DNA of 64,000 bases, taken from positions 15,190,001-15,254,000 of the forward strand of contig OZ024751.1 of assembly GCA_964016885.1 (NCBI GenBank), given 5' to 3'. This DNA comes from Eledone cirrhosa. Its lineage: Eukaryota. The translations under genes were made by a program, and so were the position numbers. Below the pieces are notes generated by a model. That model saw only the letters and a program-made list of their open reading frames with translations. It made no database searches and had not been told where the DNA came from. The first letter of the stretch is position 1; each line of letters starts with the position of its first letter. Below, in pieces: positions 1-64,000 of this stretch.

Positions 1-1825
1 CTGTCTTTAATTATCATGGGTGAGAAGCAAAGACCTGCCAACCTCTAAAAACCCAAGCAGGGAATACTATGGAAAAAAGTGCCCCAAAATGGGGAGATTT
101 TACATAATGAAAGCTATACGCATTTTCACAAGAGAAGACATCTCTCACCCACTCCAAAGTGAGTGGGAGATCTCCCTGTTAGATGGGGAGAGTTGACGGG
201 TCTGGAAGCACTATGGTACTAGGCTCATTTAACCATTTATATAAATTATTAGGCCCATGCATGATTGGTATTTGTGAGCTGATTTTAAAGTTATCTGGAA
301 GATGGATGTCAAATGTTTGGGCAGAGGAACAATTTCACTGCTTGCTACAAGTGCTATTTTCCCTAGTTACACCTCTGGGTACATGGATGGATGAGAAGCG
401 AAGCTCACTTTGCAACTACATGGTTTCAAGTATGATCCCCACAGCACAGCACTCTACACAAAATTCTTTGACTATAGCATTAGGTATGTAGAGTAGACTC
501 ACCCTACCTATGTAAGTAAGACACACCCTACAGTAATGTAAATGTTAAAGGGTTAATCTTAAGTTAGATAAATAAAAAAAAGATATATTAATTCACACTG
601 TTTTATAGCTGTTTGAACTCTGTTTGGCTGCTTCATCATTTCTACATGTTTGATATATCCCTAATGTCACTACAGGTTGATCAAAGCCGTGTTGAGTGAT
701 ATTTGGTAGACAGAAACTGTGTGGTAAGCCGTCAAAGGAACTGTACCTGTTCTTGTGTGGTAGATTAATCTAGTGTCAGGCTTAACATCAAAACCTTCCC
801 CTTGTACATCTATAACAGAGTCTAATCTGTTGCATATATTCAGGCCAGTGAAGGAGGCCCTGAAAAGGATCATGGGCTCTGCCTTTATCGTCTCACTATA
901 CCATTTAAAATAAAGAACTACCTTATCTAACGTGTCCTTTCTTTTTTTAAACAACATAGTGTGATATTATGGAGATTTGACTGTTTGTAGCAGGTCAGCG
1001 ATCATGTAGATGTTAAGTATGTCAGGGGTTAACTAACTGGACTACTGACCACAGTCAGATTTTCTATCGTTATATTGTTGTTGTTTAACCCCAGGTTATT
1101 CCTAGTCAAGTAAACAGATAATCACTGCTATTCCAATGATGACCATCCCCTCATTTATTATCTAATGTATAGTATAGTAGTGACTATAGTTCTGGTTTTC
1201 ATCCCAGGTCAGTTCTCATCAAGTAGACTAGAGATCAATACTGTTCCAGCTGTGACCATCCCATCTTTTGTTCAAACAGAATGCATTTGAAGGAGAGAGG
1301 GGGAGAATCGACTTTAGTACTGGACTGGTATTTTTTCTATTGACTTCGAAAGGATAAAAGTCAAAGCTGACCTCGACGGGATTTAAACTCAGAGCACACG
1401 AAAACGTCATTGAATCAACTTAATGATATGTATTTATTTGTTTATTCAATTTAAACGTCCGTATGGAGCTAGTAAGCCATGACAGACTAGGGGAAGTGTC
1501 GAGTACTCCTTACAGTTGGTAATCAAAAAGAGCTGTGAAACAAATAATAAAAAAACTAAAAACTAAAATAAAATAAAAATAAAATAAAATAACAAAAATA
1601 AAATTTCAAATATTGAAGATCAATGTGAGGCAGATTATGTCTAAGTAAAGGAAAAAGAAAAGAGGAAACAAGGAAGCTGTAAAACAGCTAAAAGTTTCAA
1701 TTGTTGAATCTTTTCGTAGCTTCCATGTACTCAAATATTTTGTTTATATTTGGTAGGCCTGTAATCATACATTAAACTTACAATCTTGAGTTTTTTTAAA
1801 GATTGGTTTCAGTATGTAAATTATT

Positions 1826-1960
1826 AGACGATAATGAGTAACAGAGTTATCAGACGATAATGTATGACAGAGTTAGCAGACGATAATGTATGACAGAGTT
1901 AGCAGACGATAATGTGTAACAGAGTTATCGGACGATAATGTGTAACAGAGTTATCGGACT
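1826..1960. repeat. Minisatellite, ~26-bp unit x5
   Basis: GACGATAATGTGTAACAGAGTTATCA repeated. Confidence 0.9.
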
Positions 1961-2543
1961 TGGAGTCATTGGCAACCGATAATTAAAATAATAGTAACAA
2001 TAATAACAAACCAACTATACAACTATAACAGTTTCTTTTATTTGCCACAAGGGTAACTAACTTTAAAATTATAATAAAATAAATTCTTTGTAATACGATA
2101 AGAATTCTGTTTGACTGACGATCGCTACTTTCCTCAACTATAATTATACATCAAACATATTTAAATTATCTGTCCTTGTTGCATAGTAACATAGAAACAA
2201 ACTCGGATGCTACCCCACCCCTTTGTCGTCATTTGAACGAAATTCAACTATTTTCAATTGGAAAGTTGTGTGTGTGTGTATGTGTTTTACGGGGGGGTAG
2301 GGGGGTGTTATCGATATATATTTGGTAGGAGACGAAGATCGAAGGAATATTTTAGAGGTGGGATAATGTTGTTTAGGTACACAACATTCATTGAAATAGC
2401 AGCTGTTATCCCGTTCCAGGTCAGTCCTGATCGAATTTGACACATACTCTGTTCATCTGTATCGATCAACCAATAAATTATTGGTATCTAGTTAATACTG
2501 CAAGTGTGAATATCAAAACCGGTAGATTTGTACGTATGTTCAT

Positions 2544-2593
<50 letters not shown>

Positions 2594-2770
2594 ATAATTG
2601 TATGAAGAAAAGTCACAAATTTGATACCTCTTGTATTCTGGAGGTATGGTCAAATTTGGGCCGTAAAAGTTTGGGTAGCGCTTTTGCTCCGTGTACAAAC
2701 AAATAAATTATATATATATATATATACAATGATATTAAATGAATGGAAACTATATTTATAAAACCATATT

Positions 2771-2831
2771 TATTCTATTATATATATTTCAAGGGTACCA
2801 AAATTTTGGTAAGCTATCATCAGATAAAATA
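2771..2831 (-). ncRNA. Degenerate hammerhead motif, same family as 53408
   Basis: TATTTTAT-CTGATGA-TAGCTTACCAAAATTTTGGTACCCTT-GAAA-TATATA-TA-ATAGAATA. Confidence 0.45.
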
Positions 2832-2893
2832 CGAAGTGTGTTTTATAAATTTTGACATAACCAAGGATAATATACCTTAACGGTTCAAGTTAT

Positions 2894-2929
<36 letters not shown>

Positions 2930-5419
2930 CCAAATGAAAAAGATATATGTATACATAGAGAGAAAGCCATATATGGCACGCGCGTGTATGTATGTGTGTG
3001 TATATATATATGAATTGCTTGTAGATGGTTTCTAATCCACTTGATTGATAATTTAATATGACATTCAATAAGATGTGTTCCTTTAAAATATTAAAATTTT
3101 TAAGTAGCAAGAATATATATTTTATTAAAATCGTGTATAATGACAACATTAAAAGAAAATAATAACGTACAACCTGTTACACGCAGTCTTATCTGGAAAC
3201 ATACATTGTGTGTGTGTATGTATATATATATAACTAATAAGATGGTAGAGTGTGATTTGAGGGTTATTTGGCTACTATTTCGGTCAATTTTTATAATTCT
3301 TAGTGACATTTTTTCCCCTACATTTTAAGGGTAGTTCGTTCGTTGTTGGGTTCGGGTATATTTGTGCATGTGAAAGTTATGTTTTCCCTATAATCTTTTG
3401 TTTTGAATCAATATGGTTTTCAAACCCGTCGTAAACTACTCGTTTTCTGTGGTTCCACCATCGAGAAACTTCAAATCCTTGTCCCCAAGACGGGTGAAAT
3501 AATAATTAAAAAATTAGTACTACTTCTAGCAAATAGAATGACGACGTGGAACATCGGTTCTGTTGGTGGCTTGCATTAAAACATGGTAATTTTATTAAGT
3601 GCAATACTTAACTATTATTGTTAAATTATGTTGGTGTTTCACTCTTATCATTGATATCATGTTTAAGAACCGTTTTAACACAAATCTTTTGTGGTCAAAC
3701 TGAGTATAGACTAGACCTCAATGAAATACTAAGTTACATTAACAATGGAGTTTTAAAAAGGTTATTATAGCTAAAAGTCGAAAATGTATCGAATCTTGTC
3801 AGAATCATACGGTGATATTACATACAAGAAATAGCTACAGGTAATGTGTTGTATATATATATGAACTATTGAAGATATATACAATATCAATATCAATATA
3901 TATACTCACTTCTCTTGAACCAGTTGTCTTGTTTTTCTGTCGATTATACATGGTTGATTACTCGAACATTTATTTATCCAAGAGTTAAACGATGGCTGCA
4001 TGTATGTGTGTATATAAATATATATATATATATATGTGTGTGTGTGAACCTGAGTAGTTTAACCAGGGCGGTGGTGGGAGTATTGTTGGTCTGGTATTGT
4101 TGTTGGTGGTGGTAGCGGTAATAGGAGACATGTTAGTAGATATATGAACATAGTCGTGATGAAGTGTTTTGTCGGTCTTTGAATTGGTGGTGGGAACAGT
4201 AGCGTAGCTGGGAGGGGGTAGGGGCACGGTCCTGCCCTGCGAGACACCTTTCTATATGTTATATAAGTTTCAATAGGCCGAATTAAAATAAAATTGATTT
4301 TAATATCAAATGTGAGGATCGGGGAGTGATTGCAAACTCAGACTCCATACACTGCACTTTCGCTACTAGAGATTGAAGTGTTCAAGATATAATTGTTTCT
4401 ACTTTTGGCACAAGGCCAGCAATTACCCCAGTACATTACTTGTGCTTTATTTTATCGACCTCGTAAGGATGAAAGGCAAAGCTAACCTCGGAGGGGTTTG
4501 AACGCAGAATGAAAAGGGCCATAACTCTATGACGCAAAGCATGATGTCTGACGCTCGGTGGTGGTAATGTTAATTGTAAAGTGTTGGTGTTGTGGTGATG
4601 GTAGTAGTAGAATAGCAACAGTAGTCATAGTTGAAGTAGTAGTAGTAGTAGCAGCAGCAGCAGAAGAGAACAAACCCGATTTTCCTAAAATTTGTGGAAC
4701 ATATTACATGTATATACCTTTTCTGGAAGGAATCTGCTGTGTTCAAACCTGGGTAAGAGGTGGGCTCTGCCGGGTTTTAAAACATGCCATGTATCAATAT
4801 GGTACCCCTACAACTCTATCAAGAGACATATTAATAAATCATGTTAAAATTTAAAACCTGTCCCATGTCCAGAGGCTCATCAGCCTGGTGTTTATCCTAG
4901 TTTCATTAAGTAACTGAGAATATAAGATTTCCCCTGAACAGGATGCCAGTGCATTGCAAGGTTGCTCCAGTCCACTCAGCTGAATGGATTGGAGATATGT
5001 GAAATGAAGTGACCATAATAGACCCCCACCATCCAAGAAGACCCATTAATTTTCAAAGTACATCTCATGGATTGAACACTAGTCTATTGTAACTTACCCA
5101 GATAGACATAAAATAAAAGTGTTTTGCCTCACAACACAACAAAACTTCTGTAGCAAATACAAAATGAACTCATGTCATTTTATGGCGATACTATATCATA
5201 AAAGGAAATATTAGATTGGAAACAAAGCTCCTGCACAACTTTGTATATCGTTATACAATATAAAATAATAAAAGGTTTTTATTGATTTATACAGTAAAAA
5301 ATAAAGGGTATTTAATAACAAGGCACTGTATAACAAACAGAAAACATAATACCTTTTTTTTTGTGAAAAACAGTTCAGTAAATCCTAAACCAAAGTCTTG
5401 TAGAGTAACACAGGACTGT

Positions 5420-5890
5420 AACCTCTGAAGAAAGTACATCTGAAGTAGAGGTCATTACAGCCTTCATAGTCAGGAGAAAGACAGTATGTATGAGGTAGAA
5501 GTCATCACAGCCTTCAGAATTAGGGGAAAAAGAGAACACTTGAGGTAGAGGTCATCACCAGTCTTCATAATCAGAAAGACTACGTATGAGGTAGATGTCA
5601 TCAGAGCCTTCAGAATCATGAGAAAAAAAAAAGTATATCTGAGGTAGAGATCATCTGGATCTTCAGAATCAGGAGAAAAAGAGTACATTCGATGTATAGG
5701 GCATTGTAGTCTTCTTAATTAGAATAAAAAGAGTACATCTGAGGTTTAGGTCACCTGGATCTTCAGAATCACGAGAAAAAGAGTACATTTGAGGTAGAGG
5801 TCATCAGAATTAGAAGAAAGAGTACATCTGAGGTAGAGATCATAGTCTTGATTCAGAAGAAAAGAGTACATCTGAGGTAGAATTATCAGG
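5420..5890. repeat. Minisatellite, ~50-bp unit
   Basis: AAAGAGTACATCTGAGGTAGAGGTCATC..CTTCAGAATCAGGAG repeated ~9 times. Confidence 0.85.
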
Positions 5891-6119
5891 GTCTTTACTT
5901 ATTTAAATAGATAATGGTGATGTACTAAAAATTTACTTCAATTTTAATTACTACAGTTTAGTATATTTACAAACAAACAATTTAAAAAAAATACAAATAC
6001 AAAAATAATCTCCGATAAGAATAATTTATTTTATTAGTTGCTGTTGTGAATATTTGGATGGCTCCGATAAGAATAATTTATTTTATTAGTTGCTGTTGTG
6101 AATATTTGGATGGCTGTGC

Positions 6120-6950
6120 TATCTCCATTCCAATGACCAATTGTTAATGTTTGTCTCCTTCTTGACCTTCTTTGGGGTCCTGAGATACACAACCTTTGTA
6201 CACATCTATTCCATGCCTCCTAGGACAGGTCACAAGCCCATTGCCAGTCTTTTTGGCATTAGATAGAGACTGCAATATATTTTTCTACCTAAGGCCCAAA
6301 TGTGTCCCTTATCCTGTTGTAAAGGACAATGTGGTATGATTGATTTTATTCAATCTGACCATACTGCAGTTTTTGGGGTCTTATTTGTGATTTAGTGATT
6401 TTCTCAACCTGCAAAGACTAGGCTTTCTTAAAGGCGGGCTTTATTCACCTTGTCATAATTACAACGCTGGGTTGTAAGAGTTTTGCTGAGAACTAAGTGT
6501 CCCTCATTGTGTAATTTAGATATACCATTGCTGTTTAGTAGTGAACCACACTTTATAATCCAATATATAGGATACAGTGTAACAGTCCCAATGTTACCTT
6601 TTTTATATATTGCCTTGTTAGTTTCTGTACATTTAGTTGTGTTGGCATTTACCCAGGGTGGATTGAGCCATCTCCAATATGGTTGATCCCATAGCTTGTA
6701 AACAGAGGCCACCCATGCACAGTCAATCAGTTATTGAGGTCTTTGATACTGCAACTACTTTTGTGTGTATTTTTAGGACAGTTAGAGCAGTGTTGTAAAT
6801 GTGCCTGGGTGTTTCTAAGACTGTAGTAGGAGTTTGTAGCTTCTTCAAACTGATTTATGTATTTCTGCTACAATCTCACAAAAGATCACACACGCAGTGA
6901 TCTTCCATGAGGTAGTGTCTGCGACCATCAACTATAAGCCAATCAGACTT
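6120..6950 (-). mobile_element. Degraded non-LTR retrotransposon fragment (possibly RLE/HERO-like)
   Basis: Broken minus-strand reading resembling GMGGL and NAK.DWQWACDL blocks; many stops and frameshifts. Confidence 0.3.
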
Positions 6951-7609
6951 CATGTTAGGGACTTAAACCATCATCATTTAAACATGTTTCTCTAGGCTGG
7001 TGTGAATGTACACTAAGCAGTAAAATTATAAAGTTATGATTTATTCTACTATCCTGATCCATAACCCCTGGAGGAGTCATAGGGGCTCTGTAGTGACATA
7101 CTGTGTTTCTTGGGTATTTTTAACATGGTGGAGTCTATCCCCACTCCAAGCCCGAATAAAGATGATTTCTTCCAAAGGAGAGAGAGAGTGATAGAGAGGA
7201 AGAATCGACCCTACTACTCGATTGGATTGATTTGGTTTTTTCATCGACCTCGATAGGATGAAAGTCAAAGTTGACCTTGATGGGATTTGAACTCAGAGTG
7301 CAGAGAGCTGGAACAAATCCCGCAAGCATTCTATCTGATGTTCTAACAACTCTGCCAACTCACTGCCTGTTTATGATTTATAATGTATCATAATTGTGAT
7401 GGTGGCTTCTGTATCTATGAAACTCATTTATCAAAAGATTAAACATCCCACCATGGGTCAGTTATATCTTCAGTCAGTTGTTGATCATAGATCACATACT
7501 ATTCCAAGTGTCCAGATTCTGAAAACAAATAGAAAACAGTAAGTTTTAATAAAACACATATACATTTATATAATGGCTGGTGGTATCACACTGTGTGAAA
7601 TGTATTTAA

Positions 7610-7791
7610 CCCTTTAGCATTTACATTACTCTATAGTTACTCTTCTATTTTCACGGTAAATGCTTTACTTCGCATATTGAATCTATGAGATTTTGATATT
7701 ATTTATTATGAGAACAATACCTTAACATCAGTATGAGCAGAAAGAGGTGAAAGAATTCTGGCTGGATATGGCCCGTTTAAATGCTAAAGGG
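7610..7791. mobile_element. piggyBac-type MITE
   Basis: TTAA|CCCTTTAGCAT...ATGCTAAAGGG|TTAA; same family as the copies at 20430, 29524, 43284 and partial 42421. Confidence 0.85.
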
Positions 7792-7979
7792 TTAAGCAAA
7801 AGAAAGTACTCCATACTGTTAGGTAGAGTGATATATTCTTTTATTTTCATTGTGTTGAATTGCACATCAGGAAGTCCTTAGACAGTCCCAGCAACATATC
7901 AATTTTTCTATGAGAAGCTGCTGGCTACTTGCCCAACCTTTCTCTTTTTCTGGAAAAATCAACACTGAATCAACTCTCA

Positions 7980-10810
7980 CACCACTTCTAACAGTGTAGT
8001 GTAGGAATGGAGAAAGAGAGAGAGTTTTGCGCAGAATAACAACTTCCTATCACCAACACCATTTTCCCCACAAAAAGACAATTTTAATTCATCTTCAGCC
8101 TGGGCAGACTACCTTTTGGGGTATCAGAGAGACCTCTAAGATGTCTTGCACATCCATCTAATGCTTAGTGTAGTGTGCCATATAGGCAGACCATCATCTT
8201 GTCCGCTGCCAACTCAGTCTCCATTTCAAATCCAAGATTAAGAGAAGAGGCATTCCAAGGAAGATATTTCAAGACAGAAATCTCCAATGTGTTGAAGTAA
8301 GAGCCGACTTCCAGGCAAATTTTCCCGATTTCCAAATAGATATGAGATAGAAGTGATTCCGGAACACTTAAAAAAACCTCCTTGTTGAAATCCTCTGAAT
8401 AAGTACTGGGGTTTTCCACGAAGAAGAACAGGGACTGGTTCAATGAAAGCAATCAGAAGATCCAAGACCTGTTGACTGAGGAGCAATCCATCCATCAGAC
8501 ACATCTTGCTTTTATAAAAAAAAGCATCTTTCTCTCATGTCAGCATCAATATTCAGTGTAAATTTCAAGACACTGAAAATGTGGTAGACCAATGTTATAA
8601 ACAGAATTTAGTATTTCAGAGACTTTGGTGAATACAGCATATGGTTCTTTGTACAAAGTCAAGATGGATAGGGTCTCTTCAAATAAATTGTCCACTCTGA
8701 ACTGCTGGTCAGAACATTTCTAGACTCTTTTCAACACCACTTGCATTCCTCAATAGCCATAAAAAAATAGAACTCAACATGATTGTCAAAGCCATACAGC
8801 AGGGAGTTGATGGAATCCGACCAGAGATTTTAAAGAATGGGTAACCAGCATTGCACACCAAAGAAGTTCTTTGTGTGCTGTTCAGAACAAAGGGAAAAGT
8901 CTGACAGCTACAATTACAGAGGAATAAGTCTTCTCTCCATTGCAGGAAAAATCCCAACAACCTCTTTAGCGTTAGTGAACTACATGATAAACACACCTAG
9001 TACACTCTGTAAAGTGGTTGGTGATAGGTAGGGCATCAAGCTGCAGAAAACTTGCCAAACAAAGAGTTGTGAGGATATTCTTCAGTTGTGTTATAGACAT
9101 GACAATCTCCTTAGTGTTGGTGATTCACAATGCATCCAGTACACTCTGTAAAGTGGTTGGTGTTAGAAATGGCATTCTGAAATGTCAAACGAAGGGTTGG
9201 GAAGACTCTTCAGCTAAGCCAAGTCTCCAGTTTCTTAGTCGTGGTGCCACAAGAAAATGCATTCAGTGGAGTGCAGGATCATATATTGAGTCCCCGGTTC
9301 CACTTGAGTATTGATCGGTCTGTGATAACATGTCCAATTGTTGTTATTAGTGAAAAGCAGACATTGAATGATGATTATGATTAATATTCCTGAACAGACT
9401 GATACCCACTGTTGCAGATGAACAACCATCCAGAGAGTTAATGTAGATACAGAGCCAACTGGAACATCATTGACATGGTACTTGTTCTCAAACAGCTACA
9501 TAAAAAATGTAGAGAGCAGAACAAGAGACTGTATCATGTTTGTAGATTTTTCAAGGAGTTATGCAGTCAGTTCTGTTATATGGATGTACAAAGCATCTTG
9601 AAAATAAAATTAACAAAACTTATACAAAAAGGCCTCAAGCTGCTCTGGATATCTGCTGCAGATAACACCCTATGAAAGAACTTCTCCAAGGTAATTTACC
9701 ACCAATATCACAAGTCATCAGAGAAAGAAGAACAAGATTCACTGGGAAGCAAAGGTTGAGATCATCAGTGACAATCTTCTTTAGGAACCAAAGCATAGGT
9801 ACGCAAATGTTGGTAGACCACATCAAATGGGAGACTGAGCAGGCTCGGGAGAAGAGTCCTGGAGATCCATGCAATAAGTGCCCTTGGATGGTGGTGATGA
9901 TGAGATCTTACAAATCTCTGACTGTGTGAGCAGGAAGTTTTGAGGGAAAATTATGGAACTTAGACCTGAACCTCACTTTACTCAATATAGTCACTCAGCT
10001 ACATGTGGATCAATGTAACCAAGTCAGATACAACAAACTTTCAAAATGCTTCTCAATAAGGTTTAAAGGGCTGCATCCATACACCAATTCTTTTCATTGT
10101 GATGTTTATAAAAAAGCCATAGAAGCCTGCTCTACATCTGATAACATCCACTATATTCTGAGGTGACAACAGTCTCACACCAATTCACTGGAGCAAATCA
10201 TCCAAGACCTAATTGTCAACACTAAAGTGAACAACATCCTTCTTTGTATAAATTGCTGAGCTCGTTGGACTGGAAGTGAACTTGAAGAAAACAGAAGTTC
10301 TTCACCAGTCGTGACCATAAGAAGATTACCATCCTCTCTGCATCACCATCAGTGAAACGGAACTTAAGATAGTGAACCCCATTTTAGTTACCTGGGTGCA
10401 GTCTCATCAGATGATGAGATCAATAAAGAGGCTGGTTAATAGCGGATGGGCTAGGGCCCACAGCACATTCAGCAGGCCATACAAGTTTCTGAAGAAAAGC
10501 ACAATGAGAAACACTGTAGAGAGCCTTTGTACTGACCACCGTCCTGTTGGCATGAGTCATGAGTTACTTACCGTCACTATCTACGGCTCCTTCAGCATGT
10601 TCATCATTACTGCCTCCACCCACAACTACAGTGACTTTGTTACCAATAGTGATAATCCTTGGACAGACAGGTCACCAACATTAAGACTATGTTGTTAAAG
10701 TTGCAGCCTGTGAAAGACCACTGCCTGGTCAAGATTTTGTTTTAAGGCTGACATTCCAGTGATCAGCGTGACAGGACACTGAAGGAGAGCTACAAGGATC
10801 CTCCACAGGG
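7980..10810 (+). mobile_element. Degraded RTE-clade LINE, interrupted by SINE pieces
   Basis: Fragments DWFNESNQKIQDLL, YNYRGISLLSIAGKI, LKQLHKKCREQN and YLG in broken frames. Confidence 0.75.
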
Positions 10811-10829
10811 CTTGTCACTGACCAATACT

Positions 10830-11140
10830 GGTGGTCAACTACAACTTTAGATAGCTAGGTCCAGTTACAGACATTGATGGTGGTCTACTGTAGTCTCAGA
10901 TAGCAAGGTCCAGCTGCTGACCATTGCTGGGGGTCAACTATAGCTTCAGACAGCAAAGTCCAGCTACTGATGGTTTATTATAGCCCCAGATAGCAAGGTC
11001 CAGCTACTGACCATTGCTGGTGGTCAACTGTAACCTCAGATAGCTAGGTCAAGCTACTGGTGGTCAACTATAGTTTCAGATACCAATTGACCATTGATGG
11101 AGGTCAACTATAGCCTCAGATAGCAAAATCCAGCAACAGA
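10830..11140. repeat. Minisatellite, ~48-bp unit
   Basis: GGTCAACTATAGCCTCAGATAGCAAGGTCCAGCTACTGACCATTG repeated. Confidence 0.85.
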
Positions 11141-12543
11141 CTGTAACCTTTGAAATGCATGCAGGACAAGAATAGAAAAAATTTGACACAATAGTATTGA
11201 ACCTAGAATAGAATATATCCTAAGCAGCAGGGTCAGCCTGCCCAGTATTGGCCTCTTCAGCCACCAACACTCCTGCAACAGATGTGGACAGCCAGATGAC
11301 CAAGTTTTCAGTGGAATCCCAGAAGATTACTGATACCACAATTACTGCAAACTCATTATGGAATCAATCAATATTATCTTTGTCTGGTCTTCCATGCTGA
11401 CTCCAACCCTTTTAGTTGTGTCTTATGATAAATACATAGTAAAAAATACAGCCTGATATGGATCCAACACTTTTAGTCGTCTAATGACAAATAAACAGTG
11501 AAAAATCAGGTCTTACATGACTCCAATACTTTTAGTTGTGTCTAATGACAAATTATTAATGAAAGGTCAGGTCTTACGAAAATACAATGCCTTGCTAAAC
11601 TGCCCAAAGGTTAAAAAACAGTTGAAGGCAAATAGGAAACAAATCAGTTATGAATTCAAGTTAATACTTGAGTTGAAAAAGGGAATAGAAAAACAAAGGT
11701 GATGATTTAGATATCAGAAAACTAGTTTCACCAATAACTTTAATATAGACACACGAGACAAGTTGATTCTACTATAGCCTTAGGTTGACCAATATCCTGT
11801 CAATAAATTTGGTAGACAAAAATTGTAAGGAAGTCTGCCATACATTATATATATATGTTGGTGATCTACATGATAAACACACCCAGGACACGCTGTCAAG
11901 TGGGTGATAGAAAATGCATCCAGCCATAGAAAGCTGGCCAAACAAAGAGTTGGGAGGAACCCGACCCTTTAGTTGTTGTGTCAAGGACATGACAACCTCC
12001 CTAGTGATGGTAACCTACAAAATAAAAACACCCAGTACATGCTGTAAAGTGATTGGTGTTAGGAAGGGCATCCAGCCATAGAACGCTTGAGAGGACCCTT
12101 CATTTCGCGTCAAAAGACAACTTCTCTGCACTCAATAGAATGTATGACTGTACGTAAGTAGTCTCACTTCAGTACTGACTTGGTCTATGTAGACAAGTCC
12201 AACTCCCACTAGAAGAGAAGGTGAATGTTAAATGATGATGATGATATACACACATTATATATATACGTGTGTCTTACTTTATATCGATAGTGTTTAAAGC
12301 AAGCATTCCAGTTTGACTAAGATAAGCAGTATATACCATACTTAAGATAAAGTATGGGTTAGCATCAGGTTCTAGACAAACTATCTAAAAATTAAAAAGA
12401 GAAAAAAGCTACATCCAACCCATGCCAGCATGAAAAAGTGAATATAAAAAAAATAAAGATGATAATGAAATAATACAGGACAGAGAAGATCACATTGAAT
12501 AGAAACAAATCTTCCCATTGTTATTTAAAAGAGACACTAGCAT

Positions 12544-12836
12544 TTTATTGTCATTTTCTGATTTATATTTTAATATAAAAAAAATAAACAAACATCTCCA
12601 GAAAGTTGAGGAAGAAGAAAAAAAAAAGTGAAATGGAGAGAGAAACATAAAATCTGTAGATGAATACTGGTTAAAATGTTGTGAGTTAAGTTCAATCTTT
12701 TCCTCCCCAACCACCCACCCACACAATGAAGAATGTAAAATGAGAATCCACCGTCGGATGGTGCAATGACGATGGCGTTAATGCTGCTTACCATTCCATC
12801 TGGTAGCAAAGCTTGGCAGAAATTTGACGGTTTATT
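12544..12836 (-). terminator. Candidate SNF poly(A) signals (proximal AATAAA 12836-12831, distal AATAAA 12549-12544)
   Basis: Two canonical hexamers downstream of the stop codon, with U/GU-rich sequence nearby. Which one is used cannot be seen from the sequence. Confidence 0.45.
12748..12775 (-). promoter_or_regulatory. U1 stem-loop II-like hairpin (U1A/SNF binding site) in the SNF 3'UTR
   Basis: mRNA sense CCAUCGUC-AUUGCACCAUCC-GACGGUGG: 8-bp stem (one U-G pair), C-G closing pair, loop beginning AUUGCAC. Confidence 0.75.
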
Positions 12837-12877
12837 TTGAATGCCTTACTGAAATGCACCATATTTTCGTTTCTGCC

Positions 12878-13037
12878 CTACTTCTTAGCAAATGTGATTT
12901 TCATTGCATTGTTTGGAGTGATCTTGAAGCCTTGTAGTGCATCCTTTGCTGCACCGGCCTGCATCTCATTTTCAAACTCAACAAAGGCAATATCATGTCG
13001 ACCAGGCACCAAACGAACTTCTTTAAAACCAGGAAAT
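12878..13037 (-). CDS. SNRPA: SNF/U1A terminal coding exon ([21 protein letters not shown]...MKITFAKK*)
   Basis: Long polypyrimidine-TAG acceptor; TAG stop at 12880-12878; conserved RRM2 C-terminus. Confidence 0.97.
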
Positions 13038-16000
13038 CTAAAAGAAAAAAAAAAGAGAAAAGAAATCCATAAGAACTAGTTAAAAAAAATCTGTCTTTTT
13101 CACCTACATATTCCAGCGGGTCCAGTTAGAAGCAACTGTCTCCAATTGATCCGTCATGGATGTAGTATAGTCAACTATACCACAGTGGTACCCACATGTA
13201 AGTGGGGAGATTGGACTGTTGACAAATGTCTTGATCATTGACAATACTTCACCACACTGTGGTACCTACTTACAACCAAGTAGACTGGACTGTTGACAGT
13301 TAAATGTCTTTACTATACAGTGGTACCTACAACCTACTAGACTGGACTGTTGACAGTTAAATGTCTTTACTATGCTGTGGTACCTACTTACAACCGGGTG
13401 AACTGGATTGTTGATAGTTAAATGTCTTTACTAAACTAAAATCTGTCTCCTTCGCCCATTTATTCCAGCAGGTCCTGCCAGAAGCAACTGTCTTCAATTG
13501 ATCCGGCTGGACCCCCAAGCGGTTGGTTTTTCCCATAAAATCTGTCCCAGTCTCTTCAGCTGTATCAAAGACATGACAATCTCCCAAGTGCTGGTGCCAC
13601 AATACAACAAACTAGATAGAGTGTGGGATGATATGTAAGCGAAATATAGGCCACCTGGGACATCTGAGAGGCCAGTAGCTCCACTTGAGGACTGACTTGG
13701 TTTGTGAAAACCTGTCCAACCCTTGTTAGTAGGAAGGTGAATGTATGATGATGATAGATCTTTGTTATCGATGTCCTCACCCCCATCATATATCTGATCC
13801 TATTCTGAATAATGGAGACAGTTGGTGCTTATAAGGTGCCACTATTTCAGATAGCTTTGAGAGCGGTGGATTGGCAGTATCGGTAGAGGGTGGGACGCCA
13901 TGCTTTGCACCATAGAGTTACGTCTCTTTATGATCTAAGTTCAAATCCCATCGAGGTTAACTTTGCCTTTCAACCTTATGGGGTCGATAAAATAAAGTAC
14001 CAGTCGAACACTGGGGTCGATAAAATAAAGTACCGGTCACACACTGGGGTCGATTTAATTGACTTTCCCCTCCCTCCAAATTACTGGCCTATATAAGAAA
14101 CCACTATTTCAGATAGCTTTCCCCACAGTAAGAATTCAGCCAGGTATCGTAAGCCACTGAAACACTGCCACTTACTACAGTAAATTATACCACACTGTGG
14201 TACCTACTTACAGGCAAATAGACTGAGCTGCAGACAGTTATGGATGCAGTACAGTGAACTATTGACAGTTATATGTTTTTACCACATTGTGATACCTACT
14301 TACAACCAAGTAGACTGGACTGCTGATAGTTAAAGGTCTTTACTATACTGTGGTACCTACTTACAGCTAGGTGGACTGGGCTATTAACAGATGCCTTGGT
14401 CATTGACACAGTACTTTACAATACAGTGGTACCTACTTACAGCTGGGTGGACTGGGCTAGTAACAGTTTTAGTGTTAGTCATGGATATAATACAGTGGAC
14501 TCTGCCGTGGAGTGGAACCTACTTCCAGCTAGATTGACTGGACTGTTGACAGTCAAGTGTCATGTCCACCAAGATATGAACCAATAACTTCTCATCAGGT
14601 TATCTATTACCCCTCTGTCACCCATTACAAATACACAAGTTGAGACTTACTGATTAAACAACATGGACAACATCATTTCTGTGGTTTCTTCTGGAAGATT
14701 TGTTAAGAACAGAATTTGATTTGGAGGTTGCTCTGGAATGGTATTTGGTGCTGCCATATTTGTAGGATCTGAAATAGAGAATATGGTGGATTAATTACTA
14801 ATGTTAAGACTTTTGTTCTTACTATATCAAGCAGTAAACTAATAAATATAAATATATATATTCAAAATTAATCAGAGGAGAAGCAACTAACACTCTATCG
14901 CAATGCTTATTTGCTGGAAATAATTTTTGAATAGTCTGCTACTTCCTAGAGCTGGCATTTAAATCTTATATATTTATCTCTACGCTCCTTCAAGATTTGA
15001 TTATATTCTTCCACTTTTGATATATATATATCATCATTGTATGTTTCATGAAAGAAAAAATAAGCATAAGAGGAATCAGAAGTAGTGTGCAAAAGAAAAG
15101 ACAGCATTGGTATGGATCACTGGGTGAAGAAGTGCCAAGAAATCTGCAGTAGAGGAAGGCCAAGGAAGATCTGGACAGAGGTGGTGAGAGCTGATATCAA
15201 ATCGATGAAATTCAGTGGAGAGATGCTGTGCTGAAAAAGACCCATCAAAACCAGGCAAGTGTGGGAAAAAATGAACATAAAAATAATGATGATGATGATA
15301 TTGTATTGTTCTGTTTTTTTTTTTTATTCCTCAGTTACGAGTTATGAGATACAAGATTCTAGAGGTTAGAGGTTATAAGTCACAGATTGACAACACCCAG
15401 TAAATAGTAAAAATATACTGAATTATACCATTTCACATCAGACTAGTTTTTTAGTGTAGCTTAGTGAATGTTAGCATGAGTGCATAAATACAACATGCTA
15501 TGAACAGACTGACAATAAAACAAAGTAGTTCCATTCAACATTTACAGAACTGTGCTGACTAAGAGACTGCACTACTGTGATGATAAAACAAAGGTTTCAT
15601 CTGAATAAAATATTTAATATGATGATGACTGATATGATATTATGTATGAGCACATATAAGCGAGATGCAGACTCCTTCTCCAGCCTATCTTGGAGGTCAG
15701 TAACCCTACTTCAGCACTGACTTGGTCTATGTAGACCTGTTCAACTAACAGGGAAAGCAGACGTTAAACGATGATGATTATTATACAAATTACAGACCAT
15801 GGTCTATTCAGATAACACAGAATAGAACATGAATCAATTACTTTTCTAATTAATTATATTAATTCTGTTTATTATCGTTCTGTAGGCAATAATGGAGGAG
15901 TTTAAGACCGGCTGCCCACGGGAACTCCTGTATGCTGATGACCTAATACTTATATTATTTATTTTGAGAACAATAACTTAACAACAGTATGAGTGGCCAG

Positions 16001-19000
16001 TTATGGCTGTTTTGAACAGAAAGAGGTGAGAGAATTCTGTCCGGATACAGTCGGTTTAAATGATGATAAATAGAAATGTCAATCTTAGTTGCAGTTGCAC
16101 TCCACCTCTGGTCTATAAAGAAGTTTTCCAAGAGTAGGCTGATTATGAAGGAGTGATGCTGGAGCTGTGAAATCTTGTATGCATCAATTTCAACTCTTCT
16201 TATTAATAACTGCATTGTTTCTTTCCAGGGACTAAGTTGAAAAATAAACCTCATCTGTTAAGCTGACCCTCGTAAACACTATCTGTTCATTACAGCTCAT
16301 TAGGAATATTTCAGCTCCAACCCTTTCCCCTCAGTCAGCATAGATTAATTAATAGTCATTATATAACAACCTCTCAATACACAGTGTAACGGGATTAGTG
16401 ATAAGAAAACCTGCCAAACAAAAGGTTGGAAGGACTCTTCAGCTATGTCAAAGACATGACAACCTCCTTAGTACTGGTGATCTACATGATAAACACACCC
16501 AGTACACTTTGTAAAGAAGGTATCCAACTGTAGAAAATCTGCCAAACAGAGGGTCAGGAGGACTGTTCAGGTGTGTCAAAGACATGACAACCTCCCAAGA
16601 GTGTGGAAATATATGCGAGCAAAATGTAGGCCTCCAGCCCACCTGAGAGTGCATGAAAGACAAACAATCACTTACTTTGAACAACCGGTTGCTGTAACTG
16701 TTGTAGTACTGGTTGTTGAGGAACAGGTTGACCAGCCATTGCTGATATTGGTTGAATAGGAGGTGGTACAACACCAGCTGCCTGGGCTCTGAAACGCAAA
16801 CAAACATAAATTACAGCATTAACCCTTTAGCAATTCACCTCAATTTGTCAAATGTCATATTTATCTGTTCACATTATTTTCAGTTAATCGTACTCAAGAG
16901 GGTTATCAATTTTATTTGTTTGTAATTTTCTTAATTTTCTATGTGCAGGCTTGAAATTTTGTCAGTAGATGTTTAAATATCAATAATTTACAATTATATA
17001 ATTTTACCTGATTTTTTTGGTTAATTTGACTTTTATGGACAGGTGAAATTAATTAATAGGGGCCTTTGAAGTATCAACCAGGTGCAAATACTGGTTTAAT
17101 ATTAAATACGTTGTTTTTGGCATAATACTTGATATATAAGCATCACTAAACCTTATATCAGTGCTCCAGTAATTCCATAGTCTTGGAAATTGTTTTATAC
17201 CGAACATAATATTTACGGTAAAAAGTCCTTGCAATTCCGCAGCATCTGTTGGTCGCCATAACAGATCGGGTTTTCCTCGATTTGAAATCTGTTCTTGGGC
17301 ATATCGATTAATCTCTTCTGCCACAATTTCGAAGAAAGTTTGTGGTAAAAAGAAAAAGAAATAATCCAGTGCTTTAGTATCGGGAGCTAATGCGTGTTGT
17401 GGACCAGTATTTTGAATAAAATCGGGAACATATATTGGTGTGGTATTTTTCAACCACGTTGCTGTAATATTTTCAATGGCGTCCTGGAGATCTCCTTCGT
17501 TTTCACTTTCAAAACAACAATCATCGTCGGATGAAATTTCAGAAATGTAAACATCTGATTCATTTGAAGATAAATCACTAATATTATCTTTTGTTTCTTG
17601 TTTATTTTTAATATTGTCGTGTGTAAAACCTTCAAAGTCGGTATCGCTACTTTCATAAGCCATGTTGATACAAATAAAAAATCTGTTCTACTTTCAACGT
17701 TAGTGTGGGTGTTATTGGCCGGTTTCGGGCGGATTGAACAAATGAAGAGGAAATAATTACGGCCGGTTTGAACACTAAAGGGTTAAATTCAACATTCAAT
17801 GATGCTACTAATTAGAGCTGTAAACTATATCCTTGGCGGCTTTTGAATATTAAATATATACTATAAACGCTATGAGAAGGAGAGGTCAGATCTAATATAT
17901 AGATATATAGGAGGAGGTTGACTTTAAAATATATAATAATATAAGCCCTATGACAGAGAGGTCAAATCTAATATATAGGAGGCTGGTTTTAAAATATATA
18001 ATATAAACACTATGACAGAGAGGTCAGATTTGATATACAGATATACAGATGGAGGTGGACTTTAAAATATATAATATAAACACTATGACTGACTTTGCAG
18101 CTGCCTGTTGGGATGCTCCTTTCTTGCGTTTCTTATTTTCTGGTTCATCTTCCTTCTTCTTCTTTGGTCTTTCTACATAAGTGCCTTTCATCTTAGCAAT
18201 GATGTCAGAATCTTTCTTGGAATATTGAATTCTCTGGAAAAACAAATAAAAAATCAACATCATTGTTATTTAATGTCCATATTATCTGCTAGCAAGGTTT
18301 GGACATGTATCACAAACTGGTCAGTACTCACGTGGAGCCATGGAATCCTAGGTGAGCCCAGGGCGCAACATACAGTCCATCCTACGCTCTACTGTGTGCA
18401 TGTTATTGTGGCACCAACACCACGCAAGTTGTAATATCTTTAGCACAGCTGAAGAATCTTCCAAACCCTTTGTTTGGAAGTTTTCTACAGCAGGATGCAA
18501 TTCCTATTACCAACAACTTTACAGAGTATATTTGTTGCATTTATCATATAGATCACCATGTTTATGACAAAATTGAAGAATCCTCCTTTGGTAGGCTTTC
18601 TACAGTCAGATCCCCTTTATATCACCAACCACTTTACATTTAAAAAATTAGATTCATCAATTTTTAAAATCAGGGACACATTCCAGTTTGATAAGAAAAG
18701 TTAAAATATGCAGAATAGGGCTTTTTAAAGGTAGGACAAATATTAGGAGTCTCATAAAGAAGAGCAAACCAACACCACAAAGTCTTTAAGCATTCAGTTA
18801 GCATATTTCCATTTGTATATATTAACTCTTTCATTAGTATATTTCTAATGAAAGACACTGCTATTAGTTTTCAAATCATTTTGAAAATAATCAAGTATTT
18901 GGAGGAATTTAGTAATATAACTAACTTTTTCATTATTCAGTTGTGTTGTTTGGAACATATCTTAAAAGCTTTTGCATAAAATTATGTTGGATGATTTTCA

Positions 19001-21424
19001 GATAAATATAAATACTTTGAACTAAACAGCTCAGTATCATAGAATCAGTTTAGCATCCTAAGAGTTAAAGAACTGTTTGAATCTACCAATATATAGTAAC
19101 TGGGTTGTCTGTTGTGTTCTTGAGCAAAACACTTCACTTCACGTTACTCCAGTACACTCAGCTGAAAATGAGCACCAGCAATAACTGGCGTCCTGTCCAA
19201 GGAGGAGTCTTGTACTCTGTCACTTAATGCCATAGAAACTGAGGTAAGCACTGAACTGATAAGCCTCCGGACTTGAGACGGACTTTGGACTTTTTTTTTA
19301 GAATATACATATATTTAGACCAAGAAAAACCTGGCAGAGGTGGTGAGAGCTGACCTCAAATCGCTGAGACTCACAAAGGAGTTAACAAAGCAACATGACA
19401 AGTGAAGACATGCTGTGATGAGAAAGACCCATACAACCCATGCAAGCATGGAAACAAACTTTAAAATGATAATGAGATGATATGGTAAACATTCACATGC
19501 AGGAATTTGAAAAATAAAACATGGAATGTCAATCTTACCATTGGTTTATCATAGAATGGGAAACCTTGCATTGATCTGAGAGCATTTGTGGCACTGTTGA
19601 TGTCTTTAAAAATCACAAAAGCCTGTCCTCGACATTTCAAAGTTTTTAGAGCAACTATGTCAAGAATTTGACCAAATTGAGAAAAAATTGCATATAAAGA
19701 TTTCTTTAATTCTGGAAAAGAGACAGAAATAAAAAGATGTTAAATACAGATGGTAATTACAAAGTGATTATAAAGGTGTTTACAGAATAAACGAAGAGTC
19801 AAGAGATTAGATATAGATCAAGGCTTACAGAAACAGCCCATGTTCATCAAGGTAGAACGGATGAGCTTGAAGGGAGGCTGTGCTAGAAAGGACCTGTCCA
19901 ACCCATACCAACATAGAAAAGATATACAAAGGATGATGATGATCTCACCATCATATTTTTGACAACTTTTCTATGCTGGCATTGGTTTGAACAGAACTTA
20001 TAAAGGCAATGCCTTACAGTTAGATGTCATTCCTAACATTACCCTTTAAGTCACTTTTAACATGTAGGGATGCAGTGCATTTATTCTAAACCAGATACAA
20101 ACAGCTATTTTATTATAATCTTCATAGTATAGAGTTTGATCACTCGTTTACCAAGTGGGGGGGTAGAACTCGTCATCAGATTCCATTGCTGATACTATCT
20201 ACCAGTCACAACTCATCATCATAATTGTTTAACCGGTGGATTGGCAGTGTCGGTAGAGGGTCGGACGCCATGCTTTGACGTATATAGTTACGGCCCTTGC
20301 CATTCTGAGTTCAAATCCCGCCGAGGTTAACTTTGCCTTTCATCCTTACAGGGTCGATAAAATAAAGTACCAGTAATGTACTGGGTAATTACTGGCCTTG
20401 TGCAAAACGTAGAAACAATTATTGTTTAACCCTTTAGCATTCACATTACTCTATATTTACTATTATATTTTCATGGTAAAGGCTTTACCTCACATAATAT
20501 CGAATCTATGAGATTTTGAAAGTATTTATTTTGAGAACAATACCTTAACATCAGTTTCAGTGACCAGTTACAACCAGTTTCAAGAGAAAAAGGTAGAGAA
20601 TTCTGGCCGGTTTGAACATTAAAGGGTTAACGTCCATCTTCCACGCTATGATGGGCTGTCCCTTTGTGAAAGATCAGGTTGGGGGACCGTGATTTGCTCA
20701 CACAGAACTGATTTTTTAGCTTGTTTTCTACAGCTGGATGGCCTTCCTAACGCCAACCACATTTACAGTGTACTTCAAAACTCATAGTAATCCAAAGGCT
20801 GTAGGGTGGCTATAATAGGAGTCATGCAATAACTATTCACAGCTTAGAGCAGGCATGTCAAATATGTGGCCCGCACAAAGGTTTTTACAGTGCGAGCATG
20901 TCTTATCTTCGTAATATAAAACGAAAAAATGTGTTGTGCGCAATTAGTTGACATGTGTGGTCCTCAGACAACACGTGGCCCTCAATTTGATATGCCTGAC
21001 TTATGAGTATAGGAGCTGCAAAAGTGTATCTAGTCTGTCATTGGGGCCCTGTCAATGATCAATTATAACAAGATATATGTTGTTATGGCTCACACATGCA
21101 CAAGTTTTATCAGCCTCCTATGAGGTTGCATTTCAGTGTTTTTAATGATGGAAACCCCAGTCATCTTATCTGATTCTCTGACAGTTCTGCCAGTCCAGAA
21201 GGATGAATGATAAAATTGATCTTGGCAAGATTTAAACTCAGATTGCAGAGAACCAGAACAAACGCTATACAGCATTAAATGCAATTCTCTAATGACTGTC
21301 AATTTGTCACCTGTAAAGATATTTAGTAGATTTTGTCTATTTCAAAACTAGTCAACTTACCATCTTTCTTAATACTTTCATTTAAATTGTTAATATAAAT
21401 CGTGTGGTTTGGTCTGATGTCCAT
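12878..21424 (-). CDS. SNRPA: U1 snRNP A / U2B'' (SNF-type) two-RRM spliceosomal protein; complement(join(12878..13037,14651..14768,16676..16788,18094..18233,19539..19711,21361..21424)), 255 aa
   Basis: Hand-spliced translation [56 protein letters not shown]...[47 protein letters not shown]...FAKK* matches the U1A/U2B''/SNF family. All introns are GT-AG and the exons total 768 nt in frame. Confidence 0.97.
13170..14560. repeat. ~60-bp minisatellite in two blocks (13170-13430, 14170-14560) in SNF intron 5
   Basis: GTGGTACCTACTTACAACCAAGTAGACTGGACTGTTGACAGTTAAATGTCTTTAC repeated. Confidence 0.8.
14651..14768 (-). CDS. SNRPA: SNF/U1A coding exon 5 ([32 protein letters not shown]2 start)
   Basis: tttcAG acceptor, CA|GTAAGT donor; conserved RRM2 N-terminus. 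Confidence 0.96.
16676..16788 (-). CDS. SNRPA: SNF/U1A coding exon 4 (Pro/Gln-rich linker [13 protein letters not shown]...QQPVVQ)
   Basis: tttcAG acceptor, A|GTAAGT donor; phases fit both neighbours. Confidence 0.9.
16823..17782 (-). mobile_element. Internally deleted piggyBac DNA transposon in SNF intron 3
   Basis: TTAA duplications (16819-22, 17783-86), CCCTTTAG/CTAAAGGG termini, and a piggyBac transposase N-terminal ORF inside. Confidence 0.9.
17049..17663 (-). pseudogene. Truncated piggyBac (PGBD-like) transposase ORF, 204 aa, lacking the DDD catalytic region
   Basis: Acidic N-terminus, then [45 protein letters not shown], the typical PGBD N-terminal block. Confidence 0.8.
17840..18090. 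repeat. ~65-bp tandem repeat abutting the SNF exon 3 donor
   Basis: TTTAAAATATATAATATAAACACTATGACAGAGAGGTCAGAT repeated ~4 times. Confidence 0.75.
18094..18233 (-). CDS. SNRPA: SNF/U1A coding exon 3 ([18 protein letters not shown], basic linker)
   Basis: Within ORF 18024..18263; tttccAG acceptor, AA|GTCAGT donor (phase 2) matches the next exon. Confidence 0.93.
19539..19711 (-). CDS. SNRPA: SNF/U1A coding exon 2 (RRM1 core, [31 protein letters not shown]...PFYDKPM)
   Basis: ttttccAG acceptor, ATG|GTAAG donor, RNP1 motif RGQAFVIF. Confidence 0.97.
20430..20626. mobile_element. piggyBac-type MITE
   Basis: TTAA TSDs, CCCTTTAG...TAAAGGG termini. Confidence 0.85.
20850..20998. mobile_element. 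hAT-type MITE
   Basis: CAGGCATGTCAAA / TTTGATATGCCTG TIR with internal GTGGCCC repeats; diverged ~8-bp TSD. Confidence 0.6.
21361..21424 (-). CDS. SNRPA: SNF/U1A coding exon 1 ([24 protein letters not shown]2)
   Basis: ATG at 21424, 12 nt after a polypyrimidine-CAG acceptor (exon begins 21436); ends G|GTAAGT, phase 1. Confidence 0.95.
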
Positions 21425-22235
21425 ATTGTAGGAAAACTGTCGGAAAAAAAGAAAATATAACAAACATTAGTACTGTTAATTCCACCAAAGTGAAATAATA
21501 TTTAAAGGTGCCCTGATCGTTCATTTATTTATACATACACACACATTTATATATATATAACCCTAAAATTTTGAAGGCAGAGTCACTGGTGGAATTTCCT
21601 GAAATGGTAAGTCTTCGAGTTTGATCTGATGATGGAACAGGATATATGGTGCGTCTATCACAGAGCTGGGCACAATTGATACACGATGAAGGCCCAGTTT
21701 TAAAATATTTTATGATAGGTATACAAATAGTCCATTTAGTTTTAGTATGTTCTATGATAGATATATAAATAGTAAATTTAGTTTTAGTACATTCTATGAT
21801 AGGTATACCAATCTTTTTTGTTTTTGTACGTCAAGATCTTTAGTCTTAGTTGTGTTCTTTCTGAGACCCCAGAAAAATGTGGAAGGTTCGCATTTTTTCC
21901 GTTTATTGTTGACATAACTCGACATGAACACTAGTGAAAACAAAAGGCGATATTGGATGAAAAAAACAGTACTAATATTTTTTTTTTTTCCTGCTTATAC
22001 GTATGTATATACATATGCCGTCGTGATCTTCAATTTCAACAGCTAAAATACAAACTTAACTTAAATAATGTGAGACAATGAAATAATTGTAGAAATAATA
22101 CCTGATCAGGATTTTATATATATATATATGATAATAATAAATATATAGGATGTGAAACCGGCGCCATATCTGGGTAGATTCAACTAAGTATTTCAAATGT
22201 GTTCCATAAAAAGAGGTGAATCAGATATTACTTAC

Positions 22236-22400
22236 CTTTTAACAAAATATATGATGAATTACTGGAATATGTTATAAGTCTATTTGGTATAGATCAGTAA
22301 CAATATCTTTTACAACAGATTAATTACACACAAACAATTAATTCGAAGAGTGGCTTCGATAGTTTCTAACGAAATTACTTAGCCTCGTGGTTCGCTCTTT
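22236..22400 (-). other. SNRPA: Probable non-coding first exon of SNF/U1A
   Basis: Perfect AAG|GTAAGT donor at 22235 upstream of the acceptor at 21437; the 5' end is only estimated. Confidence 0.55.
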
Positions 22401-22637
22401 CACCTACTTCCTGTTTTTCACCGTTTATTTATTTTAGATAACTTATTGAATTACTACCATCTTGTTATGTTTCTTTATTTAAAATAAGAATATAAATTTA
22501 TGATTTGATAAAAAATACAACTATTTTAATCAGTAAGATATTCGAATGCTGCCGACGGTGAAGTCTCGCTAACGTGTGAATTGGGTCAGCCATCTTGAGC
22601 AAGGTTTGATGGACAAACTCCGACTTCTGGTCGCAAA
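22380..22637. promoter_or_regulatory. Bidirectional promoter shared by SNF/U1A and VPS26
   Basis: Divergent first exons within ~400 bp, local CpG enrichment, ETS-type ACTTCCTG (22406-22413) and YY1-type GCCATCTTG (22589-22597). Confidence 0.65.
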
Positions 22638-22640
22638 ATG
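22638..22640 (+). CDS. VPS26: VPS26 exon 1 coding part (ATG only)
   Basis: CAAAATG|GTGAGT; phase 0 joins the SFLGFG exon. Confidence 0.8.
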
Positions 22641-23772
22641 GTGAGTGAATTTCTCTTGGTCTCATCTCTGCATTCCTTTAGATACACACGCGCGCACACA
22701 CTATATTTTTAGTTCGCTATACACTCATGTTAAGTATACATTTTACTATTTCATTCTTGTATTTATTAATTCTATCATTTATGGTTTAATACATTAAGGT
22801 GGGTGTTTGCTATTTTGTAAACATTTTGTGGGTGGGTTTACCTCATCATGTGATGAATCTGCTGGATATATTGAAGTCGGGGACGAAACATGTAGCAAAT
22901 CTTTATATTTATTTCACTACTTACATCATACATGTATATACCCTTTCAACATTTATCTTTGCTTATTTTAGTATTTCATCTCCCCCGACGCCCGTCTTTT
23001 ATTTGACACAAGTCTTGATTTTGTGGGAGGGTATCGTCATCGGAAACTACCCTTGTGTATTACTGGTATTCAAACGCACCGACACTGATTTGGTGACGGG
23101 GAGGTTTCACTTGATCTAGGTGGAATGTGAACTTTGGATGGTCAGGTAGCTAACTAGTAAATCCCTCGAAATATCTAATGTTGAAATATATGTCATACTG
23201 TTCACCAACCTTTACTTACATACATGTATATATAAAACTATTTAGTACATGAGGTTGAGTTTAGCTTCTATTTCATCGTACATATCTTGGAGTTATTCCC
23301 ATAATCGTTGAATCACTAATATCTAGCATCTTGTTCAAATCTTCAATATACTTTAAATGGCCATCAAACTGAAATTATATATATATAATTGTTTCTACTT
23401 TTGGCACAAGGCCAGCAATTATCCCAGTGTATTACTGATACTTTATTTTATCGACATATATATAATATACATACATACGAACATACACAAATACAACCAT
23501 TTACGTTTAAAAAATATATACACATGCACACGATCATTAAATTATATCACTAGCTTGCCCTTCAACATGCTAAATATCACACCAGTAATAACGACACACT
23601 TTAAATTGAAAAAAAAAGAAAAGAAATTACTGTAGGTCTGGGTGAATCTGTTAAAATCTATGTAATACTTAGATTATCCTAGATACATTCTTCGGTTTAT
23701 GAATATTTAACACAAAGCCGTGTCTCAAATTTCGATATATCTTCTGGTATTTCTTTATCACTAATACGCACA

Positions 23773-23829
<57 letters not shown>

Positions 23830-23878
23830 CTTATTTAACTGTAGTTCTCAACCGTTCATTTTCGGAAAACCAATCTTT

Positions 23879-23927
<49 letters not shown>

Positions 23928-25244
23928 GCGCGCGCACGTAGCTCAATAGATCTGATTGAATAACTAGTAAAGCACCTATCTATTGGAGGAAACAATTCAA
24001 AGACTACCAAATCAAAGCCACTTTACTTTCATTTATAGATCCATCGTTCTGAAACTCAGTGTGGGTGGGTGGGGGGGGGGAGCAGAGAAGTATACTTTAG
24101 TATATTACTTATTGACTGTGATGAAGTAGCAACTGGTGGTTATGGTATTTTTATTACTAGTAGTAGAAGTTGTAGTAGTATTAAATGCAAGGCAATATGC
24201 CGTTATGGCCCTCTAAGTTGTGGTTTCAAATCCTTCCTAGATCAATTTCGCTTTTTATCCTTCCGAGGTCGATAAAATAAAGTATTTGTCAAGTACTGAG
24301 GTCGACTTAATCAACATACTCCTCTCCCACCCACCAAAATCGCTGGCCTTGTGCAAATATTAGAATGAATCATTATTATTATCATTAAAACCCCTGACCA
24401 ATTCGAACTTAAAACTATGTAGCACCGAACACACACACACATAATCCCCTCCCATCTATCTCTATTTTGTGTGTGTTTGTCGATCTATTTTCTCTCCTAC
24501 ATGCCATGTCACTGTCTAATTAAAATATCCGGTACAGTGTGATGCGATTGAAGTTTTATTTTTTATTTTATTTATGTTTTTGTTTCCCCCTTGATTGAAA
24601 ATGGATTATGTTATAATGTTATAATACCTCTAGTACAGATTCATATAAATATATATTTAGAGAAAGGACGAGGAGTTGGGGAGGGGGAAAATTCCAAGCT
24701 GTGATTTTCATGGCTTTAATGGTGAAGAGAAAACGATTTCTCGCATTAGATATGACATTTCAAGTTTATAATACTAAGTTGTAATGTCCATGGGAAGTTG
24801 TAATATTGAAATCCTTACACACGTAAGGCACGTCCTCTCTACAATTCGTGGCTTGTTTATTTAACCATTTTTCCTCCCCCAATTTCTGTCATGTCATATA
24901 TATATGTCAGACAACGACATACGCCCTTTTCTTAATAAAAGAATGTTAAATATCTCTTTAATTAGACTGAACGTTATTTGTTTTTCGTTCGTTTTTGCTC
25001 TTGTTCTAACTGGCAATAGCTGTATTTCTTATATAATCGCTCATTATGGGGGAGGAGTATTAACCGTGTGTATTACTGGTAGCTTATTTTATCAGTGGAA
25101 GGTAAAATCGATCACAATAGAATGTTTTTCTCAAAGCGTAGCGCTATGTAAATAATGTTTCTGATTTAATTCAATGCCAGTAAATATTATTGACACAAGG
25201 GTTGTCAATAGACTATCTCTTTCAACGCCATTTGGTCCATTTCG

Positions 25245-25289
<45 letters not shown>

Positions 25290-25397
25290 ATCACACACCT
25301 ACGGCATGCACTTCGGGACATTTTCTTCATCAACTGTCAACTAGAGATTACAACGATTTCGTTACCTTCCGATATCGCCCTCTCCAGCTGTTGATCA

Positions 25398-25433
<36 letters not shown>

Positions 25434-28400
25434 GGGGGGGGGGGAGAGACAGATACATACGTATGTTAATGCGATCCGACTTGTAGTTAACGGGGTGTTG
25501 TGGTGTCCAGCCGCAACCATCCCGCCTCTTTTTCTCCTGACTTGCTAGCTTTAAACGTGGGATTAAAAGGAGATATGGCTGCTATTTCTTGATGGCTTGA
25601 TATTTGCGTTTGTTTGTGTGTATTTTAAGTTTGTTCCCCGACAATATGCCCCAGGCACGTCTAATCTTAATTTTAATTTCAAACGTACGTTACCCTTCAA
25701 ATTCCATCGCTCTCCTTTCCTCTCGTATAACTACAAACTAGCCAAAGAACTTAACATATGTGATAAGTCTTTGATGCATAAATTAGGTTGGATAGTCACG
25801 GCTTGAACGCTTTTTGTTTATAGGTCTGATCAGGGATGACCTGGGGTTAAAACAACAACCACTAAACATTTTTTTAGATGAAAGAACCTAAAATATATTA
25901 ATCTGGTCATATTTCTCAGGTTTTGCTATCTATTCCCTACCTATACCCCTTCTCCAAATAAACTGTGGTATGTGGAATAAAGAGACTTGCTCTGACGAAA
26001 CGCACCTACAAGAAATGATTATCCATGAACTGTTAATCCTACACATTATCCACTAAGCTATTCTGTCTCTACAAATATTGATTTAACAACGAGGCCGTTG
26101 TTGTTATATCCCTTTAAAACTGGTAGTGGTGGTGCTGTGAAAAATGCTCAGTGTTTGCCATTAAGAAAGGCATAGAAAACCGAGCTAAAAGTGGATCCTA
26201 TGAGCAAGACATGGTCACTTGGCCTGTCTAGCCTCACAACACTACAACCCATCTAGCCCATGCAAGCATAGAAAATAGATGTTGAAGAGATGAACTTAAT
26301 CTTGATTAAGGCTGTTTATTGTTTTTGTTATTTTTACCTACCCTCCTTTCGGAATTAATAAAACTCTGGTGCTCCTTTGTACTGACTGCTGATCTCCTAA
26401 AGTCTGGTGGGGTTATGTCTGTCATAAAATATAAGCTGTCAGTGTTTGTTGCTCTAAGACAGCTTCAGTTGACAAGAAGTTTGAAGGGTTAGTGTACTTA
26501 GCTCAGTTGAACACAGTGTCAGATGACCTTGTATTTGTGAACCTGCTGAAGATGTTGTAGTGAACCCTCACATTCACATTTGTCCGATTATGAAGTTGAG
26601 ACAATGATCAAGAGTCTAAAGTCTGTCTCAAGTCCGAAGGCTCATTAGGCTGTTGCTTATCTTGGTTTTCATGGCGTAAAGTGACAGTACAAAACTCCCC
26701 CCTTGACAATACACCAGCCCATTGCAGGGTTAAACCCCCCAGATACTCATTTTCAGCTGAGCATCCTGGAGCAACGGAAAATGAAGTGTTTTGCTCAAGA
26801 ACACAACACACAACTTAGTTCAGGAATCGAACCCACAACATTATGATCATAAGTCCATCACCCTGCATGTTATTGAAGAGATATTTCAGATGAAGTTACC
26901 TGGAGTTGGTGCTTTGCTTCATGATTTCTTAGATGAAAGGCCAACTCTTGTCACAGAGAGATTGGCACAGTGGTGATTCTCTTCATCATGTAAATTTGAA
27001 AAAAATTGTCAGCCTTTCCTATGTTACTGAGAAATCTTTATCTTGTGCAGCAGCATACATAAATCAACGCATCAGCACCTTGTGGTCATTGAAGTCAGTC
27101 GGATTTGAACTTTGAGACCTGAAACAAACACTGGAAAACATTCTATCTGATGTTCTAATGACTCTGCCAATTTGCCACATATCACCATTACCATTATTAT
27201 TATTTTCTTCAATTCTGAGGGTGGTGGATTGACAATATCGGTAGGGCGATGGATAGCATGCTTTGCAGCATATAGTCACAGCTCTTTACATTTTGAGTTC
27301 AATTCCAGCTGCAGTTAACTTTGCCTTTCATCCTTAAAGAGTTGATAAAGTAAAGTACCAATAACACACTGGGGTTGATTTAATCAACTTTCCCTTCCCC
27401 CAAAATTGTTGGCCTTGTGCCTAAATCAGAAACCATTATTTTCTTCAATTCCAATAACCTTTTTCTTTTCTGTTTCTTTCTTTTTGCAGAGTTTTTTAGG
27501 TTTTGGCCAGAGTGCTGAGATTGACATTGTATTAGATGGCCAAGAAAGCAGAAAAACTGCTGAGATTAAAACTGAAGAAGGTAAAAAAGAGAGACATTTT
27601 CTCTACTTTGATGGTGAAACAGTATCCGGCAAGGTAAGATATTCTCTTTATCTTATATTTTGATAGGATTTCTTACAAATATTTTTGTTGGATTATCATT
27701 ATCTTAATGTTCTAATGATTTCAACATTATTTTACTATTTAACCTTTTTGATACCAAACTGTCCGAAACTGTGTCTGGTTCTGTGATATAAGATTATTCA
27801 ACGTGTTTACATCTAAGAAACTTCCTTCCTTATTTGATGTAAATACTTTACCCCAAAAGGTGGTCTTTGTAGCAGAGTTGTAAGACTGTTGGATATTTGT
27901 TCCAGATCTGTGTGTTCTGAGTTCACATCCCACCGAGGTCTACTCGCCCTTTCATCCTTTCTGGGTCAATAAAGAAAGTGTACCAACCCAATACTAGTGT
28001 AGCCTTGTCTCTCTTTCTAGCTGTCACGTCCTCGATGACGGGAAGGAGAGTCGTCAAGTGGCTGTCTGTGTTGGCTCACAATGGCACGGGCACCTAAGAC
28101 CCTTAGCATGGTACATACTTAGTTAAAAAGTCTGTCTCGAGCCCAGAGGCTCATCAGGCCGGTACTTATCCCTGTTTCTGTGGTGTGAAGCAACTGAGTA
28201 TATATATGATTCCCCACTGGACAGGACGCCAGTCCATCGCATGGTTACCCCCCAACCCCCGATATTGCTGGTACTCATTTTCAGCTGAGTATACTGGAGC
28301 AACGTTAAATGAAGTGTTTTACTCAGAACATAACACCCCCCCCCCCCCCAGCCCAGAAATAGAACCCACAACCACTAGGTCACATGCCTCCACTCCATAC

Positions 28401-31400
28401 TGATAAGTTATAATTGATTGCATATAACAGCTGTAGGTTTATAACATGGAGGTATTGTAATAAACTCTATTGTCAATCTAAAACAAAGTGTATCAGGATA
28501 TTTGGTGTTGATTCATTTCTCTGGCCATATACAAGACATGATAGATGTAATGGTGTATGAATAGTTGGAAAAAAGATTTTCACAGACAGTAATATTCTTT
28601 GTCTAGATAGCATTATAGAGTGACTCTCTCAAAGTTTGATCCTCTTCATTGTACATGTTACTAATTACCATGAGTTCATAACATTTACAATTTTGTTTTA
28701 ATTTTTAAAATATCTTTAATGATATTTCTATTTAATGTATATATATATATATATATTTAATTCTCACCCTTTTTCTAAACTAGGTGAATGTCACTTTGAA
28801 AAAGAGTGGCAACAAATTGGAACACCAGGGTATTAAAATAGAATTTATTGGACAAATTGGTAAGTAATCCCCTTTCGAATGTTTATAGTATTTACTATAA
28901 ATATTTCTTCCTTCCATTACTTTTCTGTTTATCTTGTCTTCCTAATTTGTTTAATGAAGAAAGTAGCTTCAGTTCTGATCATTTCTATATTGTTCAGCTG
29001 TTAAAAATTCTTTAAATCAGAAGAATAGGGGCTGCAACTATGATATATGTAGAACTTCCTAGAACTGTTTTGATATAATAGAGTTGATATTCTCAAGAGA
29101 AAACTGATAGATGAAGGTTATATTTAACGAGTTAGCAGGGAAGCTTTCATACTAGATATGGTATTATACATAGAGTTGATATTCTCAAGAGAAAACTACA
29201 GAGGTTATATTTAACAAGTTAGCTGGGAGGTTATACCAGATATGGGGAGATAGTTGATATTTTTGAGAGAAAACTGACAGGCTATATTTAACAAGATAGC
29301 TGGGCAGTTATCATACCAGATAGGACCAAAGACTAACAGCATTGCTATCATCAATTTTTCAAGGGCAGGAGACCATTGCTGTGTGATATAGAACAGCAAT
29401 TCTTTAGAAACTCTTGCTTTACAGAACCAATTGTTGTGGTCACTGGGACAGGAAAGATGTTTATATTTTATGATTTCTTCCCCTTATATTTGGGTGGAAG
29501 ATGTAATCCATCACTCAGTTTAACCCTTTAGCATTCACATTACTCTATGTTTACTATTGTAATTTCACAGAAAAGGCTCTATTTTACATTATATCGAATC
29601 TACGAGATTTTGATATTTATTTTGAGAACAATACCTTAACATCATTATGAACGGCCAGTTACGACTGGTTTGAACAGATGGAGGTGAGAGAATTCTGGCC
29701 AGATATGGCTGATTTAAATGCTAAAGGGTTAAGTCTGTGCATTTGGGCAGAAAACCTGATCATATGATGGAAATATTAATTAATGAAATCTATATTAATT
29801 GCCATTCCATATCTAATCTGAAACATCAAGTGAGCTTAATTTATTAATTCATTAATGAAATTATTTCAGAGTTGTATTACGACCGTGGCAATCACCATGA
29901 ATTTACATCACTTGTCAAGGAATTGGCTCGACCAGGTATCCTAACCCAAAGTACCAGCTACAATTTTGAGTTTTTACAAGTTGAGAAGCCATATGAATCT
30001 TATACTGGTGTCAATGTTAGGTTGAGGTATGTATACACACACACTCACTCACTATGTCCTCTTTCTTAGCAACTTTCTTGTTATTTATCTGGTGTTTGGA
30101 GCATAACTTAACAAAGGTTTTTAGATAAACTAGCAGAAAAACCACCCGAAAGGTGGTTTTCTGCTAGCATGTGTAGTGTGCATATTGATATTAGCCTCAC
30201 CATCACCTGGAGTAACACTGTGAGTGTGTTGGCTTGCCTAAAAAATCATTAGAGTGGTTGCCCAGTACTCCTCGCTGCTGTCTTTTGCTTTGGTGGTGGC
30301 TCGGTTGTTCACCCCTTCCTTTACATTTTCTTTAATATTGCAACATTAAAGGAATATATCCTTCTGACAGAATCGCGAGCAATTTATAATGTTATCTAAG
30401 CATTTGTAATGTTATTTATGTATATACTTAAAACATATTTATGTTATTCTACTGTAAATTTATTTATATGCTTTGTATACATCATGTGTTCATATTTTCA
30501 CTCCCATTTGTAACGTTATTTAATAAAATAAAAATATATATGCATGTAGATATAAATCAAATTGTAATTGACAATATACACAGAAATTGAACGAAGACTG
30601 CGTTACACTCTCTTATGTAATCAGTAACATAATCCATGATACATTAAAAAAAGACATTATATTAAACTTCATTAGGAGATAATTAGTGACGGAAATATAT
30701 GAATATTTATTTAAGTGATCGCTAACCGGAAATGATGACATTTGAAAATTTTAAAGAAGTGAATCTTTAAATAAACAAAATATATTTAATCAACAGCTAC
30801 GAAATTTAGTAGATAAATTATGTAATATTCATTCATTATTTATTCAAAGTAATCCAACTTATTTTACTAACTGGATTAAAAAAAATAAGCCGTACACAAT
30901 CCCGTACTCCTTACTTTATTATAGTTTAGATATGGTGGCGATGTCGTTAGAAGGTCAGATAGAATGCTTTGCCTTTCTTCCTTTCGAGGTTGATAAAAAA
31001 AAGTACCAGTCCAATACTGGAGTCATTTCTACTCTATCTCTTTCCTTCCCTGGAAGAACTTGACTGTATTCAGATCTGGAGAAAGAATGGGTTCTACCAA
31101 GCTTTAAAAATGCCCCAAGAAACGCTGTATGACATTATGGCAGCCCTACAACTCCACTGGGAGTTATGGGTTCATACATACATAAGCACTTTAAAAAAAC
31201 AAACACTTTTGTAATTTAGGGCTTGGAGAAGGGTATGAATTTTGGTATTAAAGGGGTTTAAAAGAAATATCAAAGTATAATTCTAGTTCCAAACGTTTTT
31301 GTCTTTCTAAAAATGACAAATATTTCAAGTTTTACTTTTCCTTTTCTTTCATCTGTTTATCTTAAATGAAATTGTTTGTTGTTTTGTATAGATACTTTTT

Positions 31401-34400
31401 GCGTGTGACCATAGTGAAGAGAATCACAGATGTAGTGAAGGAACAAGACATTATTGTACATACACTCTCTCAATATCCTGATATGAACAATAGCATCAAA
31501 ATGGAAGTCGGCATTGAAGATTGCTTACATATAGAATTTGAATATAACAAATCCAAGTAAGTTTCTCTAGATGTTCCTATCTGTCTGTCTGTCCCATTGC
31601 AATTCTGGCAAGAAAACGATTGTGTCGCTGTCTCTCTAGTGAGAAGCTAATAGCTGTCTGTCTCCCTCTCTCACTCCTCTCTCTCTCTGTTTGTCTAGCA
31701 TGATCATATTTTCAGTTCTCCCTAATAAAAATCCAGTTGACGACAAAAACGCTTGTTCAATAATTACCACAAATAACTACTCATCACTATCTACCTGAAC
31801 TAGTGCAGCCAATCAGCAATCACCACCACCGATCTCTAACCTCTGCCATTCGCAGAAGAATTGCAGTCTTGAAAGCTGTCTAGGCCTTGATGTTGGACCA
31901 GGAAGTATAACCTGGAGAAGGATTTTAAACAGGGAGACATGGCAAAATACATGTCTATATCGGGCATATGTAATAGCAATTGTTAATATTGTCAGCAAAC
32001 TGTAAATTCTGTTGTTAATGACTTAAAATTTAGATCAAATCTATCCACTTCTGACATTTGATTATCATTTAAAAAAATAAAATATCTACAGATGGCTACT
32101 TCTGCCATAATTTAATTAGAAAATATTAACTGTTTTTGACATGATTTGATTGTTAGTAAAATATTAACTACAGCTGACAATATCTGATACAATAATCAAT
32201 AGAATACTAACTACAGCTAACTACTTCTGACATGATTTGGTTAGTAATAAAATATTAACCACAGTTGGTTATTTTTGACGTTTACTGGTTAGTAATAGAA
32301 TATTAACTACAGCTAACTACTTGTGAGATGATTTGGTTAGTAATGAAATATTAACTACAGCTAACTACTTGTGTGTGTGTGTGTGTGACAGCTCACACGT
32401 ATGCAGGTTTAGCTGGCCTCCTCCAAGGTATATCTCGTTGGAGGTGTATTGGGTAATTTAATGATAGGGACCCCAGTCTTATCATCTCATTTCTTCAGCT
32501 GAGTAAACTGGAGCAACATGAAATAAAGTGTCTTGCTCAAGGAAATAACACATCACCCGGTCCGAGAATTGAACTCCCAACCTTTCGATTGCTAGCCCAA
32601 TGCTCTAACCACTAAGCCATGCGCTTTGTGATATGATTTGGTTAGTAATAAAATATTAACTACAGCTGGCTGCTTTTGACATATTCTGGTTAGTAATATA
32701 TTAAACACAGCTGGCTACTTCTCACACAATCTGGTTAGTATTAGTGAATTAACTACAACTGTTTAGTTCTGACTGTATGAGAGCCAGCTGAAAAGTTCCT
32801 AGGATGACCAAGATACTCTCATGGAATGACCAAATGAAGTATATTTTTCAACATAATTCCCTGAAAAGAAACAATGCAGTTATTAATAAGAAGAGTTGAA
32901 ATTAATGCATACAAGATTTCACAGCTCTAGCATCACTCCTTCATAGTCAGCCTATGAACTTTTCAACCTACCCTTGTAAATTGAAATGCTATGGAAAAAT
33001 GTCTGTTTTGATTGTTTGATCAGCAACTGTGGTTGTTTTCTAGGTATCATTTGAAAGATGTAATAGTAGGGAAAATATATTTCCTACTTGTTCGAATAAA
33101 AATCAAACACATGGAAATACAAATCATTAAAAGAGAGACCACTGGAACTGGTGAGTAGATAGATGTCTTATTACTGTATATACTCAAATATAAGTTCCCC
33201 CCAAAAAATCAATGTTAGAGGGGTTGGGGGTGGGGGTGGCTTATATTCAAGGTCAATATTTTGATAATTTTCTCCAACTTCAAATTCTACTTAAATAATG
33301 TTTGAATTTTTGCCCAATTTCTCAAACATAAGAGTCGGGTTGGCTTATATTTGTATGGACTTATATTTGAGTATATACAGTAATTGTTGTTGTTGTTTAA
33401 CCCCAGGTTAATCTTAACCCAATAGATTTATGATGAAAGATGTTTCAATAGTGACCAGCCCATCTTTTTAGTCATACATGGTGTATCAAAGACTATTCTA
33501 GCCAATGAGTTCTTTTTTTAAAAAAGAAATTAGGGTGTGATTTGTGGGATATTTAATAAAATAACTATCTTTCTCATTATTAAGCTGGTGTTTGGAGTAT
33601 AACTTAAAGTTTTGTGTCTTAGAACCAGGGGCAGTTTCAGGGGGTTTGGTATCAACAGGGTTAGCTCCAGCTCCTGGCCCTTGTGTGATTTAACAGAGTC
33701 AATTCTAATATGTTGTTTCTTATTGCAGTAAAGACCCTATATAACATACAGCCTGGTACTGGGTCACTTTTATATAGACACTAACATACTAACTTTTACT
33801 GGGTTTGTTATATATATATATACATTATATAACATACTGTTACTGGTCACTTTTATATAGACACTAACAGACATTGTTACTGGCTCACTTATATATCATA
33901 TATAGAATTTATATAGCATACTGTTATTGGATGACTTATATATAAACACTAACATACACACAGTTACTGGGTCACTTATATATAGACACAAACATACACA
34001 GTTACTGGGTCACTTATATATAGACACAAACATACACAGTTACTGGGTCACATATATATATATAGACATTAATATAGCATAATGTTATTGGGTCACATAT
34101 ATAGACACTAACATACTGTACACTGTTACTGGGTCACTTATATAGAGACATTATATAGCTCACTGTTACTGTTACTGGGTCACACATATAAAGATACTAA
34201 GTAAGATAACACACTAAAATTATTACCAGATCTGATATTTTGTTCCCATTTCCAGGTCCCAATGTTTACAATGAAAATGAAACTATTGCAAAATATGAGA
34301 TCATGGATGGAGCACCTGTCCGAGGTATGTGTAGTTTCATCAATGTTTCTTGGCTGAATTTATTGATCTATTGATTAAATATCTATATTTATTAATATCT

Positions 34401-36036
34401 TAAATATCTATATTTATTAATATCTTAAATATCCATACTTTTTGATTTAATTAGAAATGTTGTTTGGGTTACTATTTTGTGTTAATTAGAAATATCAATC
34501 CTAGTTAAGAGAGGTGGGGCTGGATGAAGTTGACAAATTGGCTGTTCTTATGCATACCGTGATTCCTCTATTATAAGACCTACACCAAAAATAAGCCTCT
34601 AGCATGATTTTTATGCTGCTATCCAATATAAGCCCTAATACCTTTGGGAGGAGGGGGGGATATATAAGACGTCTCTTATAATAGGGGCAACACGGTGTGT
34701 GTGTGTGTATATATATATATACACACACATGTCTATGTGTCCTTTTACTGACAACCTCTCAGCTATACAGTTGCTGTATTGGTGCTGCTCAGTAGATCTG
34801 AAATGTTGCCAGGCTGTAGCTTTGAATTTACAATATTTTTGCTGAAAGCATCAAACATTCTGCTGAGTGCTTCAGAAAATTTAGAGGAGACATTGCTGAC
34901 AACACTTTAATCAATAATACTTAAAAGTAACTGGTGACATTTGTTTATGTCCTGCATAGACAATATCCTGCAGTGTAGCATTCCTCCACATATGAGCAGT
35001 ATAAATCATACTTAAAGAATGGTTTGGCATTATGACGAGCATCCAGCGAGAGAAAGACTGCTGCAAAAAGTTTTGTCCAGCCCATATTGTCATTATCATC
35101 GTTTAACATCCATTTTCCATGCTAGCATAGGTTAGACAGGTTGTCCCATTAGAGCCAAGTCTGGTCAGGTGACCGTGTCTTGCTCATATAGAAGCGTTTC
35201 TAGATTGGTTTCTACAGCTGGATGTCCTTCCTAATGCCAACCACATTTACAGAGAAGGCTGAGTGCTTTTTGTCATGACACCTTCACCACCACTTTAGTA
35301 TGGGCTGGGTGCTTTTTGTCATGACACCTACACACCCACTTTACAGTGTGGGCTGGGTACTTTTTGTCGTGACACCTTCACGACCACTTTACAGTGTGGA
35401 CTGGGTACTTTTCGTCGTGACACCTTCACGACCACTTTACAGTGTCGCCTGGGTGCATTTTGTCGCGACACCTATACGACTACTTTATAGCGTGGGCTAG
35501 GTGATTTTTGTCGTGACACCTAAACGACCACTTTACAGTGTGGGTGGGGTGCTTTTTGTTATGACGACTACAATTGTAAAAACGTTGGTGGTGGCATTGA
35601 TGCATGTCAATTTTTATTATATTTTCTCCTAATGTTCTGTTTTGTTATTTATAGGTGAATCTATACCAATTCGACTCTTCTTAAGTGGATATGATTTAAC
35701 ACCAACTATGAGAGACATCAATAAAAAGTTTTCTGTTCGTTATCACCTTAATTTAGTTTTAGTTGACGAGGAAGAACGCCGCTATTTCAAACAACAGGTA
35801 ACTTTCAACTATTACGAATCTCACTCATTCTTTTTCAGAGATCTGTGATAGGTTTTTGACAATGTCTCCCTATTCCTCAGCAGCATTGGTCATTTACAAG
35901 TGTTCTATCTCTCTCTTTCAACGTGAAATAAAGTGTCTTGCTCAAGGACATAACGTATAGCCTGGTCTGGGAATCAAAATCACAACCTCACAATTGTGAA
36001 TCCAATTCTCTAACCACTCAGCCACACGCCTTCACC

Positions 36037-36094
<58 letters not shown>

Positions 36095-38963
36095 CAATTT
36101 AGGGGAAAAACCAAAGATTTTATAATTCAAATCCTTTTATTAATTTCTACGACTGTTTCGATTTATTGAAATGTAATTGCAAACATCAATAATAATTTGC
36201 AGATTAATAAATTAATTAAATCAACAAATATTGTACAAATCATTTCACAAATCTCATCAGGAAATAAATTTTAGATTTGGGGAATAAATGTCCCAATTAC
36301 CAGGTAGGCATGTGATAATAAACAAATTACAGGCATGAAATGAAAAGAAGTTTGAAAACCATATATATATATATATATATATATACAGTGATACGTCGCA
36401 GTTCAAGTTTAATTCGTTCCATGACCGAGCTCGTTTTATGATTTACTTGTTTTACAAATCAATTTTCCCCATTAAAATTATTTAAAATATAAATAATCCA
36501 TTCCAGCCCCCCCAAAACCACCCCAAAATTATTTTTATTGGTTTCTTCCACTAATTATTGTAAAATAAAAACACACAAAACTAAAAAAAACACTGGGAAA
36601 GCACTGAGCGAGCAGAGGCTGTGCTTGTTCGGAGATTGTGTGTGAGCTTTGGCACTGACTTGCTCGTGCTACAGATTTCCACTCATACAAGACAAAAATG
36701 TTCACAAGCCACAGCTCATACAGCAAATTACTCATACAATAGGGCACTCGTACTGCGAGGTTCTACTGAATATATATATATATAGTAATAATAAATGTGA
36801 AGACTAAAATCTCGATAAGGATTATATATATATATAAACCTGTAGAGCAAATATTTATTATAAGAACAGATTAAAATTTAAGCAAAGAGTCACTGCTTTC
36901 ACCCTTAACAGGATCTTCTGGAACTAAAAAAAATCAATCTGTGGACGCAGAAGTAAATATTTCGAAAAACATTACAACCAAAGGAAACCAGGAAGACGAT
37001 ACTTTGGTTCGTGAAGACATTCCCTGGCAATGAATGGAAAAAAGTGAAGATAATTACGCCATTATGTGGAGCGATGAGAACAATTTCTTGCAATGACAAA
37101 AACACATTTATGGTATAAAAGAAGTCATAGACTAATATTCTATTTAGAATAACCAAATAATTTCCAGCTTCAGAGTTTAAGAATGATGTAAATAAAATTG
37201 TTAAACGAAAAAGACAGAGGTTATTAAAATAGTAAAAGTAAACAATAGTAATATTTTAATAACCTCTGTCTTTTTCGTTTAACAACTTTATTTACATTAT
37301 TCTTAAACTATGGAGCTTGATTTTTTTTTTAGTTTCAGAAGATCACGTTAAGGGTGAAAGCAGCGATTCTTTGCTTAAACTTTAATGTTCTTATAATATA
37401 TATATATATATATATATAGCCATAGAAACCAATCAAAAACAGTTCTGTATGAGCAAGACACAGCCACCTTACCTGACAACCTCTCTAACCCATGCTAATG
37501 TGGAAAATGGACATTAAACAATGATGATGGTGATGACATATATATATATAAACATGGAAAAGCAAATGTATAATACGCACTAAGTGCAATTCAGTTAACT
37601 ATAACCTCTCACTAACAAAAAGTGCCCTGTCTTGGCAACGGTAGTGTGCTGGATTGTATGTAAGCAAGTTATGGGCCGCTGGCCTGTCTGAGCTCTTGGT
37701 AGAGTGCAGGAATGTATGTAGGCTCCCAGTCCATCCATGGTGGACTGAGCAAGCACCGCTACATGTGTAATGACCTGGTCTGCTGACAGCCTATCCAACC
37801 CTTGATAGCTGGGAAAGCAGATGTTAAATGATGATGATGATGTGAGACAATAACAAATTTCATTCATTGTGTTAGATGCCATGTTGTCTTTCAGATCTTC
37901 CTATGATCAATGAAATATGTACCAGTTACTTATTGGCAGTTAAATGAATTTGCTACTACTATCACTACTATTACTGATATTGTACAGAAGGAGTGTGGCC
38001 TAGTGGTTATGGTGATGAGCTCAGTCACAACAGCTGGAAGTTAACCCTTCACTGAACTGACATCCCATGTTGTACCTTAATCACTTAATGCCATGGGAAA
38101 CTGGGATAAACTCTGGGTTTGGGACCAACTGGATTGCAGCATGTGTTTCGGTGGGTGAGGGAGGAATTAACAGATGAACCTCAGGATTTGGGTCAAACTA
38201 GATCACAGCATATTTTTAGGTGGGTCAGGGGTTAACAGATGAACCTCAGGGCTTGGGGCAGACTAGATCACAGCATATTTTTAGGTAGGTCAGGGGTTAA
38301 CAGATGAACCTCAGGGTTTGGGTCAGACTAGATCGCAGCATATTTTTAGGTAGGTCAGGGGTTAACAGATGAATACCAGAGTTTGGGTCAAACTAGATCA
38401 CAGCATATTTTTGAGGTGGGTCAGGGGTTAACAAATGAACCTCAGGGTTTGTGACATTAGATCACAGCATATATTTAGGTGAGGGAGGGGTTAACAGATT
38501 TGCCTCTGGGATTGAGACTAGATTACAGTGAGTGTGGGGCTAATTACCTTAATGGTTTGTCAAAATGACAACAGATTATCATCATCATCGTTTTTATGTT
38601 TCTTTTTTCCATGCTGCCATGGGTTGGGCAGGTTCATCTCAGCACAGCATCTCTCTACTAGCTGTGTTTCTTTATCATCTCCTATGTGATTAGTACATAA
38701 GATATTGTTTATATGTTTCTATACAGCCGTGAGAGAACATGTGACAGCTGCTATAGTACACATACACATCTCAAATGGTAATTTTTATGAGTAATTTTGT
38801 TTTATTTTGTTTTTATCAGGAAATCACCATATTCCGGAAAGCTGACAAAGTACGTAAAAGCTTCCAGGCCACATTGCAAGCCCAGCACGCTACAATGCAG
38901 AGAATGACTGCTCGTCGGGAACAGGCTGAAGCTAATAAAGATAACAGTAGCGATGACCAGTAA
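22638..38963 (+). CDS. VPS26: Vacuolar protein sorting 26 (retromer subunit, VPS26B-like N-terminus); join(22638..22640,27490..27633,28784..28859,29870..30026,31392..31556,33044..33150,34256..34324,35655..35797,38820..38963), 335 aa
   Basis: Spliced translation MSFLGFGQSAEIDIVL...YDRGNHHEF...[45 protein letters not shown]...YEIMDGAPVRGESIPIRLFL...RRYFKQQEI; 1008 nt in frame, all GT-AG. Confidence 0.97.
27490..27633 (+). CDS. VPS26: VPS26 exon 2
   Basis: SFLGFGQSAE...DGETVSGK; tttgcAG / AAG|GTAAG. Confidence 0.96.
28784..28859 (+). CDS. VPS26: VPS26 exon 3
   Basis: VNVTLKKSGNKLEHQGIKIEFIGQI; ctAG / G|GTAAGT. Confidence 0.95.
29524..29728. mobile_element. piggyBac-type MITE (VPS26 intron 3)
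   Basis: TTAA TSDs, CCCTTTAGCATT/AATGCTAAAGGG termini. Confidence 0.87.
29870..30026 (+). CDS. VPS26: VPS26 exon 4
   Basis: ELYYDRGNHHEF...KPYESYTGVNVRLR; tttcAG / AG|GTATGT. Confidence 0.96.
30201..30525 (+). mobile_element. 3' terminal fragment of the same CRE-like family in VPS26 intron 4
   Basis: Shares AAAATCATTAGAG.GGTTGCCCAGTACTCCTCGC and the downstream UTR with 55110-55600. Confidence 0.75.
31392..31556 (+). CDS. VPS26: VPS26 exon 5
   Basis: YFLRVTIV...[21 protein letters not shown]; tAG / AA|GTAAGT. Confidence 0.96.
32120..32770. repeat. ~50-bp minisatellite split by a SINE
   Basis: GGTTAGTAATAAAATATTAACTACAGCT repeated. Confidence 0.8.
32776..32978. mobile_element. Tc1/mariner MITE (same family as 62819)
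   Basis: CTGAAAAGTTC / GAACTTTTCAA termini, TA flanks, shared internal sequence. Confidence 0.7.
33044..33150 (+). CDS. VPS26: VPS26 exon 6
   Basis: [35 protein letters not shown]; ctAG / G|GTGAGT. Confidence 0.96.
33174..33380. mobile_element. TA-flanked pogo/Tc2-type MITE just downstream of VPS26 exon 6
   Basis: TIR CTGTATATACTCAAATATAAG / CTTATATTTGAGTATATACAG with TA flanks. Confidence 0.8.
33730..34200. repeat. ~40-bp minisatellite
   Basis: GTTACTGGGTCACTTATATATAGACAC repeated. Confidence 0.85.
34256..34324 (+). CDS. VPS26: VPS26 exon 7
   Basis: GPNVYNENETIAKYEIMDGAPVR; ccAG / G|GTATGT. Confidence 0.96.
34557..34696. mobile_element. pogo/Tc2-type MITE
   Basis: CCGTGATTCCTCTATTATAAGAC / TCTTATAATAGGGGCAACACGG imperfect TIR. 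Confidence 0.6.
35245..35570. repeat. ~51-bp tandem amplification of a SINE tail segment
   Basis: CCACTTTACAGTGTGGGCTGGGTACTTTTTGTCGTGACACC repeated ~6 times. Confidence 0.85.
35655..35797 (+). CDS. VPS26: VPS26 exon 8
   Basis: GESIPIRLFL...VDEEERRYFKQQ; tAG / CAG|GTAAC. Confidence 0.96.
36143..36265 (-). ncRNA. Minimal type I hammerhead ribozyme motif (antisense in VPS26 intron 8)
   Basis: ATTTC-CTGATGA-GATTTGTGAAATG...CATTTCAATAAATC-GAAA-C AGTC G-TA-GAAAT. Confidence 0.6.
36386..36768. mobile_element. Tigger-like MITE
   Basis: CAGTGATACGTCGCAGT / ACTGCGAGGTTCTACTG imperfect TIR inserted in a (TA)n tract. Confidence 0.55.
38110..38530. repeat. ~63-bp minisatellite
   Basis: GGGGTTAACAGATGAACCTCAGGG..ACTAGATCACAGCATATTTTTAGG repeated ~6 times. 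Confidence 0.87.
38820..38963 (+). CDS. VPS26: VPS26 terminal coding exon
   Basis: EITIFRKADK...DNSSDDQ*; tcAG acceptor, TAA stop. Confidence 0.93.
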   Translation, partial: EITIFRKADKVRKSFQATLQAQHATMQRMTARREQAEANKDNSSDDQ

Positions 38964-39081
38964 CATTTTTTCATGTTGGTAGGGCAGTGATTGCATGTGG
39001 AGACTGATAGGTGTGTCCAGTGACACAAACCTTCAAACAATATATAGTGGCTGATGATGGAAGATTTCTACTATAAAAGGA

Positions 39082-39408
39082 CATACATATATATATGTAT
39101 ATATAATATACATATACATATATATATATGTAAATATATTATATACATATATATGTATATATAATATACATATATATATATGTAAATATATATATATATG
39201 TAAATATATATATATATATGTAAATATATATATATATATATATATGTAAATATATATACATATATATGTAAATATATTATATACATATATATGTAAATAT
39301 ATTATATACATGTAAATATATTATCTACATATATACATGTATATATATATAATATATATATATATATTATATACATATATATATATACACATACATACAT
39401 ATATATAT

Positions 39409-39448
<40 letters not shown>
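39082..39448. repeat. Compound (TA)n microsatellite in the VPS26 3'UTR
   Basis: Directly visible. Confidence 0.95.
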
Positions 39449-39450
<2 letters not shown>

Positions 39451-39814
39451 GGCAGTGTCTTAGCATTGCTTCAGTTCTATTGCAAAGAAATATCCAAACT
39501 CTCTGTTGACCAAAAACTCTTTATCTAATCAAAACAAAACAAAACAAAACAAAACAACACATTTGTTGTCCTTTCTGTTTATCCCTCTGTTATTTTTTTT
39601 ATTTTTTATTTGGAAATTTAATTGATTTAATTAATTGTAATTATTAATTATTCTATATCGACTGGAATTATCATGGAGATTTCAAAAAAATTTTGAGGGC
39701 CTTTTTCTTTTGTCTTGTTTTTTTTCAAACATTGTTATTCATTTTCTTCGGTTAAACTTCCCAAGGAAATGTCCTCATCCGTCATACTGCTAAAGTTAAC
39801 GAATAGTAATTACA

Positions 39815-39845
<31 letters not shown>

Positions 39846-40017
39846 CTTCCCTCTCCCTATCTTTCTATCTCTCTCCTCTTCTCCTCCCTTCTCTCCTCTC
39901 CTTTCCGTATTATATACAGTATATAAAAAAAAAAAGACTTATGAATAGCTGTTCTGAACTTGCTATTTCTTATGTTATGTTAATATGATATACATCTATT
40001 TACATTATTTTATGAAA

Positions 40018-40023
40018 AATAAA
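40018..40023 (+). terminator. Candidate VPS26 poly(A) signal AATAAA (second copy at 40103-40108)
   Basis: Canonical hexamer ~1.05 kb after the stop codon. Confidence 0.4.
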
Positions 40024-40448
40024 TATCTGACAAAAAACAACTCCAGTAAAAATCAATTATTTTGGAATATATATATATTTGGAATTGTATATTTAATTAT
40101 ATAATAAACAACACAATATAATTATTCTATTACCTAAGGTTTCATGATTCTAACAGCTGATGGAATAATTATATTGTGTTGTTTATTATATAATTAAATA
40201 GCTCTGTACTATACATAGAGAACTCTTCTTTCCTTTACCTTTTCTATAGAAATACATATTAGATGTATATATATATTAAAAAAAAAGGAAAACAATGACT
40301 TCACTTGTAGTTCTAAACAATTTAATTTAGTTTTATGATATTGTAAAATTATATTATAAAATTAAATTAAATTGTTTAGAACTACAAGTGAAGTCATTCT
40401 TTTCCTTTTTTAAATATACCTAACTGTACCCAGGATTTCACACATTTT

Positions 40449-40499
<51 letters not shown>

Positions 40500-40654
40500 A
40501 TAATAATAAATTTGAAGACTAAAATCCAAAGAGGGCTCGATAAGGATAAATATATATCAAATATATAAGAACCGTAGAGCAAATATTTATTAAAATAACA
40601 GATTAAAGTTTAAGCAAAAGCGATTCTTTGCTTAAACTTTAATCTGTTATTTTA

Positions 40655-40692
<38 letters not shown>

Positions 40693-40826
40693 GTGAAGAC
40701 AGGAAAAGGAACAAAGAGAGACAGTCCCATCTCACCAGTCAGCCGCATACATTGTGTCAATGCTTTATATATACATATGCATACATTCATACGAGTGTGT
40801 ATATATGTATATGCCGTGTATGTATA

Positions 40827-40993
40827 CAGTGAAATTCCATTGTAATGAAATTCACGGGGTTTTTTTAAAAAATTTGTAACGGAAAATTCTTTATAACAAA
40901 ATTGACTGAAATAAATCAAGCATTTGTGTGTTATTACCTCGGAGATTGAAAAAAACTTTATACTGAAAAATTCGTTATAATGGAATTTTACCA

Positions 40994-40995
<2 letters not shown>
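40827..40995. mobile_element. Tigger-like MITE
   Basis: TA|CAGTGAAATTCCATTGTAATGAA ... TTCGTTATAATGGAATTTTACCAG|TA. Confidence 0.6.
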
Positions 40996-41043
<48 letters not shown>

Positions 41044-41494
41044 CACATACACACACACACACACACAAACGTACATTCATATATATATATATCATCATCA
41101 TCATTTTCATTTAACGTCCATCTTCCACGCTACCATGGGTTAGACGTGAGTTGTCCCACTTGAGGCAAGGTTGACCGAGTCTCGCTCATATGGGACTATC
41201 TGGCAGGTTTTCTACGGCTGGATGCCCTTCCTCATACGAACCACATTTACAGTGTGGAACTGGGAGCTTTTTACCGTGTTACCGACACGGCCACATTACA
41301 GCGTGGACTGTGTGTTTTTTTTGTTGTAACACCTACACGATCTCGATCTCATTATCTCATCTATTTGGACTGGATGTTATGGTACCAACTTTACAGAGAC
41401 AGGGTGGTGTTGGTGGGAGGATAGGGTAGGGGTAGTGGATTGGGGTGTATATTTGGTTAAGAGGTGTCTACTGACTGTAGGTTTCGCTTTGTAC

Positions 41495-42420
41495 TTAGGC
41501 AAGGCGGGTCTTCTGTATTACTGCGTAGTGCCAAAGATCTTGGTCCAGTGACATTATCTTAGAGAGGTGCAAGTGTGTAAGGTCAGAATTTATCAGATCG
41601 TCCCAGGTTTTTCTGGGTCTACCTACTCCGTAACTACCATTAATTTTAATCGCCCTGCACTTTTTTATACAGCTGTCGTCTTTCATATGCGGCCATACCA
41701 ACGTAGTCTTCTCTCAAGTAAACAGCATCTGATCCATCTTATTCCTAATTTCTCACTTAGTTCATTTATGCTTTGCCATTCACGTATATTACTATTACAC
41801 AGCCAACGGAGCATGCATGCTTCGATCCTTTCCAGTCTGCGCAGGTCCTCTGCACATAATGCTCATATCTTACTGCCATGTAGCATTGCTGTTTGTATAC
41901 AGGCATCATACAATCTGCCTTTCATTTTTAGAGAGAAACCTTTTGTGGCCAACAGCGGTATAAGCTCTCTGAACTTTTTCCATCCCGTTCTGACTCTGGC
42001 TACTGTACTTTCAGAACACCCTCCACCACTGCTGATTTCGTCACCCAGGTAACGGAAAGTGTCCACTATTTCTATAAAACTATCTGGGCAATAGAAGGAG
42101 CTAGTATCCTGTAGAGACTTGCTACTTATTGCACCTGAGCATCGGCCACATATAAAGTCTATGTTCTTAGATAGTTTACCTGTGATCCACTACATCTTTT
42201 ATGTACCCATACTTTGCATTTGGGACATAAAATGGAATTTCTGCCTACTCCTTTCCTACACACTGAGCATGGCCATTTCCCTGAGGGCACCTGTGCCCTA
42301 TTTTCCTTTCTACAAACTAGAACTGTAGTCTTAGACAAGTTAACTTTAAGGCCTTTTGATTCTAGGCCATACTTCCATGTTCGGAATTTCTTCTCTTCAG
42401 CCATTGATTCAGCTATGAGC
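41495..42420 (-). mobile_element. RTE-type LINE 3' fragment (RT thumb with Cys-rich insert)
   Basis: LIAES..KGLKVNLSKT, WPCSVCRKGVGRNSILCPKCKVWVHKRCSG, FRYLGD..ARVRTGWKKFREL, GRPRKTWDD. Confidence 0.88.
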
Positions 42421-42571
42421 ACCTCTTTCTGTTCAAACCAACCGTAACTGGCTGCTCATGCTAATGTTAAGGTATTGTTCTCAAAATATATAATATCAAA
42501 ATCTCATAGATTCGATATTATGTGAGACAAAGTCTTTACCGTAAATATAGAGTAATGTAAATACTAAAGGG
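42421..42571. mobile_element. Partial piggyBac-type MITE
   Basis: One TAAAGGG|TTAA terminus plus family-internal sequence. Confidence 0.7.
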
Positions 42572-42584
42572 TTAAATCAATTAA

Positions 42585-42865
42585 ATGTCACTCTGCTTTC
42601 ACGCTCAGAGTTGCTGAAGCATGGAACAAACTGCCTGAGTCAGTTGTTAGCTGCCGAGACACTGCATCTTTTAAAACCCTCATGCTTCCCAAAATTCGCC
42701 AAAACTACACCTGATTTACCCCTTCCACACATGCACACGTGTATATCATGACTCATGCACTGTTCATTTCCATGACGTTTGTGCATTACCCTATGTACTA
42801 TACATACACTTTTTCATGAGTTGTAGTGCACCTGAGCTCTGTACACAATATTTCATTATTATTTA
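42585..42865 (+). mobile_element. CR1/L2-type LINE 3' end
   Basis: Reads RVAEAWNKLPESVVSCRDTASFK, a typical CR1/L2 C-terminal motif; ends in an (ATT)n tail. Confidence 0.6.
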
Positions 42866-43283
42866 ACCATTCCATTGCCATTGTTTAATAAAGAAAAAAA
42901 TTTAAGTTTCATTTCTAGCTTTTTATCTAATGTTAATTGCAAAGGTCATGATGAAAAACATCCAGTACACTCTGTAAAGGGGTTTGTGTTAGGAAAGTGC
43001 GTTGAGCTGTAGAAACCATATAAAAATTTAGAACATACCCTGTTGTAGGGTGATAGTGTTGGTGCAATGATAAAAGCACCCAGTCCACTCTGTAAGGTGG
43101 TAGTGCAGGAGTCTTGACAAAATGCTCCCAGTATACACTGTAAAGTGGTTGGTGTTAGGAAAGGTATCCAGTTAGAGAAACCAAGGCAAAATAGAGAGTA
43201 TGAACAGAATAGTCACCTGGCCAGTATAGCCTCAGTACATGACAGCCTGTCTAACCCATGCAAGCATGGAAAATAAACATTAA

Positions 43284-43466
43284 CCCTTTAGCATTTAAAC
43301 TAACCGTATCTGGCCAGAATTCTCTCACCTCTTTCTGTTGAAATCGGCCCCTGATACCAATGTTAAGGTATTGTTCTGAAAATAAATATCAAAATCTTGT
43401 AGATTCGATATCATCTGAGATAAAACCTTTACTGTGAAAATACAGTAGTTTATATAGAGTAAAGGG
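43284..43466. mobile_element. piggyBac-type MITE (reverse orientation)
   Basis: TTAA TSDs and the same internal sequence as 7610 and 29524, inverted. Confidence 0.82.
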
Positions 43467-43544
43467 TTAAACATTGATTATGATGATGATTCTTATTACA
43501 GAGGCATTATAGAAATATCCCTGGCTTTAAACAATTTAGTATTT

Positions 43545-43730
43545 ATGGAGACCCAGGGGTAGACCCCAAGCAAGATGGTTGGATAACATCCATGAGCTTG
43601 GCTGGTCTCGCTTGGGGATCCAGCCGGATCGGTTGGAGATGGTTGCTTCTGACAGAACCGGCTGGAAGGAGTGTTTGAGGAATCTGCCCTCACAACCCTC
43701 TCGGGAATAAGTGGGCGAAGAATAATAATT
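43545..43730 (+). mobile_element. RTE LINE 3' end (other copies at 56975-57155 + and ~13445-13540 -)
   Basis: RPRGRPQARWLDNIHELGWSRLGIQPDRLEMVASDR; repeated within the window. Confidence 0.7.
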
Positions 43731-44459
43731 ATTTATTGTAACTTCATAAGTTTAAAAAATATTGATTGTCTTCAGTGAAAGGAATATTTTTATTTTCAAA
43801 ATATTTCTTAAACGGAATTTAGAATCTAAACTATTTGTAATAGTTGAAAAAACAAACTTTTTCTCCGTCAATATTTATGTTTGATAAATGATAGTACTGG
43901 TGCTACAATAAGAATGCACCCAGTCCACTCTGTAGTGTGGCTGTACTGGTGCCACAATAAAAATGCACCTGGTTCACTCTGTAGTGTTTGTGCTGCACCT
44001 CTATAAAAATGCACCCAGTCCACACTGTTCGGTGGTAGTGATGGTGTCTTGATAGAAACGTGAAGTCGTTGCTTTTAGAAACGACATCCAGTCATTGGGG
44101 CCCATGCCAAAATGGAATGTATAAGCATGACACAGACACCTAAGCTGTCTGACCTCAGTACATGACAACCTGTGTAACCCATGCATGCATAGAAAATAGA
44201 TGTTAAATGTTGATGATGATTTTCATGCAGTAAATTAGTAGTGTCATTTGAGTGTAAAACAAAATGCTTTCTAGTATATGTTCTGGATCTCTGCATTGTG
44301 AGTTCAAATTCCACCAAAGTCAACTTGCTAATAAGATGCCTTGTGGTATTAATTCTGTCGTTTTGCATTCTGAGTTTGAATCCTGCTGTGGCCTTCTTGA
44401 AAGGTATACTTAACTCGTCGCCCATTTTAATAACACCAAATTGGGTTTTTCATCTGATT

Positions 44460-44685
44460 CTACATTATTGGAATATATAGTTGAATTGATCATTGTTCAG
44501 CACAAGACCACATTATATGACACATACAGTTGAATTGATCTTAGTTCAGCACCAGACTGCATTATGTGGAATATACAGTTGAATTGATCCTAGCTCAACA
44601 CAAGACCATATTATATGGAATATATAGTTGAAGTGATCTTAGTTCAACCCCAGACCACATTATATAGAACATGCAGCTGAATAGA
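44460..44685. repeat. ~50-bp minisatellite
   Basis: AGTTGAATTGATCTTAGTTCAGCACAAGACCACATTAT repeated ~4 times. Confidence 0.8.
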
Positions 44686-46061
44686 TTGTCTCAGTATTTG
44701 ACTTGTATTTACTTTATCTACCCCTAGAATGATGAAATACAAAAGTGACTTTGTAAGGTTTAATGATAAGCCAATATAAGCACATCTATGTAGTCATTTG
44801 ACCTAGAAGTAGTGACCAAATCTCTATTAAATCACTCACCTAAACCACCTACTGGCAAGTCGCAGGTGTGAGCCTCGCGAGATGGAATGGCTCTTCCAGT
44901 GCATCTCCCTTACCATCCTCCGGGGAAATGCCTCCTCCATTCTGTCCGCCAGGGCTATGGGGCGGCCAGCACGTGGAACCCCATTTGCTCATAATACAGA
45001 GAGATGAAAGCAATGACAGCAGGAGTTCGATTCTTCAGTGTTCGGACACATTTGTCAAACTGTAGATTTTAGGAAACAATTGTACCATAAATTAAACAGG
45101 CCTCTGACCGTTTGTATGTTATAGCGTCATTCTGCGTTCCTTTTAAAGATCATCTCTACCACCAGTGGACACATTTGATACTGTGTCTGGTTAAAATAGA
45201 TAGGATGATGACAACAGGAGTACCTTTGATCATAGGTTTGCTTGATTAGGTGTGGTATTAAACAGCAACAAATATTGTTGCTACTGCAGAGAAAATCACT
45301 ATACTTACTATATAAAATCTCTAGGAAAGGCATGGATTTCACAAATTTCCATTTCGTGTTTTTAAATATAAAGCTTCATTATCATTATGGTTTTTACGTC
45401 CACTTTTCTAACCGGCTATGGGTTGGGCAGGATGTTTGGAGACAATGTTTTAGAGTCAGATGCCCTTCCTGGTGTCAACCACTTTAGTTTCCTTTTACAA
45501 CATGCAGGGGTACAGTGTATCTATTCTAAACACCAGGATATGTAAGAAAAAAATATATATATATATGTAAACAACTTGATATGAAATGATTTGGAGTTAT
45601 GAGTGTAAATATTTCATAAAATTGTAGGAATCTGGAATGCATAAATAGCTGTAAAACAGCCAACTGCTATGATGATGATAATGAAATTATTGTGTAAAAT
45701 GCTCAGGTGCATGTATAGTACATAGAATAATATACAAATGATCTCAGCAAAGATTCGGGGTAAAACAAATCCTTTTAATGAATGGAAGAGGTTTTGTTTA
45801 ACCCAACACTTTGCTATGGTCATTGTAACAGCTGGCTGTTTTACTGGTATTTCGGCATTTGAGATTACTACAATTTTACAAAATACATGTATAGTGTTAT
45901 AAGGTAAAGCAGGTAGAATTGATATGACTAATGATTCTCAACCATTTTTGCTCCTTGGCCCACTAAAGAGGTGCTATTGCATACCATCAGCTTTAAAAAA
46001 TTCTTATTATATAAATATGTCCACATCTCACATTATCAATTGGTTACCCATATCCCACATT

Positions 46062-46635
46062 CCTGTCCACTGCTTCCTCTGTCTGTCTTGCCTTCTCTTT
46101 CCCTGCACCGTTCCTTCAAGAATTGTCTTAGAGAGTCCATCTGATCTTGTTACATGCCCATACCACCTCAGCTTCCTTCTACTTCACTGTGGTCAGAAGA
46201 TCTTTATAGTGGCTCACATGCTGGGTGATTCTTTTGCGGACCTCCTTGTTCATGATGTGCTCTGTGTAGGAGGAGACTCTCAGGATTCTTCTATAGCATC
46301 TCATTTCCACTGTTTGGATCTTTCTTTGCAAATCAGTGGTTAGGGCCCATGACTCACATGCGTATAGAAAGATGGATAGGACTAACTCGTGCAGGAGTTT
46401 TAGTTTGCATCTGAGAATGGTGCTTTTGTCTCTCCAGAGAGGTTTCAACTTAGCAAGTGGTGGTGCTGTTAGAGCACTCCTTGCAAGAACTCTGGCTGAG
46501 TGGACAGGAAAGAACTTTGCCACAACCCAAACACTTGCCTATGACTGCCAGAGATGGAGGCAGTTGGTGCAGCATTCAACACTGCAATGTCCCATCGACC
46601 CTGAAAAGGGTCATGAGACCATGATGTTGATGATG
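46062..46635. mobile_element. 5'-inverted RTE LINE insertion
   Basis: Minus part 46062-46490 (LYACESWAL..QTVEMRCYRRIL) and plus part 46491-46635 (AEWTGKNFATTQTLAYDCQRWRQLV, (ATG)n tail); near-TSD ATCCCACATT/ATCCTACATT. Confidence 0.78.
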
Positions 46636-47631
46636 ATCCTACATTATTATAAAACTATGTTCAAGACCTTTATATAAAGTGGCTATATACATCAATCTGT
46701 CGGTTGAAAAAACTCAGGGAAAGTATGATAGTCGGATAGTGGGTTTTCTCCCTTGCATTAAGCAGTATGATTTTATGTAAAAAAAACAAAAAAACTGTTA
46801 TTTACAGAATTTTTGTATTTTTAAAGAAATATTTTCCAACCATGTTTGTTCAAAACTGCATTATTTAAAATTACATAAAATACGGGCATACAGATAAATG
46901 CACGCATTTCACTCAGCCACAAAGAAATACACACAACTCCCCAACATGACCAAGGACACTGAGCACATTAGTGCTGTAATAACCCAGTGCTGGTGCCACA
47001 ACAAAAAGCACCCAGTTTACTCTGTAAACTGGTAGTGCAGGTGCCATGATGAAAAGCACCCACTCCACCCTGTAACGTCTGCTTTATGTGCTAGCAAGGG
47101 TTGGACAGATCTACATAGGCCAAGTCAGTTCTGAAGCAAGGCTACTGACCTCACAGACAGGCTGAGGGGTCTGCATCCAGCTTACGTACAGTCATATATT
47201 CTGTTGAACGCCTTTTGAATGTCTTTTGACACAAATTGAAGGATCCTCCCAGCCCCTTGTTTGGCAAACTTTTTATGGCTGGATGCCCTTCCTATGTTCA
47301 ACCACTTTACAGCATGTATTATGTAGATCACCAACACTAGGGCGGTTGCCATGTCCTTGACATAATTGAAGGGTTTGCCAACCTCTTGTTTGACAAGCTT
47401 TCTATAACTGGATGCCCTTCCACACACCAACCACTTTACAGCATGTACTGGGTACTTTTATTGTATTGACCACCAGCACAAGGGAGGTTGTCATGCCCTT
47501 GACACAACTAAATGGTCTTTTATATTATCAAGCCTGGAAGAACGAAAGGCAATTTTGATCTTGGTGAGATTTGAACTTAGAGCATAAATAGCAGAAACAC
47601 ATTCCCATAGGCATTTATATATATATAGATA

Positions 47632-47676
47632 TTCCTGATGATTTCCTTCGAATGAAACAGTTTTAGTCCTGTAGAA
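47632..47676 (+). ncRNA. Degenerate hammerhead motif
   Basis: TTC-CTGATGA-TTTC CTTC GAAT-GAAA-CAG..CTG-TA-GAA; stems I and II are short. Confidence 0.35.
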
Positions 47677-47754
47677 GCCATTTCTATATTAAATATTTAT
47701 ACTCTGCTATGTCATGAGTACCTTACTGTGGTTACCCCCGATTGAATCCAGGAT

Positions 47755-47786
<32 letters not shown>

Positions 47787-47789
47787 TAA

Positions 47790-47960
47790 TGATTCTGACC
47801 CCGGACCACGTCTCTGCTCACTGTTATCGGAGCAGAGTTGGCTGCCAGCAGGTACAATTCATGTGATGAGGAGTGGCTGTTCCAGCATGTCTCTCTTGCT
47901 GTCCTTCAAGGCAATGTCTACTGCATCCTGTTGGCCAGGACCACATGGCAGACTGACCCT
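47790..47960 (+). mobile_element. Diverged CRE-like RLE C-terminal fragment
   Basis: Reads EEWLFQHVSLAVLQGNVYCIL, compared with GAWLFQHIRLAITRGNAASV at 57820-57900. Confidence 0.5.
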
Positions 47961-48421
47961 TAAGTTTCATTTATGGTGGTGTCATGTAAATAAGATTGAC
48001 TTCATAAGCATGAAAATATTCTAACACACAAAAATATTTATAAATAATCTTTAAAATCTTAAGAGAGAATTAGAGAAGGTGATGAGGAGTTATATTTAAT
48101 CTTGTCATTGTAACAAGTGTTTGGTGATAAGAGTGCAGCTGTAAAGTTTCCCATCCTGGTCATATGGTCATATTCTTGTTTAAAGCTTCCATTTCCTCCT
48201 ACTTCTCTCCAGTCTAGCATAGTATGGGAAGGCAAACTTAAAACGATTCTCTCTTTATATACAGACACACACAGGTTGAACAAGTTTGTCAACCCAACTA
48301 ACAAAACATACGTATCTGGTATGGCGCTGTTGTAGTAACTGGTCTTAAACGAGTAATGTTAAAGCTCGTCCTACAGACTTGAGTTGCTCTATTCTTTGGA
48401 TATCTTTACCAAACTATTACT

Positions 48422-48476
<55 letters not shown>

Positions 48477-49594
48477 GAAAAGAAAACCAAAGACTATTTA
48501 TTATATCATATGTAGCCTTCTGAGTAGTTTACTGTAATAAATCTCATATTTTGAGCTGTAATAACTTCTTCACCTACCCTTATCTGGTGTTTTATTCGAA
48601 AACGTTTCATTATACGGCGGTGGATTGGTAGTATCGGTAGAGGGTCAGACACTATGCTTTGACGTATAGAGTTATGCCCCTTGCCATTCTGAGTTCAAAT
48701 CGCGCCGAGGTTAACTTTGACTTTCATCCTTACGGGTCGATAAAATAAAGTACCAGTAATGTACTGGGTTATTGCTGGCCTTGTGCCAAAAGTAGAAACA
48801 ATTATATATATATATATATATATGTATGTATATACACACACATATATATATATATACATATGTATGTAAAAGGTAAACAGAAATAACAACACAATCGGTA
48901 CAGTATATGGAAGGGATATATTAGGTTAACGCTTGATATAGCAGGAAGAGGCCTGTGATCCATGATGTAAAAGGACACCCGGGACTGAAACATGTAGGGA
49001 AGAATATATGTATATGTATATATAGGAAAAGAGTCAAGACCCTGACGGCTGAGCTCCAGCCATTTCGACAGCTAGATCCAAAGTATTGAATACTCTGGTG
49101 CATTATGGTCCACCTGGTATCTTACCACACCCTCTTTGTTATATATATATATATGATGATCATCATCATCACCACTGTTTCATGTCTATTTTCCATGCTT
49201 GCATGGATTAGACAGGTCGTCATAATCTGAGGGTAGACAGGGTAAATGACTGTGTCTTGCTTAAACGTTCTATTCTTACATGTTTCTACAGCTGGATGCT
49301 CTTCCTAACAACAAATTCTTGCTATTACATCAGTATTCATGTGACCTGCAGTGTCTACATCTCCCAACTAGAATACTCCCACCCCACTAACCCCTATTTG
49401 ATATATGACCTTCAATGATTACAATATTGATTTCTAAGTTTAGGTACAAGGCCAGCAACTTTAGGGGTATAGCAAAGTTGATTAAATCAACACCAGTAGT
49501 TGACTGGTACTATATTTTATTGACCTGGGAAGGATGAAAGGCAAAGTTGACCTCATTGACTCACAAAAAAGTATATATATATATATATATATAT

Positions 49595-49977
49595 GGAGGC
49601 ACATGGCTTAGTGGTTAGAGCATTGGCCTTGCAATCGAAAGGTTGTGAGTTCAATTCTCAGACCGGGTGATGTGTTGTTTCCTTGAGCAAGACACTTTAT
49701 TTCACATTGCTCCAGTTTACTCAGCTGTAAAAATGAGATGATAGGGACTGGGTTCCCTATCATTCCACTGCAAAGTGGTCGTGTAGGTGCTACGGCAAAA
49801 AAAGCACCCAGCCCACACTGTAAAGTGGTTGTGTAGGCGCCACGGAAAAAAAACACCCAGCACTCACTGTAAATGAGGTTGGTGTTAGGAAGGGCATCCA
49901 GCTGTAGAAATCAAGCCAGAATCAGTGCCCGTCCCACCCTTGCAAGCAGGGAAAATTGGACGTAAGATGATGATGAT
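49595..49977 (+). mobile_element. tRNA-derived SINE family B, full length (other copies 61121-61465 -, 60150-60420 +, 32470-32625 -, 26610-26850 -, 28125-28380 -)
   Basis: A-box TGGCTTAGTGG, B-box GAGTTCAATTC, central CCTTGAGCAAGACAC domain, RTE-like 3' tail ending (GAT)n. Confidence 0.85.
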
Positions 49978-50710
49978 ATATACATGATCAGGCGAGGTTA
50001 ACTTTGCCTTTCATCCTTAGGAGGTTGATAAAGTAAAGAACCAGTAATGCACAGGGATAATTGCTGGCCTTGCGCCAAAAGTGGAAACAATTATTTCTCT
50101 GAAGATGTTTAGCGAACTCTTTGCTGAAACATGGCTATGTTGTAAGAATACACACACACATATATGAATATATGTCATATATATATATATATATGGTTAG
50201 ATTTTAATGTGTGTGTGGGGGAGGGTGTGGCTTATCTATATCTATATATATATAAGACCCCCCCCCCTTGCCCAAACACACACATAAGATATGATCATAT
50301 ATTATTTATTATATTAAAATCTAACTCTAGCTTATAACAATCCTGGCCAGCTGAATGTTTAAATAGCCTTAAGACAGTGTCGCCACTATTTCATGTTGTG
50401 TACGGTGTATATTGGTTTAGTATAGCGATTCCTCTGACACCTGACACATACATACACGCACTCACATAAACACTTACATACACAGTCTCTTTCGTGTTAT
50501 TTTATGGAACCCCCTATCTCTCTCTCTCTCTATATATATATATATACAGGAGATGTTTGAGCTGTGTTGCTTGATCTGTATGACATTTATCCATGTAACA
50601 ACAGTTATCATCCTTAGGTAAAAAAACTCCCCGTGATGTTCTACGTAATCAAGCGGCAACAGTTACCATGGTGCAGTGCTAATTTTAAAACAGATCTCAC
50701 ACACACGCGC

Positions 50711-50772
<62 letters not shown>

Positions 50773-50777
50773 GTGTG

Positions 50778-50839
<62 letters not shown>

Positions 50840-50842
<3 letters not shown>

Positions 50843-50917
50843 GATGTCCCCCAAAATAATGTATACATATATTTATTAGAATGCTGATGAAATGTGTATA
50901 CATTTTTTGGGACACCG
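50840..50917. mobile_element. Tiny Tc1-like MITE
   Basis: CAGGATGTCCCCCAAAATAATGTATACA / TGTATACATTTTTTGGGACACCG, flanked by TA. Confidence 0.55.
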
Positions 50918-51549
50918 TATGTGTATGTATGTATATAATATATATATATATATGTGTGTGTGTGTCTATACGCATGTATACTCACATATATATATAAAGA
51001 CCAATATATGTGCGTGTATATATATATGTAAATATCGTCACCGAACGCTGTTCTTTCATATATGAAATACTCAATACGGACGCGCTCCCGATTTTTTGTT
51101 TATATATATATATACACAGTCGATCGGATTTTGATTGAAACATCTGTATCTCAGCTCGGACTTTTTTTTTACTAAAACACCAGTGTAGTTTTTTTTTTTT
51201 TTTACTACAACGCTGAGATATTTCTTTATTACAAAACGCAGGCATACACACACACATGTATATATATATAAAGCTAAGAGGAGAGGTTAAGTGTATACTA
51301 TTATTATACATCTAGATTTGAAACGAAGCATTTAGCAGTAGAAATTGTTAAAATCTGTACCAGGTACATATTGGTTTCGAATCATTAAACTATGTATTCT
51401 ATAACTCTTGTGTCTAACAGAGAAACCCCCCCATCACCACTATATACACACACACATCAACACCTAGCGGTTTCCATTGATAATTTCTATCGTAGGCTGA
51501 CACGACAACAGGTTTTTCATTGATTTTTCCATTATAATAAAGCAAGGAA

Positions 51550-51625
51550 AGTGGGCGTGACTCCAACAATTCAGGAAATAAAACTTGTTAACTTCCGGTC
51601 CGGTTGCGTACGTTTACTTCCGGAT
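51550..51625. promoter_or_regulatory. Promoter-like element with paired ETS sites
   Basis: ACTTCCGG at 51591-51598 and 51616-51623, GGGCGTG at 51553, CpG-rich patch in unique sequence. Confidence 0.45.
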
Positions 51626-52664
51626 ATGATTTTGTTTCATTTTTTTTTTTCTTTCTTCGTTTATTTTCATGTCGTTACTTTTTTATTTTTAATATCTCCA
51701 AGAAAGTTAATTTAATTATTACTCAATTCTTCCATTCATAATTTATCACGATGGTCTAAAATATTGTTTCGAAAATGAAAACATAAGCAAAAAAAAAAAA
51801 AATAATAATTTCACCTGCTCAAGGCCAGCTATTTGGGGAATGGGAGAATCGATTATTTTGACAGTACTTAACTGGTATTTTATTTTATCGAACCCCAGAA
51901 GGACGAAAGAGAAAGTTGACCTCGGCGAGATTTGAACTCAGAACGTAAAGAGCCGGAGCAAGTACCACAAACCGTTTTATCCGACCCTCTAACGATTCTG
52001 CCAATCTATCGCCCCTTACTTATAATATATTGTGCGTTTTCTTTGACTATGTAAATAAAAATACAGCTACATGAAATCATTTGTGGTAAAATTGAAATGA
52101 CTTGAATAAAAAAAATTGAAACCAGACGTTTTTTCGACTTTTGACTTGTTCGTAAACATTAGAGAGAAAAAAAGCCGTTACTATAGTTAGAAGTTAACGC
52201 CATCAATGTATATACTGCTTGATGTGAAAGTTTGTTGGTGATATATATCTGCAAGGGTTTATTTGGCGACCAATGTACAAATAACATTTTTTGTTCAATA
52301 AACAGAGACTATACACACACACATTTGTTATACGTGTAGTGTACGCATTTGTATAACAGCAATTGTGTAACGAATAAATGAGTTAAATTCTCAGTATCGG
52401 TAGAGGATCGGACGCCATGCTTTGACGTATAGAGTTATGGCCCTTGCCATTCTGAGTTCAAATCCCGCCGAGGTTAACTTTGCCGAGGAAAATCATACCT
52501 TATCGGTTGGAAATTCACTGGATAGTGGAAATATATTAAGGATTATTCAAACTCATGTGTGAATATGCAAATGAATATGTAAATAATTGAAAAACAACCG
52601 TTTATTTAAACGACACTGGAGAAAGAGAGAGAGAGAAGATATAAGGGGAGAAAGATAAAAAATA

Positions 52665-52703
<39 letters not shown>

Positions 52704-52947
52704 CCAACAAATTAAATACCCCTTCTACTTATATATATATATATATATATATAATTGTTTCTATTATTGGCACAAGGCCAGCAATAACCCAGTACATTAC
52801 TGGTACTTTATTATACTTTATTATAACACTGGTGGGTTATATCCGTAGTAGTAGATCACTCAGTCCATGGGACGAGTTTGGTAGAAGTAGTAACACAACA
52901 ATTAGCTCACCATACCGAGAACAAATGTTTCACCTTATTCGAATCTT

Positions 52948-52988
52948 CCGAGCTGAGGATCCGAATAAGGTGAAACATTTGTTCTCGG
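52948..52988 (+). ncRNA. Compact hammerhead ribozyme motif
   Basis: CCGAG-CTGAGGA-TCC GAATAA GGT-GAAA-CATTTG-TT-CTCGG. Confidence 0.5.
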
Positions 52989-53150
52989 TATAGTGAACTA
53001 ATTGTTGTGGAATTACTTCTATATATATAATATATATATAGTAAAATGATGATGATGGGGAGTATCATGAAAAAAAGGGCCCCAAACGGTGAGAAATGAG
53101 GCAAGATGGGGAAAGCTATACTCATTTTCATAAGAGAAGACAGGTCTCTC

Positions 53151-53246
<96 letters not shown>

Positions 53247-53279
53247 TATATATATATATGCAGAGGTTATATTTAATTT

Positions 53280-53511
53280 GTTGGGATTCAACAAGCTTAA
53301 ACATTTTTATAACTGATATAAAGCACTCTAGGACTATCCAGGAAGCTCCAACCGTTAAGATTGTCTTTTTTCCGGGTATGTCAATATTTATTTATAAAAC
53401 AAATCTGTATTTTATCTGATGAAAGCGCACCATAATTTGCCTTGGTTGCCCTTGAAATATATATAATAAAATAAATATGGTTTTATAAATATAGTTTCCA
53501 TTTATTAATAT

Positions 53512-53546
<35 letters not shown>

Positions 53547-54221
53547 AGAAGAAGTTTATGAAATGGAAATGCGGGTATAAAGAATTTATTAGGTAACAAT
53601 TGTTTCTATAGTGTATGGGTTACCTATACCTCGCTATTTGAATAATATAAAAATATTATCATAAACCGAAGGTACACTGTAAGCAAACACACCATGTCGT
53701 CAGACCTTTGTATTGGAATATGAAAATATTTTATACACTAGATAAAAGAGAAAGAAGGAGGTAGGAAGAGAAGGGGAGGAGGGAAGTGAGTAAGGGGGAG
53801 GGAGTCCTAGGATTTAAGACTGTCAGACTAGTAGAGATTGTAAGGAGAGAATGTTTTGGCAGCAGTTAGCTTAATGATGCGTGTTAGGGTTGGCGGGCGA
53901 AGTAAATTCTTCTAGTGGTGTTGTTCGGACAAAAATTTAGTTAAAGGGGTCAAAGTGGTACAGAGTTACAGACAAGTTATTGGGGCTATTATAGTAGCAG
54001 GTTATTTCTAAAGGGGTCCAGAAAACATAGGTAACCCATACACTATAGAAACAATTGTTACCTAATAAATTCTTTATACCCGCATTTCCATTTCATAAAC
54101 TTCTTCTCCATATTTTCTCCGGATTTTAAATTTTAAAACACACTTTATTATACGTTGAGCAATCTCCGACGTCGGTTGATTCCATCCAATGCAACTACTT
54201 AGTAACATTGGAATACAAATT

Positions 54222-54230
<9 letters not shown>
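53280..54230. mobile_element. Penelope-like element remnant with hammerhead motif and ~85-bp inverted repeat
   Basis: Hammerhead at 53408-53473; inverted repeat 53542-53627 / 54028-54112; related sequence at 2726-2897. Confidence 0.5.
53408..53473 (+). ncRNA. Minimal type I hammerhead ribozyme motif
   Basis: TATTTTAT-CTGATGA-stem II (AAG.GCACCA/TGG.TGC.CTT)-GAAA-TATATA-TA-ATAAAATA: 8-bp stem I and palindromic short stem III. Confidence 0.7.
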
Positions 54231-54271
<41 letters not shown>

Positions 54272-54283
54272 CAGAATGTTATT

Positions 54284-55606
54284 TGGACTAGTTCCAACAG
54301 GGAGTTGGGTGAAGCTCTCCAGCAACGGAGTGAATTGGGCTTGTCTCTTCTGAGAAGGTGGAGGGCAGTCGAAGTCAGAGAACTTGGGACAGCATAAGTT
54401 CGAAGGTCACCTTCGACTCCCTCTTCGTCCAGTTAGATCAGTTTGCAAGGTGCCGCTTACTATCTGCCAGGGCCAAATACTCAGGCGACTGGGTTGATGC
54501 CCTACCCTTTGCCAACGTTGGTGGCTTACTCAGCCTGGACGAACTTCGTGTCTCCAGCGCCCTCAGAGTGGGAGCTGACGTCTGCATGGGTTTGAGGTGC
54601 CGATGCAGCAAACTCCTCAACTCCACAAGCATCCACGGTCTTTCTTGCCGCCTGAATGCCGGCCGCTTCGCGCGTCACACGGAGCTAAACCTCATTCTGA
54701 AGAGACCTTTGGCCCGGGCGAATATCCCCTCAGTCTTGGAACCATCTGGGTTGTCCAGAAGTGACGGCCTTACTCTGTGTCCCTGGTCTCGAGGCAGGTG
54801 CCTCGTCTGGGACGTCACTGTTAGTGACTCTTTTGCTCTTTCCCACATCCTGGATGCTGTGGTTAGGACGAGAGCCACAGCTTCCGCAGCCGAGTGGAGT
54901 AAGACCCTCAAATACTCTGATCCGTCGGCCAGCTACACTTTTCAGCCTGTGGCTTTCGAGACGTTTGGGGGAGTCGGACCGCTGACTCTGCGAGGTCCCT
55001 CTCTTCACTGGCGGCTCACCTAATAGAGGTAACTGGCGAATCTAGTGAGGGCGCTTGGCTGTTTCAGCGCATCACCCGAGGCAACGCTGCGAGTGTGCTG
55101 GCTTGCCTCAAAAATCATTAGAGAGGTTGCCCAGTACTCCTCGCGATGTTGGCGTGATCTTCTACATGTTTTTTTTTTTATTTATTTATTTTTATTTTTT
55201 TAAATATATTCACTGCCCAGAGAATAGCATAATAGAAGATATAAGTGTTTCGCTTATAAATGTTCAACCACATGTATTATCAGAAGGTTGCCATTTTATA
55301 GTGTTCGATGTTCGGGGTCAGCCACTTTAGGAAAAATGGTCACCATTTCTCCCAAACTGTCTTTTGCTCTGGTGTTGGCTCGGTTATTCACTTCTTCCTT
55401 TACAGTTTCCTTAATATTGTAACATTAAAAGAATATATCTTTCTGAAGGAATCGCGAGCTATTTATAATGTTATCGAAGCATTTGTAATGTTATTTATGT
55501 ATATATTTAAAACATATTTGTTATGTTATTCTACTGTAAATTTATTTATATGCTCTGTTTATATTTTCATTCTGAAAGAATTGCAAACGATTTGTAATGT
55601 TATTTA
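54284..55606 (+). mobile_element. Second copy (3' part) of the CRE-like element
   Basis: ORF 54358..55023 is nearly identical to 58089..58946 (ARCRLLSA..GDWVDALP, PWSRGRCLVWDVTVSD, FQPVAFETFG) and shares the 3'UTR. Confidence 0.88.
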
Positions 55607-55775
55607 ATTTATATTATATTATAATATAATATAATACTGGAGGTTGATGATGTTGTATCTGTTTTATGGGTTTTTTTTAATACACACCTTTTGCTATGCT
55701 CTACTATCTTAAGTATCGAGTATTCTGTTGAGTAATGGTGTAACTAGTTTAAAACTGGTTCTATCCTACTATATA

Positions 55776-55840
<65 letters not shown>

Positions 55841-56161
55841 ATGCTTTGGGAGGGTCATGTTGCCAATAAGAAACACACGCACCAGTTATTTTCACTCCAA
55901 TTTATTATAAATTAAATTTATAAATTTCCGGTTGGTTGGTTGGTTCCATAACCGGACGGTTGTTCATATATTGTCAAAGTTCTTTCGTCACACATTCTGT
56001 GAACTCTTCGGTGACTGGGGATTCTTTTCTTATCTATTGCATTCACTTATATTTCGAATACCTGCTGATATCACCGGATTCATACGGAACCCGGTCATTG
56101 AAATGATCATAGTATAATAAACCTTTCAAGGATTTACACAAGTCCAGCCTCCTGTCATTTC

Positions 56162-56241
<80 letters not shown>

Positions 56242-57562
56242 CTATACTTGGGAGGGTCATATATCAGTGGTGAAGGGTAACCTGGAAAACAGGGCATGCA
56301 GTCCAATCGCCATGGCGGAAAGTGGGGTTGTCCAGCCCTACTCTGCACCCAATTCCCTCTAAATGACCCTCCCGGTCAAAGCCGCATGTAGTGTTATCTA
56401 GTGTGTGTTTGTGTGTATGTGTTATCTTTTTTTGTGTCTATACGTTTTAGTAAGCAGCCAAAATTCTGCTTGCTTCAACCGACGCAATTGATCAACTCAA
56501 GATTCTATAACGCATGCACGGACCCTTCGCCCCTGATATATATATATAATATCAAATTAACGAAGATCGCTGGTATTAATTCAACGGTCCCAGCCAGGAT
56601 CCCAGCTAGGATAGAACCAGTGTTTACTGTGTTCAGATACGTACGGAACTCGGCGTATTGGGTACATTTTTGACCGACTTACTAAACAGTATAAACTTCA
56701 ACAGTATTTTTATAGTTTACAAGTATAAACCGTAACCGATTCATCGCTGTTATTCCATTGGAATGTTATAATATTACGGCATCCGCAAATTGTTTATAGC
56801 TTTGCTCGCGCGTGAATCATTCATTATATTTTAAATCAATGCTTTTCTTTTCTTTTTTAATTAATTAATCAATTAGTTAATTGTTATTGTTATTACTATT
56901 AGATTGGCAGAATCATTAGACAGTCTCAGGAAAGAATTGCTGGACAGATTTTACGGGCGAAACTAACAGGTAGGAGACCCCAGGGTAGACCCCGAGCAAG
57001 ATGGTTGGATAACATCCATGAGTTTGGCTGGTCACGCTTGGGGATCCAACCGGATCAGTTGGAGACGGTTGCTTCTGACAGGACCCGCTGGAGGAAGTGT
57101 TTTAGGACTCTCCCCACACGATCTTCTCGGGAATAAGTGGCCGAAGAAAAGAAGAATCATTAGAACGCCAGCCAAATGCTTGGTAATATTTCTTTACGTT
57201 CTGAGTTCAAATCTTGCCCTGGTTAGCTTCGCCTTTCATCCTTTCTGGGCCGGTAAATGAAGTACTAGTAACGCAGTGGGGTCGATTTAATCCCCCCCCC
57301 CCCCCCTCAAAAAAAAAAAATGATCGGCTTTGTGCTTAAATCAGAAACCATTATTTCCTGTTGTTTTATTGCAACTGTCAGTTATAAGAACTCCGTGGTT
57401 CTTTCAATAAATTTGACACTCTAACTCTCAGTCGTGCCCTTCCCATGGAGTGTCATCAGTAGATGTTTGTTGTAATTAAATGACAACATCCTATAAGTCA
57501 ACAACCCAAAACGTAATAACCACACACACACAGACTGACCGACAGACTGACAGATACACACA

Positions 57563-59968
57563 TGAAAATATAAACAGAGCATATAAATAAATTTACAGTA
57601 GAATAACATAACAAATATGTTTTAAATATATACATAAATAACATTACAAATGCTTCGATAACATTATAAATAGCTCGCGATTCATTCAGAAAGATTTATT
57701 CTTTTAATGTTACAATATTAAAGAAAATGTAAAGGAAGGGGTGAATAATGGAGCCAACACCAGAGCAAAAAACAGCAACGTCGCGAGTACTGGGCAACCT
57801 CTCTAATGATTTTTGAGGCAAGCCATCACACTCGCAGCATTGCCTCGGGTGATGGCGAGTCTGATGTGCTGAAACAGCCAAGCGCCCTCGCGAGATTCAC
57901 CAGTTACCTCTATTAGGCGAGCCGCCAATGAAAAGAGGAACCTCAAAAGCCACATGCTGAAAAATGTAGCTGGCCGACAGATCGGCTGCGGAAGCTGTGG
58001 CTCTCGTCCGAACTGCAGCATCCAGGATGTGGGAAAGAGCAAAAGAGTCACTAACAGTGACGTCCCAGACAAGGCACCTGCCTCTCAACTAGAGGCACAG
58101 GGTAAGGCCATCAGGTCTTTTGCCGTCACTTCTGGACAACACAGATGGTTCCAAGACTGAGGGGATATTCGCCTGGGCCAAAGCTCTCTTCAGAATGAGG
58201 TTTAGCTCCGTGTGACGCGCGAAGCGGCCGGCATTCAGGCGGCAAGAAAGACCGTGGAGGCTTGTGGAGTCGAGGAGTTTGCCGCATCGGCACCTCAAAC
58301 CCATGCAGACGTTAGCTCCCACTCTGAGGGCGATGGAGACACGAAGTTCGTCCAGGTTGAGTGGGCCACTAACGTTGGCCAGGGGTAGGGCATCAACCCA
58401 GTCGCCTGAGTATTTGGCGCTGGCAGATAGTAAGCGGCACCTTGCAAACTGATCTGACTGGACAAAGAGGGAGTCGAAGGTGGCCTTCGAACTTATGATG
58501 TCCCAAGTTCTCTGACTTCGACTGTCCTCCACCTTCTCAGGAAGAGACAAGCCCAACTCACTCCATTGCTTGAGAGCTTCACCCAACTCCCTGTTGGAAC
58601 TAGTCCATGTTGGAGAGGAGAGGATGCTGCTCACCAGGATGGAGCAAGCGTGGGTGGAGGAAAGGAAGCAGGGGAGAGAGAGGGACGAACACTTACGAAG
58701 ACCAAGGGCCCCAAATTGCTTGGGAAATGCAGCCTGATCTGGAGAGAGTCTAACATTGACCAGGCACTTGAGTCTCTCGAGGATTAGGTCATCGAAGCAT
58801 TGGAGGCAGGACAGAAATCTGTGAGAGGGGCTGGCCCTGTGCAGATAAAGAAGCTTAGGAATAGACAGGTAGTTCCTGAGTATGAAGAAACCTTGATGGG
58901 GTTCAATAACTTCGATATTCCTCAACAGCTGCTCAAGGCCAACCATGTTCGAATGGAAGATTAACTCGAAGGCCAGGTTTGTGATTGGGGCTCCTAAGGA
59001 ACACCAAGCCGACGGGGGAGGGACCGCGATGGAAGGGAAGGACTCTGCAAGCAGGTCGATTTAGCTGTTGGTGTTGAGAAGCTGGGTGGTTGAGGATCCA
59101 AAGCTCACATTTGGAGCTATTGACCTGGAGACCCCGGCGGACAAGCTCCTCAACAATCTTGTTGGCAGTGGCGAAAACCATATCCGGAGTTCCCAGCAAA
59201 CAAGTGTTGTCAAAGTACCAGACATTGAGGTCCAACTCAACCCCCATCTTGGTGATGTCATCAATGCCTAGTGCAAACAGAGCGGGCCCGAGTGGGTCAT
59301 CCTGTTGTACTCCTGAGGCAGAGGTGATGATTTGGTCACTGAAAGAGAGGTAGGAGGGCTCCCGATAAGCCTGCCAAGCAAAGTGGTAGAGTTGTGGGAC
59401 CCTCTCTCTTACTGAGCCGAGGACAATGTCGCGGTTGACGGAGTTAAATGCATTCTTGCATTGGGGGACGAGGAGGGCAAGTTGGTAAATGCTGTGGTAG
59501 TGTGGACAGCAGCCTCACATCCCAACTTGATACCCACCCCCAGCTGAATGGGGGAAAATCCCTCCGCCCGTGAGTCGGAGACCAACAGCAAACACGCCTT
59601 TGCAGTAAGGCGGTGAAAGGTGCAGCCAACCGCAATGGGGCGCAGGTCCCCGTTGGGCTTGGTGAGACCAAATAGCTTGGCACTGAAGAAGAGTGGGCGG
59701 ATGAACGGGAGAACGTTCACTGAAGAGAACTGATTCGCAAACTGAGTCAGGCTCTCCAAGAGTTCGAGTCCGGCATCACCGGCCAATAAGGAGATACCAT
59801 CCTTGAGGTGTTGAGGACGAAGGGCGTCAATTCCCACGCCTAACCCAGCGGGGAAGGATGAAATCGCCTTTCTGATGATATCGGTGGTGTAAACCGGTCT
59901 CGAGTATTCTGGTGGTTCGGGCCAGTTTAGCTGATCATCTGGGGGTGCTGATGGGTGCTTTACCAACT
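57563..59968 (-). mobile_element. CRE-like non-LTR retrotransposon (RT + CCHC + restriction-like endonuclease), 5'-truncated and inactivated
   Basis: LRPIAVG, QLGVGIKLGCEAAVH, SGVQQDDPLGP, WYFDN (degenerate YLDD), CRCG..HGLSC, KRPDGLTL, LVWDVTVSD; frameshifts and an in-frame stop at 58089. Confidence 0.88.
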
Positions 59969-61465
59969 TCGTGTGTATGTGTGTATCATCATCATCATTT
60001 TACGTCCGCTTTTCCCTGCTTGCAAGGGTGGGACGGGAACTGATTCTGGCTTGATTTCTACAGATGGATGCCCTTCTTAACACCGCCTCATTTACAGTGA
60101 GTACTGGGTGCGTGTGTGTGTGTATATATATAAATATATATATATATTTACACAATCGAAAGGTTGTGAGTTCAATTCTCAGACCGGGTGATGTGTTGTT
60201 TCCTTGAGCAAGACACTTTATTTCACATTGCTCCAGTTTACTCAGCTGTAGAAATGAGATGATAGGACTGGGGTCCCTATCATTCCACTGCAAAGAGGTC
60301 GTGGAGGCGCCACGGCAAAAAAGCACCCAGCACTCACTGTAAATGAGGTTGGTGTTAGGAAGGGCATCCAGCTGTAGAAATCAAGCCAGAATCAGTTCCC
60401 GCCCCACCCTTGCAAGCAGCGTTATTATGTACAGTGGACAACATTATCCAATGATATATCTTTCTATAGGATGAAAGGGTGTAATTTGAGGGAGATTTTT
60501 CTGCTATTTCTAGCAGGCCAAATGACCATATAACAGCTCCTTCATTAACTAGTCCTGTAGATATTATTTACACTGGTATTGAAACATGATTTATGATATC
60601 AGCATGAATGGTTCCTTGCGCTGAAATTATTTAACAATGTTTGCTTTAAAGAAAATAACAAGATTATGTTACCGACAGTGTGTGTGTGTATTTATGTTAT
60701 TGAAACATATCAGGACTATACGAGGGTCAGATAAAAGTTCATATGCTGAAGGATTGATTATTTGAGCTGTGAAATCGAGGTATGTGTGTGGGTATATCTA
60801 GGGAATGTAATGTCCAGATACTGTAGATTCACCAGAATGAGCACTCGATGTGTAGTTTCCAAGGTATAGAGGCGTAGAACTAAGCAGAGGGTAATAATAA
60901 TAATAATAATAATTGTTTCTACTTTTGGCACAAGGCCAGTAATTATTCCAGTACGTTACTGGTACTTTATTTTATTGAGGTTAACTTTGTCTTTCATCCC
61001 GTAAGGATGAAAGGCAAAGTTAACCTCGGCGGGATTTGAACTCAGAACACAAAGGGCTATAACTCTATGCTGCAAAGCATGGCGTCCAACCTTCTACTGA
61101 TACTGCCAATCCACTGCCCTATCATCATCATCATCATCATCATTTTACGTCCACTTTTCCCTGCTTGCAAGGGTGGGACGGGAACTGATTCTGGCTTTAT
61201 TTCTACAGCTGGATGCTCTTCCTAACACCAACCTCATTTACAGTGAGTGCTGGGTGCTTTTTTGCCATAGCACCTCCACGACCACTTTGCAGTGGAATGA
61301 TAGGGACCCCAGTCCCTATCATCTCATTTCTACAGCTAAGTAAACTGGAACAATGTGAAATAAAGTGTCTTGCTCAAGGAAACAACACATCACCTGGTCT
61401 GAGAATTGAACTCACAACCTTTCGATTGCAAGGCCAATGCTCTAACCACTAAGCCATGTGCCTCC

Positions 61466-61530
<65 letters not shown>

Positions 61531-61944
61531 TGTTTCTACTTTTGGCACAAGGCCAGCAATTACCCAGTGCATTACTGGTACTTTATTCTATCGACCCCAG
61601 AAGGATGAAAGGCAAGGACAATTTGTTGTCTTCGTTACATTTATTAGTCACACGCCTTTCACTAGTGATCAGCTCAAGGTTCAATCTGGAATCAAAGCTT
61701 ATCGGACCTCTGCTGTGGCAACGACAGAATGAATGAACCTCTTGGGCGTAGAGAAGGTATAAATGAATGTGAATCGGTATATACCTTTTTTATGCCCAAG
61801 AGGTTCATTCTGTCATTACCACAGCAGAGGTTCGATAAGCTTTTGATTCCAGAGTTGGGCCAGACCTATACAGATCGAAATGCACTGGGATAATTGCCGG
61901 CCTTGTGCTTAAAGTAGAAATAATAATTATTATTATTATTGTTG

Positions 61945-62160
61945 ATCGGTGGTGGATTGGCAGTATTGGTAGAGGATTGGACGCCATGCTTTGCAGCACA
62001 GAGTTACGTCCCTTTACGGACTGAGTTCAAATCCCACCGAGGTAAACTTTGCCTTTCATCCTTACGGGGTCGATAAAATAAAGTACCAGTCACGCACTGG
62101 GGTCGATTTAATCGACTTTGCCCTCCCCTCAAATTGCTGGCCTTGTGCCTAAAGTAGAAA
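61945..62160 (+). mobile_element. Abundant SINE family A, near full length (other copies ~1290-1410, 4390-4560, 7170-7370, 13862-14100, 20233-20420, 24190-24370, 27217-27440, 48616-48800, 51820-52015, 60910-61120, 62200-62382)
   Basis: CGGTGGATTGGCAG head, B-box-like GAGTTCAAATCC, CTTTGCCTTTCATCC core, GGCCTTGTGCC..AGTAGAAA tail; recurs on both strands. Confidence 0.85.
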
Positions 62161-62818
62161 TAATTATTATAATATATATATATATATATAAATATATTAT
62201 AATTGTTTCTACTTTTGGCACAAAGCCAGCAATTACCCAGTGCATTACTTTATTTTATTGACCCCTTAAGGATGAAAGGCAAAGTTAACCTTGGCGGGAT
62301 TTGAACTCAGACCGTAAAGGGACGTAACTATACTGGAAAGTATGGCGTCCGACCCTCTACAGATACTGCCAATCCACTGCCCTTATATATATATAAATTA
62401 TAATAATAATAAAAAGCACAAAGTGTTAGGTCTTCATTGTGTTTATTGAGTAGTGACGCGTGTTTCACTATTGATCAGCTCAAAGTTCGATCTGTATTGG
62501 TCTGACCCGACTCTGGAATCAAAAGCTTGTTGGACCTCTGTTATGGTAATGATAGAATGAACCTCCTAGGGCTTTGAAACAGTATATAACAATTCACATT
62601 CATTTACTGATGAGCCTACAGTAACTGGACATTACAAGCCCTAAATATATTTATATATATAGTTCTTGCAAGCAGGGAAAAGCGGACGTAAAATGATGAT
62701 GATAATGATGATGATGATGATATATATTTGTATGTATGTATGTGTGTGTATGTACAGAGAGAGAAATACATACATGTATATAATTACACACATACATACA
62801 CATATATATACACACACT

Positions 62819-63170
62819 TATGAGGGTGGGCTGAAAAGTTCATATGAAGGATTGATGCTATGAAGGATTGATGTTAGAGCTGTGAAATCTTGCATGCATT
62901 AATTTCAACTTTTCTTATTAATAGCTGTATTGTTTCTTTCGAGTGACTATGTTGAAAAATATATCTCATTTGGTCATTCCATGAGAGTATCTTGGTCTAT
63001 CTATGAAGGTATGATGCTAGTGTTGTGAAATCTTGCATGCATTAATTTCAACTCTTCCTTATTAATAACTGCATTGTTTCTTTCCAGGACTATGTTGAAA
63101 AATATAACTCATCTGGTCATTCCATGAGCGTATCTTAGTCCGCCTATGAACTTTTCAGCCAACCCTCATA
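62819..63170. mobile_element. Tc1/mariner MITE with an internal duplication
   Basis: TA|TGAGGGTGGGCTGAAAAGTTCATA...TATGAACTTTTCAGCCAACCCTCA|TA. Confidence 0.8.
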
Positions 63171-64000
63171 CGATGTTAGTTAGTTGGAAAATATTAAGCA
63201 TTGCTATTTTAAAGAGGGGCTAAGAATAAACAATTTGCCAATTCTAAACTGTGTTAAACCAGAATCTGTGGAGACTTGTGAAATTTTAAACAAATGGTTG
63301 ACTAATAGGAGTAAGGAATTATAAAGGAAGTGAAGAATACTATTGCGTCTTCCTGACAACTGTGCGACACACCCACTTCTTTGAGATAGCCTGAAAAAAA
63401 ACATTAATCTGGTATCTTCTGTTTTCTAACACACCAACCACATTTTCGGGTGCTGTCGTTGAACTTAGGCAATCAGAATACATTTGAAAAGTTTCATTAT
63501 TACATTATTAAAAAGTAGGTAAAGCAATATTTTTCAATCAGTGGGAAAGAAAATCTGTTGACATTAGTTTCAACAGCTGAGCAAGAGAAAGCATGAGTTA
63601 ACCTTTTAAAAACCATTAAAGCTTACTGCTTATAATGCTTGATGATAAATTATTAGCTGGAGCATTCAGAATTATTGCTTTATTTACTGTAATTTGAAAC
63701 CATCAGTCTTGGATATCTCCCCCCTCTCACTTTCTTTCTCTTAATGAAGACTAGGAGTCACTTGTTCTACAAAAAAAAAATATCTTTATTGGATGGTCAT
63801 TGACTCTCTTGAATTCCTCTGCCTTTTGATGGGTCTTGTTTTTCCTCCTGCAGAGTGTCTAAATTCACCCTCCTTACCAAGCAAACTTGGTGGGGTTGCT
63901 GGTTTAGTTGCTGACGACCCAACCATGTACAGGTTGTACTGGTTTACATGTTACCAGTAACACTGAAGAGTGACCTGACAATAACATACATACATACAGC

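What the first reader, a model, noticed from the sequence alone, without database searches (positions are those of the whole stretch)
12748..12775. U1 stem-loop II mimic in the 3'UTR of the U1A/SNF gene itself: candidate invertebrate autoregulation element
Seen: ~100 nt after the stop codon the mRNA reads CCAUCGUC AUUGCACCAUCC GACGGUGG, an 8-bp stem closed by C-G with a 12-nt loop starting AUUGCAC. Established: AUUGCAC plus a closing C-G pair is the RRM1 recognition element of U1A/SNF, and vertebrate U1A represses its own polyadenylation through the two-site internal-loop PIE. Inference: this gene autoregulates through a different architecture, a single true hairpin site. I know of no description of such an element in a mollusc. 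This structured site landing by chance in this gene's AT-rich UTR is unlikely.
Basis: partly seen in the sequence, partly recalled or inferred. Interest (0 to 1): 0.9.

Follow-up and report, generated by a model that had tools for sequence, protein, structure and literature searches.

The report
Octopus splicing protein's self-docking hairpin
The message for the splicing protein SNF (U1A/U2B'') in this octopus-like genome carries in its tail a conserved copy of the RNA hairpin that this protein family docks on, next to a splice-site-like sequence; such hairpins recur in the same gene of many invertebrates and likely let the protein limit its own production, a feedback I found described only for vertebrates.

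Summary
Confirmed on the minus strand: an 8-bp hairpin (one U-G pair), loop AUUGCACCAUCC, C-G closing pair, 102 nt after the stop of the single SNF gene found. Chance in this UTR: 4 of 100,000 shuffles. No change is listed in it for four related organisms, although the nearby UTR varies, and it lies in polyadenylated RNA, 198 nt before the AAUAAA in use. It belongs to a class: 41 such hairpins in 21 of 62 SNF-family 3'UTR clusters, none antisense, with covarying stems; arrays of up to five occur. Best model (0.5): free SNF on the hairpin plus U1 snRNP represses 3'-end maturation. Rivals: 3'UTR intron with NMD; stabilisation. Against: one site only, far from the poly(A) signal, context-dependent fold, Ser for Lys17, own covariance model not significant. 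Binding and regulation are untested. Not a PIE by architecture. Not found in ten literature searches (four key papers unavailable). This scan noted the class before in a sea urchin (e1-9989481).

The parts
12748..12775 (-). U1 stem-loop II-like hairpin: 8-bp stem (one U-G), C-G closing pair, 12-nt loop
   Evidence: no change listed in organisms A-D
12761..12767 (-). [quoted passage not shown]
12786..12794 (-). 5'-splice-site-like AUG|GUAAGC (boundary 12792|12791), 86 nt after the stop and 16 nt before the stem; candidate U1 snRNP site; positions -3 to +5 equal two real donors of this gene
   Evidence: no change listed in organisms A-D; use not shown
12785..12808 (-). Predicted small hairpin that hides the donor-like site
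   Evidence: core pair probabilities 0.76-0.99 in three windows; the two listed changes in relatives fall in the loop (12798) or turn A-U into G-U (12804)
12724..12797 (-). 74-nt conserved block holding the donor-like site, the hairpin and a U-rich 3' flank
   Evidence: 1 variable position (12777) against 13 in the 80 nt upstream plus indels
12700..12723 (-). G-rich tract (GGG runs) that can compete with the hairpin in folding
   Evidence: G-rich loose ends in relatives
12544..12549 (-). Distal AAUAAA, the poly(A) signal in use; cleavage near 12520-12524
   Evidence: contig X16 has a poly(A) end at 12524; contig X5 ends 6 letters past 12524
12831..12836 (-). Proximal AAUAAA upstream of the element; no contig was seen to end with poly(A) here
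   Evidence: 0 of 8 runs
12878..13037 (-). Last coding exon of SNF (second half of RRM2) with stop TAG 12880-12878
14651..14768 (-). SNF coding exon 5
16676..16788 (-). SNF coding exon 4 (linker)
18094..18233 (-). SNF coding exon 3 (end of RRM1, charged segment)
19539..19711 (-). SNF coding exon 2 (RRM1 core, VALKT signature)
21361..21424 (-). SNF coding exon 1 (start codon; Ser17)

Best explanation
The hairpin is a conserved copy of U1 stem-loop II in the 3'UTR of the single SNF gene found, and it likely binds surplus SNF, which together with U1 snRNP predicted to sit on the donor-like site 16 nt upstream would repress 3'-end maturation of the SNF message and so likely limit SNF levels. Shown: the sequence, its place in polyadenylated RNA, its conservation, and the recurrence of the hairpin class. 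Inferred: RRM1 binding, with weaker affinity than for U1 snRNA so that snRNPs fill first; U1 binding; the negative sign; the step affected. In this model one hairpin plus one U1 site does the job of the vertebrate two-site PIE plus U1 site, and other invertebrates use arrays of hairpins.
For: Chance 4 of 100,000. 1 variable position in 74 nt against 13 in the adjacent 80 nt and 13 in the exon; rough P 3e-4 to 7e-3 for the 28 hairpin positions. One X16 contig spans the hairpin and ends in poly(A). In 62 clusters of orthologous loci: 41 hairpins in 21 clusters, 0 antisense, 0 in 56,636 nt upstream, shuffle mean 0.1; ATTGCAC 67 sense against 5 antisense, and CATTGCA and ATTGCAC are the two commonest heptamers. 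32 of 66 sites not selected for structure have a stem of 5 bp or more, against 4.9 (max 12) with permuted 3' flanks. 55 two-sided changes against 20.8 shuffled, 0 of 500. Best solved-structure match of the RRM1 exon is 6f4g_B, Drosophila SNF. SNF prefers a C-G closing pair (PMC5992148); loops of at least 10 nt are optimal and the 3' loop bases are not read (PMC4114683). Mammalian U1A has a 5'ss-like U1 site upstream of its PIE and the two act together (PMC3157836). A U1 site in a 3'UTR represses in Drosophila cells, and tethered U1A repression needs a canonical poly(A) signal (PMC9136276 section 7). Donor-like sites lie 22-29 nt before a heptamer in three mollusc-like loci (L022, L023, L045; 24 nt here) and the site is kept between L022 and L023.
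Against: No binding or expression data. One U1A is insufficient in vertebrates and the PIE lies just upstream of the poly(A) signal; here there is one site 198 nt away, and 32-521 nt in the 18 of 27 clusters where a signal followed. A lone SL2 hairpin acted positively in human cells. The 12-nt loop is rare in the class (3 of 40; 26 have 10 nt). A covariance model built from 10-nt-loop sites ranks this hairpin first of 22 in the window but only at E = 0.96. The fold is context dependent. The three octopod-type proteins have Ser17 where the other 9 of 12 aligned have Lys; Lys17Ala weakens SNF binding tenfold. The vertebrate PAP-inhibitory segment is not kept letter for letter. Donor-like sites are near the heptamer in only 4 of 27 clusters within 60 nt (shuffles reached this in 29 of 300) and 6 of 27 within 100 nt (0 of 300; four widths were tried). 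35 of 62 clusters have no CATTGCAC. The octopod block shows invariance, not covariation, and it extends beyond the hairpin.
Confidence: 0.5

Rival explanations
1. SNF binds the hairpin, but the effect is not on 3'-end processing with U1: it acts on mRNA stability, export or translation, possibly positively.
For: A single SL2 hairpin or natural U1A-bound 3'UTRs raised reporter output in human cells (PMC9136276 section 9). The hairpin stays in the mature RNA and is far from the poly(A) signal. Most clusters with sites have no donor-like site nearby (21 of 27 within 100 nt).
Against: A splicing-factor gene with its own binding site is more simply read as negative feedback, as in vertebrates. The donor-like site is conserved with the hairpin.
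Confidence: 0.18
2. The donor-like site opens a facultative 3'UTR intron that contains the hairpin; SNF bound there would promote its splicing, placing a junction 86 nt after the stop and sending the message to nonsense-mediated decay.
For: The site equals two real donors of the gene at -3 to +5. G-runs, pyrimidine tracts and several AGs follow before the poly(A) signal (that G-runs enhance donors is recalled). In 2 of 4 runs of organism D the contigs break exactly at 12792|12791 with a 30-nt overlap. SRSF1/2 autoregulate through 3'UTR introns (PMC6884704, passages).
Against: No spliced joint from 12792 in 8 runs, though contigs drop rare forms. The same break would follow from a length variant of the short T-run at 12820-12822, which does differ between organisms and lies 30 nt upstream; depths point both ways (35.8 to 25.7 in X15, 33.7 to 55.6 in X17).
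Confidence: 0.17
3. The element is not an SNF site; the block is conserved for another reason or the hairpin does not form in the cell.
For: Competing fold with the G-rich tract; conservation covers 74 nt, not only the hairpin; atypical loop length; Ser17; own model E = 0.96.
Against: 4 of 100,000 by chance in this UTR; the class is strand-specific and confined to the UTR of this gene family. AUUGCAC is also a microRNA seed (papers listed; assignment to miR-92/310 partly recalled), but a target would read GUGCAAU on the sense strand, and Rfam finds no microRNA precursor.
Confidence: 0.08
4. SNF and U1 snRNP on this block control the choice between the proximal AAUAAA (12836-12831) and the distal one, giving a short message without the element.
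For: The proximal hexamer lies 40 nt upstream of the donor-like site and shows no listed change in relatives; downstream donors suppress poly(A) sites elsewhere (table in PMC2874999).
Against: No contig ends with poly(A) near 12810 in 8 runs; six invariant bases are expected by chance about one time in three at the local rate.
Confidence: 0.05

Closest known systems
Vertebrate U1A polyadenylation inhibition element (PIE; Rfam U1A_PIE, name recalled) with its upstream 5'ss-like U1 site
   Same: U1A-family binding sequence in the gene's own last exon, upstream of the poly(A) signal, with a conserved 5'ss-like sequence upstream of it.
   Different: PIE has two sites bound by two U1A molecules just upstream of the signal (internal-loop geometry recalled); here one site in a true hairpin loop 198 nt upstream, and in other invertebrate loci 1-5 separate hairpins at variable distance. 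The protein is the unduplicated SNF type. No Rfam match to the PIE family at E up to 10.
U1 snRNA stem-loop II
   Same: AUUGCAC at the 5' side of a hairpin loop closed by C-G; the genome's own U1 has loop AUUGCACUCC or AUUGCACUGC.
   Different: 12-nt instead of 10-nt loop; unrelated, longer uninterrupted stem; lies in an mRNA and is not a U1 fragment (unique; no U1 match).
U2 snRNA stem-loop IV
   Same: Longer loop starting AUUGCA, bound by the same SNF protein.
   Different: U2 has G at loop position 7 and no C-G closing pair; the element has the U1-type C at both.
SRSF1/SRSF2 autoregulation through 3'UTR introns and NMD
   Same: Would be the same logic if the donor-like site is spliced.
   Different: No splicing seen here; those systems use SR-protein motifs, not an snRNA mimic.

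Membership tests
U1A/U2B''/SNF protein family (single-copy SNF type) | Two RRMs, RRM1 closest to SNF with the ancestral VALKT beta2/loop 3 motif | tested here: met
   VALKT as ancestral motif in PMC4114683
U1A/U2B''/SNF protein family (single-copy SNF type) | One gene in the genome | tested here: met
   1 match each for the RRM1 and last exons; the search scores only best candidates and the assembly may be incomplete
U1 stem-loop II-type SNF site | AUUGCAC at the 5' side of a loop of 10 nt or more, closed by C-G on a stem | tested here: met
   requirements
U1 stem-loop II-type SNF site | Hairpin formed in the full message | tested here: inconclusive
   0.98-0.99 within the conserved block, 0.02-0.98 in larger windows
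U1 stem-loop II-type SNF site | Specific high-affinity RRM1 binding | not testable with these tools
   needs EMSA/ITC; Ser17 may lower affinity
Vertebrate PIE | Two U1A sites in one element | tested here: not met
   one AUUGCAC and no AUUGUAC in the 1,378 nt after the stop
Vertebrate PIE | Lies just upstream of the poly(A) signal | tested here: not met
   198 nt upstream of the signal in use
Vertebrate PIE | Matches the Rfam family | tested here: not met
   5 unrelated weak matches at E up to 10 in 12000-13100, none at gathering score in the window
Vertebrate PIE | Partner 5'ss-like U1 site upstream | tested here: met
   AUG|GUAAGC at 12794-12786, conserved; U1 binding itself not tested
Vertebrate PIE | PAP-inhibitory segment after RRM1 (U1A 103-119) | tested here: inconclusive
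   charged segment present but differs from the primate U1A row
Vertebrate PIE | Susceptible C-terminus of poly(A) polymerase | not tested
   octopus PAP not examined
Vertebrate PIE | [quoted passage not shown] | not testable with these tools
   needs reporter or in vitro polyadenylation assay
3'UTR intron / NMD autoregulation | Spliced junction more than about 50 nt after the stop (rule recalled) | tested here: inconclusive
   donor-like site 86 nt after the stop; no joint in 8 contig sets; ambiguous breaks in 2 of 4 runs of organism D

The most novel reading that the evidence does not exclude
Self-binding U1 stem-loop II mimics in the SNF 3'UTR are an ancestral, widespread invertebrate feedback element from which the vertebrate PIE descends or with which it converges; in octopods and some other molluscs the hairpin is coupled to a U1 site or a facultative 3'UTR intron, so that SNF gauges its excess over U1/U2 snRNA with a two-part switch not yet described.
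Probability: 0.55. Interest if true: 0.8.

Novelty: new variant of a known kind. Interest (0 to 1): 0.66.

Why it matters
U1A autoregulation is a textbook feedback loop, but the papers I could read describe it only in vertebrates, after the U1A/U2B'' duplication. A hairpin form in the unduplicated SNF gene of mollusc-, annelid-, bryozoan- and crustacean-like loci would push the loop back to early bilaterians and explain how one protein serving two snRNPs matches its level to its RNAs. The octopod element is the minimal version (one hairpin, one U1 site), so it tests directly whether the two-U1A rule can be met by a hairpin plus U1 snRNP. The sequence rules make the class easy to find and assay.

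Tried and rejected
Plus-strand reading: folds no better than shuffles (z -0.52). Heptamer enrichment in the window: none. Rfam: no relevant family. Repeat origin: rejected. MicroRNA explanation: rejected, wrong strand for a target and no precursor. No RNA holder was listed for the stretch; the runs laid are contigs whose RNA nature is a guess, and the tool cut alignments at 13034-13100, so splicing of the contigs is inferred from their lengths only. Own-organism contig X22 runs identical from 13033 to 12490, past the site where X16 has poly(A), so the cleavage site is shown only for organism D. Search for a spliced 3'UTR joint: none in 8 runs; L019/L020 differ by a 100-nt indel without GT-AG ends. 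A forced fold pairing the donor region with the U-rich 3' flank was set out of register and is uninformative. L045 and L067 did not align convincingly (63% column identity). The covariance model has little power: E 0.96 for the target, 0.28 for true U1 stem-loop II, and it misses most 11-13-nt-loop sites of L022/L023. No tree was built; taxon labels of loci are best tblastn matches to 35 named proteins and are loose. Look-ups of earlier findings by sequence and by related place gave nothing. Four primary papers could not be read (PMC2080603, PMC3796034, PMID 20455544, PMC153202); they or their supplements may mention invertebrate elements.

Full report
Observation. The finding lies on the minus strand. 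12775-12748 reads CCAUCGUC AUUGCACCAUCC GACGGUGG and folds as an 8-bp stem with one U-G pair and a 12-nt loop (-10.1 kcal/mol, z -2.47). It starts 102 nt after the stop of a six-coding-exon, 255-aa gene. The RRM1 exon matches Drosophila SNF structures best (6f4g_B; entry identified); the last exon is 100% identical to a protein named U1 snRNP A of Octopus sinensis. Each of the two exons matches once in the 3.0-Gb genome. So this is the single SNF-type gene of an octopus-like animal (inference from these matches). The genome's U1 loop is AUUGCACUCC or AUUGCACUGC closed by C-G and its U2 loop has AUUGCAG, so the element is U1-type at both positions that SNF discriminates (PMC5992148, passages).

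More than chance. The heptamer alone is not enriched in the window (7 against 10.5). The hairpin is: it is the only one with a stem of 4 bp or more in 64 kb, and 4 of 100,000 shuffles of the UTR give an 8-bp one. Its core is unique in the genome. Its fold is firm within the conserved block (0.98-0.99) but competes with a downstream G-rich tract in larger windows (0.02-0.98; mean 0.48 over 19 windows).

Close relatives. I laid 8 of the 22 listed runs: one each of organisms A, B, C, four of D, one of the organism that holds the stretch. Across 12724-12797 one position varies (12777); the next 80 nt have 13 variable positions, a 1-nt deletion and an insertion of roughly 25-30 letters; the exon has 13. 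No change is listed in the hairpin. This is complete for X17 (5 of 5 differences placed, no gap); in X5, X9, X15, X16 and X18 one difference each is not placed, and 15 gap rows were not shown. Many differences are shared by all relatives, so there are about three independent lineages. Rough probabilities at the local rates are 3e-4 to 7e-3 for the 28 positions. One X16 contig spans the hairpin and ends in poly(A) at about 12524, 20-25 nt after AAUAAA 12549-12544; X5 ends there too. The hairpin is therefore in the mature message, 198 nt before the signal. A templated A-run in organism D is not excluded.

Distant relatives. One scan found 256 stretches encoding a relative; the best 80 were kept and fell into 62 clusters. 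In up to 1,200 nt after the stop (48,568 nt), 41 C-AUUGCAC-N-G hairpins with stems of 4 bp or more occur in 21 clusters; 0 antisense, 0 in 56,636 nt upstream, shuffle mean 0.1; the heptamer is 67 sense against 5 antisense. Of 66 sites taken without regard to structure, 60 follow a C and 32 have stems of 5 bp or more, against 4.9 with permuted flanks; loops are 10 nt in 26, 11 in 7, 12 in 3, 13 in 4 of 40. On 36 of 37 sites chosen only for the closing C and G (one 12-nt-loop site dropped), 76.6% of cells pair and 55 change on both sides, against 55.3% and 20.8 shuffled; copies in one UTR are not independent and the sites are not positional orthologues. Loci with sites best match gastropod, bivalve, annelid, bryozoan and crustacean proteins (loose labels) and carry 1-5 sites. 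35 of 62 clusters lack CATTGCAC: 15 share one C-terminal signature, 4 are a divergent paralogue type, 10 others have under 450 nt of UTR, 6 others are long; among long loci outside the first two groups 23 of 29 have a site. A covariance model from the 36 sites ranks the octopus hairpin first of 22 in the window but not significantly (E 0.96).

A second part. AUG|GUAAGC at 12794-12786 lies 16 nt before the stem, inside the conserved block, equals two true donors of this gene at -3 to +5, and is predicted to be hidden in a small hairpin. Mammalian U1A has a conserved 5'ss-like U1 site upstream of its PIE and the two repress together (PMC3157836, passages; PMC5071671, passages). Similar sites lie 22-29 nt before a heptamer in L022, L023 and L045. 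Across all 27 clusters with sites the enrichment is weak: 4 within 60 nt (29 of 300 shuffles as high), 8 in 6 clusters within 100 nt (0 of 300), with four widths tried. Two of four D runs break exactly at this donor, which could mean splicing, but a T-run length variant 30 nt upstream gives the same geometry, and no joint was seen.

Mechanism. Most likely (0.5): SNF not taken up by U1 and U2 snRNAs binds the hairpin, U1 snRNP binds the neighbouring site, and together they block 3'-end maturation. One U1A is not enough in vertebrates, which is why the U1 site, or the hairpin arrays of other lineages, matters; a 3'UTR U1 site represses in Drosophila cells (PMC9136276 section 7). Against it: the distance to the signal, a lone SL2 hairpin acting positively in human cells (section 9), Ser in place of Lys17 in the three octopod-type proteins (Lys17Ala costs tenfold in SNF), and a PAP-inhibitory segment that is not kept letter for letter. 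Rivals: stability, export or translation effect (0.18), 3'UTR intron with NMD (0.17), not an SNF site (0.08), poly(A)-site switch (0.05). Binding of SNF is much more likely than any one downstream mechanism.

Known and new. It works like the vertebrate U1 site plus PIE, but fails the PIE tests of two sites, nearness to the signal and Rfam match. Ten searches of the paper library listed no description of an invertebrate SNF 3'UTR element. Seen: passages of PMC9977717, PMC4114683 (no hit for PIE, UTR or polyadenylation), PMC5992148, PMC6884704, PMC3157836, PMC2874999; passages and section 8 of PMC5071671; abstract, passages and sections 7 and 9 of PMC9136276; no supplements. Four primary papers were not held. 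This scan noted the same class earlier from a sea urchin and intronic mimics in fungi; those notes are leads, and the counts above are my own. Verdict: a real, conserved, probably SNF-bound element; new variant of a known kind; interest 0.66.

Noticed in passing
window 21376-21374 (- strand, codon 17): Octopod-type SNF proteins have Ser17 (and Cys48) where the other 9 of 12 aligned family members have Lys17, a residue that contacts the loop-closing pair in Drosophila SNF.
   Followed up: partly
L035, L038, L042, L044, L046, L051, L058, L062, L065, L069, L070, L071, L080, L082, L087; L089, L090, L097, L098: A group of 15 clusters with an NP(M/L/I)K C-terminal signature and 4 of a divergent paralogue type lack CATTGCAC in their UTRs; possible loss of the element in one lineage, perhaps with gene duplication.
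   Followed up: partly
L083, L095, L019/L020 3'UTRs: Besides AUUGCAC hairpins these carry hairpins with the U2-type loop start AUUGCAG closed by C-G.
   Followed up: no
L030, L036, L053, L086 3'UTRs: Three or four conserved AUUGCAC sites with a 1-3-bp closing stem and purine-rich 3' side, resembling the short stem plus internal loop of real U1 stem-loop II rather than long hairpins.
   Followed up: no
L022:1316-1325 and L023 equivalent: A conserved GUGCAAUGCC upstream of the sites is complementary to the site sequence GGCAUUGCAC and contains a microRNA seed match (family recalled as miR-92); possible antisense switch.
   Followed up: no
G000 C2, C1128, C3, C13: U1 genes in tandem arrays with about 2.67-kb spacing and U2 genes with about 2.2-kb spacing; U1 and U2 loop variants coexist.
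   Followed up: no
window 17049-17684 (-): Transposase fragment (Pfam DDE_Tnp_1_7, E 2e-13) inside an SNF intron.
   Followed up: no
window 58089-60380 (-): Several overlapping open frames, one with a weak reverse-transcriptase match (RVT_1, E 3e-5, below the curated cut-off); likely a decayed retroelement.
   Followed up: no

Follow-up and report, generated by a model that had tools for sequence, protein, structure and literature searches.

Among the described cases in which a spliceosomal protein limits its own expression, the well-established feedback of vertebrate U1A is among those closest to the locus analyzed here. As set out in review passages on the work of Boelens 1993 and Guan 2007, it uses a 3'UTR element, the PIE, that binds two U1A molecules, together with an upstream U1 site. 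In the parts of this literature drawn on here, the PIE lies just upstream of the poly(A) signal, and in humans two U1A molecules are required. RNA structure represses the U1 site in mammalian U1A, and under the U1i rule the inhibition of polyadenylation takes at least eight accessible bases complementary to U1 (both from sections of PMC2367729). In tetrapods, the RNPC3/65K gene has, ahead of its poly(A) signal, a U1 site that is suboptimal and conserved and that suppresses cleavage and splices to the next (amylase) locus, as excerpts of PMC5473595 describe. The EJC 50-nt rule, as given in part of PMC6173133, places a junction at least 50 nt past the stop codon for NMD.

Outside jawed vertebrates, a single SNF protein serves both the U1 and the U2 snRNPs (passages of PMC5992148), and a VALKT loop is of the U2B''/ancestral type (passages of PMC4114683). 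In the portions of these two papers that deal with SNF, a loop that starts with AUUGCAC and a C-G closing pair are the features of a high-affinity target, and the word "polyadenylation" is absent. The literature searched, mostly papers outside subscription and without their supplements, contained no description of hairpins in invertebrate SNF 3'UTRs.

The window analyzed here is a 64,000-nt stretch of octopod DNA, and the gene and 3'UTR motifs described below lie on its minus strand. A U1A/U2B''/SNF gene of six coding exons, all placed by tblastn of named octopod proteins, runs from 21424 to 12878. The upstream five exons (14650..21424) encode RRM1 with the VALKT loop, the linker and the start of RRM2, while the coding part of the last exon (12878..13037) supplies the end of RRM2 and closes with the stop TAG at 12880-12878. 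The C-terminal 52 residues match Pfam RRM_1, have human U1A and U2B'' as their best PDB sequence matches and are 100% identical to an O. sinensis protein named U1A. As the VALKT loop is of ancestral type and a single SNF is found outside jawed vertebrates, SNF is a fair name for the gene. The octopod linker after RRM1 is basic and diverges from primate U1A past a shared start; in U1A, the segment that inhibits poly(A) polymerase sits after RRM1. The last intron (about 14450-13240) holds several degenerate copies of a unit of roughly 60 nt.

The initial annotation had proposed a five-part switch in the 3'UTR of this gene, in the mRNA order stop, AATAAA, donor, hairpin, GU tract, U-rich tract and second AATAAA, and every one of these motifs is indeed present where it was placed and in that order. 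The proximal AATAAA, a candidate poly(A) signal, occupies 12831..12836. It is followed by a 5' splice-site (U1) sequence, ATG/GTAAGC (12786..12794, GT at 12791). The GT lies 86 nt past the stop, and the end of GTAAGC lies 10 nt ahead of the stem of the hairpin (12748..12775); the donor stands 16 nt upstream of the hairpin and 242 nt upstream of the distal poly(A) signal. Beyond the hairpin come a GU/G-rich tract (12700..12726, with a TTGTGTGGGTGG tract at 12726-12715), a U-rich/pyrimidine tract (12578..12642) and a distal poly(A) signal block (12542..12584) with ATTAAA at 12574-12569 and AATAAA at 12549-12544. The distance from the hairpin end (12748) to the distal AATAAA (12549) is 198 nt. 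The ATTAAA at 12574 was absent from the initial annotation, as was a second GTAAG at 12849, which scores 5/9 against the donor consensus.

Short motifs of this kind are frequent, with AATAAA found once per ~600 nt and GTAAG once per ~1230 nt on the minus strand of the window, and the folding energy of the hairpin alone is unremarkable (z of -0.01 in 66 nt). The order of the motifs is therefore not beyond chance when taken by itself, and the layout needed outside evidence. Rfam gave no match in the whole window at gathering score, and the six matches within 12300-13100 were at chance level, with none to the U1A PIE at gathering score or at E up to 10. Further downstream, 12468-12402 is a dispersed repeat, since many unrelated contigs match there in all four of the assembled runs described below.

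The hairpin is predicted to fold with an 8-bp stem, a C-G closing pair and a 12-nt loop starting with AUUGCAC, which is thereby single-stranded in the 3'UTR of a U1A-family gene. From its fold, its conservation and the loop match it is a predicted SNF site and a mimic of U1 stem-loop II. It is the only such site in 12877-12398, where two sites with one mismatch are not AUUG(C/U)AC. Including the GU tract in the folded sequence lowers the probability of the hairpin stem from 0.99 to between 0.01 and 0.61, depending on context. The GU tract (12729-12702) is able to pair with both loop and stem, giving an alternative, species-specific fold that would hide AUUGCAC. The hairpin is very likely a selected SNF site, and in all likelihood SNF binds it; negative feedback on SNF through the hairpin is probable, its direction being set by analogy with U1A.

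The donor scores 7/9 against the consensus, within the range of the gene's own donors (6-8 of 9), and the energy of its U1 duplex equals that of intron 2. Matched by hand to that consensus, it offers six continuous base pairs to U1. The site itself is paired within a predicted stem-loop, likewise absent from the initial annotation, at 12785..12808 (5' arm 12808-12801, 7-nt loop, 3' arm 12793-12785, one bulge), six pairs of which form with a probability of 0.76-0.99 in all six folding contexts. An equally good local fold was found at 7 of the 275 donor-like sites of the window, using a like-placed 27-nt folding window whose size was picked after the stem had been seen. Two changes in related species fall within the stem-loop and, checked by hand, preserve it, the one at 12804 turning an A-U pair into G-U and the one at 12798 lying in the loop. 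Position 12804, opposite the U of the donor GU, is A in the window and G in the probable-RNA contigs of the three relatives; the change may be genomic or may reflect A-to-I editing within this stem. With six pairs in a predicted buried site, the donor falls short of the eight accessible bases of the U1i rule and by that rule would be a poor stand-alone polyadenylation inhibitor. The same two properties speak for a splice donor that is dampened rather than for an inhibitor acting by itself.

Conservation was assessed over 12275-13110 in four of the 22 assembled runs listed, one from the organism itself (X22) and three from other organisms (X3, X14 and X15). All four consist of contigs, taken as RNA by guess or by size and as spliced from their sizes; 12275-12489, which the X22 contig leaves uncovered, was kept out of the evidence. 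A core block at 12724..12797, made up of the donor, the spacer, the hairpin and 24 nt beyond, differs at 1 of 74 positions across the three relatives. The corresponding figures are 14 of 80 for the UTR at 12798-12877 (13 substitutions and one deletion, with insertions uncounted) and 13 of 156 for the coding exon. The resulting contrasts (Fisher P of 6e-4 against the upstream UTR and 0.04 against the coding exon) are optimistic, the edges of the block having been set post hoc. Eleven indel rows lie outside the alignment view, and the core block is gap-free in X3 and X15.

Within the core block, both ATG/GTAAGC and the hairpin are unchanged in all three relatives, and the donor bases with their 10-nt spacer are nearly invariant in cephalopods. 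Loss of GUAAGC in orthologues, which the initial annotation would have counted against its proposal, did not occur, and the hairpin is conserved alongside. The GTAAG at 12849 is broken in all three relatives and, given its low score as well, was rejected as a functional donor. The proximal AATAAA is the same in all three, an invariance that chance could well produce (P about 0.3). Past 12724 none of the three relatives aligns, and the GU and U-rich tracts are unalignable; the GU tract was accordingly rejected as a conserved downstream element. X14 and X15 realign from 12584, X15 only partly, and X14 shows two differences in the 43 nt of 12584-12542. The joints between 12584 and 12724/5 listed for X14 and X15 were rejected as introns, as these are replacements by other letters, the U-rich tract included. 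The X14 contig ends at 12542, 2 nt past the distal AATAAA, and the X22 contig reaches 12490. On this alignment, what is conserved is the donor-hairpin block together with the block of the distal signal, and not the GU or U-rich tracts; the 3'UTR is probably left unspliced in the productive mRNA, which would end near 12544 at the distal AATAAA block. The five-part switch is thus partly supported: its donor, hairpin and distal block are retained, its GU and U-rich tracts are not, and no contig breaks in the expected cleavage zone of the proximal AATAAA.

A more distant relative is represented by P0004, a gene call reading through the stop, whose peptide spells the identical hairpin in frame. By back-translation only, a donor-compatible N-G-K stands three codons ahead of the hairpin and about 25 nt past the stop, and no codon pair between the stop and N-G-K is able to hold AATAAA. 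The spacer and the upstream UTR differ, yet the donor-compatible triplet still precedes the hairpin. Here, then, the proposed switch keeps its donor and hairpin and has no room for its proximal AATAAA. The distance from stop to junction, 86 nt in the window, is about 108-114 nt in X3, X14 and X15 (from record lengths).

As a check, the initial annotation had proposed a search of RNA-seq for junctions starting at 12791. None of the four runs shows a joint from 12791 within 12275-13110 or a used acceptor in 12275-12790, contigs being prone to drop rare forms. X22 and X14 (two of four runs) pass the donor unbroken in one contig. In X3 and X15, the contig on the coding side stops at 12792, immediately ahead of GT, its 28 loose end letters aligning to 12819-12792, and the next contig, which bears the hairpin, overlaps it by 30 nt at lower depth (37.8 falling to 18.1, and 35.8 to 25.7). 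In a 31-mer graph this overlap signifies a fork, which therefore sits at G/GT in two organisms from two studies. Splicing to an acceptor outside 12275-13110 would give such a fork, and a poly(A) tail at 12792 could do so too. The search for junctions has thus yielded contig breaks at the donor in place of joints. A piece at 12384-12278 is exon-like, with a strong pyrimidine tract and TAG at 12387-12385 and AAA/GTAAGA at 12277; no joint to it was seen in the four runs.

A further sign comes from the O. vulgaris model P0122, annotated as LRRC49, in which a complete SNF is fused to LRRC49 through W-N-E-M-V.... An 8-nt piece at 12799-12792, lying between an AG and the donor GT, would give W, N and the opening base of E; across both strands of the window (128 kb) this AG/8-nt/GT pattern is found a single time. 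An exon of 8 nt makes it probable that a junction hint at the donor guided the predictor. P0122 is likely a mis-model built on read-through splicing; alternatively, it could be an ab initio artefact of gene modelling. LRRC49 and the P0122 linker peptide are both absent from the window. SNF and LRRC49 records are found on contigs of equal size in O. sinensis, and likewise in O. bimaculoides. Two protein searches for further read-through or fusion proteins gave P0004 itself and O. bimaculoides LRRC49, and nothing else. The contig forks and P0122 are indirect signs of donor use, and we consider real splicing at the donor somewhat more likely than not. The NMD-inducing 3'UTR intron of the initial annotation is well placed with respect to the stop; as no acceptor appears in 12275-12790, the evidence points to one, if any, further downstream than 12275.

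The hairpin is not confined to the octopod. A scan of metagenome contigs gave 303 confirmed SNF-family loci, the best 80 of which, together with the window, form 61 clusters at 90% identity over the last coding stretch. Within 1 kb past the stop (42.6 kb in total), these best 80 of 303 contain 70 ATTGCA(C/G) sites. Of these, 36 lie on the 5' side of a loop with a stem of at least 5 bp, and hairpins are borne by 20 of the 61 clusters, or by 19 of 60 when the window is set aside. The antisense control gave 3 sites and no hairpin, 45.9 kb of upstream sequence 5 and 0, and its antisense 6 and 0, while shuffled 3' sequences held 4.6 motif sites. A stem of at least 5 bp is present at 33 of the 67 fully flanked sites, against 4.6 +/- 2.0 (maximum 13 in 2000) when flanks are swapped between clusters. 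The motif is preceded by C at 59 of these 67 sites, and all 15 examples with a ten-base loop have a C-G closing pair on stems of differing sequence. Judged by best hits and a quick, unfinished tree, hairpin carriers in this set include gastropod-, bryozoan- and annelid-related loci and one further clade. Among the same best 80 of 303, 41 of 61 clusters are without such a hairpin and 29 of 60 without the motif in the sequence examined, many UTRs being incomplete.

The arrangement around these hairpins varies. In other animals they lie 26 to 975 nt from the stop with no fixed spacing to a poly(A) signal; AATAAA follows the last hairpin in 9 of the 19 other clusters and precedes the first in 3. 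Of the 19, 4 have a donor scoring at least 7/9 in the 40 nt that precede the first hairpin, where 2.2 would be expected (P 0.16), and the pairing of donor and hairpin was consequently rejected as a general invertebrate rule. Several individual loci deserve mention. L003 and L022 carry five AUUGCAC hairpins each, and L006 and L065 three, on differing stems within the first 400 nt after the stop. In six clusters (L007, L013, L054, L064, L072 and L076) an identical 5-bp stem surrounds a 10-nt AUUGCAC loop, 26-213 nt past the stop. In L026, whose best hits are bivalves, the stretch 748-962 nt past the stop holds in turn a full two-loop element of PIE geometry (AUUGCAC and AUUGUAC), a donor scoring 7/9 that stands 24 nt ahead of a hairpin of SLII type, and a poly(A) hexamer. 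A less strict two-loop arrangement is present in L080. The 3'UTRs of L017, L033 and L066 each contain three or four AUUGCAC inside larger conserved stems in place of simple hairpins, possibly as internal-loop sites. Rfam, run on 15 of the 80 loci, returned two matches at chance level.

Taken together, these results lead us to propose that the terminal exon of the presumed single octopod U1A/U2B'' gene houses a module for negative feedback. In the productive mRNA the 3'UTR would stay unspliced and end at the distal AATAAA block. The hairpin, copying U1 stem-loop II, would capture SNF from outside the U1 and U2 snRNPs, and the donor would be a real but dampened U1 site folded into a stem of its own. 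An excess of free SNF would occupy the hairpin, and SNF and U1 snRNP together would weaken terminal-exon definition and distal 3' processing. Transcription would then read through, and the donor would be spliced to a downstream acceptor, possibly in the neighboring LRRC49. Over 50 nt would separate this junction from the stop in the read-through RNA, for which degradation or retention would be expected. The 86-nt distance agrees with the 50-nt rule, compared with about 25 nt in the P0004 relative. That SNF drives the read-through route, and that NMD follows, we infer. The feedback reading is supported by the core block being more conserved than the coding exon, by family hairpins that follow the stop in 19 of 60 clusters and are missing from the controls, and by the fit of the RNPC3/65K precedent, the X3/X15 fork and P0122. 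It is weakened by the lack of a visible junction or acceptor and by a single SNF site lying 198 nt from the distal signal; SNF bound 16 nt from the donor could equally block U1. The most likely account in our view, at a little under an even chance, is that a surplus of SNF acts with U1 at the donor and shifts the terminal exon away from 3' processing, towards read-through and splicing at 12791.

The alternatives differ mainly in what they make of the donor. In a vertebrate-like scheme, SNF and U1 snRNP would inhibit distal polyadenylation, the RNA would be destroyed in the nucleus and the GT would never be spliced. The order of U1 site, U1A site and poly(A) signal is that of mammalian U1A, whose U1 site is structure-repressed too, and the absence of a seen junction, the two unbroken runs and the tendency of AATAAA to follow the hairpins of other clusters all fit. 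We nevertheless think this unlikely, as it leaves the exact-boundary contig break in two organisms and the P0122 junction unexplained, relies on a buried six-pair site where U1i takes eight accessible bases, and has one protein site, far from the signal. A switch between poly(A) sites, the first proposal of the initial annotation, would instead have the proximal AATAAA produce a short mRNA lacking the hairpin, with downstream U1 and SNF deciding the outcome and the 12792 fork marking a tail. Binding of U1 or U1A downstream can suppress a poly(A) signal, as in the HIV-1 and IgM cases, the proximal AATAAA is unchanged in the three relatives, and both the drop in depth across the fork and a tail starting with a letter other than G would agree. 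Cleavage usually takes place 10-30 nt after the hexamer, however, and 12792 is 38-39 nt past it; a single break at a G/GT boundary is a splicing signature; the hexamer's invariance is not beyond chance; the GU tract, as the supposed downstream element, is 105 nt off and unconserved; and the P0004 relative is, by back-translation, without the proximal AATAAA. This makes the poly(A)-site switch distinctly improbable.

About as unlikely, to our mind, is that the hairpin acts on the mature mRNA (in translation, export or stability) next to a separate or cryptic donor conserved through its stem. In this species and in other animals, mRNA-like contigs retain hairpins; these lie at widely differing distances from the stop, have no fixed distance to the poly(A) signal and are not generally paired with a donor, all of which this explanation accommodates. 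It does not account for the near invariance of donor bases and spacer in cephalopods, or for the donor-compatible triplet before the P0004 hairpin despite the differing spacer and upstream UTR. That short motifs have come together by chance in an AT-rich UTR, without any regulatory function, draws on the frequency of such motifs, a folding z near 0 and the unconserved GU and U-rich tracts. For the hairpin it is largely refuted by conservation above that of the coding exon and by strand- and region-specific enrichment in the gene family, and as an account of the locus it is very improbable indeed.

By analogy with vertebrates, the invertebrate SNF hairpins suggest a self-limiting feedback so far described, in the literature searched, for vertebrate U1A alone. 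We tentatively propose, as a view that may well prove wrong, that self-limitation of U1A was not a vertebrate invention: mimics of U1 stem-loop II would occur singly, in arrays of up to five and, in one bivalve-like locus, as a two-loop PIE, and in cephalopods a hairpin would be wired to a stem-hidden donor as a splice-out kill switch involving the neighboring gene. If true, the feedback would date to the single ancestral protein, before the U1A/U2B'' duplication, and would show how a PIE could arise from simpler hairpins, with short elements that can be tested, also in model invertebrates. The 74-nt octopod element would then tie protein sensing to the choice between splicing and 3'-end formation, and the fused SNF-LRRC49 gene model would be a regulatory by-product.

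Several known systems share features with the octopod module. [quoted passage not shown] The 3'UTR-intron NMD feedback of RNA-binding proteins, as outlined in part of PMC6173133, likewise has a junction site more than 50 nt past the stop; in the octopod no local acceptor was found, and the P0004 relative, at about 25 nt, would need further junctions downstream. With RNPC3 (U11/U12-65K) the module has in common a suboptimal, conserved 3'UTR donor in the gene of a spliceosomal protein, set between 3' processing and splicing. The RNPC3 sensor is the U11/U12 snRNP on a tandem splice enhancer, with an alternative 3' splice site, as opposed to the proposed own-protein hairpin by the donor, and the donor-to-poly(A) signal distance is about 100 nt there versus 242 nt in the octopod (excerpts of PMC5473595 for RNPC3).

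The fullest resemblance is to vertebrate U1A, as far as the portions of that literature used here describe it: the gene family, the 3'UTR position, AUUGCAC, an upstream 5' splice-site sequence, a U1 site dampened by RNA structure (predicted in the octopod) and a downstream poly(A) signal are all common to both. The vertebrate PIE has two internal loops and lies just upstream of its signal, where the octopod has one free hairpin 198 nt away; in addition, the octopod donor is non-consensus and shows signs of real splicing, and its host is an unduplicated SNF serving U1 and U2. With one site that is not beside the signal and without an Rfam match, the octopod element was rejected as a PIE. Our best reading, argued by analogy, is that the octopod module would work like vertebrate U1A feedback, yet through an element that is not a PIE.
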